Shown: positions 1 through 63,852 of the stretch, piece by piece
Position numbering within the stretch: position 1 is the first letter of the stretch
Layout of the letters: every line of letters starts with the position of its first letter
Origin: Dehalococcoidia bacterium
Lineage (GTDB): Bacteria; Chloroflexota; Dehalococcoidia; DSTF01; CAZFGZ01
Direction of reading: 5' to 3'
NCBI GenBank assembly: GCA_049678585.1
Contig: JBAUEL010000064.1
Coordinates: 1-63,852, forward strand
DNA: 63,852 nt
Notes under the pieces: generated by a model
What the model was told of the DNA's origin: nothing
Seen by the model: only the letters and a program-made list of their open reading frames with translations
Database searches by the model: none
Position numbers and translations under genes: made by a program

Positions 1-476
1 GGCCCGGCCGCATCGCCTCGTGGGCCGCCCAGGAGACAGCCGGGCCTGAAGCTGCTCCGGCGGCGGGCAAGCCGAGCCCTGCGCCGGAGGTCGCGACGGA
101 GCCGGTGGCCACCGCTGAAGGCGCCGACCCTGCCCTGGAGCAGGTCCGTGCCCGCTGGCACGAGATCTATGCTCAGGCCCGTACCCTTAACCACCGCACC
201 GGCGCGCTGCTCAACAGCGGCTGCGACATCATTGGGGTCAGCGATGAGGAGATCGTGTTCGGCTTTCGCTTCGACGTCCACGTCGACAAGGTCAACACGT
301 CCGAGAACCTCGCCGCCCTTCAGGAGGCGGTCGATGCGGTGCTGGGGCCGGGGCATCGGGTGCGCTGCGTGGCCGCGCCGAACCTTAAGGAGTGGCGGGC
401 CCCCCAGGGGCGCGGCGGCCACCTGATCCAGGCAGCCCGCGAGATGGGCGCGCGGGTCATCTCTGAGCAGGAGTAG
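1..476 (+). CDS. dnaX: DNA polymerase III subunit gamma/tau, C-terminal portion (5' end outside window)
   Basis: Frame 3 is open from the window edge. It shows a Pro/Ala-rich linker (PEAAPAAGKPSPAPEV) followed by a globular C-terminus (EIVFGFRFDVHVDK). It lies in the conserved dnaX-ybaB-recR arrangement, and the call rests mainly on that synteny. Confidence 0.55.
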   Translation, partial: PGRIASWAAQETAGPEAAPAAGKPSPAPEVATEPVATAEGADPALEQVRARWHEIYAQARTLNHRTGALLNSGCDIIGVSDEEIVFGFRFDVHVDKVNTSENLAALQEAVDAVLGPGHRVRCVAAPNLKEWRAPQGRGGHLIQAAREMGARVISEQE

Positions 477-487
477 GAGCGAAGAGC

Positions 488-799
488 ATGGGCATGAATC
501 GCCAGATGATGCGCCAGCTCCAGAAGATGCAGGAGCGCGTGCTCAAGGCCCAGGAGGATCTGCAGACGAGGAGCGTAGAGGGCACCGCCGGCGGCGGCGC
601 GGTCAGCGTGAGGCTCAGCGGCGGATTGAAGGTGGAGGCGTTGAAGATCGACCCGGAGGTGCTGGACCCGGACGACGTGGAGATGCTGGAGGACCTGGTC
701 ACCGCCGCCCTGAACGAGGCCCTAGAGAAGGTCCAGGCCCTCCAGGCAGAGCACATGGCGAGCGTGGCAGGCCGCCTGGGCCTGCCCGGCCTGCCCTAG
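488..799 (+). CDS. ybaB: YbaB/EbfC family nucleoid-associated protein
   Basis: 103 aa. N-terminal MRQLQKMQERVLKAQEDL helix followed by GGGAVSVRLSGGLKVEALKIDPEVLDPDD, typical of YbaB. Located between dnaX and recR. Confidence 0.9.
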   Translation: MGMNRQMMRQLQKMQERVLKAQEDLQTRSVEGTAGGGAVSVRLSGGLKVEALKIDPEVLDPDDVEMLEDLVTAALNEALEKVQALQAEHMASVAGRLGLPGLP

Positions 800-831
800 C
801 CCGGCCCCCTGCGGGCGCGAGGTCAAGCTTC

Positions 832-1443
832 TTGAACGAAGAGATCCCTTCCACGGCGGCGCCGGTGGCCCGGCTCATCGAGGAGTTCCACAAGCTCCCG
901 GGCATCGGCCCTAAGAGCGCCCAGCGCCTCACCTACTACCTCCTGCGCACCCCCAGAGAGGATGGCTTGGCCCTGGCCCAGGCCATCGCCGAGCTCCGGG
1001 ACCGCACCACTCTGTGCTCGACCTGCCAGAATGTCACCGAACATGACCCCTGCCCCATCTGTGCGGACCCCCGGCGCGACCGCTCCCTGATCTGCGTGGT
1101 GGAAGAGCCCCTGGATATCCTGGCCCTGGAGCGCACCCGGAGCTACCGCGGCCTCTACCACGTGCTACACGGGGTCATCTCGCCGGTGGACGGCGTGGGG
1201 CCGGAGGACCTGAAGATCGAGAATCTGCTGGCGCGGCTCCGCAACGGATCGGTGCGCGAGGTCATCATGGCCACCAACCCCAACCTGGAGGGCGAGGCCA
1301 CCGCCATGTACGTGAGTCGGCTGGTCACCCCTCTGGGGGTGAAGGTGACCCGCCTGGCCCGCGGCCTTCCTATGGGCGCCGACCTGGAGTATGCCGACGA
1401 CGTGACCCTCGCCCGGGCCCTGGAGAACCGCCAGGAGGTATGA
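832..1443 (+). CDS. recR: recombination protein RecR (TTG start)
   Basis: Helix-hairpin-helix LPGIGPKSAQRL, C4 zinc finger CSTCQNVTEHDPCPIC, and a Toprim segment VVEEPLDILALERT. Confidence 0.95.
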   Translation: MNEEIPSTAAPVARLIEEFHKLPGIGPKSAQRLTYYLLRTPREDGLALAQAIAELRDRTTLCSTCQNVTEHDPCPICADPRRDRSLICVVEEPLDILALERTRSYRGLYHVLHGVISPVDGVGPEDLKIENLLARLRNGSVREVIMATNPNLEGEATAMYVSRLVTPLGVKVTRLARGLPMGADLEYADDVTLARALENRQEV

Positions 1444-1465
1444 GGGGCTCCGGCCGCCCCGCGTC

Positions 1466-2275
1466 ATGCCCCAGCCCCCTCGCGTCTACAAGAGTCCTGC
1501 CATCGTCCTGCGGCAGCGCCGCCTGGGTGACGCGGATAAGATCGTCACCCTGTACACGGCCAACTACGGCAAGGTGGACGCGGTGGCCAAGGGGGTGCGC
1601 AGGACTCGCAGCAAGCTGGCCGGTCACGTAGAGCCGCTGAACCACGGCAGCTTCCTGCTGGCCCGAGGCCGCAACCTCGATATCATCACCCAGGCTCAGA
1701 CCATCGAGGCCTTCCAGCCGCTGCGGGACGAACTGGAGCGGCTCAGCCGTGGCTTCTACGTCGTCGAGCTGGTGGATCGCTTCACCGAGGAGCGAGAGGA
1801 GAACTTCCGTCTCTACCGCCTTCTCCTGGACACCCTGCGCCGGATGTCCCAGCGGGACGATCTGGACACGGTGCTCCGCTACTTCGAGGTCTCCCTGCTG
1901 GAGTTGCTGGGGTATCGGCCGGAGCTGGAGGAGTGCGTCTCCTGCCGGGCCCGGCTGGAACCGGTCACCAACTACTGGAGCGCCGGCGGGGGCGGGGTGC
2001 TCTGCCCGGGCTGTCTCCCTCCTGAGGAGCCGGTTCGGTCCCTCTCGGTCAACGCCCTCAAGGTGTTGCGCCTCATGCAGAGGGACAGCTTCTCCCAGGT
2101 GGCGCGGGTGAACGTGCCGCCGGACCTGGCGCGGGAGCTGGAGGGGCACCTCCGAGAGTACGTTCGCTACGTGCTGGAGCGAGATGTGCGCTCGGCGGCG
2201 TTCATCGACGCGGTGCGCAGGCAACCGAGGCCTCCGGTCCGGACCGCGACAGCCCCTGGCGAGGGCACTGGCTGA
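1466..2275 (+). CDS. recO: DNA repair protein RecO
   Basis: N-terminal OB-fold signature YKSPAIVLRQRRLGDADKIVTLYT and a Cys4 zinc motif CVSCRAR...LCPGC. Length 269 aa. Confidence 0.85.
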   Translation: MPQPPRVYKSPAIVLRQRRLGDADKIVTLYTANYGKVDAVAKGVRRTRSKLAGHVEPLNHGSFLLARGRNLDIITQAQTIEAFQPLRDELERLSRGFYVVELVDRFTEEREENFRLYRLLLDTLRRMSQRDDLDTVLRYFEVSLLELLGYRPELEECVSCRARLEPVTNYWSAGGGGVLCPGCLPPEEPVRSLSVNALKVLRLMQRDSFSQVARVNVPPDLARELEGHLREYVRYVLERDVRSAAFIDAVRRQPRPPVRTATAPGEGTG

Positions 2276-2332
2276 CGGTCTAGACTCCCGCTATAATGAG
2301 CCCGCAGTTCTGGATGAGGGAGAAGGCTCGAA

Positions 2333-2734
2333 ATGCCCGTGTACGAGTACTACTGCGAGAGCTGCGAAGGCATCTTCGAGGCGCTGCGGCCAATGCGGGA
2401 GGCCGCCGACCCGGTGCCCTGCCCGCTCTGCAACCGCGACGGGCGGCGCATCATGCCTACCTCCTTCATGGCCTTCACCTTTCGCGACGGCTACCCCCGG
2501 CGCATCCCCGACAAGGGCACCTACTGGCACCTCGGCAAGGAGGTGAAGCAGCCCGTCCGCGGGCCCACCCGCCCCCACGAGCACCCCGAGATCAACAAGC
2601 CCCGGCCTCCTCGCAAGAAGACCAAGGCGGAACTGGAACTGGAGAAGGAGAAGAAGAACCTGCGGGCCAAGCAGGAAAAGGAGCGGCGAGAGGCAGGGTT
2701 GCCTCGCATCGTGGGCCCCACTGATGACATCTGA
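2333..2734 (+). CDS. FmdB-family zinc-ribbon protein with Lys/Glu-rich tail
   Basis: MPVYEYYCESCEGIFEALRPM...PCPLC matches the CxxC_CxxC_SSSS type. A TATAAT box lies at 2292-2297 upstream. Confidence 0.8.
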   Translation: MPVYEYYCESCEGIFEALRPMREAADPVPCPLCNRDGRRIMPTSFMAFTFRDGYPRRIPDKGTYWHLGKEVKQPVRGPTRPHEHPEINKPRPPRKKTKAELELEKEKKNLRAKQEKERREAGLPRIVGPTDDI

Positions 2735-2757
2735 TTGGCGCACGTAGAAGGATATGG

Positions 2758-2786
2758 CAGGGTCGAAGCCGATGGCTTCGACCCTG
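2758..2786. terminator. perfect 13-bp stem hairpin between convergent genes
   Basis: cagggtcgaagcc-gat-ggcttcgaccctg, located between the FmdB stop (2734) and the polyprenyl synthase stop (2819). There is no clear U-tract on either strand. Confidence 0.4.
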
Positions 2787-2818
2787 CGGCGTCCTCTGGA
2801 GGGAGACGTTCGCTGGGG

Positions 2819-3787
2819 CTAGGCGCGGCGCTCCAGGACGTAGTCGGCGATGTCGCCCAGGGCGTGGCGGGCGGGGATATCGGGCAGCGGCTCCAGGGCA
2901 GCGCGGGCGCGCTGGGCGAAGTCCCTCGCCACCGCGTAGGACTCCTCAAGGATGTCCGAGTTCTGCACCATGAAGATGGCCTCGGCCAGATGCTTGCTGC
3001 AGCGGCGGTCGCGGAAAAGCTCCTTGATGGGATTGCTCTTAGGGCTGCGCTCCATAAGCAGCAGGGCGGGCAAGGTGAGGGTGCCCTGCATGAGGTCGCT
3101 GCCGATGGGCTTGCCCATCTCCTTCTCGTCTCCGCTGAAGTCCAGGATGTCATCCACGATCTGGAAGGCCATGCCCAGGTTATGGCCGTAGTCGTGCAGG
3201 GCTTTCACCCACTCGCGAGGGGCGCCCGCCAGCATGGCCCCGCCCTCGGAGGAGGCCGCGAAGAGGGATGCAGTCTTGCCGCCGATGCGCTCGAAGTAGC
3301 TCACGATGTCCTGGCCGTAGTCGTAGGCGCTGAGGTCCTGGGTCAGCTCGCCGCTCACCATGGCCATGAGGGTACGGGAGAACAGGCGCACCACCTCGGT
3401 GTTGTCGGTGCGGGCGACCAGGTCAGCAGCGTGGGCGAACATGAAGTCGCCCAGCATGACGGCGGCCTGGTTGTCGAACAGGGCGTTCGCGGTGGGGCGG
3501 CCCCGGCGGGTGCTGGAGCGGTCGATGACATCGTCATGCACCAGGCTAGCTGTGTGCAGTAGCTCGATGGAGGCGGCCAGGAATACCAGTGGCTCCGGCC
3601 GATAGTCCCCGAACTTGCCCGCCAGGAGGGCCATCAGCGGCCGCAGGCGCTTGCCTCCTCCCCCCAGGACGTGCTCGAGCATCTTCCTGAGCTCGGAGAA
3701 CTGCTCTGTCTGCCTGATGGCATCGAGGGTGCGCTCCACCTGCTCCAGGTCCTCTCGGACGGGCTCGTAGATGGAGGCCACGTTCAC
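2819..3787 (-). CDS. polyprenyl diphosphate synthase (hepta/octaprenyl type)
   Basis: First Asp-rich motif LVHDDVIDRSSTRRGRPT and second Asp-rich motif FQIVDDILD. GTG start overlaps the tatD stop by 4 nt. Confidence 0.9.
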   Translation of the reverse strand: MNVASIYEPVREDLEQVERTLDAIRQTEQFSELRKMLEHVLGGGGKRLRPLMALLAGKFGDYRPEPLVFLAASIELLHTASLVHDDVIDRSSTRRGRPTANALFDNQAAVMLGDFMFAHAADLVARTDNTEVVRLFSRTLMAMVSGELTQDLSAYDYGQDIVSYFERIGGKTASLFAASSEGGAMLAGAPREWVKALHDYGHNLGMAFQIVDDILDFSGDEKEMGKPIGSDLMQGTLTLPALLLMERSPKSNPIKELFRDRRCSKHLAEAIFMVQNSDILEESYAVARDFAQRARAALEPLPDIPARHALGDIADYVLERRA

Positions 3788-4641
3788 GGCGCACCTCGTC
3801 TTGCGCCCACCCGGGAGGCAGGTGGCGCCGCGGCTCGCTCCGGGCGGGCCAGGCCGAACAGGCGCACGGCGTTCTCCCGGGTATGCAAGGCTACATCCTC
3901 GTACCTGGTCCCCCGGAGCTCGGCGATGACGGCCACGGCCTCAGCGAGGTAAGCCGGCTCATTGCGCTGGCCACGACGGGAGCGGGGCGCGCCATAGGGG
4001 CTGTCCGTCTCCACCACCAGATGCTCCAGGGGCAGTTTCGCGGCCACCTTTCGCACGCGTTCTGACTCGGGATAGGTCACGGAGTCGTGGACGGAGACGA
4101 GGAAGCCCAGCTCAGCATAACGGAGGGCCAGTGCCAGGTCGCCGCTGAAGTAGTGCATGACGCCCAGGGGCCTGCCGCCGGGCAGGGTTGCCCCCAGGCT
4201 GCGGGACCATTCCTCGATGATGGGGAGCATCTCCCGCTGGGCCTCCCGGCAGTGGATGACCACGGGCAGGCCAGCCTCGGAGGCGGTAGCGAGCTGGTAA
4301 CGGAGCACGCGGAGCTGAGCCTCCCGAGGTGAGAGGTTACGATAGAAGTCCAGCCCGATCTCCCCCACCGCCACCACTCGGGGGTGACGGGCCAGGTCGG
4401 CCAGGTCGGCCAGGACTCGGTCGTTGGCACGTCGCGCGTCATGGGGGTGGCAGCCCACAGCGGCGTAGAGGCGAGGGTCCGCCTCGGCCATGACAACGGC
4501 CCGCTCGCTGCTGGCCAGGTCGACGCCCGGCACCATCACGGCCTCGAGGCCCGCCTCCCAGGCCCGACGCAGCACGGCTTCGCGGTCGCTGTCGAACTGC
4601 GAGAGCTGGAGGTGGGCATGCGTGTCGATGATGCCTGTCAT
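3784..4641 (-). CDS. tatD: TatD family metal-dependent hydrolase
   Basis: N-terminal IDTHAHL motif and TIM-barrel hydrolase pattern (VGEIGLDF, VVIHCREA, ETDSPY). 4-nt overlaps with both neighbours. Confidence 0.9.
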   Translation of the reverse strand: MTGIIDTHAHLQLSQFDSDREAVLRRAWEAGLEAVMVPGVDLASSERAVVMAEADPRLYAAVGCHPHDARRANDRVLADLADLARHPRVVAVGEIGLDFYRNLSPREAQLRVLRYQLATASEAGLPVVIHCREAQREMLPIIEEWSRSLGATLPGGRPLGVMHYFSGDLALALRYAELGFLVSVHDSVTYPESERVRKVAAKLPLEHLVVETDSPYGAPRSRRGQRNEPAYLAEAVAVIAELRGTRYEDVALHTRENAVRLFGLARPERAAAPPASRVGARRGAP

Positions 4642-6338
4642 ACGCCGAGCCGGGCCTCCTCCTCCTCAACGATGGTGGGTTCCAGCTTCTTAAACAGGGG
4701 AGCAGGTTCCCTCAGGGGCTGGCCGGGCTGAGGGCGCACGAAGGTCCACCCGGCCTCTGCCACCCCGGTCTCGTAGCCCAGTAAGGCATGCAGCCGCTCG
4801 GAGCTGAAGGGAATGTAGGGGTACAGGGCCACCTTGAGGCCGTTGATGACGGCGATGACCGTATACAGGGTGGCTGCTGCTCCCTCGCGATCCTCTCTTA
4901 TGGCCCTCCAGGGCGCCCTCTCGTCCAGGTAGCGGTTGGCCTCCTGGGCCAAGGCCATGGCCGTAGATAGCCCTGCCCGAAAGCGGCAGGCTGCGATGTG
5001 CTCGCCGGTCTCCGCCAGGGTGCTCTCGACCTGAGCCAGGAGGGCGCGGCCGCGCTCGCCGGGGTCGCCGGGCTCGGGCACGCGCCCCTCGAAGTGGCGA
5101 TAAGTGAAGGTGAGGACCCGGTGCACCAGATTGCCCCAGGTGGCCACCAGTTCATCGTTATTGCGCCGGAGGAAGTCGGCCCAGGTGAAATCTGAGTCGG
5201 AGCTTTCGGGCATGTTGGCGGACAGGTAGTAGCGGATGGCGTCAGGGTCGTAGCGGGCCAGGAAGTCGGACATCCACACGGCGATGCCGCGGCTGGTGGA
5301 GGCCTTGCTCCCCTTGACCATGAGGTACTGCGTGGCCGGCACCTCGTAGGGCAGGTTCAGGTGGCCGTAGCCCATGAGCATGGCCGGCCAGATGATGGTG
5401 TGGAAGGGGATGTTGTCCTTCCCCAGAAAGTAGTAGCTGCGGCAGTCGGGGTCCTCCCAGAAATCGCGCCAGACCTCCGGGTCGCCCTGGCGCTGAGCCC
5501 ACTCTTTGCTCGCGGAGAGGTAGCCGATGACCGCCTCGAACCAGACGTAGATGCGCTTGCCCTCGAAGCCCGCCACGGGCACGGTGACCCCCCACTCGAT
5601 GTCGCGGGTGATGGCGCGATCGCGCAGCCCCTCGTTGAGCATGCCCAGCGTGAAGTTGAGGACGTGCTTGCGCCAGTGGGTCTTGGGTGCAGCCCACTCC
5701 CGGAGACGCTCCGCGAAGGCGCTTAGGCGCAGCAAATAGTGCTCGGAGTCTCGGATCTCCGGATGGGTGCCACAGAAGATGCAACGGGCCTCGCCCAGGT
5801 CTGTGGGGTCCAGGGTCTTGCCACAGGCATCGCACTGGTCGCCGCGGGCGCGGTCGTATCCACATTGGGGGCAGATCCCCTCGACGTAGCGATCCAGCAG
5901 AAAGCGCTGGTCGGTGGGACAGTAAGGGAGAGACATGGAGTCCTTATAGATGTGTTCGCGCTCCAGCAGGCGCAGGAAGATGTCGTGGGTGACCCCGGCG
6001 TGGTTCTCGGTGCCGGTGGTGGTGTACAGGTCCCAGGTGATCCCCAGCCCCTCCCAGATGTCGAGGAACTCCTGATGGAACTGATTCACCAGCTCCTGCG
6101 GCGAGCGCCCCTCCTGCTCGGCGCGCACGGTAATGGGCGTGCCGTGCTGGTCGCTTCCCGACACCATGAGGACGCGGTCTCCCTTCGCCCGGTGATATCG
6201 CGCGAGGATATCCGCGGGGAGCTGCGAGCTCACGATCTGCCCCGTATGAAGGGACCCGTTGGCATAGGGCCAGGCGACCCCGATGAAGATCTTATCAGTC
6301 ACTATCCCGCTCCAGGCGAAGCGGAGCCATTCTACCAT
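4638..6338 (-). CDS. metG: methionine--tRNA ligase (short form, no C-terminal tRNA-binding domain)
   Basis: PYANGSLHTGQ (HIGH-type), zinc knuckles CPQCGYDRARGDQCDACG, KASTSRG (KMSKS-type). An alternative GTG start at 6302 is possible. Confidence 0.95.
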   Translation of the reverse strand: MVEWLRFAWSGIVTDKIFIGVAWPYANGSLHTGQIVSSQLPADILARYHRAKGDRVLMVSGSDQHGTPITVRAEQEGRSPQELVNQFHQEFLDIWEGLGITWDLYTTTGTENHAGVTHDIFLRLLEREHIYKDSMSLPYCPTDQRFLLDRYVEGICPQCGYDRARGDQCDACGKTLDPTDLGEARCIFCGTHPEIRDSEHYLLRLSAFAERLREWAAPKTHWRKHVLNFTLGMLNEGLRDRAITRDIEWGVTVPVAGFEGKRIYVWFEAVIGYLSASKEWAQRQGDPEVWRDFWEDPDCRSYYFLGKDNIPFHTIIWPAMLMGYGHLNLPYEVPATQYLMVKGSKASTSRGIAVWMSDFLARYDPDAIRYYLSANMPESSDSDFTWADFLRRNNDELVATWGNLVHRVLTFTYRHFEGRVPEPGDPGERGRALLAQVESTLAETGEHIAACRFRAGLSTAMALAQEANRYLDERAPWRAIREDREGAAATLYTVIAVINGLKVALYPYIPFSSERLHALLGYETGVAEAGWTFVRPQPGQPLREPAPLFKKLEPTIVEEEEARLGV

Positions 6339-6362
6339 AGCCCACTGCAGTGAGATAGCGAG

Positions 6363-7178
6363 TCAGCGCAGCCGGAGCCACCGTCGATACAGCTCGCGCC
6401 GGGAAAGGCCGTACCGTTTGGCGAGTTCGCCGGTGGCCTGCTGAGCGCGGACGCCCTGCGCCTTAAGGGCTCGCATCTCCGCGTCTACCTCTGGCAGGGT
6501 CGGCTTCCTGGCCGCCTCGCCGGCGCCCTCGATGACCAGGGTGAACTCGCCGCGCGGCTCGCCGAAGTGAGCCAGGGCCTCCTCTACCAAGCCCCGGAAG
6601 ATCTCTTCATAGGCCTTGGTGAGCTCGCGACAGATGGTTATGCGGCGGTTGCCCAGCTCGGCGGCGATGTCCTGGAGGGCTCCGCGCAGGCGGTGTGGCG
6701 ACTCGAAGGCGAGCAGTGTGTCAGGGAAGTCAGCCACGGCGTGGAGGAGGCGACGCCGCTGCCCGCCCTGGCGGGGCAGGAAGCCCAGGTAGTGGAAACG
6801 ACGCGTGGGAAGGCCGGAGACGGCCATCGCTGCCGTCAACACCGAGGGACCCGGCACAGGCGTCACCGAGAAGCCCGCCTCGCAGGCGGCCACCACCAGG
6901 TGGTAGCCGGGGTCGCTGATGGCGGGAGTGCCCGCCTCGGAGACCAGGGCGACATCGCCCCGGGCCAGCGTCGCCAGGATCTGTGGGGTGCGCTGTCGCC
7001 TGTTGCGGTCGGTGTAGCTGAGGAGAGGAGTGTGGATGTCGTAGCGGGAAAGCAGCTTGCGGGTGGTGCGGGTATCCTCGGCAGCGATGAGGGAGACCTC
7101 GCGGAGGACCCGCAGGGCCCGCAGGGTCACGTCCTCCAGGTTTCCGATGGGGGTGGCTACCAGGTAGAGGATACCCAT
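6363..7178 (-). CDS. rsmI: 16S rRNA (cytidine1402-2'-O)-methyltransferase
   Basis: LYLVATPIGNLEDVTLRALRVLREVSLIAAEDTR is a tetrapyrrole-methylase-fold RsmI signature. Confidence 0.9.
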   Translation of the reverse strand: MGILYLVATPIGNLEDVTLRALRVLREVSLIAAEDTRTTRKLLSRYDIHTPLLSYTDRNRRQRTPQILATLARGDVALVSEAGTPAISDPGYHLVVAACEAGFSVTPVPGPSVLTAAMAVSGLPTRRFHYLGFLPRQGGQRRRLLHAVADFPDTLLAFESPHRLRGALQDIAAELGNRRITICRELTKAYEEIFRGLVEEALAHFGEPRGEFTLVIEGAGEAARKPTLPEVDAEMRALKAQGVRAQQATGELAKRYGLSRRELYRRWLRLR

Positions 7179-7278
7179 GGGTCTCTCACTATCCCGAACA
7201 CAAGCATTGTAACCGGAAAGAAAACCGTGATGCGCATAAGTTCCTTACCCAAAACTGCCTTTTCAGCGCTCAAGGGCA

Positions 7279-7307
7279 TTGACTGTTGCCGGTCGCTTTG
7301 CTATAGT
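7279..7307 (+). promoter_or_regulatory. sigma-70-like promoter (TTGACT-17-TATAGT)
   Basis: ttgact at 7279-7284, 17-nt spacer, tatagt at 7302-7307. It lies about 150 nt upstream of the GuaB3-like start. Confidence 0.5.
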
Positions 7308-7461
7308 GCCGGAAACCTCATCCCCTGGTTGGTTTACCACACAATCACTGGGATACGGAGCCATGGGCTAGGATTGCTGGCAGGAGACCTCCGCCAGCCT
7401 CGATCCGCCTAATCGCCGAGGGGCTGCGGACGGGGACCGCGGGCAGCGAAGGAGGTATGGC

Positions 7462-8616
7462 ATGGCCACTCCGCAGTTCAAGCAGATGCGCCGGGCATAC
7501 GGCTTCGATGAAGTAGCCATTGTGCCCGGCGCTGTGACTGTCAACCCGGAGATGACTGATGTCACCTTCCGCCTGGGCGAGTTGGAGTTCCCGATTCCCA
7601 TCATGGCGGCGGCCATGGACGCGGTGGTCGACCCGCGCCTCGCGGTGACCTTCGCCAAGATGGGCGGCCTGGCTGTCCTCAACCTGGAGGGCTTGCAAAC
7701 CCGCCACGACTACCCCGAGCCCATCCTGGAGGAGATCGCCTCGGCACCCAGGGAGAAGGTGACCGCCCTCCTCCAAAAGGTGTACTCGGAGCCTATTCGT
7801 CCCGAGCTCATCGGCCAGCGCATCCGCGAGGTGAAGAGCACCGGCACAGTGTGTGCCGCCTCCCTTACCCCCGCCAACACCAAGCGGCTGGCACCGCTGG
7901 CGGTGGAGGGGGGGGTCGACGTGCTCGTAGTGCAGTCTACCGTCACCACCACCCGCCACATCTCCTACAGCGAGCGCGGTCTCGTCTTCCCGGAGCTGGT
8001 AGAGAAGGTGGCGCCGGTGCCCGTGGTGGTGGGTAACGTGGTCAGCTACGGTCCCTGCAAGCAGCTCATGGAGACGGGTGTGGCGGCAGTGCTGGTGGGT
8101 GCGGGCCCCGGCGCTGCCTGCACCTCGCGGGAGGTGCTGGGCATAGGCGTGCCCCAAGTGAGCGCCACCATCGAGTGCGCGGCCGCCCGCGACCAGTACT
8201 ATCGCGAGGGCGGCCGCTACGTCCCTATCATCACCGACGGGGGCATCCGCAGCGGCGGCGACGTGTGCAAGTCCATCGCTGCCGGGGCCGACGCGGTGAT
8301 GCTGGGCTCGATCCTGGCCGGGTGCGAGGAGGCGCCCGGGCGCGGACATCACTGGGGCATGTCCACATTCCATACCCAGCTTCCTCGGGGCATCCGCGTG
8401 ACCGTTGGGGTTAACACGAATCTGCGCAGGACACTGTTCGGCCCTACCTCTCGGACCGATGGCACCGAGAACCTGGTGGGTGCCCTGCACACCGCTATGG
8501 GCATGTGCGGCGCCCGAACCATCCGCGAGTTCCAGCAGGCGGAGCTGGTCATCGCGCCAGCCATCAAGACAGAGGGCAAGCAGATCCAGATCGCCGAGAA
8601 CAACTACTTCCATTAG
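7462..8616 (+). CDS. GuaB3-family IMP dehydrogenase-related protein (no CBS pair)
   Basis: [11 protein letters not shown]...[14 protein letters not shown]...[11 protein letters not shown] and [20 protein letters not shown], consistent with an IMPDH TIM barrel. Length 384 aa. Confidence 0.85.
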
Positions 8617-8627
8617 GCGCCAAGCCC

Positions 8628-9481
8628 TCAGCCCACCCTCACCAGCAACAGGCGGTCAAGGCCCGCCAGGTCCTGCTTGATCTCGATGCGCCCGCCCGGG
8701 AAGGATGCCGCGGCCACCTCCCCAAGGCGGGCCGCCTGATCGTCGCCGATCTCCGCCAGGAGCCAGCCCGGGAGGCGCAGGTAGGAGGGCGCCTGCCGAA
8801 GCAGTCGCTCCAGTACGGCCGTACCCTCAGGGCCGCCGTCGAGGGCCTGACGCGGCTCGTGGTCGCGGATCTCCAGCGGGAGGGCCTTCCAATCGCCCGA
8901 GCGGACGTAGGGGAGGTCCGCGACGATGAGGTCCACCGGGGCGATGAGAGGAGAGAGCAGGTCGCCCTGCACGAAGGAGATGCGCTGGGCGACGTCGTGG
9001 CGTGCGGCGTTGCGACGGGCCAGGGCTAGCGCCTCGGCTGAGACATCGATGGCCGTGATCCGAGCCGAAGGCAGGTTCACCGCCAGGGCTACGGCGATGG
9101 CCCCGTTGCCCGTCCCCACGTCCACGATCTCCCACGTCTCTTGCCCCTTGACCCCCGACCCTGCAATGCGCAGCGCTTCTTCCACCAGCAGCTCCGTCTC
9201 GGGCCGGGGGACGAGCGCGGCGGGGGTGCACTCCAGCTCCAGGCCGTAGAACTCGCGGCGGCCCAGGATGTAGGCGGTCGGCTCGCGAGCCAGGCGGCGC
9301 TCGAGGAGGGCCTGGTAGGCGGCCTCCTGGTCAAGGGCGATGGGCTCGTGGAGGCGGGCGAAGAGGGCGTGGCGGTCGAGGCCGAGGGCGTGGCGCAGAA
9401 GCACCTCCGCCTCCAGCCAGGAGTCCTCGATGCCCTCGGCGCGGAGGAGTTCCTCAGCCCGGTGCAGGGCCTGGGCGAGGG

Positions 9482-9485
<4 letters not shown>
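8628..9485 (-). CDS. prmC: peptide chain release factor N5-glutamine methyltransferase (HemK/PrmC)
   Basis: SAM motif VDVGTGNGAIAVALA. 4-nt overlap with prfA. Motif IV reads DLPY rather than NPPY (see findings). Confidence 0.85.
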
Positions 9486-10552
<1,067 letters not shown>

Positions 10553-10631
10553 CTTCCGTCAACCCAAACAAACCGGAACCCCCGCGCCCGGGGGTTCAGG
10601 AGGCTCCGCTGCCTGCATTATAGCACAGATG

Positions 10632-12611
10632 TCACTGCTTCTTCTTGCGCCGCTTGCGCGGCGGCGCTGACACCCGCTCGAGACTGCGGCGCGCGATCTC
10701 GGCGTCGGGGCTGCCGAGCGATTCGAACATGGCGAGCGCCTCCTGGTACAGCTCGCGGGCGGCTGCCCTGTCGCCCTCCTCCTCGGCGAGGCGACCCAGT
10801 TGGTGCTTGGTGCTGGCGATGCCGGGGCGGTCGCCGAGCTCCTCCGCGATGGCCAGGCTCTCCTCGTAGAGGCGGCGGGCCTCCTTGTAGTCGCCCGCGA
10901 TCTGCGCGAGCATGCCGAGCTGGTGCTTGCTCTTGGCGATGCCCGGGCGGTCGCCGAGCCCCTCCTTGATGGCCAGGCTCTCCTGGTAGAGACGGCCAGC
11001 CTCCGCGTGGTCGCTCCTTGACTGGGCGAGGATCGCGAGCTCGTGCTTGCTGCCCGCAGTGTGCTGGCGGTCGCCCAGCGCGTCAAAGATGGCCACGCTC
11101 TCGCCGAGGAGGAGGCGGGCCTCGTCATAGTTGCGCTGCTGCCTAGCCAGACGACCAAGCTGGTGCTTCGCAGCGCCGATGCCCCAGCGATCCGCCTCCC
11201 CCTCAGCGATAGCCAGGCTCTCCTCGTACAGATGGCGGGCCTGCTGGTAGTCGCCCTGGTCCTGGGCGGCCGTCGCGAGGTTGTGGCAGCATGCGCTTTG
11301 AAGCCACGCGTTGCGCGAGCGGCGAGCGGCGCGGCGAGCCTGAGAGAAGCGCTCCCTGCGCTCGCCCCACAGGCCGCGGGAGCGAAGGTAGTCGCCGACA
11401 CCGATGGCGAAGCGAGCGGCAGATTGCCACTGCCGGGCTCCCAGGCACCAGTCCATGGCAGCGAGGGCGTTGCCCACATCGGGCTCCAGGCGGTCGAAGG
11501 TTGAGGGGTCGTCGCCCAGCGCACCGGCCAGCGCAAGGTAGTGATCGGCCATCTTCTGATAGGGCTCACGCCTTCTACCCAGCCGGTCGCGGGCGTAGCG
11601 GCGGACCAGCGGGTGCAGGGCGTAGCGGCCGTCATCCCTCCGCACGAGGGACCGGCGCACGAGGCCGTCCATGTGCACGGCATCGGCGGAGGGCTCGACG
11701 GCCCGCACGGCGGCCAGATCGAACGTCGGGCCGCCGAAGACGCCGAGCGCAGCGAAGAGCCGCCGCTGATCTGCTGACAGCCTCTTGTAGGCGGCGTCGA
11801 GTGACCTCTTCATGGCACGGTCCTTGCGGCCTTTGTCCGTGAGAACAGGCCATGGCAGCCTCTTAAGGTCTTGGAGAACTTGCTGCGCCGCCGCATCCTG
11901 GAGCTGCGACCCGGCTAGAGCGACAGCAAAGGGAAGACCCTCCAGAACCGTCACGATCTCGAGTACCACGGGCTCCTCATCGGGCTCGAGGGCTCTCCCG
12001 GCTGTGCGCTGAAGGACCTGAAGGCACTGCTCGTCGGTCAGGGGCTCGAGCGTGACGGGCTCAGGGCCCGTGGGCCGGTGCTGGCTGGTCACCAGGGTGG
12101 CGCGGTGAGCCTCGGCGAAGCGATGCGAGGCAGCCGGGTTCTCGCAGTTGTCCAGCACCACGAGGATGTTCTTGCCCGCGATGGCGGTTCGCAGGGCACC
12201 GAGCTTCTCGTCGTCGGACTTGGCGCGGGCGATCTCAGGCTTTTCCAGCGCACTCCCCACGGCCTCGCACATAGCAGCGAGGTTCATGGCCGCCGCGTCC
12301 AGCCACCAGATCCCGTCCGAGAAGCGGCTCTTGACGTGCTGCTTGTGGACTACCGCCATGGCCAGGCACGACTTGCCGATGCCGGGGCCCCCAGTGATGC
12401 AAACTGGCTTGTCGCCGAGCAGGAGCTGCGCCACCTCGTCCTCTTTCTCCGGCCTGGCTACGTACTCGAACGGCGGATGAGGTGCCGCACTCACGCGGGG
12501 GCTGCGACCGGGCTCCCCGGGCTTCGGGCGTTCGCCGAAGAAGCGGTAAAGGAGAAAGCTGACGATGGCGGCAAGCACGGCGCCGATGACGGCGAGTATC
12601 GCCTCGATCAC
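10632..12611 (-). CDS. membrane-anchored STAND NTPase (NB-ARC-like P-loop) with C-terminal TPR array
   Basis: N-terminal hydrophobic helix MIEAILAVIGAVLAAIVSFLLY. Walker A GGPGIGKS and Walker B ILVVLDNCE. GLPFAVALAG (NB-ARC GLPL-like motif). At least five 40-aa TPR-like repeats, then a basic tail PRKRRKKKQ. Confidence 0.8.
   Translation of the reverse strand: MIEAILAVIGAVLAAIVSFLLYRFFGERPKPGEPGRSPRVSAAPHPPFEYVARPEKEDEVAQLLLGDKPVCITGGPGIGKSCLAMAVVHKQHVKSRFSDGIWWLDAAAMNLAAMCEAVGSALEKPEIARAKSDDEKLGALRTAIAGKNILVVLDNCENPAASHRFAEAHRATLVTSQHRPTGPEPVTLEPLTDEQCLQVLQRTAGRALEPDEEPVVLEIVTVLEGLPFAVALAGSQLQDAAAQQVLQDLKRLPWPVLTDKGRKDRAMKRSLDAAYKRLSADQRRLFAALGVFGGPTFDLAAVRAVEPSADAVHMDGLVRRSLVRRDDGRYALHPLVRRYARDRLGRRREPYQKMADHYLALAGALGDDPSTFDRLEPDVGNALAAMDWCLGARQWQSAARFAIGVGDYLRSRGLWGERRERFSQARRAARRSRNAWLQSACCHNLATAAQDQGDYQQARHLYEESLAIAEGEADRWGIGAAKHQLGRLARQQRNYDEARLLLGESVAIFDALGDRQHTAGSKHELAILAQSRSDHAEAGRLYQESLAIKEGLGDRPGIAKSKHQLGMLAQIAGDYKEARRLYEESLAIAEELGDRPGIASTKHQLGRLAEEEGDRAAARELYQEALAMFESLGSPDAEIARRSLERVSAPPRKRRKKKQ
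10681..11280 (-). repeat. 120-bp tandem coding periodicity (TPR units)
   Basis: tggtgcttg...gatggccaggctctcct recurs at 10801, 10921, 11041 (diverged) and 11161. It encodes repeated ...GDRPGIAxxKHQLGxLAxxxGDYxEARRLYEESLAI... units. Confidence 0.8.
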
Positions 12612-12659
12612 AACCGTGTGCTCCTCGTGTTCGCTTCGGCGCTGTCTTGAGAAGATCTT

Positions 12660-13964
12660 CTACGCGCCGGGGGTCCCTCGCCTGATTATATCGAGGGCTG
12701 CGGAGGATGTCACCCGCTGCTGGGTGCCGTCGCGCATGTCCCGCAGGGTCACCGAGCCGGAGGCAAGCTCCTCGTCGCCGAGGATGGCGGCGTAGGTCGC
12801 GCCGAGGGCGTCGGCGTGGCGCATCTGCGACTTCAGGCTGCGGGCGCCGCTGCCTACCACCGCGCTGATCGCCGCTGCGCGGAGGTCGGCGGCCAGCCTC
12901 AATGCCGGCCCCCTGGCCGCATCGGAGAGGTGGGCCACGTAAACCTGAGGCGGGGGCAGGGCCGGGACCGGCACCCCCTGGCGGCGCAAGTTGACGATGA
13001 TGCGCTCGATCCCCGTCCCGAAGCCGGTGCCCGGCGTAGGGCGGCCCCCCAGCAGCTCGATGAGGCCGTCGTAGCGGCCGCCCCCGCCGATGGTGCTCTG
13101 GGCCCCCTCCTCGGGCGGCTGGTACTCGAACACGGCGCGGGTGTAGTAGTCCAGGCCGCGCACCAGTCGGGGGTTCAGGACGTAGGCGATATCGCGAGCC
13201 TCCAGGTAGGAGCGAAGGGCCGCGAAGTGGGCTGCGCACTCCTCGCAGAGGTGCTCGGTGAGGGGAGGCGCGCCGGCGATGACCGGCTGGCAGTGCTCCT
13301 GCTTGCAGTCCAGAAGGCGGAGGGGGTTCTTCTCGTAGCGGGCGTGGCAGTCGGGGCAGATGCGTTCGAGCCTGTCGGTGTAGTAGCGGCGCAGCCTCTC
13401 CAGGTAGGCGGGCCGGCAGCGGCCGTCGCCGATGCTGCTGAGGTGGAGAGTAAGGCCGGAGAGCCCCAGGGCGTCGTAGAAGGTCTGGAGCAGTTCGATG
13501 ACCTCGGCGTCCACCAGGGCGTCGGCGTCGCCGATGGCCTCCACCCCGAACTGCCAGTGCTGGCGGTAGCGGCCCGCCTGGGGCCGGTCATAGCGGAAGA
13601 TGGGGGAGATGTAGTAGAGGCGCACCGGCTGGGGCAGCGCCTGCATGCCGTGCTCCAGGTAGGCCCGGCAGACGTTGGGGGTGCCCTCCGGGCGCAGGGC
13701 CAGCAGGTCGCCGCCGCGGTCCTGGAAGACGTACATCTCCTTGTCGACGATGTCCGTGCCCTCTCCGCTCCCCTTGAGGAACACCCGCGCATCCTCGAAG
13801 GCAGGCGTCTCGATGAGGCCGTAGCCGTAGAGATGGCAGACGCGCTCGACGGCCTGGCGAACGTAGCGCCAGTAGGGCTCATCCTGAGGGAGGATGTCGT
13901 TGGTGCCCCGGGGTGCCGAGAATTTCCTGTCGGCCTTCTTCGCTGCCATGATCAGCCTGAGCAT
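12660..13964 (-). CDS. hisS: histidine--tRNA ligase
   Basis: PRGTNDILP, motif 2 FRYDRPQAGRYRQHWQFGVE, motif 3 GGGGRYDGL. An alternative start lies at 13949. Confidence 0.95.
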   Translation of the reverse strand: MLRLIMAAKKADRKFSAPRGTNDILPQDEPYWRYVRQAVERVCHLYGYGLIETPAFEDARVFLKGSGEGTDIVDKEMYVFQDRGGDLLALRPEGTPNVCRAYLEHGMQALPQPVRLYYISPIFRYDRPQAGRYRQHWQFGVEAIGDADALVDAEVIELLQTFYDALGLSGLTLHLSSIGDGRCRPAYLERLRRYYTDRLERICPDCHARYEKNPLRLLDCKQEHCQPVIAGAPPLTEHLCEECAAHFAALRSYLEARDIAYVLNPRLVRGLDYYTRAVFEYQPPEEGAQSTIGGGGRYDGLIELLGGRPTPGTGFGTGIERIIVNLRRQGVPVPALPPPQVYVAHLSDAARGPALRLAADLRAAAISAVVGSGARSLKSQMRHADALGATYAAILGDEELASGSVTLRDMRDGTQQRVTSSAALDIIRRGTPGA

Positions 13965-14125
13965 ACTCGAAAGGCGGGGCGATGGGAAACATGCACCCAG
14001 CGGCCCTGGTAGGGCAGGCGGACGTGCGCAGGGTCGGGAGCGCGACCGGGCGGTCGTGGCCGCGGTCAGGGCAAATGTGCTAGAGTTTATCTAGCAGGGA
14101 GTCTTTCGAATAGGCGCTGCGGAAC

Positions 14126-16306
14126 ATGGATATCAACGACCTGCTGGAGAAAACGCGCGAATACCTCCCACTCAACCGGGCCGACCTGGTGGAGAAGGCA
14201 TACAAGTTTGCTGCTGCCTGCCATCAGGGGCAGACCCGCAAGTCCGGCGAGCCCTTCATCGTCCACCCGCTGGACACGGCCATGACTGTAGCCAGCCTCC
14301 AGATGGACGCCGCCGCTATTGCCGCCGCCCTCCTCCACGATGTGCAGGAGGACTCGGGCGTCACCAACCAGGAGCTGACCAAGCGCTTCGGTCCGGAGGT
14401 AGCCAAGCTGGTGGACGGCGCCACCAAGCTGGACAAGCTCACCTGGCACGCTCCCGAGGAGCGCGGCGGCGACGGGGGCATACAGGCAGAGAACCTGCGC
14501 AAGATGTTCCTGGCCATGGCCGAGGACGTGCGGGTGGTCATCATCAAGCTGGCCGACCGTCTGCATAACATGCGCACCCTGGATGCCCTCAGGCCGGAGA
14601 AGCAGGTTCGGGTGGCACAGGAGACCATGGAGATCTACGCCCCTCTGGCCAACCGCCTGGGGATCTGGCAGATCAAGTGGCAGCTCGAGGACCTGTCATT
14701 CCGCTACCTGCATCCGGACAAGTACGCGGAGATCTCGCAACTGCTGGCGTCGAAGCAGGCCTCTCGCGAGCGCTACATCGCGCAGGTGGAGAATATTCTC
14801 AGCGAGGAGCTGACCAAGGACGATATCGAAGCCGAGGTTAGCGGCCGCGCCAAGAATATCTACAGCATCTACGAGAAGATGCAGAAGTACGCGGCCGAGG
14901 GGAAGGCGCCCCACGAGATCTACGACCTCCTGGCTCTGCGCATCCTCGTGGACACCGTGGGCGACTGCTACAACGCCCTGGGCGTGGTCCATGGCCTCTG
15001 GCATCCCATCCCCGGCCAGTTCGATGACTACATCGCCAGCCCCAAGGAGAGCCTCTACCAGGCCCTCCACACCACGGTCATGTGCCTGGGCGCCCGGCCG
15101 CTGGAGGTGCAGATCCGCACCCATGAGATGCACCGCCTGGCGGAGTACGGGGTGGGCGCCCACTGGCGCTACAAGGAGGGAGGCCGCCGGGACCCGCGCT
15201 ACGAGGAGCGCATGGCCTGGCTGCGCCAGCTCCTGGAGTGGCAGCGCGAAATGGTGGTGGCGGAGGACTTTGTAGAGTCAGTCAAGACCGATTTCTTCCA
15301 GGACCAGGTGTTCGTCTACACCCCCAAGGGGGAACTGAAGGACCTCCCCGCCGGTGCCACGCCCCTGGACTTCGCCTATCGCATCCACACCGAGCTGGGG
15401 AACCGCTGCGTCGGGGCCAAGGTGAACGGTCGGCTGGTGCCCCTCAACTACCAGCTCCAGAACGGGGACATGGTGGAGATCGTCAGCGGCAGGGGCTCCC
15501 GGGGGCCCTCCCGCGACTGGCTCAACCGCAACCTGGGCTATATCAAGACCAGCCACGCCCGCGAGAAGGTCCGCCAGTGGTTCAAGAAGCAGGAGCGGGC
15601 CGAGAACATCGAGCGGGGAAAGGAGATGCTGGAACGCGAGCTGCATCGCCTGAGCCTCACCCTGACGGAGTCCCAGGAACTGCTCCTGCAAGGGTTCCGC
15701 TTTGAGGAGATGGACGACTTCCTGGCCTCTCTAGGCTATGGAGGCGTCAGCATCCACCAGGTCGCCCCGAAGTTGGCGCCGCTCATCCAGAAGGACGAGG
15801 AGGCGCCTACGCCGGTGGCTGCCGGGCCTGCCGCGCCCGTCTATACCACCAGCATCCAGGTGCTGGGCACGGGCGATTTGCTCACCCAGCTCGCCCGCTG
15901 CTGCAACCCCGTGCCCGGCGATTCCATCATCGGCTACGTCACCCGCAGCCGGGGCGTGAGCGTACACCGGCGCGACTGCTACAACGTACTCCACGAGGAC
16001 GAGCCCGAGCGCCTGGTGGAGGTGGAGTGGGGCCGCACCAGCCAGCTCTTTCCCGTGGCCGTCCACATCGAGGCCTGGGACCGGGTGGGCCTGCTGCGCG
16101 ACCTCAGCAGCATCGTCGCCGAGGAGAAGGTGAACATGGTGGGAGTGCACACCGACGAGCATGGCGACCGCACCGTCACCGTGTCCATCACCCTGGAGAC
16201 GGAGGGCATCGAGCAGCTCACCCGGCTCCTGAGCAAGCTCGAGGTGGTGCGGGGCATGATATCGGTCAGCCGGGCCATGCAGGCGGCCCCCCGCCGACCG
16301 GCCTAG
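14126..16306 (+). CDS. relA: bifunctional (p)ppGpp synthetase/hydrolase (RelA/SpoT homolog)
   Basis: HD hydrolase domain (HPLDTAM...LLHDVQED), synthetase core (YDLLALRILV...YQALHTTV), TGS domain and C-terminal ACT-like domain. Length 726 aa. Confidence 0.95.
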   Translation: MDINDLLEKTREYLPLNRADLVEKAYKFAAACHQGQTRKSGEPFIVHPLDTAMTVASLQMDAAAIAAALLHDVQEDSGVTNQELTKRFGPEVAKLVDGATKLDKLTWHAPEERGGDGGIQAENLRKMFLAMAEDVRVVIIKLADRLHNMRTLDALRPEKQVRVAQETMEIYAPLANRLGIWQIKWQLEDLSFRYLHPDKYAEISQLLASKQASRERYIAQVENILSEELTKDDIEAEVSGRAKNIYSIYEKMQKYAAEGKAPHEIYDLLALRILVDTVGDCYNALGVVHGLWHPIPGQFDDYIASPKESLYQALHTTVMCLGARPLEVQIRTHEMHRLAEYGVGAHWRYKEGGRRDPRYEERMAWLRQLLEWQREMVVAEDFVESVKTDFFQDQVFVYTPKGELKDLPAGATPLDFAYRIHTELGNRCVGAKVNGRLVPLNYQLQNGDMVEIVSGRGSRGPSRDWLNRNLGYIKTSHAREKVRQWFKKQERAENIERGKEMLERELHRLSLTLTESQELLLQGFRFEEMDDFLASLGYGGVSIHQVAPKLAPLIQKDEEAPTPVAAGPAAPVYTTSIQVLGTGDLLTQLARCCNPVPGDSIIGYVTRSRGVSVHRRDCYNVLHEDEPERLVEVEWGRTSQLFPVAVHIEAWDRVGLLRDLSSIVAEEKVNMVGVHTDEHGDRTVTVSITLETEGIEQLTRLLSKLEVVRGMISVSRAMQAAPRRPA

Positions 16307-16495
16307 CCCTCGCTTCGGGCGGCTTCCGTATCGGGATCCCCTGGGCGTCTATCAACGTCCCGACGATGGCCATGCCACGATGGAAGGAGATGCCCCCTTC
16401 ACCCGCCCGAGCGCTGGGGTACTTCTGGCTGGTGCACTTGTTTGCTATGATGCCAACCGACCCTTCCCTCGCCCGCAGGAGGGGAACCGCAACAG

Positions 16496-17734
16496 GTGGA
16501 TGGTACCGTGAGCGTGGAGATCCGTCCCATCCGTGATCAGGAGGTGGAGGAGTTCGCCTTCGTCGGCGCCTACGCCTTCAACAGCAGCAGGGCGCCTGAG
16601 GCGCTCCAGGAGGCCGCGGCCTTCGCCCGAGCGACCTACCCGCTGGATTGGTCTCTGGCCGCCTTCGTAGACGGCCGCATGGCCGCGGGGCTGCGAGTGC
16701 TCCCCTTCGCCATGCGCATCAACGGCGGCGCCGTGGCCATGGGTGGGGTCACCGCGGTGGCCTGTCTGCCGGAGCATCGCCGCCGTGGTCATGTGGGCGC
16801 CCTTCTGCGGCGTTCCCTGGCGGACATGCGAGAGCGCGGCCAGGTCCTCTGCGGGCTGTACACGCCCCACTATCCTCTGTACCGGCGCTACGGCTGGGAG
16901 GTGGCGTCCACGGCCGTCCGCTACTCTTTCGCCCCTAAGGATGTGCAGGTGGCCCGGCCTCCCAGAGAGGAGCGCTGCCGTCGAGTGACCGTCGACGAGT
17001 GGCCCGCCCTGCACGCCCTCTATGAGGAGTACACACGTGGGCGCAACGGCCCTCTCGTTCGAGTCGAGGTCTGGTGGCGGGAGGCCGTGTTCAGGGCAAG
17101 GCGCGAGCCGCAGGACGCGGCGCTCTGGGAGGGCATCGGCGGCGAGGGCCTGGGATACGTCGTCTATCGCACGCGCAGGTTCGAGGTGCCCGACAGGCCG
17201 TTCCCGCAAAGCGTCCTGCGGGTGCGCGAGCTCATCGCTCTGGACGGCGACGCCTATGCCGGCCTCCTGAGCTACCTGCTGCGCCATGACCTGCACGAGC
17301 GCATCGAGTGGTACGCCTCCCCCGAGGAGCCGCTGCTGAGCGTGCTGACCGACCCCTGGCGGGTGCGCATGGAGGCCTGGCCCGCCCTCATGCTGAGGCT
17401 GGTGGACGTGCCGCGGGCCCTGGAGGCGCGGCCCTGCCTGGAGCAGGCCCATAGTCGGCACCTGGTTCTGGCCGTTCACGACCGCACCGCGCCCTGGAAC
17501 GAGGGCGTCTGGAGGCTGGAGGCGGGCGATGGCAGGCTCGTCGTGCAGGCCGCCTCGGAGCAGCCCGACCTGACCCTGGATGTGCGCACCCTGGCCGCCC
17601 TCTACAACGGCTACCTGGCGCCGGCGGAGGCCGCCAGAGCGGGGCTGCTGGAGGTCGGGAAGCGCTCCGCGCTGGCCGAGGCGGCCGCCATCTTCTCAGT
17701 CAGCTACGCGCCCTTCTGCATCGATGAGTTCTAG
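16496..17734 (+). CDS. Eis-like GNAT N-acetyltransferase with SCP2-like C-terminal domain
   Basis: About 410 aa. GNAT core (VACLPEHRRRGHVGALLR) followed by a second GNAT-like domain and a C-terminal domain, as in Eis-family proteins. Confidence 0.7.
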   Translation: MDGTVSVEIRPIRDQEVEEFAFVGAYAFNSSRAPEALQEAAAFARATYPLDWSLAAFVDGRMAAGLRVLPFAMRINGGAVAMGGVTAVACLPEHRRRGHVGALLRRSLADMRERGQVLCGLYTPHYPLYRRYGWEVASTAVRYSFAPKDVQVARPPREERCRRVTVDEWPALHALYEEYTRGRNGPLVRVEVWWREAVFRARREPQDAALWEGIGGEGLGYVVYRTRRFEVPDRPFPQSVLRVRELIALDGDAYAGLLSYLLRHDLHERIEWYASPEEPLLSVLTDPWRVRMEAWPALMLRLVDVPRALEARPCLEQAHSRHLVLAVHDRTAPWNEGVWRLEAGDGRLVVQAASEQPDLTLDVRTLAALYNGYLAPAEAARAGLLEVGKRSALAEAAAIFSVSYAPFCIDEF

Positions 17735-18599
17735 CTCGGACACAGCGCAGGGAGCCGATCTCTCAGCGGGATCGGAGCAGCCGTCCCCGGCCGTGGCTGG
17801 GGAGCTCCATCCGTTCCGATTCCCCCTCTCCTTCGCCCGCAGGTTCATTCCACCGCTGCTCCTGGGACGCCGCCGCTCGCTGGGGGAGCACGCCGAGTGG
17901 TTGCTGGAGCGCACCGGCCGCCAGCCGGTAGTGCGCGGCGAGGAGCACATCCCGGAGCGAGGGGCCTTCGTGGCCGTGGTGAACCACTATCAGCGCCGTT
18001 ACTACTTTGTGGGCTGGAACGCCTTCCTCATCTCCATGATCGTGAGGCGTCGGCGAGGACCGGGCGCAGTGGTCCACTGGCTGATGCAGGACGGCTTCGA
18101 GCAGCGAAGGCGGGGCGCCATCCCCTGGCCCTGGTGGTTCCTGCGCTGGCTGTTCCGCCGAGTCGCCCGCATGTACGATATGGTCCTGGTGCCCACCAGC
18201 CCCCACAACAAGGGTGGCCGGGCCACCGCTGTCCGAAGGATGATCGAGTTCGTCAGCCCCCGGGACCGCTCGCGGGAGGGAGAGCCCATCGCGCTCTTCC
18301 CGGAGGCGCGGAACCAGCCTCGCGGGGTCCTGGGGCGGCCGCCCTCGGCCATGGGCCGCCTGCTGCTGGAGCTGGCGCGCCGAGGTGTGCCCTTGCTGCC
18401 CGTGGGAGTGCACGACCTGGATGGGGAGACCAACGTGACCTTCGGGCCCCCGTTTGACGTGGAGCTGCCGCCGGACCTCTCCAACCAGGAGGCAGCGGAG
18501 GAGGCCTGCCGTCAGGCCATGGTAGCCATCGGGCGGCTCCTGCCTCGGGAGCTCTGGGGCGCCTACGAGGCCGAGATCGGCTCAGCAGGAGGGGATTAG
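17724..18599 (+). CDS. lysophospholipid acyltransferase (PlsC/LPLAT)-like protein
   Basis: AVVNHYQRRYYF (HX4D position reads HX4Y) and LFPEARN (FPEGTR-like block). ATG at 17724 overlaps the previous stop. The listed ORF start at 17580 lies inside the upstream gene. Confidence 0.55.
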   Translation: MSSSSDTAQGADLSAGSEQPSPAVAGELHPFRFPLSFARRFIPPLLLGRRRSLGEHAEWLLERTGRQPVVRGEEHIPERGAFVAVVNHYQRRYYFVGWNAFLISMIVRRRRGPGAVVHWLMQDGFEQRRRGAIPWPWWFLRWLFRRVARMYDMVLVPTSPHNKGGRATAVRRMIEFVSPRDRSREGEPIALFPEARNQPRGVLGRPPSAMGRLLLELARRGVPLLPVGVHDLDGETNVTFGPPFDVELPPDLSNQEAAEEACRQAMVAIGRLLPRELWGAYEAEIGSAGGD

Positions 18600-18626
18600 C
18601 GAGACGCCGGCCCAGGGATTAAGAGC

Positions 18627-18742
18627 CTGTTGCAAAACGCCCTTGCGCCGGTTTCGTCATTCTGAGCGCAGCGAAGAATCTGCTTCATGGAGACCCTTCG
18701 CTTCGCTCAGGGTGACCGCACAGAGTGGTTTATCAGCAGACC
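18627..18742. repeat. MITE-like palindromic repeat, copy 1
   Basis: Ends are tgttgcaaaac ... ggtttatcagcagac. The internal long inverted repeat is gtcattctgagcgcagcgaag / cttcgcttcgctcagggtgac. It lies between convergent genes. Confidence 0.5.
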
Positions 18743-18756
18743 CCAAGACCCGCGGC

Positions 18757-19014
18757 CTACGCGCCAGGCATGAGGCCGGCGAGGTAATCGATGGCCTCCT
18801 GTATCTTCTCCGGCTGGAGGGAGTAGATACGCATCTGACGCTCGCGGCGCCTTTTCACCAGCCCTGCCTCCAACAGGACGCGCAGGTGATTGGAGACGGC
18901 GGGCTGGGACATCTCCAGGCGGACCACCAGGTCACCGGGGGTCATGTCGGCGTCCCGCAACGCCTCCAGGATTTCTCGCCGGACGGGGCTTGCCAGCGCC
19001 TCAAAGAGGTTCAT
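18757..19014 (-). CDS. ArsR/SmtB family transcriptional regulator
   Basis: 85 aa winged helix-turn-helix: LASPVRREILEAL...MSQPAVSNHLRVLLEAGLV. Confidence 0.85.
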   Translation of the reverse strand: MNLFEALASPVRREILEALRDADMTPGDLVVRLEMSQPAVSNHLRVLLEAGLVKRRRERQMRIYSLQPEKIQEAIDYLAGLMPGA

Positions 19015-19095
19015 CTGTCAATTCCTCCGATAGCGCGGAGGATTCCCTATGATAGTCGATACCAGGCTTTGTGATCAGTAGGGAAAGGACTAGAC

Positions 19096-19124
19096 TTGAC
19101 AGTAGTTCCACCAATTCATATATA
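19096..19124 (+). promoter_or_regulatory. consensus-like promoter (TTGACA-17-TATATA) with no obvious downstream ORF
   Basis: ttgaca at 19096-19101, 17-nt spacer, tatata at 19119-19124, inside an A/T-rich spacer. Confidence 0.35.
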
Positions 19125-19426
19125 AGGAATTACCGTACCAGAATGAGCCGTTCAGGTTCCCACACGCTTTGAAGACGAAGCGAATATGGGAGCGCTTGAC
19201 GACCCGCCTACATTCACTCGGTCGCGCTGGACCAGCCGCCGAGCATCTCCAACGAGGAAGTGACCCATCACGTCGGGCCGCCCAAGCCCTTCCCGACCAG
19301 AGGCTTCTCGCTCCCTCTTGAGTTATTATAGTCCATATCGTGCAATCCCGTGCCGCAAATGGTTATTGAAGAGGGGAAAACATGCAAATAGTTTTGAGAA
19401 TTCGCATATCAGAAAGTCCTTAACTA

Positions 19427-19455
19427 TTGACATCTTTGGTGCTGTCCTGTAGCCT
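19427..19455 (+). promoter_or_regulatory. promoter candidate (TTGACA-17-TAGCCT) upstream of the response-regulator locus
   Basis: ttgaca at 19427-19432, 17-nt spacer, tagcct at 19450-19455. Confidence 0.4.
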
Positions 19456-19514
19456 TTGAGCACTCCTAATCCATCTTCGCCAAAACAGCGCGGCTCGCAG
19501 GGAAGTGAGCTGCA

Positions 19515-19717
19515 ATGGGCACGGAAGCACCTGCGCTGGTCTGGTTCCTCCATGGTGATCCCCTTCTGCGCGAGAGCCGCGCGACCGCTGCTGGCCAGCT
19601 TGGCCTCCTGGCAACCGCTGTCCCCTCGGCAAGCGTAGCTATGGAGTGCGGTGCGGCCCCGGCACGATTCCAGATGTCATCGTTTTCGACGACTGGCAGC
19701 CAGACATGTCCGCTTAG
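19515..19717 (+). pseudogene. frameshifted partial duplicate of the downstream receiver domain
   Basis: Frame 0 gives APALVWFLHGDP...AAGQLGLLATAV. A different frame then gives PDVIVFDDWQPDMS followed by a stop. These parallel PPSVLFIHPNP...AAVRQLGFLAGAV...PDVIVFDDAADDMS of the gene at 19730. Confidence 0.6.
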
Positions 19718-19729
19718 GAGGGCGCCGCC

Positions 19730-20470
19730 ATGATGATGGAACCGCCGCCCAGCGTGCTTTTCATACACCCGAACCCCGGCGCTCGCGACATCCGCGTGGC
19801 AGCCGTGCGCCAGCTAGGCTTCCTGGCTGGTGCAGTAGCTCGCGCTGGCGAGGTAGGGGCGCTCAACAACCGTGGCATGAATCCGGACGTCATAGTGTTC
19901 GACGACGCGGCCGACGATATGTCGCCGACGCAGTTCGCGGAGGAGTTGCAGCGACGGCTCGGTGACGCTGCGCCCCCCGTCGTGTACCTCTTGACGCCGC
20001 AGCGTGGACAGTGTTCGATTCCCTCGCCCCCGCTCAGGCCGGGGCTCGATGTGGTGTTGCAGCGGCCGGTGCGGGCACGGGATGCTCTTCGTGCTCTCAT
20101 GTGCTGCGTGCAGCGCAGCGCCGGAGCGGGCACCGTCCTCCACGCGGGGGAGTTGGACTTCGATGTCGTGCGGCGCGTGCTGTCCTTCCAGGGGCGCAGC
20201 GTGGAGCTGACCCGGTTCGAGTCGTTGCTGCTGGAGTACCTGATGCGGCGGGCCGGGCGGCCGGTGCCCATCGAGGAGCTGCTGGAGCGGGTGTGGGGCT
20301 TCGAGCCCGGCACCGGCGCGCCAGAGGTGGTGCGGGCTCACGTGCGAAACCTCCGGAACAAGCTCCAGGCCATCGGCGCCAGCCGGGAGATGATCGTCAA
20401 CCTCCCCGGCCGCGGCTACATGCTGGACGCGCCGACCGACGTTCCTGCATTCTTATCCACCACCCCCTAG
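19730..20470 (+). CDS. OmpR/PhoB-type winged-helix response regulator with degenerate receiver
   Basis: The C-terminus LTRFESLLLEYLMRRAGRPVPIEELLERVWG...VRAHVRNLRNKL...GRGYML is a trans_reg_C domain. The N-terminal acidic pair is replaced (FIHPNPG) and the conserved Lys position reads LQRP. Confidence 0.8.
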   Translation: MMMEPPPSVLFIHPNPGARDIRVAAVRQLGFLAGAVARAGEVGALNNRGMNPDVIVFDDAADDMSPTQFAEELQRRLGDAAPPVVYLLTPQRGQCSIPSPPLRPGLDVVLQRPVRARDALRALMCCVQRSAGAGTVLHAGELDFDVVRRVLSFQGRSVELTRFESLLLEYLMRRAGRPVPIEELLERVWGFEPGTGAPEVVRAHVRNLRNKLQAIGASREMIVNLPGRGYMLDAPTDVPAFLSTTP

Positions 20471-20487
20471 CCTCTCGTGACTAGCAG

Positions 20488-20608
20488 TGTGCTGAAAAAG
20501 TGGCCGCTCGCCCTTCGACGGGCTCAGGACGAGCGGTCCTCAGATTCCGCTCGTGGTGAGCCTGTCGAACCACGAAGCGCCCGCTTGGGTTTATCAGCAG
20601 CCTACTAG
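20488..20608. repeat. MITE-like palindromic repeat, copy 2
   Basis: Ends are tgtgctgaaaaag ... ggtttatcagcagcctactag. Two internal hairpins are present (ccgctcg...cgagcgg and cgtggt...accacg). It shares its terminal motifs with copy 1. Confidence 0.5.
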
Positions 20609-20722
20609 GGCCAACGGGCCTTCGAGCTGGTCCGGGGCTGTGTCAGCGGGCACAGCTTGTAGCGCCCAGCTTACCCCTTGACGCTTCTCCTCCACCTGCG
20701 TACCTTCACTAAGGTACGACTC

Positions 20723-22249
20723 ATGCTCGCCAAGGTCTTCTCCTGCGCGGTGCTCGGGCTCGACGGGGAACTGGTCGAGGTGGAGGTAGACATCGCCTCC
20801 GGCCTGCCGGCCTTCGCCATCGTAGGGCTTCCCGACGCGGCCTGCCAGGAGGCCAAGGAGCGGGTACGCTCGGCGGTGCGCAACTCCGGCTTCCAGTTCC
20901 TCCAGCGACGCATCACCGTCAACCTGGCGCCTGCGAACATCCGCAAGGAAGGCCCGGCCTATGACCTGCCCATTGCCATCGGCATCCTGCTCGCCTCCGA
21001 GCAGATCGCCGCTGAGATTTCCGGCGCCCTCTTCCTGGGTGAGCTCTCCCTCGACGGACAGGTGCGCCACGCCCGCGGCATCCTGCCTATGGTAGCCCTG
21101 GCCGGGGAGCGAGGGCTGGACACGGTGTACCTGCCGGAGGCCGACGCCCGCGAGGCCAGCCTCATCGAGGGGGTGCGCATCGTGCCCGTGAACAGCCTGG
21201 TCCAGCTCGCCGCCCACCTCTCCGGCGCACAGACCATCCCCGAGTTCCAGCGGCCCTCCCAGCCGCCGCTGGCTGAGCACGTCTGGGACGGCACGGACTT
21301 CGGCGAAGTCAAGGGGCAGGAGCACGTCAAGCGGGCCCTGGAGGTGGCGGCCGCTGGTGGGCATAACGTATTGATGACGGGCCCTCCCGGCGCCGGCAAG
21401 ACGCTTCTGGCGCGGGCCCTGCCCTCGGTGCTCCCCAGCATGGCCCCCCACGAGGCCCTGGAGGTGACCAAGATCTATAGCGTGTGCGGGCTGCTGCCAG
21501 CGGACACCCCTCTCATCGGCCAGCGGCCCTTCCGGGCGCCCCATCACACCATCTCGCACGCCGGGCTGGTGGGCGGGGGGCGGCAGCCCCGGCCCGGCGA
21601 GATCAGCCTGAGCCACCGAGGCGTGCTCTTCCTGGACGAGCTGCCCGAGTTCGGGCACCAGGTGCTGGAGGTGCTGCGCCAGCCCATGGAGGACCGACGG
21701 GTCACCATCTCCCGCGCCCAGGGCAGCGTCACCTACCCCGCGAACTTCATGCTGGTCGCCGCCATGAACCCCTGTCCCTGCGGGTTCTACGCTGACCTCA
21801 CCCGGGAGTGCACCTGCTCCGAGGCCAGGGTGAGCCGCTATCAGAAGCGCATCTCCGGCCCCCTGCTGGACCGGATGGACATCTTCGTGGAGGTGCCGCG
21901 GGTAGACTATGAGAAGCTGGCCGACGAAGCCCCCGGGGAGCCCTCGGCAGTGGTGCGCCAGCGGGTGGAGCTGGCCCGGCAGCAGCAGGCCGCCCGCTTC
22001 ACGGGCACCCGCTTCATCTGCAACGCCGAGATGACCCCCGCAGAGGTGCGCGAGTACTGCCAGGGCCACCTGGATGAGCAGGCCAGATCGCTGCTCCGGC
22101 TGGCCATGACCCAGTTGGGCCTTTCCGCCCGTGCCTTCCACCGGGTCCTCAAGCTGGCCCGCACCATCGCCGACATGGCGGGCTCCGAGCAGATCGCCTC
22201 CCCGCATCTGGCTGAGGCCGTGCAGTATCGACAGCGGACGCGGGGGTAG
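20723..22249 (+). CDS. comM: YifB/ComM family Mg-chelatase-like AAA+ ATPase
   Basis: MLAKVFSCAVLGLDGELVEVEVD (Lon-like N-domain) and Walker A GPPGAGKTLLA. Length about 508 aa. The ATG at 20723 is preferred over the listed 20678. Confidence 0.9.
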   Translation: MLAKVFSCAVLGLDGELVEVEVDIASGLPAFAIVGLPDAACQEAKERVRSAVRNSGFQFLQRRITVNLAPANIRKEGPAYDLPIAIGILLASEQIAAEISGALFLGELSLDGQVRHARGILPMVALAGERGLDTVYLPEADAREASLIEGVRIVPVNSLVQLAAHLSGAQTIPEFQRPSQPPLAEHVWDGTDFGEVKGQEHVKRALEVAAAGGHNVLMTGPPGAGKTLLARALPSVLPSMAPHEALEVTKIYSVCGLLPADTPLIGQRPFRAPHHTISHAGLVGGGRQPRPGEISLSHRGVLFLDELPEFGHQVLEVLRQPMEDRRVTISRAQGSVTYPANFMLVAAMNPCPCGFYADLTRECTCSEARVSRYQKRISGPLLDRMDIFVEVPRVDYEKLADEAPGEPSAVVRQRVELARQQQAARFTGTRFICNAEMTPAEVREYCQGHLDEQARSLLRLAMTQLGLSARAFHRVLKLARTIADMAGSEQIASPHLAEAVQYRQRTRG

Positions 22250-22338
22250 CGGGAGTGACCACAGCGGCGTCTACGACAGCCTGGGCGCAAGCCGGGGTAT
22301 AGCCTGGCCGTCTGGCGAGAGTCCTGAAAGCAGCCCCG

Positions 22339-22347
22339 TGCTATAAT
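22339..22347 (+). promoter_or_regulatory. extended -10 box (TGcTATAAT)
   Basis: tgctataat lies about 105 nt upstream of the CBS-protein start. The same TGcTATAAT box occurs upstream of pyrR. Confidence 0.45.
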
Positions 22348-22452
22348 GCTGCGGCGGGTCGCTCGGCCCGCCCAGGGGCCCAGCCACTCGGTGGGCCCTT
22401 CGCGTATCGGCCCATGGGAGAACCGGCAGCCCGCCGGGGATAGGAATGGCCT

Positions 22453-22992
22453 ATGAGCGAACGAAAGCCTACATCGGGAGAGCCGGGCCCGCCTGAGGCC
22501 GATATCATCACCAAGATGATGCGGATCTCGGAGGCACGCGACCTGGCGGGCGATGTCCCGTGCGTAGCGCCCCTGGACATGGACCTGAAGGAGGTGGCTC
22601 GCCGGATGTGGCGACGCCGCGGGGTAAGGACGGCCGCGGTGGTGGATGCTGAGGGTCGCCTCGCGGGGATCATTCCCCTCCGCCTGCTGCTCGATGAGCT
22701 GTTCTTCCGGGTGGTGCCCGAGGAGTTCCTATCGGAGATCCTGGAGCGGGAGCGTATAGAGGAGCTGGGCAGGATGGTGCGGGCGGTGGTAGCCCGGGAG
22801 CTCATGCAGCCGCCGGTGTATGTAACCCTCGATGAAACCGTGAGGGACGCTTTCTGCCGCATGCACGATCACAAGCTGGAAGGGCTGCCCATCGTGGACC
22901 AGGAGATGCGGCCGGTGGGCTATCTGGACCGCTTTCAGCTCCTGGAGGTATGGATCCGCCAGCATCCCTCCGAGGCTAGCGGCTCCCTCTAG
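22453..22992 (+). CDS. CBS domain pair protein
   Basis: 179 aa with two CBS-like units (VAPLDMDLKEVARRM...RTAAVVDAEGRLAGII and VTLDETVRDAFCRMHDHKLEGLPIVDQEMRPVGYL). Confidence 0.75.
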   Translation: MSERKPTSGEPGPPEADIITKMMRISEARDLAGDVPCVAPLDMDLKEVARRMWRRRGVRTAAVVDAEGRLAGIIPLRLLLDELFFRVVPEEFLSEILERERIEELGRMVRAVVARELMQPPVYVTLDETVRDAFCRMHDHKLEGLPIVDQEMRPVGYLDRFQLLEVWIRQHPSEASGSL

Positions 22993-23058
22993 GTGGCCTC
23001 CGCCTCCGCGCGGGGAAGGGTGAAAAAGGTCGCGACGCGGCCATGGGGAGGGTGGTGA

Positions 23059-24339
23059 TTGCCTGACACGGGCGTGGCGGTAGGCATCTTCGCCGTCACC
23101 TACGCCATCATTGTCTCCGAGCGCTTGCACAAGACGACGGCGGCGCTGGCTGGCGCCGTTCTCATGATCGCCTTCCGCGTCGTTGACCAGGAGGAAGCAT
23201 TCCGCGCCATCGACTTCAACGTGATCTTCCTCCTGGCGGGGATGATGATGATGGTCAATGTGCTGGGCAAGACAGGGGTCTTCCAGTGGATGGCCATCCG
23301 TTCGGTCAAGCTGGCGCAGGGGCGTCCACTGCGCATCCTTATCATCCTCTCGCTGGTGACGGCGATAGCCTCGGCGTTTCTGGACAACGTGACCACGGTG
23401 GTCCTCATCGCACCGGTCACCGTGTTCCTCGCGGGGTCCCTGGGGGTGAGTGCAGTGCCCTTCCTCATCTCGGAGGCGCTGGCCTCCAACATCGGAGGGA
23501 CCGCTACCCTCATCGGCGACCCGCCCAACATACTGATCGGCAGCGCCGCCGACCTGGACTTCGTCTCCTTCCTGGTCAATGTGGCGCCCATCACCCTGGT
23601 CATACTGGGGGTCTATCTGTTCCTGGCTTCCCGAATGTTCTCACGTCAGATGGAGACATCTCCTGAGCTACAGGCGCGTGTTCTAGCCATGGACGAGCGC
23701 GAGGTTATCACGGACCCCGGCTTGCTGCGCACATCGCTGGTCATCCTAGGTTTGACGATCGTCGGCTTCTTCCTGCATGGGGCCCTGGACTATGAACCGG
23801 CCACGGTGGCCCTTCTGGGTGCAGCGGCTCTGCTGGTGGTCACCCGGCAGGATCCTCACGACATACTGCGGGACGTGGAATGGAGCACCCTTTTCTTCTT
23901 CATCGGACTGTTCATAGTGGTGGCCGGCGTGGACAAGGTGGGGCTGCTGGAGGACATCGGCGAGGGCTTAGCCGACCTGACGGCAGGCAACCGATTAGCG
24001 ACGACCTTCCTCGTTCTGTGGCAGTCTGCTGTGCTATCGAGCATCTTAAACCAGATCCCGTACACAGCAAGCATGATTCCGGTCGTGCGGGAGTTAACCG
24101 CGAGCTTGGGCGGCGGTTCTGGATCGGACAACGTCCTCTGGTGGGCCCTGGTCATGGGAGCGGGCTTGGGTGCCAATCTCACCGTAATCGCCGCGGCTGC
24201 CAACGTCTTTGTCGCCAACCTGGGGGAACAGGCGGGCCAGCGCATCCCCTTCTGGCTTTTCTTCCGCCACGGCGCCCTGGTGACGGTGGTCTCAGTGACC
24301 CTGGCGACCCTCTACCTGTGGCTGCGCTATCTCCTATAG
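23059..24339 (+). CDS. ArsB/NhaD (SLC13-like) family anion permease (TTG start)
   Basis: About 426 aa polytopic membrane protein. AVTYAIIVSERLHKTTAAL...FLLAGMMMMVNVL...LDNVTTVVLIAPV is typical of the ArsB/NhaD superfamily. Confidence 0.75.
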   Translation: MPDTGVAVGIFAVTYAIIVSERLHKTTAALAGAVLMIAFRVVDQEEAFRAIDFNVIFLLAGMMMMVNVLGKTGVFQWMAIRSVKLAQGRPLRILIILSLVTAIASAFLDNVTTVVLIAPVTVFLAGSLGVSAVPFLISEALASNIGGTATLIGDPPNILIGSAADLDFVSFLVNVAPITLVILGVYLFLASRMFSRQMETSPELQARVLAMDEREVITDPGLLRTSLVILGLTIVGFFLHGALDYEPATVALLGAAALLVVTRQDPHDILRDVEWSTLFFFIGLFIVVAGVDKVGLLEDIGEGLADLTAGNRLATTFLVLWQSAVLSSILNQIPYTASMIPVVRELTASLGGGSGSDNVLWWALVMGAGLGANLTVIAAAANVFVANLGEQAGQRIPFWLFFRHGALVTVVSVTLATLYLWLRYLL

Positions 24340-24380
24340 GCCTTGCGCTCCTTCCCAGCCAGGGCTAAGATGACAGATGA

Positions 24381-24456
24381 GCCCCCGTAGCTCAGTTGGA
24401 TAGAGCACCGGCCTCCGGAGCCGGGTGCGTGGGTTCGAGTCCCGCCGGGGGTACCA
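24381..24456 (+). tRNA. tRNA-Arg(CCG): tRNA-Arg (anticodon CCG), CCA encoded
   Basis: Cloverleaf read by hand: acceptor gcccccg/cgggggt, D arm gctc-agttggata-gagc, anticodon arm ccggc-cuCCGga-gccgg, T arm gtggg-ttcgagt-cccgc, then discriminator A and CCA. Confidence 0.9.
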
Positions 24457-24459
24457 AAC
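24447..24459 (+). repeat. 13-bp direct repeat, left copy (tRNA-Arg 3' end)
   Basis: gggggtaccaaac is repeated exactly at 27033-27045. Confidence 0.7.
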
Positions 24460-24538
24460 CCTTCGTTTCATAACTCCTCCTAGGGGCGTCGAGAGGTAAC
24501 CTCGGGCGGGGAGTTCTTCTCTAGTTTGCTCTCCTGAC

Positions 24539-24943
24539 TCAGACAAGTTCCGACGCTTCCTCGGGCCTTATCATCACAGTCCCTGGCTTGGAGGGGCCTA
24601 CGGGCTTGGGGTTCGCGACCAAGAACTTGTCATCGGGTGGATTCCACCAGGTCTTGGGCGGGCTTGAGTCGTCTAGGCCAAGGCGCCACCAAACGTTCAG
24701 CATCTCGCGAAGCGGAAGAGCATTCTCCTTCATAACGTCTGGAAGATCGTGACAGCAGAAGGTGACGGTGGGCCAACCTCTGGATCTGAGCCGACGTTCA
24801 AAGGAGGTCAAGAGCTTGTACTTGGCATCAGGTTCAACTACAAGGATCATTTTGGACTCTCGCCCCTCATAATCGCCAAGCGCAGTCAGTAAGGGGCCCC
24901 AGTCGTCGAAGCTGTACGGGAAGCATGCAGAAAAGACGAGCAA
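24539..24943 (-). CDS. hypothetical protein (TTG start; possibly a truncated remnant)
   Basis: 134-aa ORF in the lower-G+C patch with no recognised motif. Its frame stays open upstream of the TTG without a canonical start codon. Confidence 0.35.
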   Translation of the reverse strand: MLVFSACFPYSFDDWGPLLTALGDYEGRESKMILVVEPDAKYKLLTSFERRLRSRGWPTVTFCCHDLPDVMKENALPLREMLNVWWRLGLDDSSPPKTWWNPPDDKFLVANPKPVGPSKPGTVMIRPEEASELV

Positions 24944-25436
24944 GTCGAAGGGTTCAAGATATATGCTGCTCTTTGTTAGATCAGCATCGAGCCTTAACCG
25001 GTCTCACCGAGAACGTACACGAACACCGGTTTTGGCCTGCACACTGTGATTCCCCAAGCGCCTTTAGAGCCCTTTGGATCCCTGGCCGCCATGCCTCTTC
25101 CGGCTGAGGGAGAGGGCAACACCTGATGGTCTTGGGCACAGAGTACCGAATTCTGCCAGAACTCCGAGGAGTGGCTGTCACCCTGCCCCAGGCTCTGCTT
25201 ACTACTGCGAACCCTATTCGTGAACTGTCTGCGGCGTGGCCCGCTCCAAACACCGCTCAAGCTCTCGTGGCATAGCCTCCGCGCCCTTCGCCTACGCCAC
25301 ATTCAGCTTCAGCGCAGACGCCCGCACACGTCGCGTTGCTTCACAAAGATTGGCTTGCATTCTGCGAGCGTACAGGTTAGACTAGGCCAGGTTGTTAGAC
25401 CATATGTTCTGAGACCATCGGGGAGGTAGGCGTCCG

Positions 25437-26612
25437 ATGCCCAACGTCGAGGAGCTACATCTGCTGGGACAGCGGGCACTCACAATATCGTTGCCGCGCG
25501 ACTACGAGCCTGTCCGTCCGGCCTACTTTGAGGTCGCCCGTATCTACCTGGCTAGAGGCAGCATCGCCACCCCCGAACGAAAGCGATTCGTCGAACGCAT
25601 CTGCGATCTCTACCCAGAAGCGCGCGTGGAAGAACGCCTCGACACGCCCCATAACCGCTTGAGATTGGGTGGGCGAGATCCTCTCGGTCTTCATCAGGCC
25701 GGGAAGCACACCCTTGTATTCGGGGAGCTTGAGTCGGCGGTACGTTTCGCCCAGGAGAAGGGAAACGCCTGCCCGAACTACTGGCACTTCTCTCCCTACG
25801 GCTTCTGCCCCTACGGTTGTAGGTACTGCTACCTGGCCGGAACCCCGGGCGTCAAGTTCTCGCCCTCAGTCAAGATATACGTCAACCTGCCCGAGATGCT
25901 GCTCGAAATCGATCGCATTGCGCAAAGGCAACTGAGACCCACCGCGTTCTACCTCGGGAAGCTCCAGGATTCCCTCGCCCTAGACCCTCTCACCGCTTAC
26001 TCCACGGTCCTGGTGCCCTTCTTTGCCGAGCACCCCTGGGCACGCCTTACGCTGCTCACGAAGAGCGCTCAGGTCGACCGCCTCCTGGATCTGGAGCACC
26101 GGGGACACTCCATCCTCTCATGGAGCGTGAATCCAACCGAGGTATCGGCAATGTTCGAGGAGAACGTGCCCAGTATCGATGAGCGCCTCCAAGCGATGCA
26201 CCATGTTGTCGAACGGGGCTATCCCGTCCGCGCCATCATTATGCCGATCATCCCAATCGACGGATGGGCAGCCTCCTATGTAGCGTTCACGAAACGCCTG
26301 CTCGAAGCTGTGCCCATCCGGCGTCTGACCCTCGGCGGCATCTGCATTTACCGGAGCGCTCGGGAGCTGATGGAGAGGAAGGTGGGGACGCGGAACGGTA
26401 TCTCCGAGAACATTGACAGGGCCTCTTCGATCGCAGGAGACGGGAGGGCGCGCTACTCCCGTAGCCTTCGCCATGAGGTCTACTCGTTGATCATCGAATC
26501 TGCACGGCGCCTTCGCCCGGACCTGGAGATTGCCCTTTGTCTTGAGGAGCAAACTCTCTGGGAGAGCACCGGTCTGGTGGCGAACATCGGGCGGTGCAAC
26601 TGCAGGTTGTAA
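25437..26612 (+). CDS. radical SAM protein, spore photoproduct lyase (SplB/COG1533) family
   Basis: CX3CX2C cluster CPYGCRYC preceded by CPNYWHFSPYGF. Also YVNLPEML, GKLQDSLALDPLT, LLTKS and SWSVNP blocks, as in SPL-family enzymes. Confidence 0.7.
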   Translation: MPNVEELHLLGQRALTISLPRDYEPVRPAYFEVARIYLARGSIATPERKRFVERICDLYPEARVEERLDTPHNRLRLGGRDPLGLHQAGKHTLVFGELESAVRFAQEKGNACPNYWHFSPYGFCPYGCRYCYLAGTPGVKFSPSVKIYVNLPEMLLEIDRIAQRQLRPTAFYLGKLQDSLALDPLTAYSTVLVPFFAEHPWARLTLLTKSAQVDRLLDLEHRGHSILSWSVNPTEVSAMFEENVPSIDERLQAMHHVVERGYPVRAIIMPIIPIDGWAASYVAFTKRLLEAVPIRRLTLGGICIYRSARELMERKVGTRNGISENIDRASSIAGDGRARYSRSLRHEVYSLIIESARRLRPDLEIALCLEEQTLWESTGLVANIGRCNCRL

Positions 26613-27032
26613 AGAGGGACCGCAAGGCTGCGAAAGGGGCCTGAACTCGCCCGTTCCTATCGAGGCGGATGCACCTCCTTCAGGGAGGCGGCTTCTTGCC
26701 GATAGGCACAGGCAGGTCGGATCGACCGGCCGTGAAACACAAGATCGAACCATCTAGTCTGGCGACGCTGCGTCGCGCTATGCCGGAAGTGAATGACGGG
26801 ACGCCGATCGAGGCCCTGCTGGAGGGGGCTGGGGCATTGCTCGGCCTACTAGCAGCCAATCCCCACAGTCTCGGAATCGAAAGCGAGGAAGCTCGCCCGG
26901 CGGACTCCCCGGCAAGAGGGCAGATTCGCAACGCCCGCTCGGGGGCGCAAACAGGCCAGGCATCAAATTCGCTTCTGGTCAGTGGGGCGCGCCTTCTGGG
27001 CCCCGAGTCACGAGTTATAAATGACGACTATT

Positions 27033-27045
27033 GGGGGTACCAAAC
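27033..27045 (+). repeat. 13-bp direct repeat, right copy (att-like)
   Basis: gggggtaccaaac is identical to 24447-24459. It coincides with the return to high G+C. Confidence 0.7.
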
Positions 27046-27050
27046 AACTT

Positions 27051-27082
27051 CACCGGAGCGAACCCAAGGGCTCGCTCCGGTG
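27051..27082. other. perfect 11-bp stem hairpin next to the right repeat
   Basis: caccggagcga-acccaagggc-tcgctccggtg. Confidence 0.5.
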
Positions 27083-27223
27083 CTACACTCATACCATCCC
27101 ATCCAGCCAGCCAGGGCTCATCGGCAGCACACGACGGTGAGAGGTCCATGCTGGCGATCTTTGCGGCACCTTCCGGTTCTCTGTTAGAGTTAAGAGAGGC
27201 CAAAGGTTTGGGTGAAGTGAGTC

Positions 27224-28015
27224 GTGCCTGAAAGCAAACGCCGACGGAAGCGTCGAGGAAGCCGTGCCCTGGGCGATGCCTATGCGGGCCGGGTCAGGCC
27301 CACAGGGCCGTTCGCTATCTTCGCCAACGTGCGCATGTTCTACGTGGTGGGCGTTCTCATCATGATGGGAGGCCTAGCCGCGGGTGGGGTGACCGCGGCT
27401 CTGGGGCTGCGGAGCCGCGGGGACGGCCAGAATGACGAGGCCCTCCTCCTTACACCCCAGCCCACCGCTGAGGCCACTGCCGCCCCGGAGAGCACCGCTA
27501 CCGTCAAGCACTACGATGCGCCCCCTCCCATGACCATCGACCCCGAAAAGTCCCATACCGCCGTCATCAAGACGGAGAAGGGGGACATCCGCATCGAACT
27601 CTTCGCTCGGGACGCCCCCCAGACCGTGAACAACTTCGTCTTCCTGGCCCGCGATGGCTTCTACGACGGGCTGACCTTCCACCGGGTGGATCCCGGCTTC
27701 GTGGCCCAGGCCGGCGACCCTACCGGCATCGGTACGGGCGGGCCCGGCTACACCATCCCCGACAAGCTGAATGAGCACGCATTCACGGCAGGCACGCTGG
27801 GGATGGCTCTTGATGGAGACCAACCCAATTCGGCAGGCAGTCAGTTCTTCATCACACTGAGCGACCAGCCCACCTTCAACGGGAGCTACACCGCCTTCGG
27901 CCGGGTGACCGAGGGCATGGACGTGCTGCAATCACTGACCCCGCGGGACCCGAGCATGGGCAGGGATGTACCGCCCGGGGATCGGATCATCAGCATCGAC
28001 ATCGAGGAGCTCTGA
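27224..28015 (+). CDS. cyclophilin-type peptidyl-prolyl cis-trans isomerase with N-terminal membrane anchor (GTG start)
   Basis: FHRVDPGFVAQAGDPTGIGTGGPGY and SQFFITL motifs. Basic N-terminus followed by a TM helix FYVVGVLIMMGGLAAGGVTAAL. Confidence 0.9.
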   Translation: MPESKRRRKRRGSRALGDAYAGRVRPTGPFAIFANVRMFYVVGVLIMMGGLAAGGVTAALGLRSRGDGQNDEALLLTPQPTAEATAAPESTATVKHYDAPPPMTIDPEKSHTAVIKTEKGDIRIELFARDAPQTVNNFVFLARDGFYDGLTFHRVDPGFVAQAGDPTGIGTGGPGYTIPDKLNEHAFTAGTLGMALDGDQPNSAGSQFFITLSDQPTFNGSYTAFGRVTEGMDVLQSLTPRDPSMGRDVPPGDRIISIDIEEL

Positions 28016-28035
28016 GGAGGGATAGTGCAATACCG

Positions 28036-28064
28036 AGAGGGCCAGCCTCTGCGGCTGGCCCTCT
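28036..28064. terminator. perfect 12-bp stem hairpin between convergent genes
   Basis: agagggccagcc-tctgc-ggctggccctct, between the PPIase stop (28015) and the minus-strand ORF stop (28159). The U-tract is weak. Confidence 0.45.
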
Positions 28065-28158
28065 TGGCGTTGCTGAGAGGACAGTCGGTCAAGAACTCCT
28101 GCCGCCGGAGGCGGCATGCGCCATGGCCGAGCCGGGGACAGGCTTTTCCCGCATCCTG

Positions 28159-28491
28159 CTAGCCGACCTCAATACCGCGCTTGGCGTGGCGGGCCAGGAA
28201 GTCGTTGATGCTCCTGACGATTCCCTGCGCGCGAGATATCTCGTACTCGGTGGCGCACTGGTTACACATGTGGAACTCAGCGTAGGTGACGAAGCCAGCA
28301 GCGAACCGGGGTCGGCGGCAGACGCTACAGGGGCGGGTACTTTGAGGGGGTACCCCTCGCTCCAGGTCCTCCTCTACGAAGAGGTGCATAGCCGTCTTGA
28401 TGGCATCTACCTGGCGCTGGGTGAGGCTGTTTGGCGGCTGTGGAACAGCGACATATCGTGCTGACCCGCGGTACCGGCTGCCCTTAATCAT
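28159..28491 (-). CDS. hypothetical 110-aa protein with two CxxC pairs (zinc-ribbon-like), riboswitch-preceded
   Basis: ATG preceded by GGAGGTGA at 7 nt. CSVC ... CNQC motifs. It is the only ORF downstream of the minus-strand ydaO-type leader. The overlapping plus-strand ORF 28123..28464 lacks any start context. Confidence 0.6.
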   Translation of the reverse strand: MIKGSRYRGSARYVAVPQPPNSLTQRQVDAIKTAMHLFVEEDLERGVPPQSTRPCSVCRRPRFAAGFVTYAEFHMCNQCATEYEISRAQGIVRSINDFLARHAKRGIEVG

Positions 28492-28611
28492 CTCGGTTCA
28501 CCTCCGCTACCATATTCGACCGAACTTGCGTCCGTCCTGAGAAGGCAGCAGCGCGTGCCCCGCCGCACAGCGAAGACCAGAGGCGGTAGCCCCTGGTCCA
28601 CAGTGCTACTC

Positions 28612-28750
28612 CTCCTTCTTATGCCTACGGGGTTAGCTGTCGGGTTCGGCTCAAAGGAGTTCGCCTACCCCCCGATGTCACCGGGAGGATTCACCCCAGA
28701 GAGATTGGGTCCCCCGTTCCCCAAATGGAGATTCGGCTGCCTATTCAGTT
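28612..28750 (-). promoter_or_regulatory. candidate c-di-AMP riboswitch (ydaO-yuaA type), copy 2
   Basis: The minus strand reads ...gaataggcagccgaatctccatttggggaacgggggacccaatctctctggggtgaatcctcccggtgacatcggggggtaggcgaactcctttgagccgaacccgacagctaaccccgtaggcataag. The blocks cgggggaccca, ggggtgaatc and ccgaacccgacagctaaccccgtaggc match my recollection of the ydaO motif and match copy 1. Confidence 0.75.
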
Positions 28751-28756
28751 TTCCCT

Positions 28757-28786
28757 AGCCTAGCCAATCGCGCGAGGCCCTGTCAA
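28757..28786 (-). promoter_or_regulatory. promoter candidate (TTGACA-18-TAGGCT) for the riboswitch transcript
   Basis: Minus strand: ttgaca (28786-28781), 18-nt spacer, taggct (28762-28757). Confidence 0.45.
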
Positions 28787-28883
28787 CCGGGGAGAGGGCC
28801 AACCACCGCCCTTGGACACCCTTACGTCCTTTGGACCACGCGCTCAGGCTCATCTTCTCGCCCGTCGCCAGCAGGGAAGCAAG

Positions 28884-29105
28884 CTAGGGCGACGGCGCCT
28901 TGTTGCCACGCTCCTGCTCGCTCCGCTCCAGCAGGCGCATCAGGAGGAAGAAGGGTACGAAGCCCGCGAAGGCGATGCCGCCGGGCAGCCACAGGCCACC
29001 CATGACCAGAAAGATCCCCAGGGCTAGGGCCAGGGCCATCCCGACGATGGCGACGATGCGCACGATGGCCACGTAGCCAGCGACCCTGCTGTCCCGGGCG
29101 CTCAT
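28884..29105 (-). CDS. small two-helix membrane protein (73 aa)
   Basis: MSARDSRVAGYVAIVRIVAIVGMALALALGIFLVMGG...IAFAGFVPFFLLMRLL. This is the internal ATG of the listed ORF 28884..29897. The rest of that ORF is an antisense shadow of the PLP-enzyme gene. Confidence 0.5.
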   Translation of the reverse strand: MSARDSRVAGYVAIVRIVAIVGMALALALGIFLVMGGLWLPGGIAFAGFVPFFLLMRLLERSEQERGNKAPSP

Positions 29106-29125
29106 GGAGACTGTCACATCCCTCC

Positions 29126-29173
29126 GGCTGGTCGGGGTGGGCAGATTCGAACTGCCGACCTCTCGGTGCCAAA
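29126..29173 (-). repeat. duplicated 3' half of tRNA-Pro (att-like fragment)
   Basis: 44 of 48 nt are identical to 32621-32668, covering the anticodon loop through CCA plus 3 nt. Two of the four differences (29143, 29153) are compensatory in the T-stem. No 5' half is present. Confidence 0.8.
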
Positions 29174-29502
29174 ATAGGCAGCGACCCTCCCAGGGCGGAC
29201 CGCCCTCACCCCTGCTCGCGTCGACGATATGGTCGTTCCCTCCGGCTGTCAAGTGTCTCCATGCCCGGATCGGGCGTAGGGCGGAGCCATGCGGCCTGCT
29301 GAGTCCCCCAATCAGGAGGCAATGAGTTCGAGGTAATCGAGGGAGCGGCCCAGGGAGGGCCGATGGCCTGGACTGCAGTGGTGCCGTCCAGCCTGCGGGC
29401 CAAAGGAGGTGAGACCGATGAAGATACGTCTGACGAAAAGGACTCCCGTTGCGATGGCGACGGTGGCGTTGGTGTTCCTGGCCACCCAGTCCGCTGTAGC
29501 CC

Positions 29503-30705
29503 TCAGCCCACGGAACCGAGCGCCTGATCGAGGTCGGCGATGAGATCCTGCGGGTCTTCGAGCCCGATGCTGATGCGCATGATCCCGTCGCCCGCCCACT
29601 CGCGGTACGCCCTCTTCTGGTCGGCATCCAAGTAGGTCGCGCTGTCCACGTAGAGCTCCGTGGGGTAGTAGAATAGCAGGCTCTGATAGTCCCCCAGCGA
29701 CGTGGCGTAGGTGAACACGCGCACCTGCTGGACGAGGCTCGCAGCGGTCTCCATGTCCATTTGGGCGACGACCATGCCGCCGAAGCCCAACATCTGCCGC
29801 CGCGCGAGGTCGTGCTGCGGGTGGCTCTCCAGGCCAGGGTAGAGCACGCGCCTGACCCTCGGGTGCTCCTCCAGGAAGCGCGCCACCGCCAGCGCACTCT
29901 CCTGATGCTTCTGTATCCGCAGCGAGAGGGTGGCGAGGCCCCGATTGATGAGCCAGGCGTTGAACGGGCTCATGGCGCCACCGAGATGGATAAGCATTCC
30001 CTGGCGGATCTTGTGGATGCCCTCTCCGGCTCCCACCACGATCCCACCCAGAGCGTCGCCATGCCCGCCCAGGTACTTGGTCGCGCTGTGGAGGACGAAG
30101 TCCGCCCCGAGGGACAGCGGCCTCTGCAAGACCGGCGTGGCAAAGGTGCTGTCGACCACCAGCGGTACGCCCGCCTGATGGGCGATGTCGGCGAGGGCAG
30201 CGACGTCGGTCAGGCGAAGGATGGGGTTGGCAGGGGTCTCGATGTACACGAGCCTGGTGTTAGATCGCAGGGCCCTGCGCACAGCCTCGGCGTCGCTGGT
30301 GTCCACCAGGCTCACCTCGATGCCGTAGCGGCCGGCGTGTAACGCGATGAGCTCCACAGTGCCCGCGTAGCACACGTCGCTCGCCACCACGTGGTCTCCG
30401 GCGCCCAAGAACGTGAACAGCACGCTGGAGACGGCCGCCATGCCCGAGGCGAACGCGAGGCCCGCTTCCGCGCCCTCGAGCGCGGCCATCTTCTCCTCGA
30501 GCGTGCGCAGCGAGGGGTTGCTCCAGCGGGTGTAGACGTGCGGCGGCTGGTCTCCCCTGAGGAAGAGCGCATCCATCAGGCGGGGGCCCGGCTCGGGCAG
30601 CTTGAACGTCGTCGTCATGTAGATGGGTGGAGTTACCGAGCCCGTGGCTGGGTCGGGCTCCTGACCAGCGTGGACAGCCTGCGTATCGAATCGGTACTCG
30701 CTCAT
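29503..30705 (-). CDS. Cys/Met-metabolism PLP-dependent enzyme (cystathionine gamma-synthase / methionine gamma-lyase family)
   Basis: FDTQAVHAG N-terminus and PLP-lysine block HSATKYLGGHGD. Length 400 aa. Confidence 0.85.
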   Translation of the reverse strand: MSEYRFDTQAVHAGQEPDPATGSVTPPIYMTTTFKLPEPGPRLMDALFLRGDQPPHVYTRWSNPSLRTLEEKMAALEGAEAGLAFASGMAAVSSVLFTFLGAGDHVVASDVCYAGTVELIALHAGRYGIEVSLVDTSDAEAVRRALRSNTRLVYIETPANPILRLTDVAALADIAHQAGVPLVVDSTFATPVLQRPLSLGADFVLHSATKYLGGHGDALGGIVVGAGEGIHKIRQGMLIHLGGAMSPFNAWLINRGLATLSLRIQKHQESALAVARFLEEHPRVRRVLYPGLESHPQHDLARRQMLGFGGMVVAQMDMETAASLVQQVRVFTYATSLGDYQSLLFYYPTELYVDSATYLDADQKRAYREWAGDGIMRISIGLEDPQDLIADLDQALGSVG

Positions 30706-30758
30706 GCTACTCTCCTCACAGAGCCAACAGAGTGGCTAAACGATGCCCCTCGATCTCC

Positions 30759-32222
30759 CTAGTCCTCCCACTCGGCGCCCTCGAAGTCGGCCATGGTGCG
30801 CTCCCGAACCATAGCCACGTACTCAAGCAACTCCTTCTCCACTGCCGGGTCTAACTCCCGCCGCTCATGCCTCGCCAGGAGCTCCCGCACCCGCTCCCGC
30901 GCTAACTCGAACGCCGTCCTCGACCCCTTACGCTCCCACGCCTCCCTACCCTCCCTCCGCAGCAACCTCGGCAGGAAATGCTCCCGTCGGTAGTGCTCAG
31001 CAGTGTGCAACTCGGCCAGATAATGGCCCTGCCAGCCCACCTCCTTGATCAGCTCCAGAGCGATGGTCTCCTCGCTTACGTCGATCCCACGCGCCAGCCT
31101 TAGGGCGAGCCCGCACAGTTCGTCGTCCAGCACCAGCAAAGGGTGACTCTCGCTAGTGGTGGATTCCAGGGTGCCGCCGCAGGTGATGAAGTGCACGCCA
31201 GCGAGGACTGCGGGCAGCAGCGTGCTGACCCGTTCCAGCATGCACTGTAGGTCCAGCGTCTTGGCGTCGGTGGTGCCGCCTACGCCGCGGCAGGGCAGAC
31301 CGTAGTGACGGGCCAGTTGCGCCGCCCCGGCGGTGATCAGGCCGGTCTCTACCGCGCCGAGAGCGACATTGCCCGTCGCCATATCGGCGATGGTGGACAC
31401 GGTGCCATAGAGCACCGGCGTGCCCGGCGCGATGATCTGGGCCAGGGTGATATGGGCCAGGATCTCGGCGTTCTGCTGGGCGAGCAGCCCCGCCAGAGTC
31501 ACGGGAGCGGTAGCGCCGGACATCGCCTCCGGCGACATGGCGATGGGCTGGCCGTACTCGGCGAAGAAGAACATGCCCTCGATCTGGAGCTTGATCATCT
31601 GGAGGGGACTCATCACCGAGCAGATCCCGAAGAAGCGAGGACGCCTCTTCAACTCCTCCTTCCCACCCACCGCGATCGCCATCATCCTCATCATGTCCTC
31701 GCTGGCCATCGCCCCATAGCACCCCATGCCGAAGGACTTGCGACAGTTCTGGGCCCAGGCGAGGATAGCCTCCACGTGGATGGTGGTCATGGGAATGTCG
31801 GTGGGCCAGATGTCCATCTGGCTGTTGTTGATGTGATCAAGGCCATCGATCAGGCGGAGGTGGTTGCGGACATCCTCCAGCGTGGTGGGCCGAAGTTGCC
31901 CCATCTCCGTATCCACGATGTTCGTCGGGGTGCCCAGCGCGGCGAAATTCACCTGGTCGCTGCCGATCTCCAGGCGGAAGTCCGGGTCCGCCCCGTAGAG
32001 CGTGAACCGCTTGGGTGCCTGGTCGATGGCCCGGCGCACCAGCTCCTCCGGGATGCGCACCGAACGGGCCGCCTCGTCCACCTGCGCCCCGGCCTCCCGA
32101 AAGGCATCCCTCGCCCTCTTGAGGTCCACCCGGAGCCCTACGCTCCCCAGGATATTCATGGAGGCGGCGTCGATCTGCTGCACCTCCGCCGGACTGAGCA
32201 CTTCGAAGTATGCCGGTTTCAT
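30759..32222 (-). CDS. mttB: MttB-superfamily (trimethylamine methyltransferase-like, non-Pyl) methyltransferase
   Basis: 487 aa. The N-terminus LSPAEVQQIDAASMNILGSVGLRV and overall length are typical of the MttB family. No in-frame TAG interrupts the ORF. Confidence 0.7.
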   Translation of the reverse strand: MKPAYFEVLSPAEVQQIDAASMNILGSVGLRVDLKRARDAFREAGAQVDEAARSVRIPEELVRRAIDQAPKRFTLYGADPDFRLEIGSDQVNFAALGTPTNIVDTEMGQLRPTTLEDVRNHLRLIDGLDHINNSQMDIWPTDIPMTTIHVEAILAWAQNCRKSFGMGCYGAMASEDMMRMMAIAVGGKEELKRRPRFFGICSVMSPLQMIKLQIEGMFFFAEYGQPIAMSPEAMSGATAPVTLAGLLAQQNAEILAHITLAQIIAPGTPVLYGTVSTIADMATGNVALGAVETGLITAGAAQLARHYGLPCRGVGGTTDAKTLDLQCMLERVSTLLPAVLAGVHFITCGGTLESTTSESHPLLVLDDELCGLALRLARGIDVSEETIALELIKEVGWQGHYLAELHTAEHYRREHFLPRLLRREGREAWERKGSRTAFELARERVRELLARHERRELDPAVEKELLEYVAMVRERTMADFEGAEWED

Positions 32223-32386
32223 CTCGCCCCCTCACGCGTATCGCAGATGCCAACGGCCTGGGCGATGGAAAATAGCCCATCCACCACCGAAGGCCTACGG
32301 TAGTGTGTGACGCTGGTCAGGTCAAATTGGCGAAGGCGGGCAGAGCAGACGGGGCGCTAGGTTTACCCCCATGACCTCCGGCGCAC

Positions 32387-32406
32387 GTTTATCAGCGACC
32401 TACTGG
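32387..32406. repeat. partial MITE-like terminus, copy 3
   Basis: gtttatcagcgacctactgg resembles the right ends of copies 1 and 2 (ggtttatcagcagcctactag). Confidence 0.35.
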
Positions 32407-32623
32407 ACTGAGGCGTGGACATTTCGACAGTGCAGCGGTTGGCAGGGCGCCGGTCGATTGGGACCACGGCGAGGTACGATAGGCGTGGGGAAGAGCCCAA
32501 GAAGCAGGCGGCACTGCTGCATATCCCGTTTCAGAGGGGTTGATGGAGCGCGGTAGACGGGCCCCAGGTACGACGCGCATGGTTCGTGGGAGACCGTGCG
32601 CTCGGGGAAACCTCTAGCGAGGC

Positions 32624-32701
32624 TGGTCGGGGTGGGCGGATTCGAACCGCCGACCTCTTGGTCCCAAACCAAGCGCTCTATCCTAACTGAGCTACACCCC
32701 G
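32624..32701 (-). tRNA. tRNA-Pro(UGG): tRNA-Pro (anticodon UGG), CCA encoded
   Basis: Reverse complement: cggggtg-ta-gctc-agttaggata-gagc-g-cttgg-ttTGGga-ccaag-aggtc-ggcgg-ttcgaat-ccgcc-caccccg-a-cca. Confidence 0.9.
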
Positions 32702-32751
32702 ACTACCCCTAGCGTATCGGCCCCTCTGCGGGCCCGTCAAGGGAGTCGCGC

Positions 32752-33561
32752 CTACTGGCGGAAGCGGGAGAAGTCGGGCTCCCGCTTCTCGCTGAAAGCG
32801 GCCATCCCCTCGGCAGACTCGCCGCTGGAGAAGAACTCCGGCGCGATGTCCTCCACCCAGTTGCGCTTCGACTGCTCCCGCAGGTATTCGTACTCGGCCT
32901 CAAAGGTGGCCTTGAGGACCGCCAAGCATGTGGGGCTGGCGGCGAGGATCTCGCGACACCACTTGTCGACCTCCTCGTCCAGCTTCTCGTAGGGCACCAC
33001 GGCATTCACCAGGCCCATCTCCAGGGCCTCGCGCGCGCTATAGCGGCGGCAGAGATACCAGATCTCCCGGGCCTTCTTAGCGCCCACCACCTTCACCAGG
33101 TAGCTTACGAGGTGGCCGCTGGCGGGACTCCCCACGCGCGGGCCCACCTGGCCGAACATAGCGTGCTCGGCGGCGATGCTCAGGTCGGCGAAGTAGGCCA
33201 TGTGGTGGCCGCCGCCGATGGCATAGCCGTTTATGCGCGCGATGACAGGCTTCAGGCACTCCCGCATGGCCTCGTGGGGGACCAGCGAAGAGAGGTCCCG
33301 ACCCTCCGCCAGGGCCTGCTTCTCCGCCTCAGCCAGCCAGCGCACGTCGCCGCCTGAGCAGAAGGCCCTGTCTCCAGCCCCGGTCAAGACCACCACGCCG
33401 ATGGTGCGATCCTGGCCGGCATCGTTGAAGGCGGCGATCATCTCCTCCACCGTCTGGCCCCGGAACGCATTGCGCACCTCAGGCCGATTGATGGTAATCC
33501 AGGCGGCCCCCTGCACCCGATCATGCTTCTCGTAGAGGATGTCCTGGAAGTCCAACGCCAT
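32752..33561 (-). CDS. menB: 1,4-dihydroxy-2-naphthoyl-CoA synthase-like crotonase (MenB/BadI family)
   Basis: ILYEK...ITINRPEVRNAF...VLTGAGDRAFCSGGD and C-terminal FSEKREPDFSRF. Confidence 0.7.
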   Translation of the reverse strand: MALDFQDILYEKHDRVQGAAWITINRPEVRNAFRGQTVEEMIAAFNDAGQDRTIGVVVLTGAGDRAFCSGGDVRWLAEAEKQALAEGRDLSSLVPHEAMRECLKPVIARINGYAIGGGHHMAYFADLSIAAEHAMFGQVGPRVGSPASGHLVSYLVKVVGAKKAREIWYLCRRYSAREALEMGLVNAVVPYEKLDEEVDKWCREILAASPTCLAVLKATFEAEYEYLREQSKRNWVEDIAPEFFSSGESAEGMAAFSEKREPDFSRFRQ

Positions 33562-33616
33562 GCCTCTTTACCTCCTGCCTATGAATCGTGTTGCCGCCCG
33601 GCGCGGCTGCGTCCGG

Positions 33617-34546
33617 TCAGCGCGGCACCCGCGCCGATCCCACCAACTCCCGCACGTCCTCCATGCCCTGCTCACGCATGAACCCCTCCAGACCCTCCAG
33701 CACCTCGAGGGGCGCACGGGGGTTGGTGAAGGTGGCCGTGCCGACCTGAACTGCCGAGGCCCCCGCCATCAGGTACTCCACGGCGTCCAGGCCGCTCATG
33801 ATGCCTCCGCAGCCGATGACGGGCACGTCCACCGCCCCCGCCACCTGATAGACCATGCGCAGGGCCACCGGCTTGATAGCGGGGCCCGATAGTCCCCCGA
33901 AGACACTGGCCAGGGCAGGGCGGCGATTCCACACGTCGATAGCCATGGCCTGGAGAGTATTGATCAGGCAGAGGGCGTCGGCGCCGGCCTCAGCGGCGCC
34001 ACGGGCCACCGCCACGATGTCGGTCACGTTGGGGGTGAGCTTGACGATGATGGGGAGGGTGGTGGCTCGCCGGACCGCCCGGGTGACTTCGGCGGCCGCC
34101 TCGGGCTCCTGCCCAAACTGCATGCCGCCCCGCTGCGCGTTGGGGCTGCTGACGTTCAGCTCCAGCCCGCTGACCCCCGCTACTCCCTCCAGGCGCGAGG
34201 CGGCCTCGGCGTACTCCTGAGGGGTAGCCCCCAGGATGCTGACGATGACCGGCACCCGCCAGCGGGCCCACGTCGGCGCCAGGTCCCGGATAAGCGCGTC
34301 GATGCCGATGTTCTGGAGGCCGATGGAGTTGAGCATGCCCGCGGGGGTCTCTGCCGTGCGCGGCTGGGGATTGCCCGCGCGTGGCCTCAGGGTGGTGGTC
34401 TTGCAGACGATGGCCCCCAGCCGCTGGATATCGAAGACCTTGGCATACTCCAGCCCGTAGCTGAACGTGCCGGAGGCCGTCATCACGGGGTTCTGGAGGA
34501 GCAGGCCACCCTTGCGGCCGGACCCCAGCTCGACGGCCAGGTTCAA
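33617..34546 (-). CDS. pyrD: dihydroorotate dehydrogenase, class 1B catalytic subunit (TTG start)
   Basis: LQNPVMTASGTF...NSIGLQN...GGLSGPAIKP...IGCGGIMSGLDAVEYLMAGASAVQVGTA. Confidence 0.9.
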   Translation of the reverse strand: MNLAVELGSGRKGGLLLQNPVMTASGTFSYGLEYAKVFDIQRLGAIVCKTTTLRPRAGNPQPRTAETPAGMLNSIGLQNIGIDALIRDLAPTWARWRVPVIVSILGATPQEYAEAASRLEGVAGVSGLELNVSSPNAQRGGMQFGQEPEAAAEVTRAVRRATTLPIIVKLTPNVTDIVAVARGAAEAGADALCLINTLQAMAIDVWNRRPALASVFGGLSGPAIKPVALRMVYQVAGAVDVPVIGCGGIMSGLDAVEYLMAGASAVQVGTATFTNPRAPLEVLEGLEGFMREQGMEDVRELVGSARVPR

Positions 34547-34581
34547 GGGTATCTCCTCGGGCTTGACGCTGGCTTGGAGCC

Positions 34582-34587
34582 ATTATA
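34582..34587 (-). promoter_or_regulatory. -10 box (TATAAT) upstream of pyrD
   Basis: The minus strand reads gggccgtataatgg, about 35 nt upstream of the pyrD TTG. Confidence 0.35.
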
Positions 34588-34614
34588 CGGCCCAGAGAGC
34601 GGCCGGGTAAGCCC

Positions 34615-34654
34615 TGGAAAGAACGAGGGGGCGGGCCGGATGCCCACCCCCTCG
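34615..34654 (-). terminator. intrinsic terminator after the 80-aa gene
   Basis: Minus strand: cgaggggg-tgggcatccggcccg-ccccctcg followed by ttctttcc. Confidence 0.6.
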
Positions 34655-34683
34655 TGGCTGGTGCGATAGGCCCTGAGGCGACC

Positions 34684-34926
34684 CTAGAAGTCATCACCCG
34701 GGGAGGAGCGCTCAACCCAGACGGGGCCGCCGAGGGCCGTGCCCGGGTCGCCTTCCCACAGGGAATCCGAAGCGGAGTTGGGGAACTCCTTCTTGGTGCC
34801 GCACAGCTTGCAGACGCCCCAGCTAGTAGCCCCCTGGGGGCTCTCGATGATCCAGTGGTGTCGGCACTGAGGCGCTGCTGAGACCTCCCTGTCCTGCAGG
34901 GCGACTCCTTCGCTCATCCCGCACAC
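34684..34926 (-). CDS. small Cys/His-containing protein (80 aa), zinc-ribbon-like
   Basis: CRHHWIIESPQGATSWGVCKLCGTKKEF. Followed by its own terminator. Confidence 0.5.
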   Translation of the reverse strand: MCGMSEGVALQDREVSAAPQCRHHWIIESPQGATSWGVCKLCGTKKEFPNSASDSLWEGDPGTALGGPVWVERSSPGDDF

Positions 34927-35065
34927 CTCCTTCCGAACCGCCCGCGAGCGCTTGACGTCTCGCGGAGCTATAATCTAGCACACTACTTTGTCCGCTGTCA
35001 AGCTTGTGGTGCTAATAACTAAAATTACGGTGGGAACCTTACCAGTCCTCGCTTTGTTCCAGGTT

Positions 35066-35425
35066 ATGGGCTATACTCTACAAGGATATCGGCACGGCCG
35101 AGCCCTTTCTGTAGACGTGCTCTTCATGAGGCGCAACCGTGGTAGCACGGTCGACGAACTCGCTGTTGGCCTGGATCTCCCCTCCGTCACCGTGCGGCAG
35201 CATCTAAGCGCTCTGCGGCGAGATGGGCTGGTGAGCCCTCAAGAGGTACGAGGGGCCACCGGCTGCCCTCAACCCCTCCAGCCACTAACGCCCAAAGGGG
35301 GAGGAGATGTTTCCCCGGCGCTTCGAGGCCGGTGCCGGCGCGACATCGCCAGCGTTCAGGAGGCGGCGGAGCATAGTTCGCATAGAACGCCTCCGTCTCC
35401 GTTTCACATGGAAGGAATCACGTGA
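35066..35425 (+). CDS. ArsR/SufR-like winged-helix protein (start uncertain)
   Basis: STVDELAVGLDLPSVTVRQHLSALRRDGLV followed by a wing RGATGCPQPLQPLTPKG. Its stop overlaps the mrp start. Confidence 0.45.
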   Translation: MGYTLQGYRHGRALSVDVLFMRRNRGSTVDELAVGLDLPSVTVRQHLSALRRDGLVSPQEVRGATGCPQPLQPLTPKGGGDVSPALRGRCRRDIASVQEAAEHSSHRTPPSPFHMEGIT

Positions 35426-36501
35426 TGGCTGAGTCAACGCTCAGCGAACAGGAGGTGCTGGCCGCCCTTAGCAAGGTTCAGGACCCCGAACTGCACAGGG
35501 ACATCGTCTCCCTGGGGATGGCCAGGGACCTGAAGCTGGGGAGCGATGGCCACGTCTCCCTTCGCGTCGTCCTAACCACGCCCGCCTGCCCCCTGCGCGG
35601 CGCCATCAAGGAGGAGGTGGAGCGCACCCTCCTGGCCGTACCCGGGGTTCGCTCCGTGTCGGTGGACATGGACGCAGAGGTGCAGGGCCACCGGGCTCCG
35701 GGAGGCCCGCGACCGGTGGAAGGGGTGCGCCACATCATCGCCATCGCCAGCAACAAGGGCGGCGTTGGCAAGTCCACGGTGGCCGTCAACCTGGCGGTAG
35801 CCCTGGCCAAGCGAGGCGCCCGGGTGGGCCTGCTGGACGCCGATTTCACCGGTCCCAACATCCCCACCATGGTGGGCCTCAAGGCCGGCTTCATGGCCGA
35901 GAGCCAGGGTGGCCTCACCACTATCGAGCGTTTCGGGGTGCATCTGTGCTCCATCGGCTTCATACTGGCGCGCGGCAGCCCCACCATCTGGCGGGGCCCC
36001 ATGGTTGGCAAGGCCCTGGGTCAGCTTCTTCACGAGCTCCTCTGGGGTGAACTGGACTACCTGATCGTGGACCTGCCGCCGGGCACCAGCGATGCCTCCC
36101 TGAGCCTGGCCCAGGAGGCCCCCCTCTCCGGCGTGGTCATCGTCAGTACGCCGCAGGACATCTCGCTGGAGGACGCCACCAAGGCCGTCGCCATGTTCGA
36201 CAGGCTCAACGTGCCCGTCTTCGGCATCATCGAGAACATGAGCTACTTCGAGTGCCCCCACTGCGGGAAGCGCAGCGATATCTTCGGTCATGGGGGAGCC
36301 CGCCTCACCGCCGAGGAGCTGGGGCTGGAGTTCCTGGGGGAGATCCCGCTCGACGTCAAGACCAGGGAAAGCGGCGACGCCGGCGTGCCCGTTATAGAGG
36401 CCTACCCGGATTCGCCTCAAGCCCAGGCGTTCATGCGGGTGGCCGAGACGGTGGCCGCCCGCTGCAGCGTCCTGGAGTATGCCGCGAGAGAGGTGGAGTA
36501 G
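35422..36501 (+). CDS. apbC: Mrp/ApbC/NBP35-family Fe-S cluster carrier ATPase with N-terminal DUF59-like domain
   Basis: LSKVQDPELHRDIVSLGM (DUF59), deviant Walker A ASNKGGVGKSTVAVNLA, and the CPHC motif. Confidence 0.9.
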   Translation: MMAESTLSEQEVLAALSKVQDPELHRDIVSLGMARDLKLGSDGHVSLRVVLTTPACPLRGAIKEEVERTLLAVPGVRSVSVDMDAEVQGHRAPGGPRPVEGVRHIIAIASNKGGVGKSTVAVNLAVALAKRGARVGLLDADFTGPNIPTMVGLKAGFMAESQGGLTTIERFGVHLCSIGFILARGSPTIWRGPMVGKALGQLLHELLWGELDYLIVDLPPGTSDASLSLAQEAPLSGVVIVSTPQDISLEDATKAVAMFDRLNVPVFGIIENMSYFECPHCGKRSDIFGHGGARLTAEELGLEFLGEIPLDVKTRESGDAGVPVIEAYPDSPQAQAFMRVAETVAARCSVLEYAAREVE

Positions 36502-36504
36502 CCC

Positions 36505-37452
36505 ATGAGTCTACGCTTCTTCGGGCGACAGCAAGTCACAGAGCAGGAGAAGGCCCCTCCGGCGGGCGAGGTTCCGTCGGCCACCAGGGCGGCGGAACGC
36601 TCGCGCACCTCTGGCGCGGCGCGGCGCGCGGCTCGAGCGCGAAAGGCTCGGACACAGCAGCCCGCGAAACCCGCGCCCGTCGAGACGCCTCAGCCAGCGC
36701 CGGCGGAGGCTCCTTCGCGGGGGCGGCGACAGCGCCGACCTTCCACCGCGGAGGCGCCCCCGAAGAAACCGGCCCCGGAGGCACCTGCGCCGCCGACGGT
36801 GGAGGTCTCCGGTCTGGAGTCGCTGTTGGCCAAGCAAGGGAGGCTCCTGGAGGACTTCGCTTCCAAGCAGCTCACAGTGATGCGGAGCGTCCAGCGCTCG
36901 CTCTCGGCCGTCGAGAAGCAACTGGGGGCGAGGCCGGAGCAGGTCGAATCGCCGGCGCCGCTGCCGCGCGTGGGCATCTTCGTGGACGTGCCCAACGTTA
37001 TGTATGCCGCCGAGCGCCAGGGCGTGGTCATCGACTACGGCCGCTTGCTCACATTCCTCAGCCGGGGCCGAGAGCTGGTAAGGGCCAGCGCCTATGCTCC
37101 CATCAGCGACGATCCCCAGCTCAAGATCGAGTCCCAGAAGTTCGTCCAGCCCTTTGTGGACCGTGGCTATCGCATCGTCACCAAGCCCCTGAAACGCTAC
37201 GCCGACGGGTCTATCAAGGCCAACTTTGACGTCGAGCTGGCCATTGACGTCCTCACCATGTCCGACCGGCTGGACATCGTCAGCCTGGTGTCCGGCGATG
37301 GCGACTTCCGGCGCCTGGTTGACCTGGTGGCGAGCAGGGGCGTGCGGGTGGAGGTGGTGGCCTTCGCCCAGAGCATGTCCCACGAGCTGCGCGCCATCGC
37401 CGACGAGTGCGTGGAAGTCGGCGAGCACCTCTCGGAGCTCCGCGCCAGGTAG
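36505..37452 (+). CDS. NYN (LabA/DUF88) domain protein with basic, Pro/Ala-rich N-terminal region
   Basis: IFVDVPNVMYAA...ANFDVELAIDVL...VSGDGDFRRLVDLV...VEVVAF. Confidence 0.8.
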   Translation: MSLRFFGRQQVTEQEKAPPAGEVPSATRAAERSRTSGAARRAARARKARTQQPAKPAPVETPQPAPAEAPSRGRRQRRPSTAEAPPKKPAPEAPAPPTVEVSGLESLLAKQGRLLEDFASKQLTVMRSVQRSLSAVEKQLGARPEQVESPAPLPRVGIFVDVPNVMYAAERQGVVIDYGRLLTFLSRGRELVRASAYAPISDDPQLKIESQKFVQPFVDRGYRIVTKPLKRYADGSIKANFDVELAIDVLTMSDRLDIVSLVSGDGDFRRLVDLVASRGVRVEVVAFAQSMSHELRAIADECVEVGEHLSELRAR

Positions 37453-37518
37453 GAGTCCTACACTTATCGAAGGGCCGCGATGGCGTCCGGGCAGAGCGGG
37501 CGCCGTTGCTGTCTCTGG

Positions 37519-38481
37519 CTAGACTATGGAGGCGTCGACCTCGTGCGTCTCAATACCGTACTGTCGCGCTCTGTCTCTCATCACGCTGTGGATGGTACGC
37601 GCGACCAGCATGGCACGTACGTTCGCAACCCGTAAGCGATAGAGCACTGCCAACATATGCTTGTACTTCACTGCTTGTAGTAACCCAGAAATATCGAGTG
37701 GGCCTACGTCCACCTCTACCTCTACGGCCACCAGGCGGTTGCGGCTGTCGGCGAACACAATGTCGGCGCGGTCATTAGTTGGGAATCGGTACTCAATCTG
37801 AACAAGCCGGAGCGACTCGCCAAGGTACTGCAGGGGGGCCTCTGCAACGGCACGCTTGAGGCTCTGGTGGGCCTTGCTTTCCTCGCCACGTCGGTATGCC
37901 TGATACGCGTGCCGAGCTTCGGCAGAAGCGTGCTGCGCAATCGAACCTATGTCGAAGGGATCATAGCGAGAGATGAACTTGAGCCATGCCAAGATCGTGT
38001 CGGCCCGGCGCCCGACAGTGCTTCCCGTAAGGAGTGTGTTGATCTTCAGGAAGTCAACAACAGTGTTCTTGTTGAGTTCCTCACGTCGGTGAGTCGCCAG
38101 TAGCCGCGTGAAGACGTCGGTTTCCCCGATAGCGTGCACGATGGTGGCTTGGCGCTGTACCAGTCTCACAGCCTGCATGAGTTCGCTGCCTCGTTGTGTC
38201 AAGGCAGGCCTATCAATTGGGCCGCGGGTGAAGCCCAGGACCCGCGCGGCATGCTTGTAGTAGTCCACCTCGCGGGGGTCTATGCCGAGTTCCACGGCCA
38301 GCGTTTTCTTGCCAGCCATACCCTGTTGCAGGAGGGCCACGAGGTCGACCACTGTGCTAAGGGTATTAGCCTGTGGTACGTCAATGGTGGGGATCGGGTC
38401 GCTAGTAGTTTCGGATGACCAGCTCAGTGATCGCCCCCCTCTTGCTGCCGTCGCTGTTGATATTGCGGCGAGCCTGCACAC
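37519..38481 (-). CDS. candidate restriction endonuclease (wHTH-like N-terminus plus PD-(D/E)XK-like C-terminus); start uncertain
   Basis: The C-terminal RADIVFADSRNRLVAVEVEVDVGPLDISGLLQAVKY has a D...ExE...Q..Y nuclease-like pattern. It lies immediately downstream of the Dam-type MTase in a lower-G+C patch. GTG at 38352 or ATG at 38319 are more plausible starts than 38481. Confidence 0.5.
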   Translation of the reverse strand: MCRLAAISTATAARGGRSLSWSSETTSDPIPTIDVPQANTLSTVVDLVALLQQGMAGKKTLAVELGIDPREVDYYKHAARVLGFTRGPIDRPALTQRGSELMQAVRLVQRQATIVHAIGETDVFTRLLATHRREELNKNTVVDFLKINTLLTGSTVGRRADTILAWLKFISRYDPFDIGSIAQHASAEARHAYQAYRRGEESKAHQSLKRAVAEAPLQYLGESLRLVQIEYRFPTNDRADIVFADSRNRLVAVEVEVDVGPLDISGLLQAVKYKHMLAVLYRLRVANVRAMLVARTIHSVMRDRARQYGIETHEVDASIV

Positions 38482-39379
38482 GCTGTGTCCTAAAGCCCTG
38501 GTAGAGCTTCATCACAAAGTGACAATGGCTGTTACTCAGTAGCATTTTACAGCCCCTACCATCGAGCGCCTTGAAGAACTGGGCCAGGCGCTGATGCTCA
38601 CCGGCACCAAACTCAGGCCTTCCCCTAGCGCTCACCGCATAGCCGGTGAAACTCGACGTTTCCGAGATAGGGTAGTAAGGCGGGTCCAGGTAGACGAAGT
38701 CGTCGCTGGAGATCTCTTCGAGGATGTCCGAGAAGTCACCCTCCCTAACGTCCACCGTTTGCAGCGCCTGACTCGCTGCCAGCAAGACCTCGGTCTCCAG
38801 GATAGCGGGGTTCTTGTAGGAGCCCATTGGCACGTTGAACTTGCCTTGCGAGTTCACGCGATAAAGGCCGTTATAGCAGGTCTTGTTCAGATAGATAAAG
38901 CGTGCAGCCCTGTCCTCTCGTCGAAGGCTCTGGGGTTCCAGGTCGCGGACTTGGTAGTAGTGCCGTTTGCCATGCTGTCGCTGGTGCCGAGCCAGAAGGG
39001 GGATCAGCGCCTTGACGTTGTCGCGCACCACTTGGTAGCAGTTGACGAGCTCTGGATTCAAGTCCATCAGGACAGCTGGGAAGGTCCCCCGTTCCCTGCG
39101 GAGCCAGAAGAACATAGCCGCACTGCCAGCAAATGGCTCGTAGTAGGTTTTGAACGCCTTCGGCACGGCGGGACCTAGTTGGGGCAACAGTTGGGTTTTG
39201 CCGCCGGCCCACTTGATAAAGGGCGTGGCGTCCAGTCCCGGCACGGCAGGAAGGTGTTGCCGCCTCGTGCGCGCTACAGTCAGGAGGTCGTATCCGCTCA
39301 CAGAGATGTCTCCCGCAACCAGGTTAGGAGGAACGTCCCAGCATCGGGTGGACTGCCGTTCCAGCGGGGCAGCGCGCAA
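38402..39379 (-). CDS. dam: Dam-family site-specific DNA (adenine-N6) methyltransferase; start uncertain
   Basis: PFIKWAGGKTQLLPQL, YYEPFAGSAAMFF and YLDPPYY motifs. A GTG at 39301 is a plausible true start. Confidence 0.85.
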   Translation of the reverse strand: MRAAPLERQSTRCWDVPPNLVAGDISVSGYDLLTVARTRRQHLPAVPGLDATPFIKWAGGKTQLLPQLGPAVPKAFKTYYEPFAGSAAMFFWLRRERGTFPAVLMDLNPELVNCYQVVRDNVKALIPLLARHQRQHGKRHYYQVRDLEPQSLRREDRAARFIYLNKTCYNGLYRVNSQGKFNVPMGSYKNPAILETEVLLAASQALQTVDVREGDFSDILEEISSDDFVYLDPPYYPISETSSFTGYAVSARGRPEFGAGEHQRLAQFFKALDGRGCKMLLSNSHCHFVMKLYQGFRTQRVQARRNINSDGSKRGAITELVIRNY

Positions 39380-39495
39380 AGTGCTGAGTAGAACGGGCCA
39401 TCGCTGCAGTGGTCGACGCAGGCATCAGGCCAGCGCCGCATCACCTCCAGGCAGTCGCCCTCATAGATGTGGTTGGGGATGGGAGTCTCAGTCAT
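39298..39495 (-). pseudogene. N-terminal relic of a beta-class N4/N6 DNA methyltransferase
   Basis: NHIYEGDCLEVMRRWPDACVD matches the usual N-terminus (GDCLEVL..LPD.SVD). The DPPY block is corrupted (SDGPFYS) and the ORF ends after 65 aa. Confidence 0.5.
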
Positions 39496-39618
39496 CGCCG
39501 GTGGTGCCGCCCGGAAAAGAATTGATCACCCGCTATCCTATCTGAGCCATAGGGCGCCGTCAAGGCGGCTCACTCCGGACCCTTACAGCGCTCCCTGACC
39601 CTTGACCCTTGTCGCTGT

Positions 39619-40410
39619 CTAGAATACATCTCTGAGCTCGAAGCGGGGGCCGTCCTTGCATACCAGGCGCATGCCCCGCTTCGTCTCCACGGCGCAGCCG
39701 TAACAGATGCCCCAGCCGCAGCCCATGCGCTCCTCGAGCAGGACCTGCACCGACCGCCGCGTCCGAGAGCGCCGCAGCACCTCGGCCATGGCCTGAAACA
39801 TGGGATTGGGCCCGCAGGCAAAGACCTGGTCCGCCCACGAGAGGTGCTCGGCGAAGGGCTCGGTGACCAGGCCGCGGATGCCCAGCGAGCCGTCCTCCGT
39901 CGTCACCACCAGCTCTACCTCCGGCGGGAGCTGGTGCGCGGGGAAGATCTGATCGGCGCTGCGGCCTCCCAGGAGCAAGGTAACGCTCTTGCCCTTTTCG
40001 ACGGCCACGTCGGCCAGCCACACCAGCGGTGCCACGCCGATGCCACCGCCCACCAGCAGCAGGTTCTGAGAGCGCGGGCGGATGGCGTAGCCCCGCCCCA
40101 GGGGCCCCCAGACCAAGGCGGTCTCGCCGGGGGCGCGGCTGGCCAGCCACTCGGTGCCGCGGCCGATGACATCGTAGAGGAGGGCGAACTCCGGGCCCTC
40201 GGGGCCCTGGCGCATCCGGTGATAGCTCATGGGGCGGGGCAGCAGAGGATCGCAGGCGGGACGGCCGGGCGCCGCCTCGACGCAGCAGCGCAGCATGAGG
40301 AACTGCCCGGGGAGGGCACCGCGCACTACCTCGGGCGCAGCGAACCAGGTGATGACTGTATCCCCGTAGAGGCGCCGGTTCTCGGTGATACGGGCGTGCC
40401 CTGTCCTCAT
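39619..40410 (-). CDS. pyrK: dihydroorotate dehydrogenase electron-transfer subunit
   Basis: FAD/NAD-binding fold (RPMSY, LLVGGGIGVAPL) and C-terminal 2Fe-2S ligands CGWGICYGCAV...C. The ATG at 40410 is preferred over the listed 41019, which runs into carB. Confidence 0.85.
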   Translation of the reverse strand: MRTGHARITENRRLYGDTVITWFAAPEVVRGALPGQFLMLRCCVEAAPGRPACDPLLPRPMSYHRMRQGPEGPEFALLYDVIGRGTEWLASRAPGETALVWGPLGRGYAIRPRSQNLLLVGGGIGVAPLVWLADVAVEKGKSVTLLLGGRSADQIFPAHQLPPEVELVVTTEDGSLGIRGLVTEPFAEHLSWADQVFACGPNPMFQAMAEVLRRSRTRRSVQVLLEERMGCGWGICYGCAVETKRGMRLVCKDGPRFELRDVF

Positions 40411-40427
40411 GCCGAGGCCTCCCCGCG

Positions 40428-43705
<3,278 letters not shown>

Positions 43706-43709
<4 letters not shown>

Positions 43710-44074
43710 TGTGTTCTCTCACCATGATGTAGGCGAACAGGGTAGGCAGCACCAGCGTCCCTACGATAGGCGGCAGCACGATGCCCATGAGCAGCCCCCG
43801 GAGGGCCTGCCCGGTGGCCAGCATATAGGGGCCGCTTCCTGGGAGCGTCCGGCGGCAGGGCCTGCTCCAGAACCCAGCCCGCCGCGACCTCGGTCGCCCC
43901 CAGGCCCAGGATGACCACGCCCACGATGGCTACCAGGGAGTCGGCGAGGGGCAGGTCCAGGTCGCTGAAGAACCAGATGACCAACCCCAGGGCGGTAAGC
44001 AAGGCTCCCAGGGTGGCGTACAAACCGCCGGCGGAGGTCAGCGCTACGTGCCATCGATAGGCTGCGGTGTGCAC
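43706..44074 (-). CDS. small membrane protein (possibly frameshifted near its 3' end)
   Basis: Two TM helices ([21 protein letters not shown]; [23 protein letters not shown]). The tail in this frame is Arg/Ala/Gly-rich. Another frame from 43824 encodes a further TM helix (see findings). Confidence 0.45.
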
Positions 44075-44078
44075 GATC

Positions 44079-44540
44079 TCACCTCCGCCTGACGGCGCGC
44101 GGCCGGGGCCGGGCGCTGGGCGCCTTCAGCCCGGCCAGCCGTCCGGCCACCCCGAAGCCCCCGCCGAAGCACAACAGCAGCGGGACGATGACCGCCACGT
44201 AGATGGGCGCAGGCACCGGGAACAGCAGCAGCGCCATGAGAGCGACGGTCGCCGCGCCCATGGTCAGGGCCACGGCGTAGCCCGGCCACTCGGTGATCCA
44301 GTCCGAGGAGAGGGGGAAGGCGCTGAAGAAGATGCCCAGGGCCAGTCCCGCCGAGAAGACGGCCATGGCCCAAGCCAGCAGCCAGAAGACGATGGCGTAG
44401 ACCACGTCGCCGGTGACGCCGAAGACGATGGCACCCACGGCGCCCGCCAGCAGGAGCACGGGCGCGGCGATAGCCGCCGCCCCGGCGATGCACAGCGCCC
44501 CGAAAGCGGTCCTACCGATTGGGTCAATGCGACGAATCAT
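44079..44540 (-). CDS. polytopic membrane protein (about 4-5 TM helices), unknown function
   Basis: Strongly hydrophobic 153-aa ORF with a basic C-terminal tail, between carA/GNAT and carB. Confidence 0.55.
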   Translation of the reverse strand: MIRRIDPIGRTAFGALCIAGAAAIAAPVLLLAGAVGAIVFGVTGDVVYAIVFWLLAWAMAVFSAGLALGIFFSAFPLSSDWITEWPGYAVALTMGAATVALMALLLFPVPAPIYVAVIVPLLLCFGGGFGVAGRLAGLKAPSARPRPRAVRRR

Positions 44541-44552
44541 CTACTGTCACAA

Positions 44553-45008
44553 TCACAGCGGCAGCTCGAAGACCGCGTCCGGGTTGTAGAGGGGCACCAG
44601 CGCCCCGATGCCCGATAGAAAGCTGAGCGCCACCTCGTTCTGCCCGGGCAGGCGGCCCCGGATGCGCCGGTATCCCCTCTCCCGGGCGAAGTCGAGGGCA
44701 TACTGAGCCAGCGCAGTGCCCAGACCCTGCCGTCGGTGCTCCGGCAGCATCCACACGCCCAGGATAGCCGTCTCCGGCTGCTGGGTATCGAAGTCCAGGG
44801 CGCTGAAGCCCACGACCTTGCCATCGATGAGACAGAGGAAGACGGCGCCCTGCTCGCCCAGGCGGGTGAACCAGGTGCGCACCTGTTCGGCGGACATAGG
44901 GCCCTCGAATGCGACGGGATTCGGCTCCTGCACGATGGTGGCGATGATCCCGGCGATGGCCTCGGCGTCCTGGATAGCAGCCTGTCGGTAGGTGGGCTCG
45001 CCGGTCAT
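44553..45008 (-). CDS. GNAT family N-acetyltransferase
   Basis: ILGVWMLPEHRRQGLGTALAQYALDFARERGYRR (acetyl-CoA-binding Q/RxxGxG/A motif). Its start overlaps the carA stop by 4 nt. Confidence 0.8.
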   Translation of the reverse strand: MTGEPTYRQAAIQDAEAIAGIIATIVQEPNPVAFEGPMSAEQVRTWFTRLGEQGAVFLCLIDGKVVGFSALDFDTQQPETAILGVWMLPEHRRQGLGTALAQYALDFARERGYRRIRGRLPGQNEVALSFLSGIGALVPLYNPDAVFELPL

Positions 45009-46087
45009 GGCAGCATCTCCAGGAAGCGCTCGAACATATACACATTGTCCAGCGGCCCGGTCGAGGCCTCCGAGTGGTACTGAATGGCGAGGATGGGCAA
45101 CTCGCGGTGTCGCAGGCCCTCCACCGTATCGTCGTTCAGGTTGATGTGGCTGACCTCAACCGCCGGCGGCAACTTCTCGGGGTCTACGGCGTAGCCGTGG
45201 TTCTGGGCGGTGATGTAGATGCGGCCGGTGACCAGCTCGCGCACGGGGTGGTTGGCGCCGCGGTGGCCAAACTTGAGCTTGAAGGTGCTCGCGCCGAAGG
45301 CCTGGGCCAGCACCTGATGCCCCAGGCAGATGCCCATGATCGGGGTGCGGCCGATCAAGCCCCGCGCTGTCTCAACGGCATAGTCCAGCAGGGCGGGGTC
45401 GCCCGGCCCGGGCGAGAGAAGGACAGCGTCGGGCTGCAGCGACAGGATGTCCTCGGCGCTGGCACCGCAGGGGACGGCGGTGGACCGACATCCCAGGCTT
45501 CGCAGGATACGAAGGATGTTGTACTTGAGCCCCAGGTCCAACACCACGATGTGACGACCGTCAGTTGCGCCAGGGTGGGGCCACTCATAGGGCTCCTGGG
45601 TGCTCACCCAGCGCACGTAGTCCACGTCCTCGTAGCGGGGCATCTCCTGGAGGCAGGCGAGCACCTGCTCGGGTGACTCGTCCTGGGTGATGGCGCCCAT
45701 CATGACGCCCTGGGAGCGCAGGTGGCGGGTGAGCGCACGGGTGTCCACACCGGCGATGCCCGGCACGTCCGCCGCCGAGAGGTAATCGTGCAGGGTGCCC
45801 TGGCTGCGCCAGTGGCTGGGGATGTCGCAGTCCTCGCGGACCACGAAGGCGCGCACCTGGATGCGGCGCGACTCAACATCCCCGGGGTTGACGCCGTAGT
45901 TGCCCACGAGGGGGTAGGTCATCACCAGGATCTGGCCGGCGTACGAGGGATCGGTGAGGGCCTCTTGGTAGCCGGTCATGGAGGTGTTGAAGACGACCTC
46001 GCCGTGGGCAGCTACCCGAGCGCCGAAGGCCCGTCCCGTGTACACGGAGCCGTCTTCGAGAACGAGAAGGGCCTTTTCTGAATTCAT
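45005..46087 (-). CDS. carA: carbamoyl-phosphate synthase small (glutaminase) subunit
   Basis: ALLVLEDGSVYTGRAFGA N-terminus and GATase triad block PIMGICLGHQ. Confidence 0.95.
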   Translation of the reverse strand: MNSEKALLVLEDGSVYTGRAFGARVAAHGEVVFNTSMTGYQEALTDPSYAGQILVMTYPLVGNYGVNPGDVESRRIQVRAFVVREDCDIPSHWRSQGTLHDYLSAADVPGIAGVDTRALTRHLRSQGVMMGAITQDESPEQVLACLQEMPRYEDVDYVRWVSTQEPYEWPHPGATDGRHIVVLDLGLKYNILRILRSLGCRSTAVPCGASAEDILSLQPDAVLLSPGPGDPALLDYAVETARGLIGRTPIMGICLGHQVLAQAFGASTFKLKFGHRGANHPVRELVTGRIYITAQNHGYAVDPEKLPPAVEVSHINLNDDTVEGLRHRELPILAIQYHSEASTGPLDNVYMFERFLEMLP

Positions 46088-47430
46088 ACCTTTGCTCGTG
46101 TGTCAGCGAAAGCTACTCGCCCTCCCACCACCGTCGCCACCGCCCGGCCGCGGAGAGTGCGACCGGCCAGGGGTGTGTTCTTCCCCTTCGAGGCGAAGGC
46201 CTCCGGCTCCACCACCCATAGGGCCTCCTGCTCGATGACGGTCACGTCGCCCGGCGCACCCACAGCCAGGGAGCCCAGGCCGGGCACGAAGCGCTCCAGG
46301 CCCAGGGCGGCCACCGGCGCGGCGGTCATGCGGTAGATGAGAGTCGGCAGGTCCAGCCTGCCCTCATGCACCAGCGAGAGGCAGGCCGCCAGCGCGGTCT
46401 CGAACCCGCTGATGCCGAAGGCCGCCTGGTCGAACTCGCACATCTTCGACACCGCCTCGTGCGGGGCGTGGTCCGTGGCGATGGCGTCGATGGTGCCGTC
46501 ACGCAGCCCTTCGAGGCAGGCCTCCACGTCGTCGCGGCTGCGCAGGGGCGGGTTCACCTTGGCGTTGGTATCGTAGGCCAGGGTGTGGGCGCCCTCGGCC
46601 GTGAAGGCCACCGCCTCGTGGGTCAGGGTCAGGTGGTGCGGGGTGACCTCGGCGGTGATGGGCGCGCGCCGCTCTTTGGCGTGACGAATAAGCTCGACGG
46701 AGCCGCGCGTGCTCACGTGGGCAATGTGCACATGACTCCGCGTGAGCTCCGCCAGCGAGATGTCACGGGCCACCATGGCCTCCTCGGCCGCAGGCGGCTG
46801 ACCATGCAGGCCCAGACGCACTGCCACCCAGCCCTCGTGCATGACCCCCTCCGTCGAGAGGGAGGCCTCCTCGCAGTGGTTGATGATGGGCAGGCCGAAG
46901 GCCGAGACGTACTCCAGGGCCCGTCGCATCAGGGCGGCATCGGCCACGGGGTTCCCGTCGTCGCTGAAGCCGATGACGCCCACCTCGGCCAGTTCGCCCA
47001 TCTCCGCCAGCTCGTGCCCCTGACGGCCCCGGCTCACGCAGCCAATGGGCAGCACCCGCACTGCTCCCATGGCGGCGGCAGTGCGCTGGACGTACTCCAC
47101 TGTAGCCCGGCTATCGGCGGGCGGGTCCGTGTTGGGCATGCAGCAGACGGTGGCGAAGCCGCCCCGGGCGGCCGCCCGCGTCCCCGTCTCGATGGTCTCC
47201 TTGTACTCGAAGCCGGGCTCGCGCAGGTGGCAGTGGATGTCTACCAGCCCCGGGCAGACCAGCAGGCCGGACGCGTCGACCACTTCCGCGTCGGAGGACT
47301 CAACACGCTCGTCGATAGCGGCGATGCGTCCCCCCTCGATGAGCACGTCGCCGAGGAAGTCGGTGCCACGGCCGGGGTCCAGCACCCGTCCGCCGCGGAT
47401 GAGGATGGGCGGTTGGTCAGTCGTCATCAT
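46084..47430 (-). CDS. pyrC: dihydroorotase
   Basis: ILIRGGRVLDP...LVDIHCHLREPG and the amidohydrolase pattern. The ATG at 47430 (MMTTDQ) is preferred; the listed ORF extends to 47856 inside pyrB. Confidence 0.9.
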   Translation of the reverse strand: MMTTDQPPILIRGGRVLDPGRGTDFLGDVLIEGGRIAAIDERVESSDAEVVDASGLLVCPGLVDIHCHLREPGFEYKETIETGTRAAARGGFATVCCMPNTDPPADSRATVEYVQRTAAAMGAVRVLPIGCVSRGRQGHELAEMGELAEVGVIGFSDDGNPVADAALMRRALEYVSAFGLPIINHCEEASLSTEGVMHEGWVAVRLGLHGQPPAAEEAMVARDISLAELTRSHVHIAHVSTRGSVELIRHAKERRAPITAEVTPHHLTLTHEAVAFTAEGAHTLAYDTNAKVNPPLRSRDDVEACLEGLRDGTIDAIATDHAPHEAVSKMCEFDQAAFGISGFETALAACLSLVHEGRLDLPTLIYRMTAAPVAALGLERFVPGLGSLAVGAPGDVTVIEQEALWVVEPEAFASKGKNTPLAGRTLRGRAVATVVGGRVAFADTRAKV

Positions 47431-48467
47431 CGTCGCCTCGCCAGCAGATACAGCAGGGCCATACGTACAGCCACCCCGTTCGCAACCTGTTCCTCCACCA
47501 GGGAGCGGGCTCCGTGGGCCACCTCCATGGAGATCTCGATTCCCTCGTTCATGGGGCCGGGATGCATGACGAAGGCGCCCGGCGCCGCCTGGGCCATGCG
47601 CTGGCTGTTTACCTGGTACAGGCGGGAGTACTCGCGCAGGCTGGGCACCAGGCCGCTCTGCTGCCGCTCGAGCTGCATGCGCAGGGCCATCACCACGTCC
47701 GCTCCCTCGATGGCCCGGTCCAGGTTCGTGTCGAAGCGGACCGGCGGCAGGGCCAGCTCGTCGCAGCCGTCGCGGTCGGCCGGGTCCAGCCCCACGGGGA
47801 AAAGTGTGGGCGGGGCGCACAGCACCACCTGGGCGCCCATGGCGGTGAGGCCCCACAGGTTGGAGCGGGCCACCCGGCTGTGGGTGATATCGCCTACGAT
47901 GACCACCTTACGGCCGCGGACATCGCCCAGCCGCGAGCGCATCGTGTACAGGTCGAGGAGGGCCTGGGTGGGGTGAGCGTGCCAGCCGTCGCCAGCGTTG
48001 ATGACGCTGATGTCGGCGTGGCGGGCCGCCAGGTAGGGCGACCCCGAGGCCTTGTGCCGCATCACCAGGATGTCCGCGCCCACGGACTGGAGCGTGCGCA
48101 CAGTATCGATGATGGATTCCCCCTTCTGCACGCTGCTGGCGGCCGCCGAGACGTTGATGACATCGGCGCCCAACACCTTCCCCGCCAGCTCGAAGGAGGA
48201 GCGGGTGCGGGTGCTGGACTCGTAGAAGAGGGTGATGATGGTGGTGCCGCGCAGCGTGGGCACGCGAGGCACTTCGCGGGCGAGCACCTCCTTCATCGCG
48301 TCGGCGGTCTCCAGGACCAGGGAGATCTCCTCGCTGGAGAAGTCGTCCAGGTCCAGGACATGGCGACGCTGCCAGGCCCCGACCGCCGAGGGGAGGGGCT
48401 CCCCGGGAGGCTCCCGCACCGCCGCTGCTGAGGACTTTCCCCTTCTCTCCACGGCATTGCTCGACAT
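47427..48467 (-). CDS. pyrB: aspartate carbamoyltransferase catalytic subunit
   Basis: ESSTRTRSSFE, HPTQALLD and HPGPMNEGIEI motifs. Confidence 0.95.
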   Translation of the reverse strand: MSSNAVERRGKSSAAAVREPPGEPLPSAVGAWQRRHVLDLDDFSSEEISLVLETADAMKEVLAREVPRVPTLRGTTIITLFYESSTRTRSSFELAGKVLGADVINVSAAASSVQKGESIIDTVRTLQSVGADILVMRHKASGSPYLAARHADISVINAGDGWHAHPTQALLDLYTMRSRLGDVRGRKVVIVGDITHSRVARSNLWGLTAMGAQVVLCAPPTLFPVGLDPADRDGCDELALPPVRFDTNLDRAIEGADVVMALRMQLERQQSGLVPSLREYSRLYQVNSQRMAQAAPGAFVMHPGPMNEGIEISMEVAHGARSLVEEQVANGVAVRMALLYLLARRR

Positions 48468-48469
48468 GA

Positions 48470-49012
48470 CTAATCCCCCTCGGCTGGAGTTATGACCACC
48501 CGGTCGTCACCGTCGATCTCCCGCAACATGACCTGAACGTCATCGCGGTGGGACGTGGGGATGTTCTTGCCCACGAAGTCAGCCCGGATAGGCAACTCCC
48601 GGTGGCCGCGATCCACCAGCACGGCGAGCTGGATGCGCTGGGGGCGCCCGTAGTCGATGAGGGCGTCCAGGGCAGCGCGGATGCTTCGCCCGGTGTAGAG
48701 GACGTCGTCCACCAGCACCACCCGCTTATCGGCGATGTCGGTGGGGAGCTCGCTGGGCTTGATCCGCACCTCCACCCCGCGGGCGGGCAGGTCGTCCCGG
48801 TAGAGGCCGATATCGAGAGCCCCTACCGACACTTCCTCCCCCTCGAACTCGCGGATGGCCGCGGCGAGGCGCTCCGCCAGGGGCACGCCGCGGGTACGCA
48901 TGCCCACGAACACCAGGTCCTGGCAGCCGCGGTTGTTCTCCACGATCTCGTGGGCGATGCGCAGGATGACGCGCCGCACATCCTGCTCCGACATGATGAT
49001 GCTCTCAGCCAT
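48470..49012 (-). CDS. pyrR: bifunctional pyrimidine operon regulator / uracil phosphoribosyltransferase
   Basis: [25 protein letters not shown] and PRT motif [18 protein letters not shown]. The ATG at 49012 is preferred; the listed GTG at 49036 lies in the loop of the leader terminator. Confidence 0.9.
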
Positions 49013-49014
49013 AG

Positions 49015-49048
49015 AAAAACCCCCCGTCCGCCTCACGCGGACAGGAGG
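49015..49048 (-). terminator. leader (attenuator) terminator immediately upstream of pyrR
   Basis: Minus strand: cctgtccgc-gtgag-gcggacggg, then ggg and ttttt, with the ATG 2 nt later. The 3' arm contains the only purine-rich SD-like stretch. Confidence 0.6.
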
Positions 49049-49105
49049 CCATCTCCCTTGAACTGACTGCTTGGCTCTGTGTAGCCTGACAGGCCACCAC
49101 TGCTG

Positions 49106-49139
49106 CCCCTTCCCGGCCTCGCCGGACCGGATTTAAAGG
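49106..49139 (-). promoter_or_regulatory. candidate PyrR-binding stem-loop
   Basis: The minus strand reads cctttaaatccggtccggcgaggccgggaagggg. The uccggcgaggc core resembles the PyrR-box core UCCAGAGAGGC, with flanking ccuu/aagg pairing. Confidence 0.5.
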
Positions 49140-49164
49140 TTTGAACGCGGCCCGTTTGAGCGCA

Positions 49165-49173
49165 TTATAGCAG
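49165..49173 (-). promoter_or_regulatory. extended -10 box (TGcTATAAT) of the pyr operon
   Basis: The minus strand reads tgctataat, about 150 nt upstream of the pyrR ATG. Confidence 0.5.
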
Positions 49174-49332
49174 TGCCGCCAAGCGCCTGCAAGACCTTGT
49201 ACTCGTTGGATTCAACACTCATCATCGGCCTGGCGGGGCAAACACTCAGGGGAGTGCGTGGTGGACACCGGCAGAGGGGTAACCTGACCTGGCTCAAAGC
49301 AGGCCACCAAGTCTTGGAGACGGCTTGGGCGA

Positions 49333-52011
49333 CTAGCCGTCGCTGCGCGGTGCCAGCCTGATTCGGGGTGGGCCCGCCAGGCCATCCTCAGGCGCGACGA
49401 GGGCGGTCACAGCGCCGCCGTCGTAGTACAGGGGAACGAACACGGCACCTCGGGGGACTGCCTCGGTCAGCCGGACGGGCAGGGCCAGCTCTGCCGTGCC
49501 GTTGGCCAGGGTGACCTGCTGGCCTTGGCCGATGCGGAGGTCGGCGGCGTCGGCCGGGTGCACCTCCACGAACTCTTCGCGCTGGAGCTTGTCGGCCTCA
49601 GGCAAGTGGAGGCAGGCGCCCTCCAGGCTGGTGTAGAGGGTACGGCCGGTGAGCAGGGCAAAGGTGCCGTCGGCCGGGGCGATCTCAGGCGCGGCGACGA
49701 GCTGAAGGACGGCACGCTCCGGGGCGGCGCCGTCCAGGGCGCGGCCCTTGCCCCAGAGGATGAAAGCGTCGTAACGGAAGGGGGCATAGGCGGGCACGAC
49801 CTTGCCGATCTCTTCCATGACCGCCGCCGGCCCATCGTAGCTGAACTCCACGCCCGCGGAGAGCCGCGTGCTCAACCGCTGCCCCAGCTCGATGAGAGCC
49901 CGCCAGGCAGGCCGGGCCTCTCCCGGGGCGTCCACCGCCGGCCGCAGGCGCAGCACGCGGCGGTCCGCGCTGGTGAAGGTGCCTTCCCTGGCATAGGCGG
50001 GCACATCGGGCAGGACCACGTGCGCCAGCTTCGCCGTATCCGTGAGCAGGTCATCGATGACGAGCAGGAAGTCCAGCTTACCCAGCGCCTCCCGCACCGT
50101 GCCCTTCGCCGGCGCGAACATGAGCGGGTTGTCCCTTAGCACGACCAGCGCCCTGATGCGCCTTCGCCCGGCGGCCTTGACGATCTGCTGGAACCCCAGC
50201 CCAGGCTTCCCTTCGACCGGCCGGCGACCCGGCAGCAGGTCCGGGACCACGCCCATGTCGCGGGCGCCGTTGACGTTGGCCTCGACAGGCAGGAGGTGAA
50301 GGGAGCGAGCGCCGCCCTCGCGCCCCCGGCAGAGCAGGGCGATGTTGGCCACGGCCCTGGCGGTCTCCCCGGCGGCGACAGCGCCGATGTGGTTAGGCGC
50401 GTAGATGACAGCGAGGCCGGACTCGCGGTCTGCGGCGGCTTGGGCCAGGATAGCGGCGGCGCGCTCCAGGGTCTCGGTCTCGACGCCGGGTACCTTGGGT
50501 GCGCGGGTCACGGCCTCGCTAGCGCTGAGCCCTTCGGCCTCGGCAGCAGCGACAAACTCGTGGCGAGCGGCCAGGGCGGCGGCCAAGGAGGCCACGGCGG
50601 CCGCCTCGCCGCCGGGCTCGGGTCGCAGCCACACCCCTCCGTAGGGCTCGGCGAAGTCACACACCTCGCCGTAGCGGGGGCTGACCACGATGAGCCGCGC
50701 GCCGTTGCGCACCACCGCATCCTTTACCCGCAGGGCGGCGACGTTATGGCTGGACTCCAGGTCGTCGGCCACGACCAGCAGGGTCCTGGCGGAGGCGATG
50801 TCGGCCATGTCCGCCGGGAGGGCCTCCGTGCCGAAGGCCGCGGTCAGGGCCTCGGCGGTAGCCCGCGCCACCGGCCCGACCGTGAAGTCGATGTGCGCGG
50901 AGCCCACGATCTCGCGCGCCAGCTTCTGGAGGAGGTAGTTCTCCTCGTTCGTGGCGAAGGGGGAGCCCAGGAAGGCGATGGCCCCGGGCCCGTGCTGCTC
51001 CCGCAGTTGGGCCAGGCGTTCTGCGGCCGTTTCCAGCGCCTCCTCCCAGGAGGAGGGCGCGAGAATCTGATCCCGCCGTAGCAGGGGGCGGGAGAGGTGT
51101 TCGCTGTCCTTGATGGCGTCGTAGTGGAAGCGGCCGCGCACGCAGATCTGGTCATCGCTGACGGGGTTCAGGCGATCAGGCTTGACGATGACCGCCCTGC
51201 CGTCGCGGACGCCCATGCTGATGGTGCAGCCAACGCTGCAGGAGTTGCAGGTGGTGGACACCCAATCCTCGGTGCGGGCGATCCACTTGTTGGGCTTCTC
51301 CATGAGGGTGGCGGTGGGGCAGACGTCGAGGCAGGCGCCGCAGAAGTCGCAGTTGGACTCGTGGACGGCGCCGCCCACCCCGAAGGCGATGCGCGTCTCG
51401 TAACCCCTGCAAGCCAGGGTGATGGCACCGGTGTGGCGGATGTCATGGCAGGCGCGCACGCAGCGGGTGCAGATGATGCACATCTGGGGGTCGAACTCCA
51501 GGAAGGGGTTGACGCGGTCCGGCTCGGGCGGCTCCTTCTGGTAGTAGGTGCGCTCCTCCCCCTCCCAGGGCTCGTAGCTCTCCATCTTCAGGAGTTCGTT
51601 GGTGGTCTGGAGCTCGCAGCGATAGTTCTTGGCGCAGGTCACGCAGCGATGGGTCACCACGTCATCGCGCAGGCAGATGTCGCCGGGCATGCACCTGACG
51701 CGGCGGTGGCAGGTGAGGCAGCGGTCGGAGTGATTGGCGTTGATGATGGAGAGGACTGCCTGGCGGGCCTCCCTCACCTCCGGAGTATCCGTGCGCACGA
51801 CCATGCCATCGCGCACCTGGGTGGTGCAGGCGAGCTGGAGGCCGGGCGCGCCCTCGATCTCCACCAGGCAGGTGCGGCAGCCCGCGTAAGGCGGCAGGCC
51901 ATCGATGTAGCAGAGATCGGAGATGTAGAAGCCGTTCTGCTTGATGACCTCGACGAGGGGGGCGCCCTCGGGCGCCTCGATCTCCCGGCGGTTGATGGTG
52001 AGCTTGGCCAC
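49333..52011 (-). CDS. nuoG: NADH-quinone oxidoreductase subunit G-like (2Fe-2S/4Fe-4S N-terminus plus molybdopterin-oxidoreductase fold)
   Basis: CYIDGLPPYAGCRTC (2Fe-2S), HSDRCLTCHRRVRC, CIICTRCVRAC and CDFCGACLDVCP clusters, followed by a roughly 600-aa MopB-like domain. Confidence 0.8.
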   Translation of the reverse strand: MAKLTINRREIEAPEGAPLVEVIKQNGFYISDLCYIDGLPPYAGCRTCLVEIEGAPGLQLACTTQVRDGMVVRTDTPEVREARQAVLSIINANHSDRCLTCHRRVRCMPGDICLRDDVVTHRCVTCAKNYRCELQTTNELLKMESYEPWEGEERTYYQKEPPEPDRVNPFLEFDPQMCIICTRCVRACHDIRHTGAITLACRGYETRIAFGVGGAVHESNCDFCGACLDVCPTATLMEKPNKWIARTEDWVSTTCNSCSVGCTISMGVRDGRAVIVKPDRLNPVSDDQICVRGRFHYDAIKDSEHLSRPLLRRDQILAPSSWEEALETAAERLAQLREQHGPGAIAFLGSPFATNEENYLLQKLAREIVGSAHIDFTVGPVARATAEALTAAFGTEALPADMADIASARTLLVVADDLESSHNVAALRVKDAVVRNGARLIVVSPRYGEVCDFAEPYGGVWLRPEPGGEAAAVASLAAALAARHEFVAAAEAEGLSASEAVTRAPKVPGVETETLERAAAILAQAAADRESGLAVIYAPNHIGAVAAGETARAVANIALLCRGREGGARSLHLLPVEANVNGARDMGVVPDLLPGRRPVEGKPGLGFQQIVKAAGRRRIRALVVLRDNPLMFAPAKGTVREALGKLDFLLVIDDLLTDTAKLAHVVLPDVPAYAREGTFTSADRRVLRLRPAVDAPGEARPAWRALIELGQRLSTRLSAGVEFSYDGPAAVMEEIGKVVPAYAPFRYDAFILWGKGRALDGAAPERAVLQLVAAPEIAPADGTFALLTGRTLYTSLEGACLHLPEADKLQREEFVEVHPADAADLRIGQGQQVTLANGTAELALPVRLTEAVPRGAVFVPLYYDGGAVTALVAPEDGLAGPPRIRLAPRSDG

Positions 52012-52013
52012 GG

Positions 52014-52508
52014 CTATTCCCTGATGCTGGCGGTCTCCTGGGCTTGAACCAACTCTATGACCTCCCGCGGGGCCCGCTCCCCGTGGGGATAGGTGAAATC
52101 GTGCTCCCTCAGGTACTCGTGGGCCATTCTGGTGAGGGCGTGCTTATCCCGGTACAGGTAGTGGAGGTCGTACACCACGTCTTCGACGGGCCCGCCGGGC
52201 TGGATGGCCTGGTACGGGCAGGCCTCGGTGCAGAGGCCGCAGTACATGCAGATACGGAAGTCGATCTCGTAGCGGTCCTTGTTCAGGGAACCGTTCTCAG
52301 CGGGGGAGGTGGCCACCAGGATGCAGCCGTCGGGGCAGGCCTGGGCGCAGGTGGAGCAGCCGGTGCAGCGCTCCTCGAACCAGAGGAGACTGGTGCGGGC
52401 CCGTGGAGGGATGGGACGCATCTCCTCCGGGTACTGGACGGTAAAGGGGGGCCGGATGAGGTGCTTAAGGGTGGTGAAAAGGCCCTTGGCGATGCCCAGT
52501 CCGTACAC
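52014..52508 (-). CDS. nuoI: NADH-quinone oxidoreductase subunit I (2x[4Fe-4S] ferredoxin)
   Basis: TVQYPEE...CTGCSTCAQACP...CMYCGLCTEACP. Confidence 0.85.
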   Translation of the reverse strand: MYGLGIAKGLFTTLKHLIRPPFTVQYPEEMRPIPPRARTSLLWFEERCTGCSTCAQACPDGCILVATSPAENGSLNKDRYEIDFRICMYCGLCTEACPYQAIQPGGPVEDVVYDLHYLYRDKHALTRMAHEYLREHDFTYPHGERAPREVIELVQAQETASIRE

Positions 52509-52673
52509 GGGAATCCCTTCTAGTTGCGCCGGGTCAAGGATAGCGGGAGCACGCCCTATGGGGAAGGTCCATGAGTAGGGCTTTGCGAGATTCTGCTACT
52601 CTCACTCAGTTTATTTAGCGAGTCAGGCGTCGCCGAGCAGAGCAGGCGCCGATGGGCAGCAGGCGAAAGGCCC

Positions 52674-53432
52674 TCACAAGCGGAAGGTGGCGAAGTCTTC
52701 GGCGATGAGCACGCCTTCCAGCCCCAGGTCGGCTCGGCCGGCGTCCAGGTGGGTGAGGATGAAGGTGGTGCGGGGCGAAATTCGCCTGCGCAACTCGACG
52801 ATGTCTTCAGGGGCGAGATGTGGCCCACAGGAGCCCTTCCAGCAGGAGCACTCCACCACGAAGGCGTCGGCGCCGTCGGCCAGTTCGACCAGAGCGTCGC
52901 AGAAGGTGGAGTCGCCGGAGTAGGCGACGACCCGGTCGCCTATCTGCACCCGAAACCCGTAGCACTCCAGCTCCGAGGAGTGCTCCACCCGCAGGGCCTT
53001 GAAGTTGAGGCTGTCGTCGGCCAGCGGCAGGCACTCCTCATGGCCGTCGGCCACCTCCAGGTAGCGGAGGCGGTATCCCGCGTCCTTGTGCGCGACCTTG
53101 GGGAACCCCACCTCGGTGATGAGCTCTACCCGCTGCCGGATGCCCCGCGGGCCTACAACGGTTAGGTCCCTGGTCCGTGGCGTGACTTCGGCGAACTCCA
53201 GCAGGAGGAAGGGAAGCCCGAAGAGGTGGTCGCCATGGAAGTGGCTGATGAAGGCCACCTCGATGTCCTCGGGGGGGAGGCCCATCTTATTGAGGTGGGG
53301 GACCACGGTGGGAGGGGCATCGAAGAGGTAGCGACCGTTGAGGAGGAAAGAGCTCCAGTAGCGATCGCGGGCGAAAGCGTTGCCTGAACCGATGAAGGCG
53401 AATTCCAGGGGGTGGTGACGGGATGAGGGCAT
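52674..53432 (-). CDS. MBL-fold metallo-hydrolase (RNase Z/ElaC-like)
   Basis: The HFHGDH motif and an overall length of about 250 aa fit a beta-lactamase fold. Confidence 0.8.
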   Translation of the reverse strand: MPSSRHHPLEFAFIGSGNAFARDRYWSSFLLNGRYLFDAPPTVVPHLNKMGLPPEDIEVAFISHFHGDHLFGLPFLLLEFAEVTPRTRDLTVVGPRGIRQRVELITEVGFPKVAHKDAGYRLRYLEVADGHEECLPLADDSLNFKALRVEHSSELECYGFRVQIGDRVVAYSGDSTFCDALVELADGADAFVVECSCWKGSCGPHLAPEDIVELRRRISPRTTFILTHLDAGRADLGLEGVLIAEDFATFRL

Positions 53433-53598
53433 GGAGACGGCTCCTGGTTGTTGAACCCGGCGAAGGCCGCCCCAGGGGCAGCCTTAATTTATACACCATG
53501 GGGGCGTTAGGCTGAAGGGCCTTCATACATTGCGCCGCGCGTACCCGGTGGACGATAATATTGGCACGTGGAGCGAGACTCGGGGCTGGAACGGCTCT

Positions 53599-54891
53599 AT
53601 GAGCGACAAACGGACCCCGCAGGGACGTCCCATCGATTCGACCATGCACCACTCGGAGAAGGCGGACCAGGACACCCCCCCGAAGCCCTCGCTGGCCGCG
53701 GTGGACTTCGACCGGACTCCCTTTACCTTAGCCTGGGAGGTCACCCGGGCCTGCGCCCTCAAGTGCGTCCACTGTCGCGCCGAGGCCCAGCCCAAGCGCG
53801 ACCCCCGCGAGCTCAACACGGAGGAAGGCTTCCGCCTCATTGACCGCGTTGTGGAGATCGGTGGGCCCATCCTGATCATCACCGGCGGCGATCCCATGAT
53901 GCGCCCCGACCTCTTCGAGCTCATCCACTACGCCAGCGACGCCGGCCTGCGCGTGGCCTTCTCTCCCAGCGCCACCTCCCTGGTGACCCGCCAGCGCCTT
54001 CGCAAGGCCCGCGACGCCGGGGTCAGCCGCACCCATATCAGCCTGGACGGAGCCACCGCCGAAAGTCACGACAGCTTCCGCCAGAGCCCCGGCTCTTTCC
54101 GGCGCACCATGGAGATAATGAACGACCTGCGGGACCTGGGGATGTCCCTGCAGATCGGCACCACGGTCAGCCGCTACAACCTCCATGAGCTGGACCAGAT
54201 CGCCGACATCGCCGCCCAATACGGCGCGGTCATGTTCAACGTGTTCTTCCTGGTGCCCACCGGCCGTGGCAGCCACGACGATGTGATCTCACCCGAGGAG
54301 CACGAGCAGGTCTTCCACTGGATGTATGACCTCTCCAAGACCGCCCCCTTCGACGTGCGCAGCACCGCCGCCCAGCACTACCGCCGGGTGGTCATCCAGC
54401 GCCGCCAGCAGGAGCAGGCCGAGGCCGCCCGCGGGCAGGGGGCCGCGTCCAGCGGCCCTGCCGACAGCATCTATCTCACCGGCGCCGGCTTCAGCTTCGC
54501 CGATGGCCTGGGCCAGTCAGCCATGAAAGGGGTCAACGACGGCAACGGCTTCGCCTTCGTCAGCCACATCGGCGATGTGTACCCCTCTGGGTTCCTCCAG
54601 CTACCGGCAGGCAACGTCCGCAGGCAGTCCTTCGTGGACATTTACCGCCACTCGCCCCTCTTCCGAGACCTGCGCGACTATTCCAAGCTCAAGGGCAAGT
54701 GCGGGCTGTGCGACTTCCGGGACGTCTGCGGGGGCTCCCGAGCCCGTGCCTTTGGCGTCACCGGCGACTACCTGGAATCGGAGCCCTACTGCGTCTACGT
54801 CTCCCCCGCCGCACGCGAGGCGGGCGTGGGCGCGCCCGCGCCGCCCAAACCCGCCGGCAGCCCTCACATCCCGTCGACTGTGCGGGACTAG
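53599..54891 (+). CDS. radical SAM/SPASM protein, NirJ/AhbC/AhbD-like
   Basis: CALKCVHC (CX3CX2C) and a C-terminal SPASM region ...KGKCGLCDFRDVCGGSRA. Adjacent to siroheme-decarboxylase-like genes. The ATG at 53599 is preferred. Confidence 0.75.
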   Translation: MSDKRTPQGRPIDSTMHHSEKADQDTPPKPSLAAVDFDRTPFTLAWEVTRACALKCVHCRAEAQPKRDPRELNTEEGFRLIDRVVEIGGPILIITGGDPMMRPDLFELIHYASDAGLRVAFSPSATSLVTRQRLRKARDAGVSRTHISLDGATAESHDSFRQSPGSFRRTMEIMNDLRDLGMSLQIGTTVSRYNLHELDQIADIAAQYGAVMFNVFFLVPTGRGSHDDVISPEEHEQVFHWMYDLSKTAPFDVRSTAAQHYRRVVIQRRQQEQAEAARGQGAASSGPADSIYLTGAGFSFADGLGQSAMKGVNDGNGFAFVSHIGDVYPSGFLQLPAGNVRRQSFVDIYRHSPLFRDLRDYSKLKGKCGLCDFRDVCGGSRARAFGVTGDYLESEPYCVYVSPAAREAGVGAPAPPKPAGSPHIPSTVRD

Positions 54892-54901
54892 TCGACAGGC
54901 C

Positions 54902-55375
54902 ATGGCCATCAAGCTGGACCGCGGCGACCGCATCCTCCTGAATCACGCCCAGGGCGACTTCCCCGTGTGCCCGCGCCCCTTCCGGAAGCTGGGAGAGCGC
55001 ATGGGCATGAGCGAAGAGGAGGTGCTGTCACGCCTGCGACGGCTGGTGGATGCGGGCGCCATCAGCCGCTTCGGGCCCATCCTGGACGCTCCCCGGCTGG
55101 GCGGCGAACGAACCCTAGTCGCCATGCACGTACCTCCAGAGCGCTTCGACGAGGTGGCCGACTTCATCAACAAGCTGCCGTCTATCTCCCACAACTACGA
55201 GCGCGAGCATCACCTCAACCTGTGGTTCGTCATCTCCTCGGAGGACGAGACGGAGATCGCCCGCACCCTCCGGACCATCGAGGAGAAGACCAGCCTGGAG
55301 GTCCTGAACCTGCCCTCGGAGGAGGAGTACTTCCTAGAGGTCAGGTTCCAGTTCCCGGTGGACGATGCTGACTGA
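54902..55375 (+). CDS. ahbA: siroheme decarboxylase subunit-like (AsnC/Lrp-type, NirD/L or AhbA-like)
   Basis: LDRGDRILLNHAQGDFPVCPRPFRKLGERMGMSEEEVLSRLRRLVDAGAISRFGP...ISHNYEREHHLNLWF. Confidence 0.7.
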   Translation: MAIKLDRGDRILLNHAQGDFPVCPRPFRKLGERMGMSEEEVLSRLRRLVDAGAISRFGPILDAPRLGGERTLVAMHVPPERFDEVADFINKLPSISHNYEREHHLNLWFVISSEDETEIARTLRTIEEKTSLEVLNLPSEEEYFLEVRFQFPVDDAD

Positions 55376-55844
55376 CCAAGAGCGCCAACTCCTTCTAGCC
55401 ATCCAGGACGGCCTTCCCCTGGTGCCTCGGCCCTACGCTGAGGTGGCCGAGCGCATCGGGACCAACGAGGAGCGGGTGCTGGAGCTGGTCGTTTCCCTCC
55501 TCCAGCGGGGCGCGATCAAGCGTATCGGCGCCGTCCCCAATCCCCACGCCCTGGGCATCACCGCCAACGGCATGGCCGTGTGGGACGTGCCCGACGAGCG
55601 GGCCAGCGAGGTGGGGAGACGCCTCGGCCGCATGCCCGAGGTCACCCACTGCTATCGGCGGCCCCGTCGCCCGCCCGCCTGGCCATACAACCTCTTCGCC
55701 ATGATCCATGGGCGCAGCCGCCAGGAGGTGCAGGAGATCGTCGCGCGCATCAGCGAGGAGCTAAACATCGCCGGCCATCCGCACGAGGTCCTGTTCAGCA
55801 CGCGCCTGCTAAAGAAGCGGGGCACGCGGCTCACCTCGCCCTAG
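55365..55844 (+). CDS. ahbB: siroheme decarboxylase subunit-like (NirG/H or AhbB-like)
   Basis: ERQLLLAIQDGLPLVPRPYAEVAERIGTNEERVLELVVSLLQRGAIKRIGAV...VTHCYRRP...YNLFAMIH. Overlaps the previous gene by 11 nt. Confidence 0.7.
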   Translation: MLTDQERQLLLAIQDGLPLVPRPYAEVAERIGTNEERVLELVVSLLQRGAIKRIGAVPNPHALGITANGMAVWDVPDERASEVGRRLGRMPEVTHCYRRPRRPPAWPYNLFAMIHGRSRQEVQEIVARISEELNIAGHPHEVLFSTRLLKKRGTRLTSP

Positions 55845-55983
55845 CAGGGTGCCGAAAACTCCCGCCGTCGGCGGTACAGGAGGCATCCAACATGGGCACC
55901 TTCGCCCTCGCCCACATCGACGGATATCCCTTCCTGGTGCGAACGGTTCCCCTGGCTGTGTGCCTAGCACCCGCGCCCGTGGT

Positions 55984-56012
55984 TTGACATCGACGCTCCC
56001 CTGCGCTACTAT
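55984..56012 (+). promoter_or_regulatory. sigma-70-like promoter (TTGACA-17-TACTAT) of the riboswitch-glgC transcript
   Basis: ttgaca at 55984-55989, 17-nt spacer, tactat at 56007-56012. Confidence 0.6.
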
Positions 56013-56023
56013 GCAGCCAAGCA

Positions 56024-56180
56024 CTGCCAATCGAATAGAGAGCGGTTTTATTGGCCGAATTCCCTGAGAAAGGGAAGCGGGGGACCCATATTCTGGGGTG
56101 AATCTCCCGGCTCGTCCGGCGAGTAGGGCAAGTTCTCCCAGCCCGAACCCGTCAGCTAACCCCGTAGGCACATAGGGAGG
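56024..56180 (+). promoter_or_regulatory. candidate c-di-AMP riboswitch (ydaO-yuaA type), copy 1
   Basis: ...ccaatcgaatagagagcgg...gccgaattccctgagaaagggaagcgggggacccatattctggggtgaatctcccggctcgtccggcgagtagggcaag...cagcccgaacccgtcagctaaccccgtaggcacatagg. It has the same conserved blocks as copy 2, with different stem sequences. Confidence 0.75.
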
Positions 56181-56198
56181 CCTGTCCCGCGCGCATTG

Positions 56199-56232
56199 CG
56201 AGCCCGGGCGTCGGCCTTGGGCTCGTTTTCTT
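56199..56232 (+). terminator. intrinsic terminator (riboswitch expression platform)
   Basis: cgagccc-gggcgtcggcctt-gggctcg followed by ttttctt. It lies about 65 nt upstream of glgC. Confidence 0.7.
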
Positions 56233-56292
56233 AGCTGCGCGTGTTCCCCCGACCATCGGCTGTCCGCTGCTCAGACCACGCAGTGACGGGAG

Positions 56293-57588
56293 GTGACTGC
56301 GATGGAAAAAGTTATCGCCATGATCCTCGCAGGAGGCGAGGGTGACCGGCTGAGTGTCCTCTCGGAGGAGCGCGCCAAGCCTGCGGTGACCTTCGGTGGG
56401 CGCTACCGCGTCATTGACTTCACCCTGAGCAACTGCGTCAACTCGGGCATCACCCGGGTGGGGGTGCTGACCCAGTATCGGCCCCGCTCCCTGAACGAGC
56501 ACATCGGTATCGGTCGCCCCTGGGACCTGGACCGGGGCGGCGCCGTCTCCCTCCTCCAGCCCTACCTGGGCCGGGAGAGCTCGGACTGGTATTCTGGCAC
56601 CGCCGACGCCGTCCACCAGAACCTCTACTTCGTTGAGGAGTCACAGGCCGAACAGGTGATCATCCTGGCAGGCGACCACGTCTACAAGATGGCCTATGAC
56701 GAACTCATCGCCTTCCATCGCTCCCAGGGGGCCGACGTGACCATCGCCGTCTATCAGGTGCCCCCAGATGAGGCCAGCCGCTATGGCGTCATCACCTATG
56801 ATGACACCGATGCGATCATCGCCTTCGACGAGAAGCCCACAGAGCCGCGCTCTAACCGGGCCTCCATGGGTGTCTACGTCTTCAACAAAGACGTGCTCAT
56901 AGAGCGACTGGTGGCAGACGCGCAGGAACCCACCACCCACGACTTCGGCCACGATATCATCCCCGCCATGGTGGGAGACCCCTGCTACAGACTGTGCGGC
57001 TATCGGTTTAAGGGGTACTGGCGGGACGTGGGCACCATCGAGTCCTACTTCAACGCCAACATGGACCTGCTGGAGGACACGCCAGAGCTGGACCTGTACG
57101 ACCCTGAAACCCTCGTTCGTACCCAGATGACCGCCCTGCCCCCGGCCCGCATCGGCCGCCGCGCCTACCTCAGCCGCTCCCTGGTCGACCTTGGCTGCGT
57201 CATCGAAGGGCATGTGGAGCACTCGGTTCTCTCCCCCGGCGTGCACGTGGAGGAGGGAGCGGTCGTGCGAGACGCCATCATCTTCGAGGGCTGCCACATC
57301 GAATCGGGCGCTATCATCGACCATTCCATCTTGGACAAGGAGGTCCAAGTCGGCAAGAACTGCTATGTCGGCTACGGAGATGACTTCTCCCCCAACAGGG
57401 ACCGTCCAGACATCGTCCACTGCGGCATCACCATCGTGGGCAAGCGGGCCCAGTTGTCCGCATCCACCCGCGTAGGGCACAACTGCGTCATCGGCCCAAG
57501 CGTGGTGGTGGAAGGCATCGAGGACAACTACATCCCCAGCGGAGAAACCCTCCGCGTGCCACCCGAGAAGGTCCCCTATTCGGTGTAG
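56293..57588 (+). CDS. glgC: glucose-1-phosphate adenylyltransferase
   Basis: [12 protein letters not shown] (G-rich loop), [20 protein letters not shown] and a C-terminal left-handed beta-helix region. The ATG at 56302, with GGGAGG 8 nt upstream, is the likelier start. Confidence 0.92.
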
Positions 57589-57606
57589 TGCCTGGTCCGC
57601 CCCAAG

Positions 57607-57634
57607 TTGACACCACCCCGCCTTCCGATATGAT
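57607..57634 (+). promoter_or_regulatory. promoter candidate (TTGACA-16-TATGAT) upstream of tldD
   Basis: ttgaca at 57607-57612, 16-nt spacer, tatgat at 57629-57634. Confidence 0.5.
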
Positions 57635-57691
57635 GACGGCGTACATCGCTGTCTGTGGGCATCTTTCGTCTCTTCACAGAGGAGTGTAGCC

Positions 57692-59134
57692 GTGAAAGAC
57701 CTGGTCATGCGGGCCCTAGACACCGCCAGAACCCGAGGCGCTTCCTACGCCGACGTGCGGGTAGTCCGCCGCAGAAGCGAGTCGGTAACGGTCCGCAACG
57801 AGAATGTGGAGGGGCTCGCCGCCGATGAGACCCTGGGCTTCGGCGTGCGGGTTATTGTGGAGGGCTTCTGGGGCTTCGCCAGCAGCCACCGCATGTCCCT
57901 AGAGGAGGCCTCTCGGGTAGCGGCCCAGGCCGTGCGCGTCGCCAGGGCCTCTGCCACCGTGCGGGGCCCCCGCGCGGACATCGGCCCGCCCAGCCCGGTA
58001 ACCGACACCTATCGCAGCACCTTCCAGAAGGACCCGTTCGCCGTCTCGCTGGAGGACAAGATCGCGCTGCTCCTGAAGGCCAACGAATCCATGCAAAGGA
58101 TTCAGGGCATCGTCATGGCCGAGTCAAACCTGTACTGCCAGCGGGAGGAGAAGACCTTCGGCAGCAGCGAGGGCAGCTACATCGAGCAGGAGATGGTGGA
58201 GACGGGCTGCGGCATCGAGGCCACCGCCGTCAGCGAGGGAGAGGTGCAGCAGCGCTCCTACCCCAACAGCGTGGGCCGCCACCAGGGCACCGAGGGCTGG
58301 GAGTTCGTGGAGCGCTGGGACCTGCCCGCCAACGCCACCCGCGTGGCGGAGGAGGCCGTGGCTCTGCTTACGGCCAAGCCCTGCCCCCCCGGCGTGACCA
58401 CCCTCATCCTGGACGGCAGCCAGGTGGCCCTCCAGGTCCACGAGTCCTGCGGCCACGCCATCGAGCTGGACCGGGTGCTGGGGACGGAGGCGGCCTTCGC
58501 CGGCACCAGCTTCCTCACCACCGACAAGCTGGGCAGCTTCCAGTACGGCTCCCCCGTGGTCAACCTCACCGCCGACGCTACCATCCCCGGCGGCCTGGGC
58601 ACCTTCGGCTACGACGACGAGGGCATCCCCGCCCACCGCACCCCCATCGTGCGCGACGGCATCTTCTTGGGCTATCTCACCTCCCGGGAGACAGCGGCCG
58701 CCCTGGGCCAGACCAGCAACGGCGCCATGCGCGCCTCCGGCTGGAACCGCATCCCCCTTATCCGCATGACCAACGTAAACCTGGAGCCGGGCGAGTGGAC
58801 CCTCCAAGACCTCATCGCCGACACCGACGAAGGCATCTACATGGAGACCAACCGAAGCTGGAGCATCGACGACCGACGCCTCAACTTCCAGTTCGGCACG
58901 GAGATCGCCCGCGAGATCAAGAAGGGCAAGCTGGGCGAACTCATCAAGAACGCCACCTACACCGGCATCACCCCCCAGTTCTGGGGGAGCTGCGACGCCG
59001 TGTGCAACCGCGACCACTGGGTAGTGTGGGGCACCCCCAACTGCGGCAAGGGCCAGCCCGAGCAGGTGGCCCACACCGGCCACGGCGCCGCCCCCGCCCG
59101 CTTCCGCAACGTCCAGGTGGGCATGATGAGGTAG
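57692..59134 (+). CDS. tldD: TldD family metalloprotease (GTG start)
   Basis: ASYADVRV...GFGVRV N-domain and the HESCGH zinc motif (HExxxH). Confidence 0.9.
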   Translation: MKDLVMRALDTARTRGASYADVRVVRRRSESVTVRNENVEGLAADETLGFGVRVIVEGFWGFASSHRMSLEEASRVAAQAVRVARASATVRGPRADIGPPSPVTDTYRSTFQKDPFAVSLEDKIALLLKANESMQRIQGIVMAESNLYCQREEKTFGSSEGSYIEQEMVETGCGIEATAVSEGEVQQRSYPNSVGRHQGTEGWEFVERWDLPANATRVAEEAVALLTAKPCPPGVTTLILDGSQVALQVHESCGHAIELDRVLGTEAAFAGTSFLTTDKLGSFQYGSPVVNLTADATIPGGLGTFGYDDEGIPAHRTPIVRDGIFLGYLTSRETAAALGQTSNGAMRASGWNRIPLIRMTNVNLEPGEWTLQDLIADTDEGIYMETNRSWSIDDRRLNFQFGTEIAREIKKGKLGELIKNATYTGITPQFWGSCDAVCNRDHWVVWGTPNCGKGQPEQVAHTGHGAAPARFRNVQVGMMR

Positions 59135-59356
59135 CATGCCCCTCGGCGGACTTCAGCGGTTGTCCTGCCCTGCCGAAAATGCACTCGCCGGGGGCGTATC
59201 CTCTCAGGCCCTCACACGGAACAGGGGTGCCCGCCGCAGGTCACCCCGAGCCCCCGGCAATAACTTCTCCCCCTCTGCCCTGTTGCTGGCTTGACCACGC
59301 CGCTATGATAGTAAGCAGCGAGCGCCGCCCCGAGGCGGCTTTGCCCGAACGTTCCA

Positions 59357-59740
59357 GTGCAGAGAGAACATTTCGAGGAGCTGGTTCGGCGCGCCCTGGA
59401 GGAACTGCCGCCGCGGTTCGCCGAGCACCTCGCCAACATCGAGGTGGAGGTGCGAGACCTCCCCTCCCGCGAGGAGCTACGGGCGACCCGCGTCGGGCCC
59501 GGCCATACCCTGCTGGGCCTCTACCAGGGCATCCCGCAGACCAGGCGGGGACGCGGCTACCAGATGGTCCTGCCCGATCGCATCATCATCTACCAGCGGC
59601 CCATCGAGCGGCTCTGCCGCAGCGATGACGAAGTGGTGCAGCGCGTCCGGGAGGTAGTGATCCACGAGATCGCCCACCACTTCGGCATCAGCGATGCCAG
59701 GCTGCGGGAGATCGAAGGCTGGCGCCGAAGGAAGCAGTAG
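59357..59740 (+). CDS. minimal zincin-like metallopeptidase (Zincin_1/DUF1025-like; GTG start)
   Basis: 127 aa with VVIHEIAHHFGISD (HExxH) near the C-terminus. Confidence 0.7.
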   Translation: MQREHFEELVRRALEELPPRFAEHLANIEVEVRDLPSREELRATRVGPGHTLLGLYQGIPQTRRGRGYQMVLPDRIIIYQRPIERLCRSDDEVVQRVREVVIHEIAHHFGISDARLREIEGWRRRKQ

Positions 59741-59782
59741 ACAGGGAGGGACAGCTCGCCCCTCCCCTGAAAGGAGCCCCCT

Positions 59783-61120
59783 ATGCTCGGCGAGGCTGAA
59801 CTGAAGAACCTGGCGGACCGCGTCCTGGCCGTGAGCAAGGCCGACCAGACCGAGGCGCTCCTCTTCGCCACCGACTCGGCCCTCACCCGCTTCGCCAACA
59901 ACTACATCCACCAGAACGTCGAGCAGACCAACGTAGACATCCGCGTCCGCGCCGTCTTGGGAAGGAAGGTCGGCGTGGCCTCCAGCAACGAGATGTCCGA
60001 CGAGGCCCTCCGCCGCGTCGTCGAGCAGGCCACCACCCTGGCCCGTCACCAGAAGGAGAACCCCGGCTTTGAGTCGCTGCCCGGGCCAGCGCCCCTCCAG
60101 CGCATGGAGGTGTTCGTCGAGCGCACCGCCCGCTGTACCCCCGAGGAGCGGGCTAACGTGGTCGGTCGCATCTGCGATGCCGCCTCCCACGCCGGCCTCA
60201 CCGCCGCCGGGGCCTTGCGTACCGGCGCCGCCGAGGTGGCCGTGGCCAACTCCCTGGGCCTCTTCGCCTATCATCGCGACACCACCGCCGACATCACTAC
60301 CGTGGTCATGGGCGAGAGCAGCAGCGGCCACGCCGAGCGCGTCGGCACAGACGTGGGAGACATCGACGGCGAAGAGGTGGCCGCCGAGGCCGTGGACAAG
60401 GCCCTGCGCAGCGCCAACCCCGTCGGGCTGGAGCCCGGCGAGTACGAGGTGGTCCTCCAGGAGTACGCCGTAGCCGACCTGCTCGACTTCCTGGCCTACC
60501 TCTCCTTCGGCGCCCAGGCTTTCCAGGAGAAGCGCAGCTTCATGGCCGGCCGCCTGGGCGAGAAGGTCATGGGCGAGAACGTCAGCATCTGGGACGATGG
60601 CCTCTCCCACAATACCATCCCCAACCCCTTCGACTTCGAGGGGGTGCCCAAGCAGCGGGTGGACTTCGTCGAGAAGGGTATCGCCCGCGACGTGGTCTGG
60701 GACACCTACACCGCGGGCAAGGAGGGCCGGAAGTCTACCGGCCACGCCCTTCCCGCCAGCGCCACCTTCGGCCCCATCCCCATGAACATGTTCCTGGGGA
60801 CCGGCACCGCCACCACGGAGGAGATGGTAGCCAGCACCAAGCGCGGCCTGTGGGTGAGCCGCTTCTGGTACACGCGACCCGTGCACCCCTTGAAAGTAGT
60901 GGTGACGGGAATGACCCGCGATGGCACCTTCCTCATCGAGAATGGGAAGATCACCACGCCCATCAAGAACCTGCGCTTCACCCAGAGCTACCTGGATGCC
61001 CTTAACTGCGTCGAACTGATCGGTCGAGAAGCCACCATCCAGCAGGCCATCGGAGGGGTGAGCCGGGTGCCTGCCCTCAAGATCGCCCGCTGGAACTTCA
61101 CCGGCGTCAGCGAGTACTAG
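59783..61120 (+). CDS. pmbA: PmbA/TldE family metalloprotease partner
   Basis: TldD/PmbA fold without HExxxH. ALTRFANNYIHQN is a typical PmbA N-domain block. Length 445 aa. Confidence 0.85.
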   Translation: MLGEAELKNLADRVLAVSKADQTEALLFATDSALTRFANNYIHQNVEQTNVDIRVRAVLGRKVGVASSNEMSDEALRRVVEQATTLARHQKENPGFESLPGPAPLQRMEVFVERTARCTPEERANVVGRICDAASHAGLTAAGALRTGAAEVAVANSLGLFAYHRDTTADITTVVMGESSSGHAERVGTDVGDIDGEEVAAEAVDKALRSANPVGLEPGEYEVVLQEYAVADLLDFLAYLSFGAQAFQEKRSFMAGRLGEKVMGENVSIWDDGLSHNTIPNPFDFEGVPKQRVDFVEKGIARDVVWDTYTAGKEGRKSTGHALPASATFGPIPMNMFLGTGTATTEEMVASTKRGLWVSRFWYTRPVHPLKVVVTGMTRDGTFLIENGKITTPIKNLRFTQSYLDALNCVELIGREATIQQAIGGVSRVPALKIARWNFTGVSEY

Positions 61121-61357
61121 CGGGGTGCGGCAGGCAAGCAGGACTCATCGGCCCAAGCCATCACTTAGGGTCATCCCTGATGGATATGCCGGATGGCATG
61201 TGTGTACGATACACTGAACGCTGCTTGGAAGGACGCTTCGACGCCTTGTTCAATCTCAGGCTGTCCGAACCCCTGTTCACAGCCGAGAAACGTGCTACAC
61301 TAAGCAGCGTTAAGAAACGCAATCGCCCGAAGGCCATAACTTTGGGAAGGTAGTGAG

Positions 61358-61882
61358 ATGGAAGGGATTCTCTCTCAGGCGGTTACCAAGGAGCGAGTCG
61401 TCCGCCTGGTGGATGGCACTGCCACCGTCCACTGCGAAGCCCTGGAGCTGGTGACCCAGGAGGCGCCGGAGTTCGTGGACATCACCGACGAGGTCCGCGC
61501 AGTAGTGGCTGGCTCCGGGGTGCGCTTCGGTCAGGTGACCATTTTCTCCACTCATACCACCGCCGCCATCAAGATCAACGAGAACGAACCCCTCCTCCTG
61601 GTCGACATGGCCCGCACCCTCTCCCAGTTCGCCCCTGTGGACGCTCGCTACGAGCACAACGATTTCTCCCGTCGCACCGTCAACATGAACGAGGAAGAGT
61701 GCCAGAACGGCCACGCTCACTGCCAGCACCTCTTCCTCAGCGCCAGCGAGACGGTGCCCATCATGGAAGGGCGGCTCACCCTGGGCCAGTGGCAGCGCAT
61801 CTTCCTGGTGGAGCTGGACCGCCCTCGCCGACGGCGCGTGCTGGTCAACGTCACGGGGGTCGGCGCGGCCTCCCCGTCGTGA
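61358..61882 (+). CDS. yjbQ: YjbQ/UPF0047 family (secondary thiamine-phosphate synthase-like) protein
   Basis: VTIFSTHTTAAIKINENEP...GHAHCQHL...GRLTLGQWQRIFLVELD. Confidence 0.85.
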   Translation: MEGILSQAVTKERVVRLVDGTATVHCEALELVTQEAPEFVDITDEVRAVVAGSGVRFGQVTIFSTHTTAAIKINENEPLLLVDMARTLSQFAPVDARYEHNDFSRRTVNMNEEECQNGHAHCQHLFLSASETVPIMEGRLTLGQWQRIFLVELDRPRRRRVLVNVTGVGAASPS

Positions 61883-62550
61883 CTTCTGCGGACCCACTGC
61901 CTCCTCACCACCCCATCACCATCGCCCATAGCGCCGGCAACGACCTCGCTCTCCTCCGGCGCGCCCTGGAGGCGGACGTGGACATGGTGGAAGCGGATGT
62001 CTGGCAGCATCGCGGCCGCCTGATCCTGCGTCATGACCACAAGCTCCCCCTGCTCCCCATCCTCGTCGACCAGTGGCATGTGCGCCTGGACCGCGCCCAC
62101 CTCACCCTGGACGAGCTCCTGGGGATTCTGGATCAGAGGGTTCGCCTGTTTCTCGACATCAAGAGTGCGGAGTGGAGCGCCGCCCAGGCTGTGCTGGAAG
62201 CCCTGAGCCGACACCGGGCCGAAGCCAGCACCGAGCTATGTTTCAAGCATTGGGGGGTTCTCACCGCACTGAGAGAGGCCCGCCCCGGCCTCACCCTCTT
62301 TCACTCCGTCAGCAACCGCTGGCGGCTCCGCGCCTTCCTTCGCCTGCTGGACGGCCCGGCCGGGCCGGTAGCGCTCTCCGCGCGACACAGCCTGCTCGAT
62401 GAGGGACTGGTAGGGCGGCTGAAAGAGCGGGGCGTGCGTACCTACGCCTGGATCGTGCGCCGGCGGCGGCGGGCGGAAGAACTCCTGCGCTGGGGCGTCC
62501 AGGGCATCACCAGTGACGACCTCGACCTGCTGGCCGCCCTCAGGTCATAG
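61879..62550 (+). CDS. glycerophosphodiester phosphodiesterase-like (GDPD/PI-PLC-like) protein (GTG start)
   Basis: ITIAHSAGN...VDMVEADVWQHRGRLILRHD is a GDPD-like N-terminal pattern. GTGA overlap with the yjbQ stop. Confidence 0.55.
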   Translation: MTSADPLPPHHPITIAHSAGNDLALLRRALEADVDMVEADVWQHRGRLILRHDHKLPLLPILVDQWHVRLDRAHLTLDELLGILDQRVRLFLDIKSAEWSAAQAVLEALSRHRAEASTELCFKHWGVLTALREARPGLTLFHSVSNRWRLRAFLRLLDGPAGPVALSARHSLLDEGLVGRLKERGVRTYAWIVRRRRRAEELLRWGVQGITSDDLDLLAALRS

Positions 62551-63660
62551 GGCGCCTTGAGCGCCCTCGGTGGTTCGGCCCCGGCGGATGAGGTGCGCCG
62601 CTGTCGCCTTGAACGAGGCGAAGACCTCGCTGCCCACATCCAGCCCCAGGTCCTCCAGCGAACGCTTCGTGATCATCGCCACCAGCGGGAAGCCGCAGTC
62701 AACGGTCAGGCGGGCTTGCCCGGACACGAGGAGCACGCGGCGCACCCTGCCGCGAAGCCGGTTGCGGGCACTGGTGGGAGCCACACCATTGGTGGGAAGG
62801 TGTAGCACCACCTCCTCCGGACGCAGGCAGAGGAGGACGTCGTCGGGAGGCGGGCTGGCGGTAGCCACCTCCACGCGCTGACCTGCCACATCCAGCACCG
62901 CCAGGCCGTCATCAAAGGAAAGCACCCTGGCCAGAACCACCGTCTCTACCCCGACGAAAGCCGCTACCTCCGCATCAACCGGTGAGGCGAAGACCTCCGC
63001 TGTGGGGCCGACCTGACGGATGTCACCGTTCATCAGCACAAGCATGCGGCCACCCAGACGCATCGCCTCGTCGCGATCATGGGTGACAAAGACGCTGGTG
63101 ACGCCCGTCTCACGCAGGACGGCCGAGAGGTCATCGAGGAGTTCCTCACGCGTTGGCTGGTCCAGGGCGCTGAAGGGCTCGTCCAGCAGCAGCACCTCGG
63201 GCTCCAGGGCGAAGGCTCGCGCCAGGCTAACCCGCTGCGCCTCGCCACCTGAAAGGGTCTGCGCGGAGCGCCCAGCCAGGTGAGCGATGCCGAAGCGCTC
63301 CATCCAGCGGGCCGTCTTCTGCCGACGGGCGGCGCGGGGCTCTCCTCGCAGTCGCAGCCCCATGGCCACGTTGTCGGCCACCGAGCGGTGGAGAAGCAAG
63401 GGATCCTGAAACACCACCGCCATGCGCCGCCGCAGGGCCAGCTCGCGACCTCGTACCGGTTGCCCCTCGAAGAGCACCTCACCCTCCGAGGGCCGTTGCA
63501 GCAGGGCGAGCGTCTCCAGCAGGACGCTCTTGCCCGCGCCGTTGGGCCCGATGATCACCAGCACCTCCCCCTCGAGGACGTCCAGGTGCGGCACCCTCAC
63601 CAGCTCGGCCTTTCGGCGCCGCACCCGCACATCGCGAAGGGACAGCTTGGCTCTGCTCAT
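62545..63660 (-). CDS. ABC transporter ATP-binding protein with C-terminal TOBE/Mop-like domain (molybdate/tungstate type)
   Basis: Walker A GPNGAGKS, signature LSGGEAQR, Walker B LLLDEP. The C-terminus RLRGRVRRV...LTVDCGFPLVAMITK...VFASFKATAAHLI is TOBE-like. Confidence 0.85.
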   Translation of the reverse strand: MSRAKLSLRDVRVRRRKAELVRVPHLDVLEGEVLVIIGPNGAGKSVLLETLALLQRPSEGEVLFEGQPVRGRELALRRRMAVVFQDPLLLHRSVADNVAMGLRLRGEPRAARRQKTARWMERFGIAHLAGRSAQTLSGGEAQRVSLARAFALEPEVLLLDEPFSALDQPTREELLDDLSAVLRETGVTSVFVTHDRDEAMRLGGRMLVLMNGDIRQVGPTAEVFASPVDAEVAAFVGVETVVLARVLSFDDGLAVLDVAGQRVEVATASPPPDDVLLCLRPEEVVLHLPTNGVAPTSARNRLRGRVRRVLLVSGQARLTVDCGFPLVAMITKRSLEDLGLDVGSEVFASFKATAAHLIRRGRTTEGAQGAL

Positions 63661-63665
63661 GCTGG

Positions 63666-63852
63666 CTATTCCTGCTGCTGGACCGTCGTCAGGATCACGT
63701 TGACCAGGAAGATGAGGGCCAGGAGGATGACCGAGAGGGCGATCGCCGGCGCGAACTCGCCGCGGCTGGTCTCCAACACCACCGCCGTGGTGAGCACCCG
63801 CGTCTCGCCGGCAAGGTTGCCGCCCACCATGAGGGAGGCCCCTATCTCGGAG
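63666..63852 (-). CDS. ABC transporter permease, C-terminal part (tungstate TupB-like; 5' end outside window)
   Basis: The reverse-strand translation to the stop at 63666-63668 reads SEIGASLMVGGNLAGETRVLTTAVVLETSRGEFAPAIALSVILLALIFLVNVIL. It is not in the ORF track because its start lies outside the window. Confidence 0.7.
   Translation of the reverse strand, partial: SEIGASLMVGGNLAGETRVLTTAVVLETSRGEFAPAIALSVILLALIFLVNVILTTVQQQE

Follow-up and report, generated by a model that had tools for sequence, protein, structure and literature searches.

A new output gene, for an unnamed four-cysteine protein, behind a ydaO-type c-di-AMP riboswitch in Dehalococcoidia

Introduction

To our knowledge there is no genetic system for the Dehalococcoidia, and riboswitch-gene associations are among the few routes to a physiological context for the uncharacterised proteins of uncultured bacteria. 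The window analysed here, a stretch of 63,852 nucleotides from a Dehalococcoidia bacterium, contains such an association: a ydaO-type riboswitch candidate, proposed in an earlier sequence-only reading, lies ahead of a gene for a 110-residue protein with two pairs of cysteines. Responses to c-di-AMP are normally tied to osmotic and cell-envelope homeostasis, and the outputs described for c-di-AMP riboswitches are ion, osmolyte and amino-acid transporters and cell-wall enzymes (PMC9960051, PMC7266159). Is the RNA a member of this class, does it belong with the gene, how could it act, and is the protein a new kind of output?

Results

A full-length c-di-AMP riboswitch aptamer

The RF00379 covariance model matched the proposed aptamer over its full length (model positions 1-134 of 134) with a score of 95.8 bits (E 2.2e-21), which is 2.5 times the gathering score of 38. 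All four sequence blocks quoted in the sequence-only reading lie inside this match; ACGGGGGA and CCGAACCCG are among the conserved blocks. The second copy reported at 56.0-56.2 kb was also recovered (94.8 bits); the glgC gene that it precedes, at 56293..57588, matches NF003670 with 481 bits. Coordinates are collected in Table 1.

Table 1. Positions of the features discussed, in window coordinates.
Feature	Position	Strand	Basis
-35 hexamer TTGACA	28781..28786	-	sequence reading; invariant in six relatives
-10 hexamer TAGGCT, 18 nt past the -35	28757..28762	-	TAGnnT kept in relatives
c-di-AMP riboswitch aptamer (RF00379, ydaO/yuaA class)	28607..28748	-	covariance-model match and covarying helices, 13 sequences
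P7 loop CUCCUUU, pseudoknot 5' strand	28653..28659	-	pairs with 28618..28612
3' tail GAAGGAG, pseudoknot 3' strand; resembles a Shine-Dalgarno site, belongs to the aptamer	28612..28618	-	covarying helix
Expression-platform hairpin GACCAGGGGC-UACC-GCCUCUGGUC, intrinsic terminator stem, 10 bp	28575..28598	-	covariation
Post-hairpin tail UUCGCUGUG, weak U-tract	28566..28574	-	4 U in 9 nt
Predicted leader helix, CUGCUGCC (28551..28544) with GGUAGCGG (28511..28504)	28504..28551	-	MFE and centroid folds
37-aa GTG ORF overlapping the 110-aa gene start (ATGA)	28488..28601	-	judged non-coding
Ribosome-binding site GGAGGUGA of the 110-aa gene	28498..28505	-	GGAGGTG invariant in seven relatives
110-aa gene, small four-cysteine protein (C-x2-C-x17-C-x2-C), unnamed family	28159..28491	-	homologs, codon bias, invariant cysteines
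GC-rich hairpin GAGGGCCAGCC-GCAGA-GGCUGGCCCUC between the convergent 110-aa and cyclophilin genes	28037..28063		sequence reading
Second c-di-AMP riboswitch aptamer, upstream of glgC	56043..56184	+	RF00379, 94.8 bits
Second-riboswitch terminator GAGCCCGGGC-GUCG-GCCUUGGGCUC, then GUUUUCUU	56200..56232	+	aligns in register with the first riboswitch's terminator

The two window copies and 11 relatives were examined with RNAalifold, the covariation count covering the P2 and pseudoknot helices. Three of the four P2 pairs showed compensatory changes, and all seven pairs of the loop-tail pseudoknot helix were kept, two of them through compensatory changes from UA to CG, which bears out the earlier remark that the copies differ in a manner that preserves base pairing. 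The Rfam consensus likewise has GaGaGg at the position of the pseudoknot 3' strand. We considered the AAGGAGG 3' of the aptamer as a ribosome-binding site and ruled it out, as it is the pseudoknot strand.

In the leader, the promoter ends 9 nt before the RF00379 match, the terminator hairpin begins 9 nt after it, and the gene lies 116 nt downstream. Judged by its score, full model span, covarying helices and placement in a leader, the window RNA is a ydaO-type c-di-AMP riboswitch of the standard type, and as such would be expected to bind c-di-AMP.

Pairing of the riboswitch with the gene across relatives

About 18 loci combine the riboswitch with a family gene, the most divergent of them at 37-49% protein identity. 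In all close relatives with enough upstream DNA the riboswitch shares the strand of the gene and precedes it by 100-260 nt. RF00379 matches were present in this position in L001, L002, L003, L005 and L006, the match in L004 being cut by the contig end, and in L009 to L013; in L007 the riboswitch was located by alignment. Seven divergent members (L016, L020, L021, L026, L033, L034 and L047; 37-49% identity) also carry it, and the arrangement persists to 37% protein identity despite wholly different spacer sequences. The same-strand pairing in close relatives and in these divergent members indicates that the riboswitch belongs with the 110-aa gene, as first proposed.

To the question raised earlier, whether homologs in other genomes are also preceded by this RNA, the answer is yes for about 18 loci and no for about 54 others (about 26 high-GC and 28 low-GC), in which RF00379 was absent although the available upstream DNA measured 450 nt or more. 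In 13 of the riboswitch-paired loci the next gene is a convergent cyclophilin gene. Given this shared synteny, the pairing may go back to a single origin followed by inheritance, and not have been gained repeatedly.

Promoter and terminator of the leader

The TTGACA-18-TAGGCT promoter candidate was found just upstream as described, with a -35 hexamer that is invariant in six relatives and a -10 hexamer kept as TAGnnT (TAGGCT, TAGAGT or TAGCCT). The divergent leaders L016, L020, L021 and L026 have TTGACA at a comparable distance 5' of the aptamer, and L033 has TTGACT. A generic sigma-70 scan of 27900..29000 did not call the promoter, because TAGGCT matches TATAAT at only three of six positions. 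A terminator scan of the same interval called nothing; the window tail fails its U-tract criterion. As neither scan called anything in this interval, comparative data were needed.

The sequence-only reading had seen no clear terminator after the aptamer and had left the control mechanism open. Comparison of 12 leaders contradicts both statements, as a conserved, covarying terminator hairpin follows the aptamer. The hairpin folds in every leader examined, with 96.7% of cells paired and five of its ten pairs changed on both sides; none of 500 shuffles reached the observed percentage paired or the covariation score, and slid controls gave 32-64%. The window hairpin aligns in register with the clear terminators of L033, L047, L026 and the glgC copy. 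On its 3' side, canonical U-tracts are seen in divergent leaders: the tails at this position are UUUUUUGAU in L033, UUUUGUUUUG in L047 and GUUUUGUUGU in L026. Only the U-tract is weak, and this in the window's own clade, of which L005 (tail UUCUUUGUG) and L006 have more U-rich tails.

A search for an antiterminator compared both terminator arms with four candidate partners (the tail, the P7 loop, and the 3' strand of each of P3 and P1) and found none with a conserved register. Short complements of 4-6 bp, G-rich to C/U-rich, occur in every leader, and a GUAGC/GCUAC complement is present in most. The register varies between lineages (for example in L026), and chance matches are likely at this base composition. 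The minimum free energy of the whole leader gave a z-score of -0.5, which is uninformative at this GC content.

A transcriptional OFF switch as the proposed mechanism

We consider it probable that the sigma-70-type promoter, aptamer, terminator, spacer, ribosome-binding site and 110-aa gene form one transcription unit controlled by c-di-AMP-responsive termination. Transcription would begin about where the aptamer starts, and RNA polymerase would traverse the aptamer, the hairpin 9 nt past the match and a spacer of about 80 nt before reaching the strong ribosome-binding site and the gene. When abundant, c-di-AMP would bind the aptamer and thereby lock the pseudoknot in which CUCCUUU of the P7 loop pairs with GAAGGAG of the 3' tail; formation of the downstream hairpin would follow, and transcription would stop 5' of the gene. 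At low c-di-AMP, RNA polymerase would read through and the protein would be made. By analogy with the characterised members of the class, from which the direction of the response is taken, this is most likely a transcriptional OFF switch. For the window's own clade, in which the U-tract is weak, the efficiency of termination is something we infer.

The B. subtilis ydaO/kimA riboswitch is described as an OFF switch acting through premature termination (PMC9960051), and in the B. thuringiensis kdp leader c-di-AMP promotes intrinsic termination, raising terminated transcripts from 27% to 63% in vitro (PMC6488665). With ydaO/kimA and kdpFABC the window leader shares the aptamer family, which it matches over the full model, and the layout of promoter, aptamer, intrinsic terminator, spacer of about 100 nt and gene; the kdp terminator sits 143 bp upstream of kdpF (PMC6488665). 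An OFF direction is expected here. The systems differ in that a four-cysteine protein, small and soluble, is the output here and a K+ transporter there, that the host here belongs to the Chloroflexota and there to the Firmicutes, and that the U-tract of the window clade is weak.

An unlikely alternative, though the one with most in its favour, is that the RNA is a true c-di-AMP riboswitch that works in this clade by some means other than intrinsic termination: the hairpin could serve in pausing, in RNA processing or stability, or in Rho-dependent attenuation, or control could be translational, through a leader helix at the ribosome-binding site. The weak U-tract of the window clade fits this reading, and there are precedents in high-GC hosts with the same aptamer class. 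The riboswitches of S. coelicolor rpfA and C. glutamicum nlpC, which control cell-wall hydrolases, are reported without canonical terminators, and that of nlpC acts on translation; the GGAG/CUCC element at the 3' end of the actinobacterial aptamers is also found here (PMC9960051). In contrast to these systems, the window leader has a covarying terminator stem, and its product is not a cell-wall enzyme. The covariation of the hairpin, its register with the terminators of L033, L047, L026 and the glgC copy, and the more U-rich tails of L005 and L006 within the same clade argue for termination. As for translational control, a predicted leader helix abuts the ribosome-binding site; a small hairpin with a GCAA loop lies within it, and it reaches the first two G of the site. 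On visual inspection the close clade retains this helix through one-sided changes, and L005 lacks it; it is a low-confidence candidate. Against such control, the ribosome-binding site lies about 100 nt from the aptamer, and complementarity to the aptamer does not extend as a conserved feature to L005.

Within the leader lies a 37-aa GTG ORF, whose ATGA overlap with the 110-aa gene had gone unmentioned in the sequence-only reading. It could be a translated leader peptide with AAGGAGG as its ribosome-binding site, sequestered by the ligand-bound pseudoknot, and with the 110-aa gene coupled to it through the overlap; indeed, a GGAGG stands 9 nt 5' of the GTG in the window, and the stop of the ORF overlaps the ATG of the gene. 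We regard this as very improbable and rejected the ORF as a leader peptide, as it is frameshifted in L008, interrupted by an in-frame stop in L009 and lacks the GTG in L005, while in other relatives its stop position shifts and in most the ATGA overlap is missing. Its variable sites are spread evenly over codon positions 1, 2 and 3 (11/11/12), which is no coding signature, the part of it that is conserved, at the 5' end, corresponds to the terminator hairpin, and the 110-aa gene has an invariant GGAGGTG site of its own.

Least credible is that the two are neighbours by inherited synteny only, the gene having its own promoter and the riboswitch yielding a short terminated RNA: the pairing does coincide with one synteny block, marked by the convergent cyclophilin gene, and could be a single ancestral arrangement, but the scan of 27900..29000 found no promoter-like site between terminator and gene, the spacer shows no promoter-like conservation among relatives, riboswitch and gene stay together down to 37% protein identity although the spacers differ entirely, and no other gene lies downstream on the same strand.

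The product is a small four-cysteine protein

The 110-aa ORF with its GGAGGTGA ribosome-binding site, the CSVC and CNQC motifs (residues 55-58 and 76-79) and the position as sole gene downstream were all found as described in the sequence-only reading; next comes the cyclophilin gene, convergent with it, at 27224..28015 (+). Relatives use ATG as the start codon, except for GTG in L008. The ORF is conserved and coding: six close homologs were found, a profile search recovered 201 cluster representatives at E <= 1e-3 (155 at E <= 1e-10), and variable sites in its core number 13/20/38 at codon positions 1, 2 and 3. It is an orphan only in that no named family includes it. Members of its own family occur mainly in Chloroflexota.

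No long hydrophobic stretch was seen on inspection of the sequence, in agreement with the absence of a transmembrane segment noted before, and neither a transporter nor a cell-wall hydrolase domain was detected with Pfam and NCBIfam; the product is small and cytoplasmic. Residues C55, C58, C76 and C79 are invariant in 36 family sequences. The AlphaFold2 model (mean pLDDT 84.6, and >94 for residues 21-100) consists of a long helix, a four-cysteine knuckle and two further helices. As the four invariant cysteines lie on two knuckles of a confident model, the site most likely holds zinc; an iron or iron-sulfur site is less likely, though nine of 36 members give weak FtrD-like matches. A further conserved feature of the family is the acidic motif FVE[ED]D. 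The GC-rich hairpin beyond the gene, a segment conserved in L010 and L011, is a candidate for a transcript end that is probably shared with the cyclophilin gene.

As the sequence-only reading had stated, the protein falls into no recognised family. Pfam and NCBIfam gave no significant family match, a sequence-profile search of the PDB nothing significant, and Foldseek nothing significant for the model against PDB and BFVD. Among the 36 members surveyed, 21 Pfam families were matched by any member at E <= 0.1, including weak FtrD-like matches in nine members (best E 7e-4). These, and the weak zinc-ribbon, B-box and GATA matches, reflect the cysteine motif only.

There is a resemblance to GATA-type and other treble-clef C4 zinc fingers, which share the C-x2-C-x17-C-x2-C spacing, the L-C-N-x-C motif and a helix after the second cysteine pair. 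The GATA-type (PF00320) spacing of C-x2-C-x17/18-C-x2-C is present in all 36 sequences. GATA-3 (E 0.18) and GATA-1 (E 0.79) were among the top PDB sequence matches, with about 56 residues aligned, and the Foldseek GATA match was 4hc7 (E 3.1, TM 0.28); none of these is significant. Pfam GATA matched one of 36 members (E 0.013). Basic character is lacking in the helix that follows the finger, and the family has instead the conserved acidic FVE[ED]D motif. With no significant profile or fold match, we regard this as a resemblance only.

ZAS anti-sigma factors such as RsrA and the C4 fingers of DksA/TraR are also small, cytoplasmic proteins with a cysteine cluster flanked by helices. The DksA/TraR fingers have C-x2-C-x17-C-x2-C spacing as well, and some members of the present family are encoded beside sigma-70 genes. 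Yet zf-HC2 and zf-dskA_traR were absent from the 21 Pfam families matched by the 36 members, and the H-x3-C-x2-C motif of ZAS factors was absent from the 36 sequences, which have no conserved histidine before the cysteines. Membership of either family is thus unsupported by a Pfam match or the ZAS motif, and a functional analogy to them is speculation.

Discussion

The RNA described here appears to work in a familiar manner and involves no new principle; what we report is a further member of an established riboswitch class, and it is the output gene that is new. Set against the classical ydaO outputs (ion, osmolyte and amino-acid transporters, and cell-wall enzymes of the NlpC/P60, Rpf and LysM types), the 110-aa product falls outside both the transporters and the cell-wall enzymes, as the sequence-only reading had suggested, and the four-cysteine family was not found among the c-di-AMP riboswitch outputs described in reviews and later papers (PMC9960051, PMC7266159). 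The pairing places in the response to c-di-AMP a family that has no name, comprises at least 200 clusters and comes mostly from Chloroflexota. The practical value lies in a short list of testable experiments.

What the protein does can be approached through its gene neighbourhood, and here the basis comes solely from paralogous branches, the sigma-70 and response-regulator neighbours belonging to riboswitch-less members of the family. The order sigma-70 gene, small ORF, family gene was seen at seven loci, a HesB-like gene coming next in four of them, and the family gene was followed by a sigma-70 gene at three. A NarL-type regulator preceded the family gene at two loci, and an OmpR-type regulator was near it at five, the order of regulator and then family gene being checked in L019 and L022. 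Because riboswitch-less members share same-strand clusters with such genes, we guess that the 110-aa protein partners the transcription machinery (a sigma factor or response regulator), a possibility that we take seriously but would not bet on; no sequence or fold match backing it was found in the PDB profile search, Pfam, or Foldseek against PDB and BFVD.

A wider and more doubtful proposal is that in Chloroflexota c-di-AMP not only controls transport or cell-wall genes directly but also works by way of a regulator under riboswitch control. That regulator would be the four-cysteine protein, with a sigma factor, a response regulator or RNA polymerase as its binding partner; low c-di-AMP would derepress it, and expression of a second tier of genes would change in consequence. 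If this were true, then together with the riboswitches at glgC and alpha-glucan operons the regulon would be quite unlike those of Firmicutes and Actinobacteria. These riboswitches and the sigma-factor and response-regulator neighbours amount to a first sketch of c-di-AMP signalling in Dehalococcoidia.

Two further observations concern the surroundings of these genes. In low-GC members of the family a protein of 89-99 aa is encoded alongside, besides the sigma-70 factor. Riboswitches of the same class also head glgC and alpha-glucan operons in the Dehalococcoidia lineage; of the six glgC riboswitch loci sampled, four were uninformative, as the 1200-nt flank ended within an upstream glycosyltransferase gene.

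Two c-di-AMP riboswitches in the window

The whole window was scanned against Rfam 15 (RF00379 gathering score, 38), and two matches to the c-di-AMP riboswitch (ydaO/yuaA leader) were obtained. A sequence-only reading had proposed a ydaO-type riboswitch at the first of these, and all four of the sequence blocks on which it relied lie inside the match. The promoter candidate suggested in that reading (TTGACA-18-TAGGCT) also held, since its -35 hexamer is invariant and its -10 hexamer has the form TAGnnT across six related leaders; the match starts 9 nt past the -10. A generic promoter scan did not call the site, because TAGGCT is only half of TATAAT. The two copies are ~78% identical, only over the conserved aptamer core, and their variable helices differ while base pairs are preserved. 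They are members of an RNA family, as had been claimed, and the reading as a DNA repeat is dismissed. On every RF00379 membership test that could be run, the RNA at 28748..28607 came out as a member of this known class, with a standard expression platform.

Features of the window and of related loci
Feature	Position or locus	Strand	Detail
-35 hexamer TTGACA	28786..28781	minus	from sequence
-10 hexamer TAGGCT	28762..28757	minus	18-nt spacer from -35
First RF00379 aptamer	28748..28607	minus	95.8 bits, E 2.2e-21, model positions 1-134 of 134
P7 loop CUCCUUU	28659..28653	minus	pairs with GAAGGAG tail
Aptamer tail AAGAAGGAGG	28620..28611	minus	resembles Shine-Dalgarno sequence
Pseudoknot 3' strand GAAGGAG	28618..28612	minus	pairs with P7 loop
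Hairpin GACCAGGGGC-UACC-GCCUCUGGUC	28598..28575	minus	9 nt past end of Rfam match
Predicted spacer helix	28551..28544 with 28511..28504	minus	adjoins ribosome-binding site
110-aa gene	28491..28159	minus	invariant GGAGGTG site upstream
GC-rich hairpin	28037..28063		between 3' ends of cyclophilin and 110-aa genes
Cyclophilin gene	27224..28015	plus	convergent
Second RF00379 aptamer	56043..56184	plus	94.8 bits, model positions 1-134 of 134
Terminator of glgC riboswitch	56200..56232	plus	canonical
glgC	56293..57588	plus	glucose-1-phosphate adenylyltransferase; NF003670, 481 bits; downstream of second aptamer
Close relatives with upstream RF00379	L001, L002, L003, L005, L006, L009 to L013; L004 (aptamer cut by contig)	same	RF00379 match
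Close relative with upstream RF00379	L007		by alignment
Divergent members with upstream RF00379 (n=7)	L016, L020, L021, L026, L033, L034, L047		37-49% protein identity
Low-GC cluster loci	L054 157..2449; L042; L069; L058; L062; L066; L089; L077 247..1984; L079; L087; L041 679..2738; L050

The leader carries a conserved pseudoknot and a covarying hairpin

Between the aptamer and the 110-aa ORF lie three elements, namely a tail, a hairpin and a spacer. A GTG after the tail opens a 37-aa ORF, and the stop codon of this ORF overlaps the start codon (ATG) of the 110-aa gene. We rejected the tail as a Shine-Dalgarno sequence, for it is the 3' strand of the aptamer pseudoknot, in which 7/7 pairs are preserved across 13 sequences and UA to CG double changes are present, also between the window's own two copies. 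The 37-aa ORF was likewise rejected as a real gene: it is frameshifted in L008, interrupted by an in-frame stop in L009 and without its GTG in L005, and its stop is shifted elsewhere. Its variable sites number 11/11/12 at the three codon positions.

The hairpin was aligned with its counterparts in 10 related leaders and in the glgC copy, as the second aptamer is called here. Standard pairs occupied 96.7% of cells, both-side changes were seen in 5 of the 10 pairs, and none of 500 shuffles attained the observed percentage paired or covariation score; when the partner strand was slid as a control, pairing fell to 32-64%. Clear U-tracts follow the hairpin in the divergent relatives L033 (UUUUUUGAU), L047 (UUUUGUUUUG) and L026 (GUUUUGUUGU), and in the glgC copy (GUUUUCUU). 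The window hairpin is followed merely by UUCGCUGUG, and L005, of the same clade, has UUCUUUGUG. No terminator was called by a scan at the window leader, because the tail is only UUCGCUGUG. The earlier remark that the aptamer lacks a clear terminator is thus wrong for the stem, which is conserved and covarying, and half right for the U-tract, which is weak in the window. The spacer to the 110-aa gene is ~60 nt, and its predicted helix is conserved in the close clade only, with no function attached.

Characterised members of the class are OFF switches (PMC6488665, PMC9960051): with c-di-AMP, the terminated fraction of Bacillus thuringiensis kdp transcripts went up in vitro from 27% to 63% (PMC6488665), and in B. 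subtilis the ydaO/kimA riboswitch works through premature termination (PMC9960051). The window riboswitch has the same anatomy as these two, and we therefore propose the same OFF logic, in which high c-di-AMP would lock the pseudoknot and allow the terminator hairpin to form, and low c-di-AMP would permit read-through and synthesis of the 110-aa protein. An antiterminator was sought in the leaders and none was definable. The main rival starts from the weak U-tract after the hairpin in the window clade and holds that the hairpin works otherwise or that control is translational, as has precedent in Corynebacterium glutamicum nlpC (PMC9960051); we consider it unlikely. Under OFF switching by termination, a conventional riboswitch mechanism would be tied to an uncharacterised, fairly large protein family.

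The 110-aa gene and its linkage to the riboswitch

The 110-aa ORF has six homologs (60-92% identity), and in its core (codons 21-100) variable sites number 13/20/38 at codon positions 1/2/3; constraint on the tails is looser. A profile built from the homologs and searched against 1.84 billion cluster representatives retrieved 201 at E <= 1e-3 and 155 at E <= 1e-10, and C55, C58, C76, C79, G66, Y70, E84 and A30 are invariant in a 36-member alignment. By these patterns, the ORF is a gene. The sole species-representative genome carrying it is that of an uncultured Dehalococcoidia MAG, and a Dehalococcoidia or Chloroflexota label is also borne by the one family member that has a name and by the nearest GlgC relatives.

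No other gene lies on its strand before the convergent cyclophilin gene, in agreement with the sequence-only reading, and a promoter scan between terminator and gene found no promoter-like site. That reading had also asked whether homologs elsewhere are preceded by the same RNA: every close relative with enough upstream DNA carries a same-strand RF00379 upstream of the family gene, as do seven divergent members. In the latter the aptamer lies 100-260 nt upstream of the matched region, with a terminator in 7/7 and a promoter in 5/7; in L034 and L047 the sequence ends just upstream of the aptamer. The 110-aa gene is, on this comparative evidence, the probable output of the riboswitch.

Among 80 metagenome family loci surveyed, ~26 of high GC and ~28 of low GC had 450 nt or more of upstream sequence and no RF00379 match. 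In a neighbour-joining tree, poorly resolved because the protein offers only 85 residues, riboswitch-linked genes are spread over several branches within the high-GC half, and the convergent cyclophilin gene is common to 13 riboswitch-linked loci. Read most simply, a single orthologous locus was inherited across a span of Chloroflexota, and unlinked paralogs occur elsewhere. That the arrangement persists down to 37% identity, although the spacers differ completely, speaks for its maintenance by selection.

The aptamer of L047 (22..164) scores only 43.1 bits and may be decayed or variant; unrelated sequence takes the place of the 5' half, in which the ACGGGGGACCCA and GGGGUGAAUC blocks would lie, while the 3' half remains, together with a canonical terminator, the family gene and the neighbouring cyclophilin gene. 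The cyclophilin-type peptidyl-prolyl isomerase has an N-terminal hydrophobic segment that may be a membrane anchor. It shares a GC-rich hairpin with the 110-aa gene, and across the 13 linked loci the convergent pair persists down to 37% family-protein identity.

A second conserved target, glgC

RF00379 lies 118 nt upstream of glgC in L090 (942..2487; GlgC 88% identical; 93.1 bits), and in the Dehalococcoidia MAG locus L095 (1242..7211; GlgC 69% identical; 84.2 bits) it leads an operon of a TreT-like GT1, GT1, glgC and GH57. The riboswitch-glgC link is thus conserved, as is that to the family gene, so that the lineage has at least two conserved riboswitch targets, ADP-glucose/alpha-glucan synthesis and a zinc-finger-like gene. 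A literature search found no paper tying this class to glgC or to the synthesis of glycogen or trehalose; in cyanobacteria, c-di-AMP is known to act on glycogen through the protein SbtB (PMC8654305).

Directly upstream of the glgC riboswitch (53530..55844, plus strand) are a radical-SAM gene (53530..54891) and two AsnC-type/NirD-L-like genes, a set reminiscent of an alternative pathway to haem or haem d1 (AhbA/B-like). L090 has these neighbours too, judged from translations in the window and Pfam labels in L090.

The family protein and its neighbourhood

An AlphaFold2 model built with the 36-sequence alignment (mean pLDDT 84.6; > 94 over residues 21-100) predicts a disordered N-terminus of ~20 residues, a long helix (25-44), four short strands (52-75) bearing two cysteine pairs, and further helices at 77-88 and 95-108. 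No significant match was found by Foldseek against PDB (best E 0.9) or BFVD (best E 0.19), by Pfam for all 36 members or by NCBIfam for the 110-aa protein, which upholds the view that it has no recognisable family; every source annotates the family as 'hypothetical protein'. The C-x2-C-x17-C-x2-C spacing and L-C-N-x-C motif are reminiscent of GATA fingers, and GATA-3 (E 0.18) and GATA-1 (E 0.79) were among the top PDB sequence matches, although not significant. Unlike in GATA fingers, however, a conserved surface motif on helix 1 (FVE[ED]D) is acidic and the helix past the finger is not basic, and GATA-like direct binding to DNA is therefore unlikely.

The sole functional lead is the neighbourhood in branches lacking the riboswitch. 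In the low-GC half (GC 0.41-0.53) the gene is closely packed with same-strand neighbours. At seven loci a sigma-70 gene (~320 aa) comes first, then a conserved 89-99-aa ORF that matches no known family, then the family gene, followed in 4 of the 7 by a HesB/IscA-like gene; in three, the family gene precedes a 476-483-aa sigma-70 by 36-40 nt; and in two, it follows a NarL-type response regulator. In the riboswitch-less branches there are also five loci with an OmpR-type regulator nearby (order checked for L019 and L022). These neighbours hint at a function connected with the transcription machinery.

In Firmicutes the described outputs of the class are transporters of K+, osmolytes and amino acids, and in Actinobacteria they are cell-wall enzymes (PMC7266159, PMC9960051, PMC3766115), whereas the output here is the gene of a small four-cysteine protein, a new kind of output, as had been suggested. 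Literature searches found no paper tying the class to Dehalococcoidia or to such a protein, although an unremarked 'hypothetical' entry is possible in published gene tables. Novelty lies in the output gene, the RNA class and expression platform being already known. A specialist would find no surprise in the RNA; the value is a new conserved, putatively c-di-AMP-controlled gene in an uncultured phylum, and a hint of a link to transcription factors.

Upstream of the riboswitch, an apparent ~3.5-kb insertion (29126..32701, minus strand) adjoins the 3' end of a tRNA gene (32701..32627), and the 3' portion of the tRNA recurs at 29166..29126 as an imperfect copy of ~40 nt. The inserted DNA encodes an MttB-family methyltransferase (30759..32222) and a Cys/Met-metabolism PLP enzyme (29503..30705), and no integrase was seen in it. 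In L011, L009 and L003 the tRNA is joined directly to window position ~29173, and L010, 98% identical across the riboswitch and 110-aa gene, has the tRNA fragment and different upstream DNA.

What the first reader, a model, noticed from the sequence alone, without database searches (positions are those of the whole stretch)
55984..56310. Second ydaO-type riboswitch with complete promoter-aptamer-terminator unit in front of glgC
All of the following lie on the plus strand in order:
- a near-consensus promoter (TTGACA-17-TACTAT, 55984-56012)
- the aptamer-like region at 56024-56180, with blocks GCGGGGGACCCA, CUGGGGUGAAUC, GAGUAGGGC and CCCGAACCCGUCAGCUAACCCCGUAGGCA
- a strong intrinsic terminator (56199-56232: 7-bp outer stem plus inner GGC/GCC pairs, then UUUUCUU)
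- glgC (ADP-glucose pyrophosphorylase) about 65 nt later

This is the architecture of a transcriptional OFF switch. glgC catalyses the committed step of glycogen synthesis and is not part of the classical ydaO regulon as I know it. c-di-AMP has been linked to glycogen metabolism at the protein level in cyanobacteria (SbtB-GlgB). An RNA-level link to glgC would connect osmotic/K+ signalling to carbon storage.
Basis: partly seen in the sequence, partly recalled or inferred. Interest (0 to 1): 0.75.

Follow-up and report, generated by a model that had tools for sequence, protein, structure and literature searches.

The report
c-di-AMP riboswitch controlling glgC
A genuine c-di-AMP-sensing RNA switch sits directly in front of the ADP-glucose enzyme gene glgC, and related genomes show that it normally controls a trehalose-synthase/glgC operon, so it most likely links osmotic signalling to making a protective sugar rather than simply to glycogen storage.

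Summary
Window 56043-56184 (+) matches Rfam RF00379 (c-di-AMP riboswitch) at 94.8 bits against a gathering score of 38 (E 4e-21). It lies behind a TTGACA-17-TACTAT promoter (55984-56012). A -22 kcal/mol hairpin with UUUUCUU follows (56198-56232), then an SD and a bona fide glgC (56302-57588).

The context changes the reading. In 10 related Chloroflexota ("Dehalococcoidia") MAG loci, the same promoter-aptamer-platform unit precedes a treT-like, treT-like, glgC operon. The treT-like genes are trehalose glycosyltransferring synthase homologues, whose characterised family members accept ADP-glucose. Only the window's own small clade (window, L084/L083, L081, L001) has the switch abutting glgC. That clade keeps the same flanks (ahbB ... 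tldD) and is nested among treT-bearing lineages, so the two treT genes were lost. The leader is still under purifying selection: 86-93% identity, against 62-69% for the neighbouring spacer and 76-80% at fourfold sites.

The most likely mechanism is a transcriptional OFF switch. Bound c-di-AMP locks the 3' tail into the aptamer pseudoknot. Without ligand, that tail forms an antiterminator with the terminator's loop and 3' arm.

This is a new regulon member of a known riboswitch class. It fits the known theme of c-di-AMP control of osmolyte homeostasis. Interest is moderate.

The parts
55984..56012 (+). Sigma-70-type promoter: -35 TTGACA (55984-55989), 17-nt spacer, -10 TACTAT (56007-56012). The inferred transcription start is near 56019.
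   Evidence: 10/12 matches; 2 sites found vs 0.3 expected. The -35 and -10 are conserved in L001 and L081. A TTGACA promoter sits at the same distance upstream of every orthologous aptamer.
56043..56184 (+). c-di-AMP riboswitch aptamer (RF00379), full length.
   Evidence: 94.8 bits, E 4.2e-21, model positions 1-134. In an alignment of 15 related aptamers, 10 of 30 predicted pairs show compensatory changes.
56134..56139 (+). Hairpin-loop strand UCUCCC of the aptamer pseudoknot. It pairs with 56175-56180.
   Evidence: Loop/tail complementarity is present in all 15 aptamers and covaries: UCUCCC:GGGAGG here, CUCUC:GAGAG in most relatives, CCUUCUC:GAGAAGG in L016.
56175..56180 (+). 3' tail GGGAGG, the pseudoknot partner. 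It overlaps the 5' strand of the antiterminator, so it is the proposed switching sequence.
56177..56218 (+). Predicted antiterminator. GAGGCCUGUCC (56177-56187) pairs with GGGCG (56206-56210) and GGCCUU (56213-56218). A small apical hairpin lies at 56189-56203.
   Evidence: This is the MFE of the nascent RNA ending at 56218-56220 (-20.3 to -20.7 kcal/mol). Analogous GAGGC:GCCUC hairpins occur in L004, L005, L007 and L013. Inference; not shown by covariation.
56198..56232 (+). Intrinsic-terminator-like hairpin (56198-56226, dG -22.1 kcal/mol) and U-rich tract UUUUCUU (to 56232).
   Evidence: Homologous hairpins with UUUUUU or UUUCUUU tracts follow the aptamer in L005, L007 and L011. The U tract is weaker in L081 and L083 and degraded in L001.
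56188..56243 (+). Outer helix CGCGCGCA (56188-56195) / UGCGCGUG (56236-56243). It encloses the terminator and can form only in read-through transcripts.
   Evidence: One compensatory G-C to A-U change in L001. Function unknown.
56288..56304 (+). Shine-Dalgarno GGGAGG (56288-56293) and ATG start (56302-56304) of glgC. The SD lies in the loop of a small hairpin (56279-56301).
   Evidence: The SD is predicted to be unpaired. The start is confirmed by alignment to homologues: [12 protein letters not shown] vs consensus MKRVVALILAGG.
56302..57588 (+). glgC, glucose-1-phosphate adenylyltransferase (428 aa).
   Evidence: NF003670 481 bits vs 470; TIGR02091 426.1 vs 424.9. (NTP_transferase plus LbH domains). 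(thousands of homologues, named GlgC where a source names them).

Best explanation
The element is a functional c-di-AMP riboswitch of the ydaO class. It acts in cis as a transcriptional OFF switch on glgC.

**Mechanism**
- Transcription starts about 7 nt after the -10 box, near 56019.
- When c-di-AMP is bound, the aptamer (56043-56184) is locked. This includes the pseudoknot between loop UCUCCC (56134-56139) and tail GGGAGG (56175-56180).
- The tail then cannot pair downstream. The hairpin 56198-56226 forms, and RNA polymerase terminates in the UUUUCUU tract near 56232.
- When c-di-AMP is low, the free tail and the following bases (56177-56187) pair with 56206-56218. That covers the 3' end of the terminator's 5' arm, its loop and the first bases of its 3' arm.
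- This antiterminator forms first during transcription and allows read-through into glgC.

**Physiology**
- The unit descends from a riboswitch-controlled treT-like, treT-like, glgC operon that is still present in sister lineages.
- In that operon GlgC would supply ADP-glucose to TreT-family trehalose synthases.
- Low c-di-AMP is the state associated with a need for osmolytes or K+. It would therefore switch on synthesis of ADP-glucose and the compatible solute trehalose.
- The window's clade lost the two treT genes but kept the switch, which now gates ADP-glucose supply alone.

**Shown vs inferred**
- Shown: aptamer identity, gene identity, operon context, clade distribution, and selective constraint on the leader.
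- Inferred: ligand binding, the termination mechanism, the direction of regulation, and the trehalose role.
For: **Aptamer**
- Scores 94.8 bits over the full model.
- Helices and pseudoknot covary across 15 related copies.

**Promoter, terminator and gene**
- Promoter and terminator found by scan.
- No other promoter-like site between the terminator and glgC.
- glgC identity.

**Comparative context**
- The same promoter-aptamer-platform unit lies upstream of treT-like A, treT-like B, glgC in L002-L007, L011, L013, L014 and L018.
- L005, L007 and L011 have canonical terminators.
- TreT-like B matches P. horikoshii TreT over its full length (446 bits). TreT-like A scores 274 bits.
- TreT enzymes accept ADP-glucose (PMC11046441).

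**The direct junction is a derived state**
- Flanks are shared. ahbB lies upstream in L002, L007 and L015; tldD lies downstream in L012, L020-22, L027, L028, L030 and L082.
- The direct clade is monophyletic, nested among treT-bearing lineages and sister to L082.
- The expression platform resembles that of L011.

**Selective constraint**
- The leader is 86-93% identical between window and L001/L081.
- The adjacent spacer is 62-69% identical, and fourfold-degenerate glgC sites are 76-80% identical.

**Switching model**
- Nascent-RNA folding gives the antiterminator up to 56220 and the terminator afterwards. Blocking the tail leaves the terminator.
- The prototype B. subtilis ydaO riboswitch acts by c-di-AMP-promoted termination (PMC9960051).
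Against: - No experiment has been done. Ligand binding and termination are inferred.
- The terminator-like scan alone is not above chance (1 found vs 1.4 expected).
- The U tract is imperfect here and is degraded to GUGUCGCUU in L001.
- With the tail free, the terminator is still thermodynamically favoured (-31 vs -20.7 kcal/mol), so the model needs kinetic control.
- Antiterminator pairing is supported by recurrence, not by covariation.
- About half of the treT-treT-glgC operons with intact upstream sequence lack any RF00379. The association is lineage-restricted.
- The TreT-like proteins fall below the NCBIfam equivalog cut-off (494 and 281 bits vs 775). Their substrates are not established.
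- No treT gene is present in this 64-kb window. What ADP-glucose feeds in this organism is unknown.
Confidence: 0.72

Rival explanations
1. The riboswitch is real and controls glgC, but not by intrinsic termination. The hairpin at 56198-56226 would belong to a structured leader, and c-di-AMP would act through translation, Rho or RNA stability, as reported for actinobacterial members.
For: - The U tract is degraded in L001 and weak in L081 and L083, while the hairpin and an enclosing outer helix are conserved with one compensatory change.
- Orthologous leaders in L002, L003, L013, L014 and L018 lack a U tract. L002 shows an anti-SD/SD pairing, CCCUCAGGCC / GGCCUGAGGAGG.
- The S. coelicolor rpfA and C. 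glutamicum nlpC riboswitches lack canonical terminators, and the latter acts on translation (PMC9960051).
Against: - The window itself has UUUUCUU directly after a -22 kcal/mol hairpin.
- L005, L007 and L011 have textbook terminators at the homologous place.
- The glgC SD is about 105 nt from the aptamer and is predicted unpaired whether or not the aptamer is blocked.
Confidence: 0.15
2. The switch exists to put glycogen (carbon storage) under c-di-AMP control, with GlgC as the committed step, independently of any compatible-solute role.
For: - In the window's clade the switch now controls glgC alone and is still under purifying selection.
- In several relatives glgC is followed by a GH57 branching enzyme (GH57 plus BE_C) and a second GH57 protein, so alpha-glucan genes are part of the neighbourhood.
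Against: - The ancestral and commoner arrangement places two TreT-family genes, not glgA or glgB, between the switch and glgC.
- No glycogen synthase or branching enzyme is in the window.
- More distant GlgC genes without treT neighbours (54-59% identity, about 100 loci) never carry the switch. This rests on Rfam for L032-L052 and a motif screen for the rest.
Confidence: 0.3
3. The aptamer is an evolutionary leftover of the treT deletion and no longer regulates anything useful.
For: - The junction is derived.
- Riboswitch loss or decay has happened repeatedly in sister lineages. RF00379 is absent in 16 operons with intact upstream DNA, and L031 may keep a remnant.
Against: - The aptamer still scores 93-95 bits in all members of the direct clade.
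- The whole leader is more conserved than neutral proxies across lineages whose GlgC differs by 12-13%.
- Promoter, pseudoknot and hairpin are all retained.
Confidence: 0.05

Closest known systems
Bacillus subtilis ydaO (kimA) c-di-AMP riboswitch, the prototype of RF00379
   Same: Same aptamer family, with a full-length covariance-model match. It lies in a 5' UTR behind a sigma-70-type promoter and is followed by a terminator hairpin. OFF logic, with ligand promoting termination, is the model adopted here (PMC9960051).
   Different: The downstream gene is a cytoplasmic sugar-nucleotide enzyme (glgC) rather than a K+, amino-acid or osmoprotectant transporter. The host is an uncultured Chloroflexota lineage with 66.5% G+C, and the U tract is imperfect.
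Actinobacterial ydaO-type riboswitches (S. coelicolor rpfA, C. glutamicum nlpC)
   Same: High-G+C hosts, the same aptamer class, and expression platforms that are not always canonical terminators.
   Different: Those control cell-wall hydrolases, and the C. glutamicum example acts on translation (PMC9960051; PMC10117811). Here a terminator-like hairpin with a U-rich tail is present and the target is carbohydrate metabolism.
c-di-AMP riboswitch regulons for 'synthesis and transport of osmoprotectants' (Nelson et al. 2013, as summarised in PMC4284465 and PMC7288161)
   Same: Same physiological theme if ADP-glucose feeds trehalose: the second messenger for osmotic and K+ homeostasis repressing osmolyte supply at the RNA level.
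   Different: I could not read the primary paper. No searchable paper names glgC or treT as targets. The operon treT-like, treT-like, glgC and its Chloroflexota distribution appear undescribed.
TreT trehalose glycosyltransferring synthase (P. horikoshii 2x6q; Thermoproteus uzoniensis 6zj4)
   Same: The two genes that separate the riboswitch from glgC in relatives are full-length homologues, at 446 and 274 bits. TreT uses NDP-glucose, including ADP-glucose, plus glucose (PMC11046441).
   Different: They fall below the NCBIfam TreT equivalog cut-off. There are two diverged paralogues (about 40% identity to each other) of untested specificity. They are absent from the window itself.
Protein-level c-di-AMP control of glycogen metabolism in cyanobacteria
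   Same: Connects c-di-AMP with alpha-glucan metabolism.
   Different: That is a protein-protein mechanism acting on the branching enzyme. This is an RNA switch acting on transcription of the ADP-glucose-forming enzyme. Not examined with tools here.

Membership tests
RF00379 c-di-AMP (ydaO/yuaA) riboswitch | Covariance-model score at or above Rfam's gathering threshold over the full model | tested here: met
   94.8 bits vs 38, E 4.2e-21, model 1-134/134.
RF00379 c-di-AMP (ydaO/yuaA) riboswitch | Conserved helices supported by covariation, plus the pseudoknot between the hairpin loop and the GAGAGG-type 3' tail | tested here: met
   10 of 30 predicted pairs have compensatory changes among 15 related copies. 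Loop/tail complementarity is present in all and covaries.
RF00379 c-di-AMP (ydaO/yuaA) riboswitch | Sense orientation in the 5' UTR of a gene, with an expression platform | tested here: met
   Promoter 55984-56012, aptamer, hairpin plus U tract 56198-56232, SD and glgC start at 56302. No other promoter-like site in between.
RF00379 c-di-AMP (ydaO/yuaA) riboswitch | Specific binding of two c-di-AMP molecules | not testable with these tools
   Needs in-line probing, ITC or a structure. Only the conservation of the family's invariant blocks is seen.
RF00379 c-di-AMP (ydaO/yuaA) riboswitch | Downstream gene from the usual regulon (K+, amino-acid or osmoprotectant transport, cell-wall hydrolases, osmoprotectant synthesis) | tested here: inconclusive
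   glgC is not reported as a target. Relatives put TreT-like genes in the same operon, which would fit 'osmoprotectant synthesis'.
Rho-independent (intrinsic) terminator | G+C-rich hairpin immediately followed by a U tract | tested here: met
   11-bp stem (7 G-C), dG -22.1 kcal/mol, then UUUUCUU. Caveats: the U tract is interrupted and not conserved in L001, and the scan hit count is not above shuffles.
Rho-independent (intrinsic) terminator | Mutually exclusive antiterminator involving aptamer sequence | tested here: inconclusive
   Predicted in nascent-RNA folds and recurrent in L004, L005, L007 and L013. There is no covariation proof, and the terminator is the more stable state.
GlgC, glucose-1-phosphate adenylyltransferase | Passes curated equivalog HMM cut-offs; N-terminal NTP-transferase domain plus C-terminal left-handed beta-helix | tested here: met
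   NF003670 481 bits vs 470; TIGR02091 426.1 vs 424.9. PF00483 plus hexapeptide/LbH domains.
TreT, trehalose glycosyltransferring synthase (genes in relatives, not in the window) | Full-length homology to characterised TreT, and the curated equivalog cut-off | tested here: inconclusive
   Full-length matches to 2x6q and 6zj4 (446 and 274 bits) and the PF21269 TreT_GT1 domain. NF041139 scores are 494 and 281 bits against a cut-off of 775.

The most novel reading that the evidence does not exclude
After the two treT genes were lost, selection kept the c-di-AMP switch on glgC alone. In this clade the osmotic/K+ second messenger would then directly gate the cell's entire ADP-glucose supply at the RNA level, and with it glycogen/alpha-glucan storage. 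That would be an RNA-level coupling of turgor signalling to carbon storage that has not been described for this riboswitch class.
Probability: 0.3. Interest if true: 0.6.

Novelty: new member of a known kind. Interest (0 to 1): 0.42.

Why it matters
c-di-AMP is the main bacterial signal for K+ and osmolyte balance. Its riboswitch is known mostly in front of transporters and cell-wall enzymes.

This case shows the same switch in front of a sugar-nucleotide/trehalose-synthase operon in uncultured Chloroflexota. It also shows the switch retained on glgC alone in one clade. That extends the regulon from osmolyte uptake to de novo synthesis of a compatible solute from central carbon.

It gives a concrete, testable link between c-di-AMP, ADP-glucose, trehalose and possibly glycogen. 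It also provides a natural series of orthologous leaders with different expression platforms (terminator, apparent SD sequestration, decayed). Such a series is useful for studying how riboswitch platforms evolve.

It does not reveal a new kind of RNA or mechanism.

Tried and rejected
1. **Post-terminator decoy.** The segment 56246-56261 (CCCCCG...UCGGCU) might act as a decoy for the aptamer's 5' strands. This pairing is predicted in MFE and alifold folds. However, the duplex energy is no better than shuffles, and the two nested 6-mers arise in 4% of shuffles. I treat it as chance.
2. **Anti-SD role for the same segment.** Rejected, because the SD is predicted unpaired in all folds.
3. **A separate glgC promoter downstream of 56232.** None was found by the scan.
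4. **Recent duplication of the other window riboswitch.** The aptamer identity of 83% is no higher than to unrelated copies, and the platforms differ, whereas the platform resembles the L011 treT leader.
5. **Sub-threshold RF00379 remnants in eight riboswitch-less treT leaders.** None appeared at E<=1. Only L031 shows a weak local similarity to the aptamer's 3' part (z 3.3).
6. **TreT, GH57 or other glucan genes in the window.** tblastn found none. Pfam on 20 further ORFs gave only housekeeping genes.
7. **Primary papers on the regulon.** Nelson 2013 (PMC3830699) and Block 2010 (PMC2916388) are not held, so I relied on reviews.
8. **Locating the deletion junction.** Aligning the leader to treTB-glgC junctions showed no recognisable homology.
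Full report
**1. Checking the observation**

- A scan of the whole window against Rfam 15 at gathering thresholds gives four hits: two tRNAs and two copies of RF00379, the c-di-AMP (ydaO/yuaA) riboswitch.
- One copy lies at 56043-56184 on the + strand: 94.8 bits against a gathering score of 38, E 4.2e-21, covering model positions 1-134. The other lies at 28748-28607 on the - strand (95.8 bits).
- The consensus scan finds TTGACA-17-TACTAT at 55984-56012. It finds 2 promoter-like sites in 3.5 kb against 0.3 expected from shuffles.
- The same scan finds one terminator-like site: stem 56198-56226 with 11 pairs, followed by TTTCTT. By that scan alone the terminator is not above chance (1.4 expected).
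- The hairpin has dG -22.1 kcal/mol.
- The next ORF (ATG 56302 to 57588, 428 aa) passes both NCBIfam GlgC equivalog cut-offs (481 vs 470 bits; 426.1 vs 424.9). It has the NTP-transferase plus beta-helix architecture.
- Alignment with homologues fixes the start at 56302, not at the upstream in-frame GTG.

**2. Surroundings**

- Upstream on the same strand are alternative-haem genes: a radical-SAM AhbD-like protein (53530-54891) and AhbB (55365-55844).
- Downstream are tldD (57692-59134, with its own TTGACA-16-TATGAT promoter at 57607-57634), a zincin gene, pmbA and yjbQ.
- Twenty further ORFs across the window are housekeeping genes: metG, hisS, relA/spoT, carAB, pyrB, prfA, an MttB-family methyltransferase and others.
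- No glycogen or trehalose gene other than glgC is present in the window.
- The closest GlgC proteins come from uncultured Chloroflexota annotated as Dehalococcoidia. The window has 66.5% G+C.

**3. Related loci**

I fetched 80 genome loci and 80 metagenome loci encoding GlgC relatives, plus three contigs by exact protein look-up. I scanned L001-L052, L081-L093 and L113 with Rfam. The rest I screened with a core-motif pattern that agreed with Rfam wherever both were run.

Three states emerge among GlgC proteins at 60% identity or above:

(a) **Riboswitch directly before glgC.** This covers the window, L084 and L083 (98% GlgC identity), L081 (88%) and L001 (87%). Where the contigs reach, all share the same ahbB ... 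tldD flanks. L081 shows the full synteny rSAM, ahbA, ahbB, switch, glgC, tldD, zincin, pmbA, yjbQ.

(b) **Riboswitch, then two TreT-like genes, then glgC.** This covers L002-L007, L011, L013, L014 and L018. The aptamer lies about 2.6 kb upstream of glgC.

(c) **The same treT-treT-glgC operon (16 loci) or treT-glgC (5 loci) behind a TTGACA promoter, with no RF00379.** Eight of these were rescanned and gave no hit even at E<=1.

More distant GlgC genes (54-59% identity; Tepidiformaceae and others) have neither treT neighbours nor the switch.

**4. The intervening genes**

- Both intervening genes carry the TreT_GT1 domain plus GT4 domains.
- They match the solved TreT trehalose synthases of P. 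horikoshii and Thermoproteus uzoniensis over their full length, at 446 and 274 bits.
- They stay below the NCBIfam equivalog cut-off, so I call them TreT-like.
- TreT enzymes make trehalose from NDP-glucose, including ADP-glucose, and glucose (PMC11046441).
- GlgC in the same operon is therefore the obvious donor-forming enzyme.
- In several of these loci glgC is followed by a GH57 branching enzyme (GH57 plus BE_C) and a second GH57 protein. Alpha-glucan metabolism is therefore also nearby.

**5. Direction of change**

- ahbB lies immediately upstream of the switch in L002 and L007, and upstream of the switch-less operon in L015.
- tldD lies immediately downstream of glgC in L012, L020-22, L027, L028, L030 and L082.
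- The window's arrangement equals that arrangement minus the two treT genes.
- In a neighbour-joining tree of GlgC, the direct clade is monophyletic. It is sister to L082 (treT-treT-glgC-tldD) and nested among treT-bearing lineages.
- The window's expression platform (GAGGCCUGUCC ... GCCCGGGC ... GGGCU ... UUUCUU) resembles that of the L011 treT leader. It does not resemble the window's other riboswitch.
- I conclude that the junction arose by loss of the treT pair. I could not locate the deletion junction.

**6. Is the switch still in use?**

- Between the window and L001 or L081, the promoter-to-start leader is 86% and 93% identical.
- The spacer just upstream is 62% and 69% identical.
- Fourfold-degenerate sites of glgC are 76% and 80% identical.
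- The aptamer scores 93-95 bits in every member of the direct clade.
- This argues for purifying selection and against a dead relic.

**7. Mechanism**

- Across 15 related aptamers, 10 of 30 predicted pairs show compensatory changes.
- The loop/tail pseudoknot is complementary in all and covaries. It reads UCUCCC:GGGAGG in the window (56134-56139 with 56175-56180) and CUCUC:GAGAG in most relatives.
- Folding the nascent RNA from 56166 shows that, up to 56218-56220, the best structure pairs 56177-56187 with 56206-56218 (-20.3 to -20.7 kcal/mol). This partner region covers the 3' end of the terminator's 5' arm, its loop and the first bases of its 3' arm.
- Once the rest of the 3' arm is made, the terminator wins (-31 kcal/mol in total).
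- Blocking the tail, as the ligand-stabilised pseudoknot would, leaves the terminator.
- The antiterminator's 5' strand overlaps the pseudoknot tail at 56177-56180, so the two are mutually exclusive.
- The same logic recurs in relatives. The tail GAGGC pairs with GCCUC in the terminator of L004, L005, L007 and L013 and, by inspection of the aligned sequences, with GCUUC in L011.
- L005, L007 and L011 have canonical terminators with UUUUUU or UUUCUUU.
- This matches the known OFF, termination-promoting behaviour of the B. subtilis prototype (PMC9960051).
- Weak points:
  - The model needs kinetic control.
  - It lacks covariation proof.
  - The U tract is degraded in L001.
  - Other orthologues (L002, L003, L013, L014, L018) lack U tracts, and L002 looks like an SD-sequestering platform.
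- An outer helix (56188-56195 with 56236-56243) encloses the terminator and has one compensatory change in L001. Its role is unknown.

**8. Physiological reading**

- c-di-AMP riboswitches are reported next to genes for cell-wall metabolism and for 'synthesis and transport of osmoprotectants' (PMC7288161; PMC4284465).
- In Firmicutes they repress K+ uptake when c-di-AMP is high.
- An OFF switch on treT-treT-glgC fits that scheme. Low c-di-AMP would permit ADP-glucose and trehalose synthesis.
- No searchable paper mentions glgC or treT as targets. The primary regulon papers were not available.
- For the window's clade, which lacks linked treT genes, the fate of ADP-glucose is open. It could be trehalose made by unlinked enzymes, glycogen, or both.

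**9. Verdict**

- The element is a real, probably functional c-di-AMP riboswitch and a member of a known family.
- Its downstream gene is unusual. That gene becomes understandable once the ancestral trehalose-synthase operon is seen.
The carbon-storage interpretation is possible, but it is not the best-supported one.
- Novelty: new member of a known kind. Interest: moderate.

Noticed in passing
window 28607-28748 (-) and 28159-28491 (-): The other RF00379 copy (95.8 bits) precedes a 110-aa Cys-rich ORF (MIKGSRYRGS...; CxxC ... CxxC) with no Pfam family. The next gene on the opposite strand looks like a cyclophilin-type PPIase, judged from sequence motifs only. This target is not part of the usual regulon.
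   Followed up: partly
L002-L005, L007, L013 (e.g. L005 1168-1378): In these treT-associated aptamers the small P3 hairpin is replaced by a 60-70 nt insertion. Its apex carries a conserved GCAACGGUUYUGCAA-like motif. The aptamers are 200-212 nt long yet still score 67-89 bits.
   Followed up: no
L031 1271-1305; also L009, L015, L016, L023, L027 leaders (about 1150-1450): treT-treT-glgC operons without RF00379 still have 150-400 nt leaders behind consensus TTGACA promoters, with no Rfam hit even at E<=1. L031 keeps a weak remnant of the aptamer's 3' part and GAGGCTTC tail (z 3.3). This suggests riboswitch decay, or possibly another uncharacterised leader.
   Followed up: partly
L002 1384-1455: The orthologous riboswitch here has no U tract. 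Instead CCCUCAGGCC, directly after the aptamer, is complementary to GGCCUGAGGAGG, which contains the treT SD. This looks like a translational platform on an otherwise orthologous switch.
   Followed up: no
L002 5397-8481; L013 5325-8781; L011 5301-7211: glgC is followed by a GH57 branching enzyme (GH57 plus BE_C) and, in L002 and L013, a second GH57 protein. In that clade, trehalose-type and alpha-glucan genes sit in one neighbourhood.
   Followed up: partly
L033, L036, L037, L042, L047 (about 6660-6920); L045 5200-5463; L048 8101-8366; L051 4986-5256: T-box leaders (100-115 bits) lie 1.4-2.8 kb downstream of glgC in the Tepidiformaceae-type loci. They are unrelated to the finding.
   Followed up: no
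L016 9073-9213 (-): Another RF00379 copy (85.2 bits) lies on the opposite strand about 3.8 kb downstream of glgC. It faces a gene I did not identify. The treT operon in this locus has no riboswitch.
   Followed up: no
window 56246-56261 vs 56053-56058 and 56078-56083: A post-terminator segment (CCCCCG ... UCGGCU) is complementary to the 5' strands of aptamer helices P1 and P2, and it dominates the MFE fold of the full leader. Its duplex energy is no better than shuffles, and the two nested 6-mers occur in 4% of shuffles.
   Followed up: yes
window 57607-57634 (+): A near-consensus promoter (TTGACA-16-TATGAT, 11/12 matches) lies between the glgC stop and tldD. No terminator-like site follows glgC, so tldD may receive both read-through and its own transcription.
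   Followed up: no
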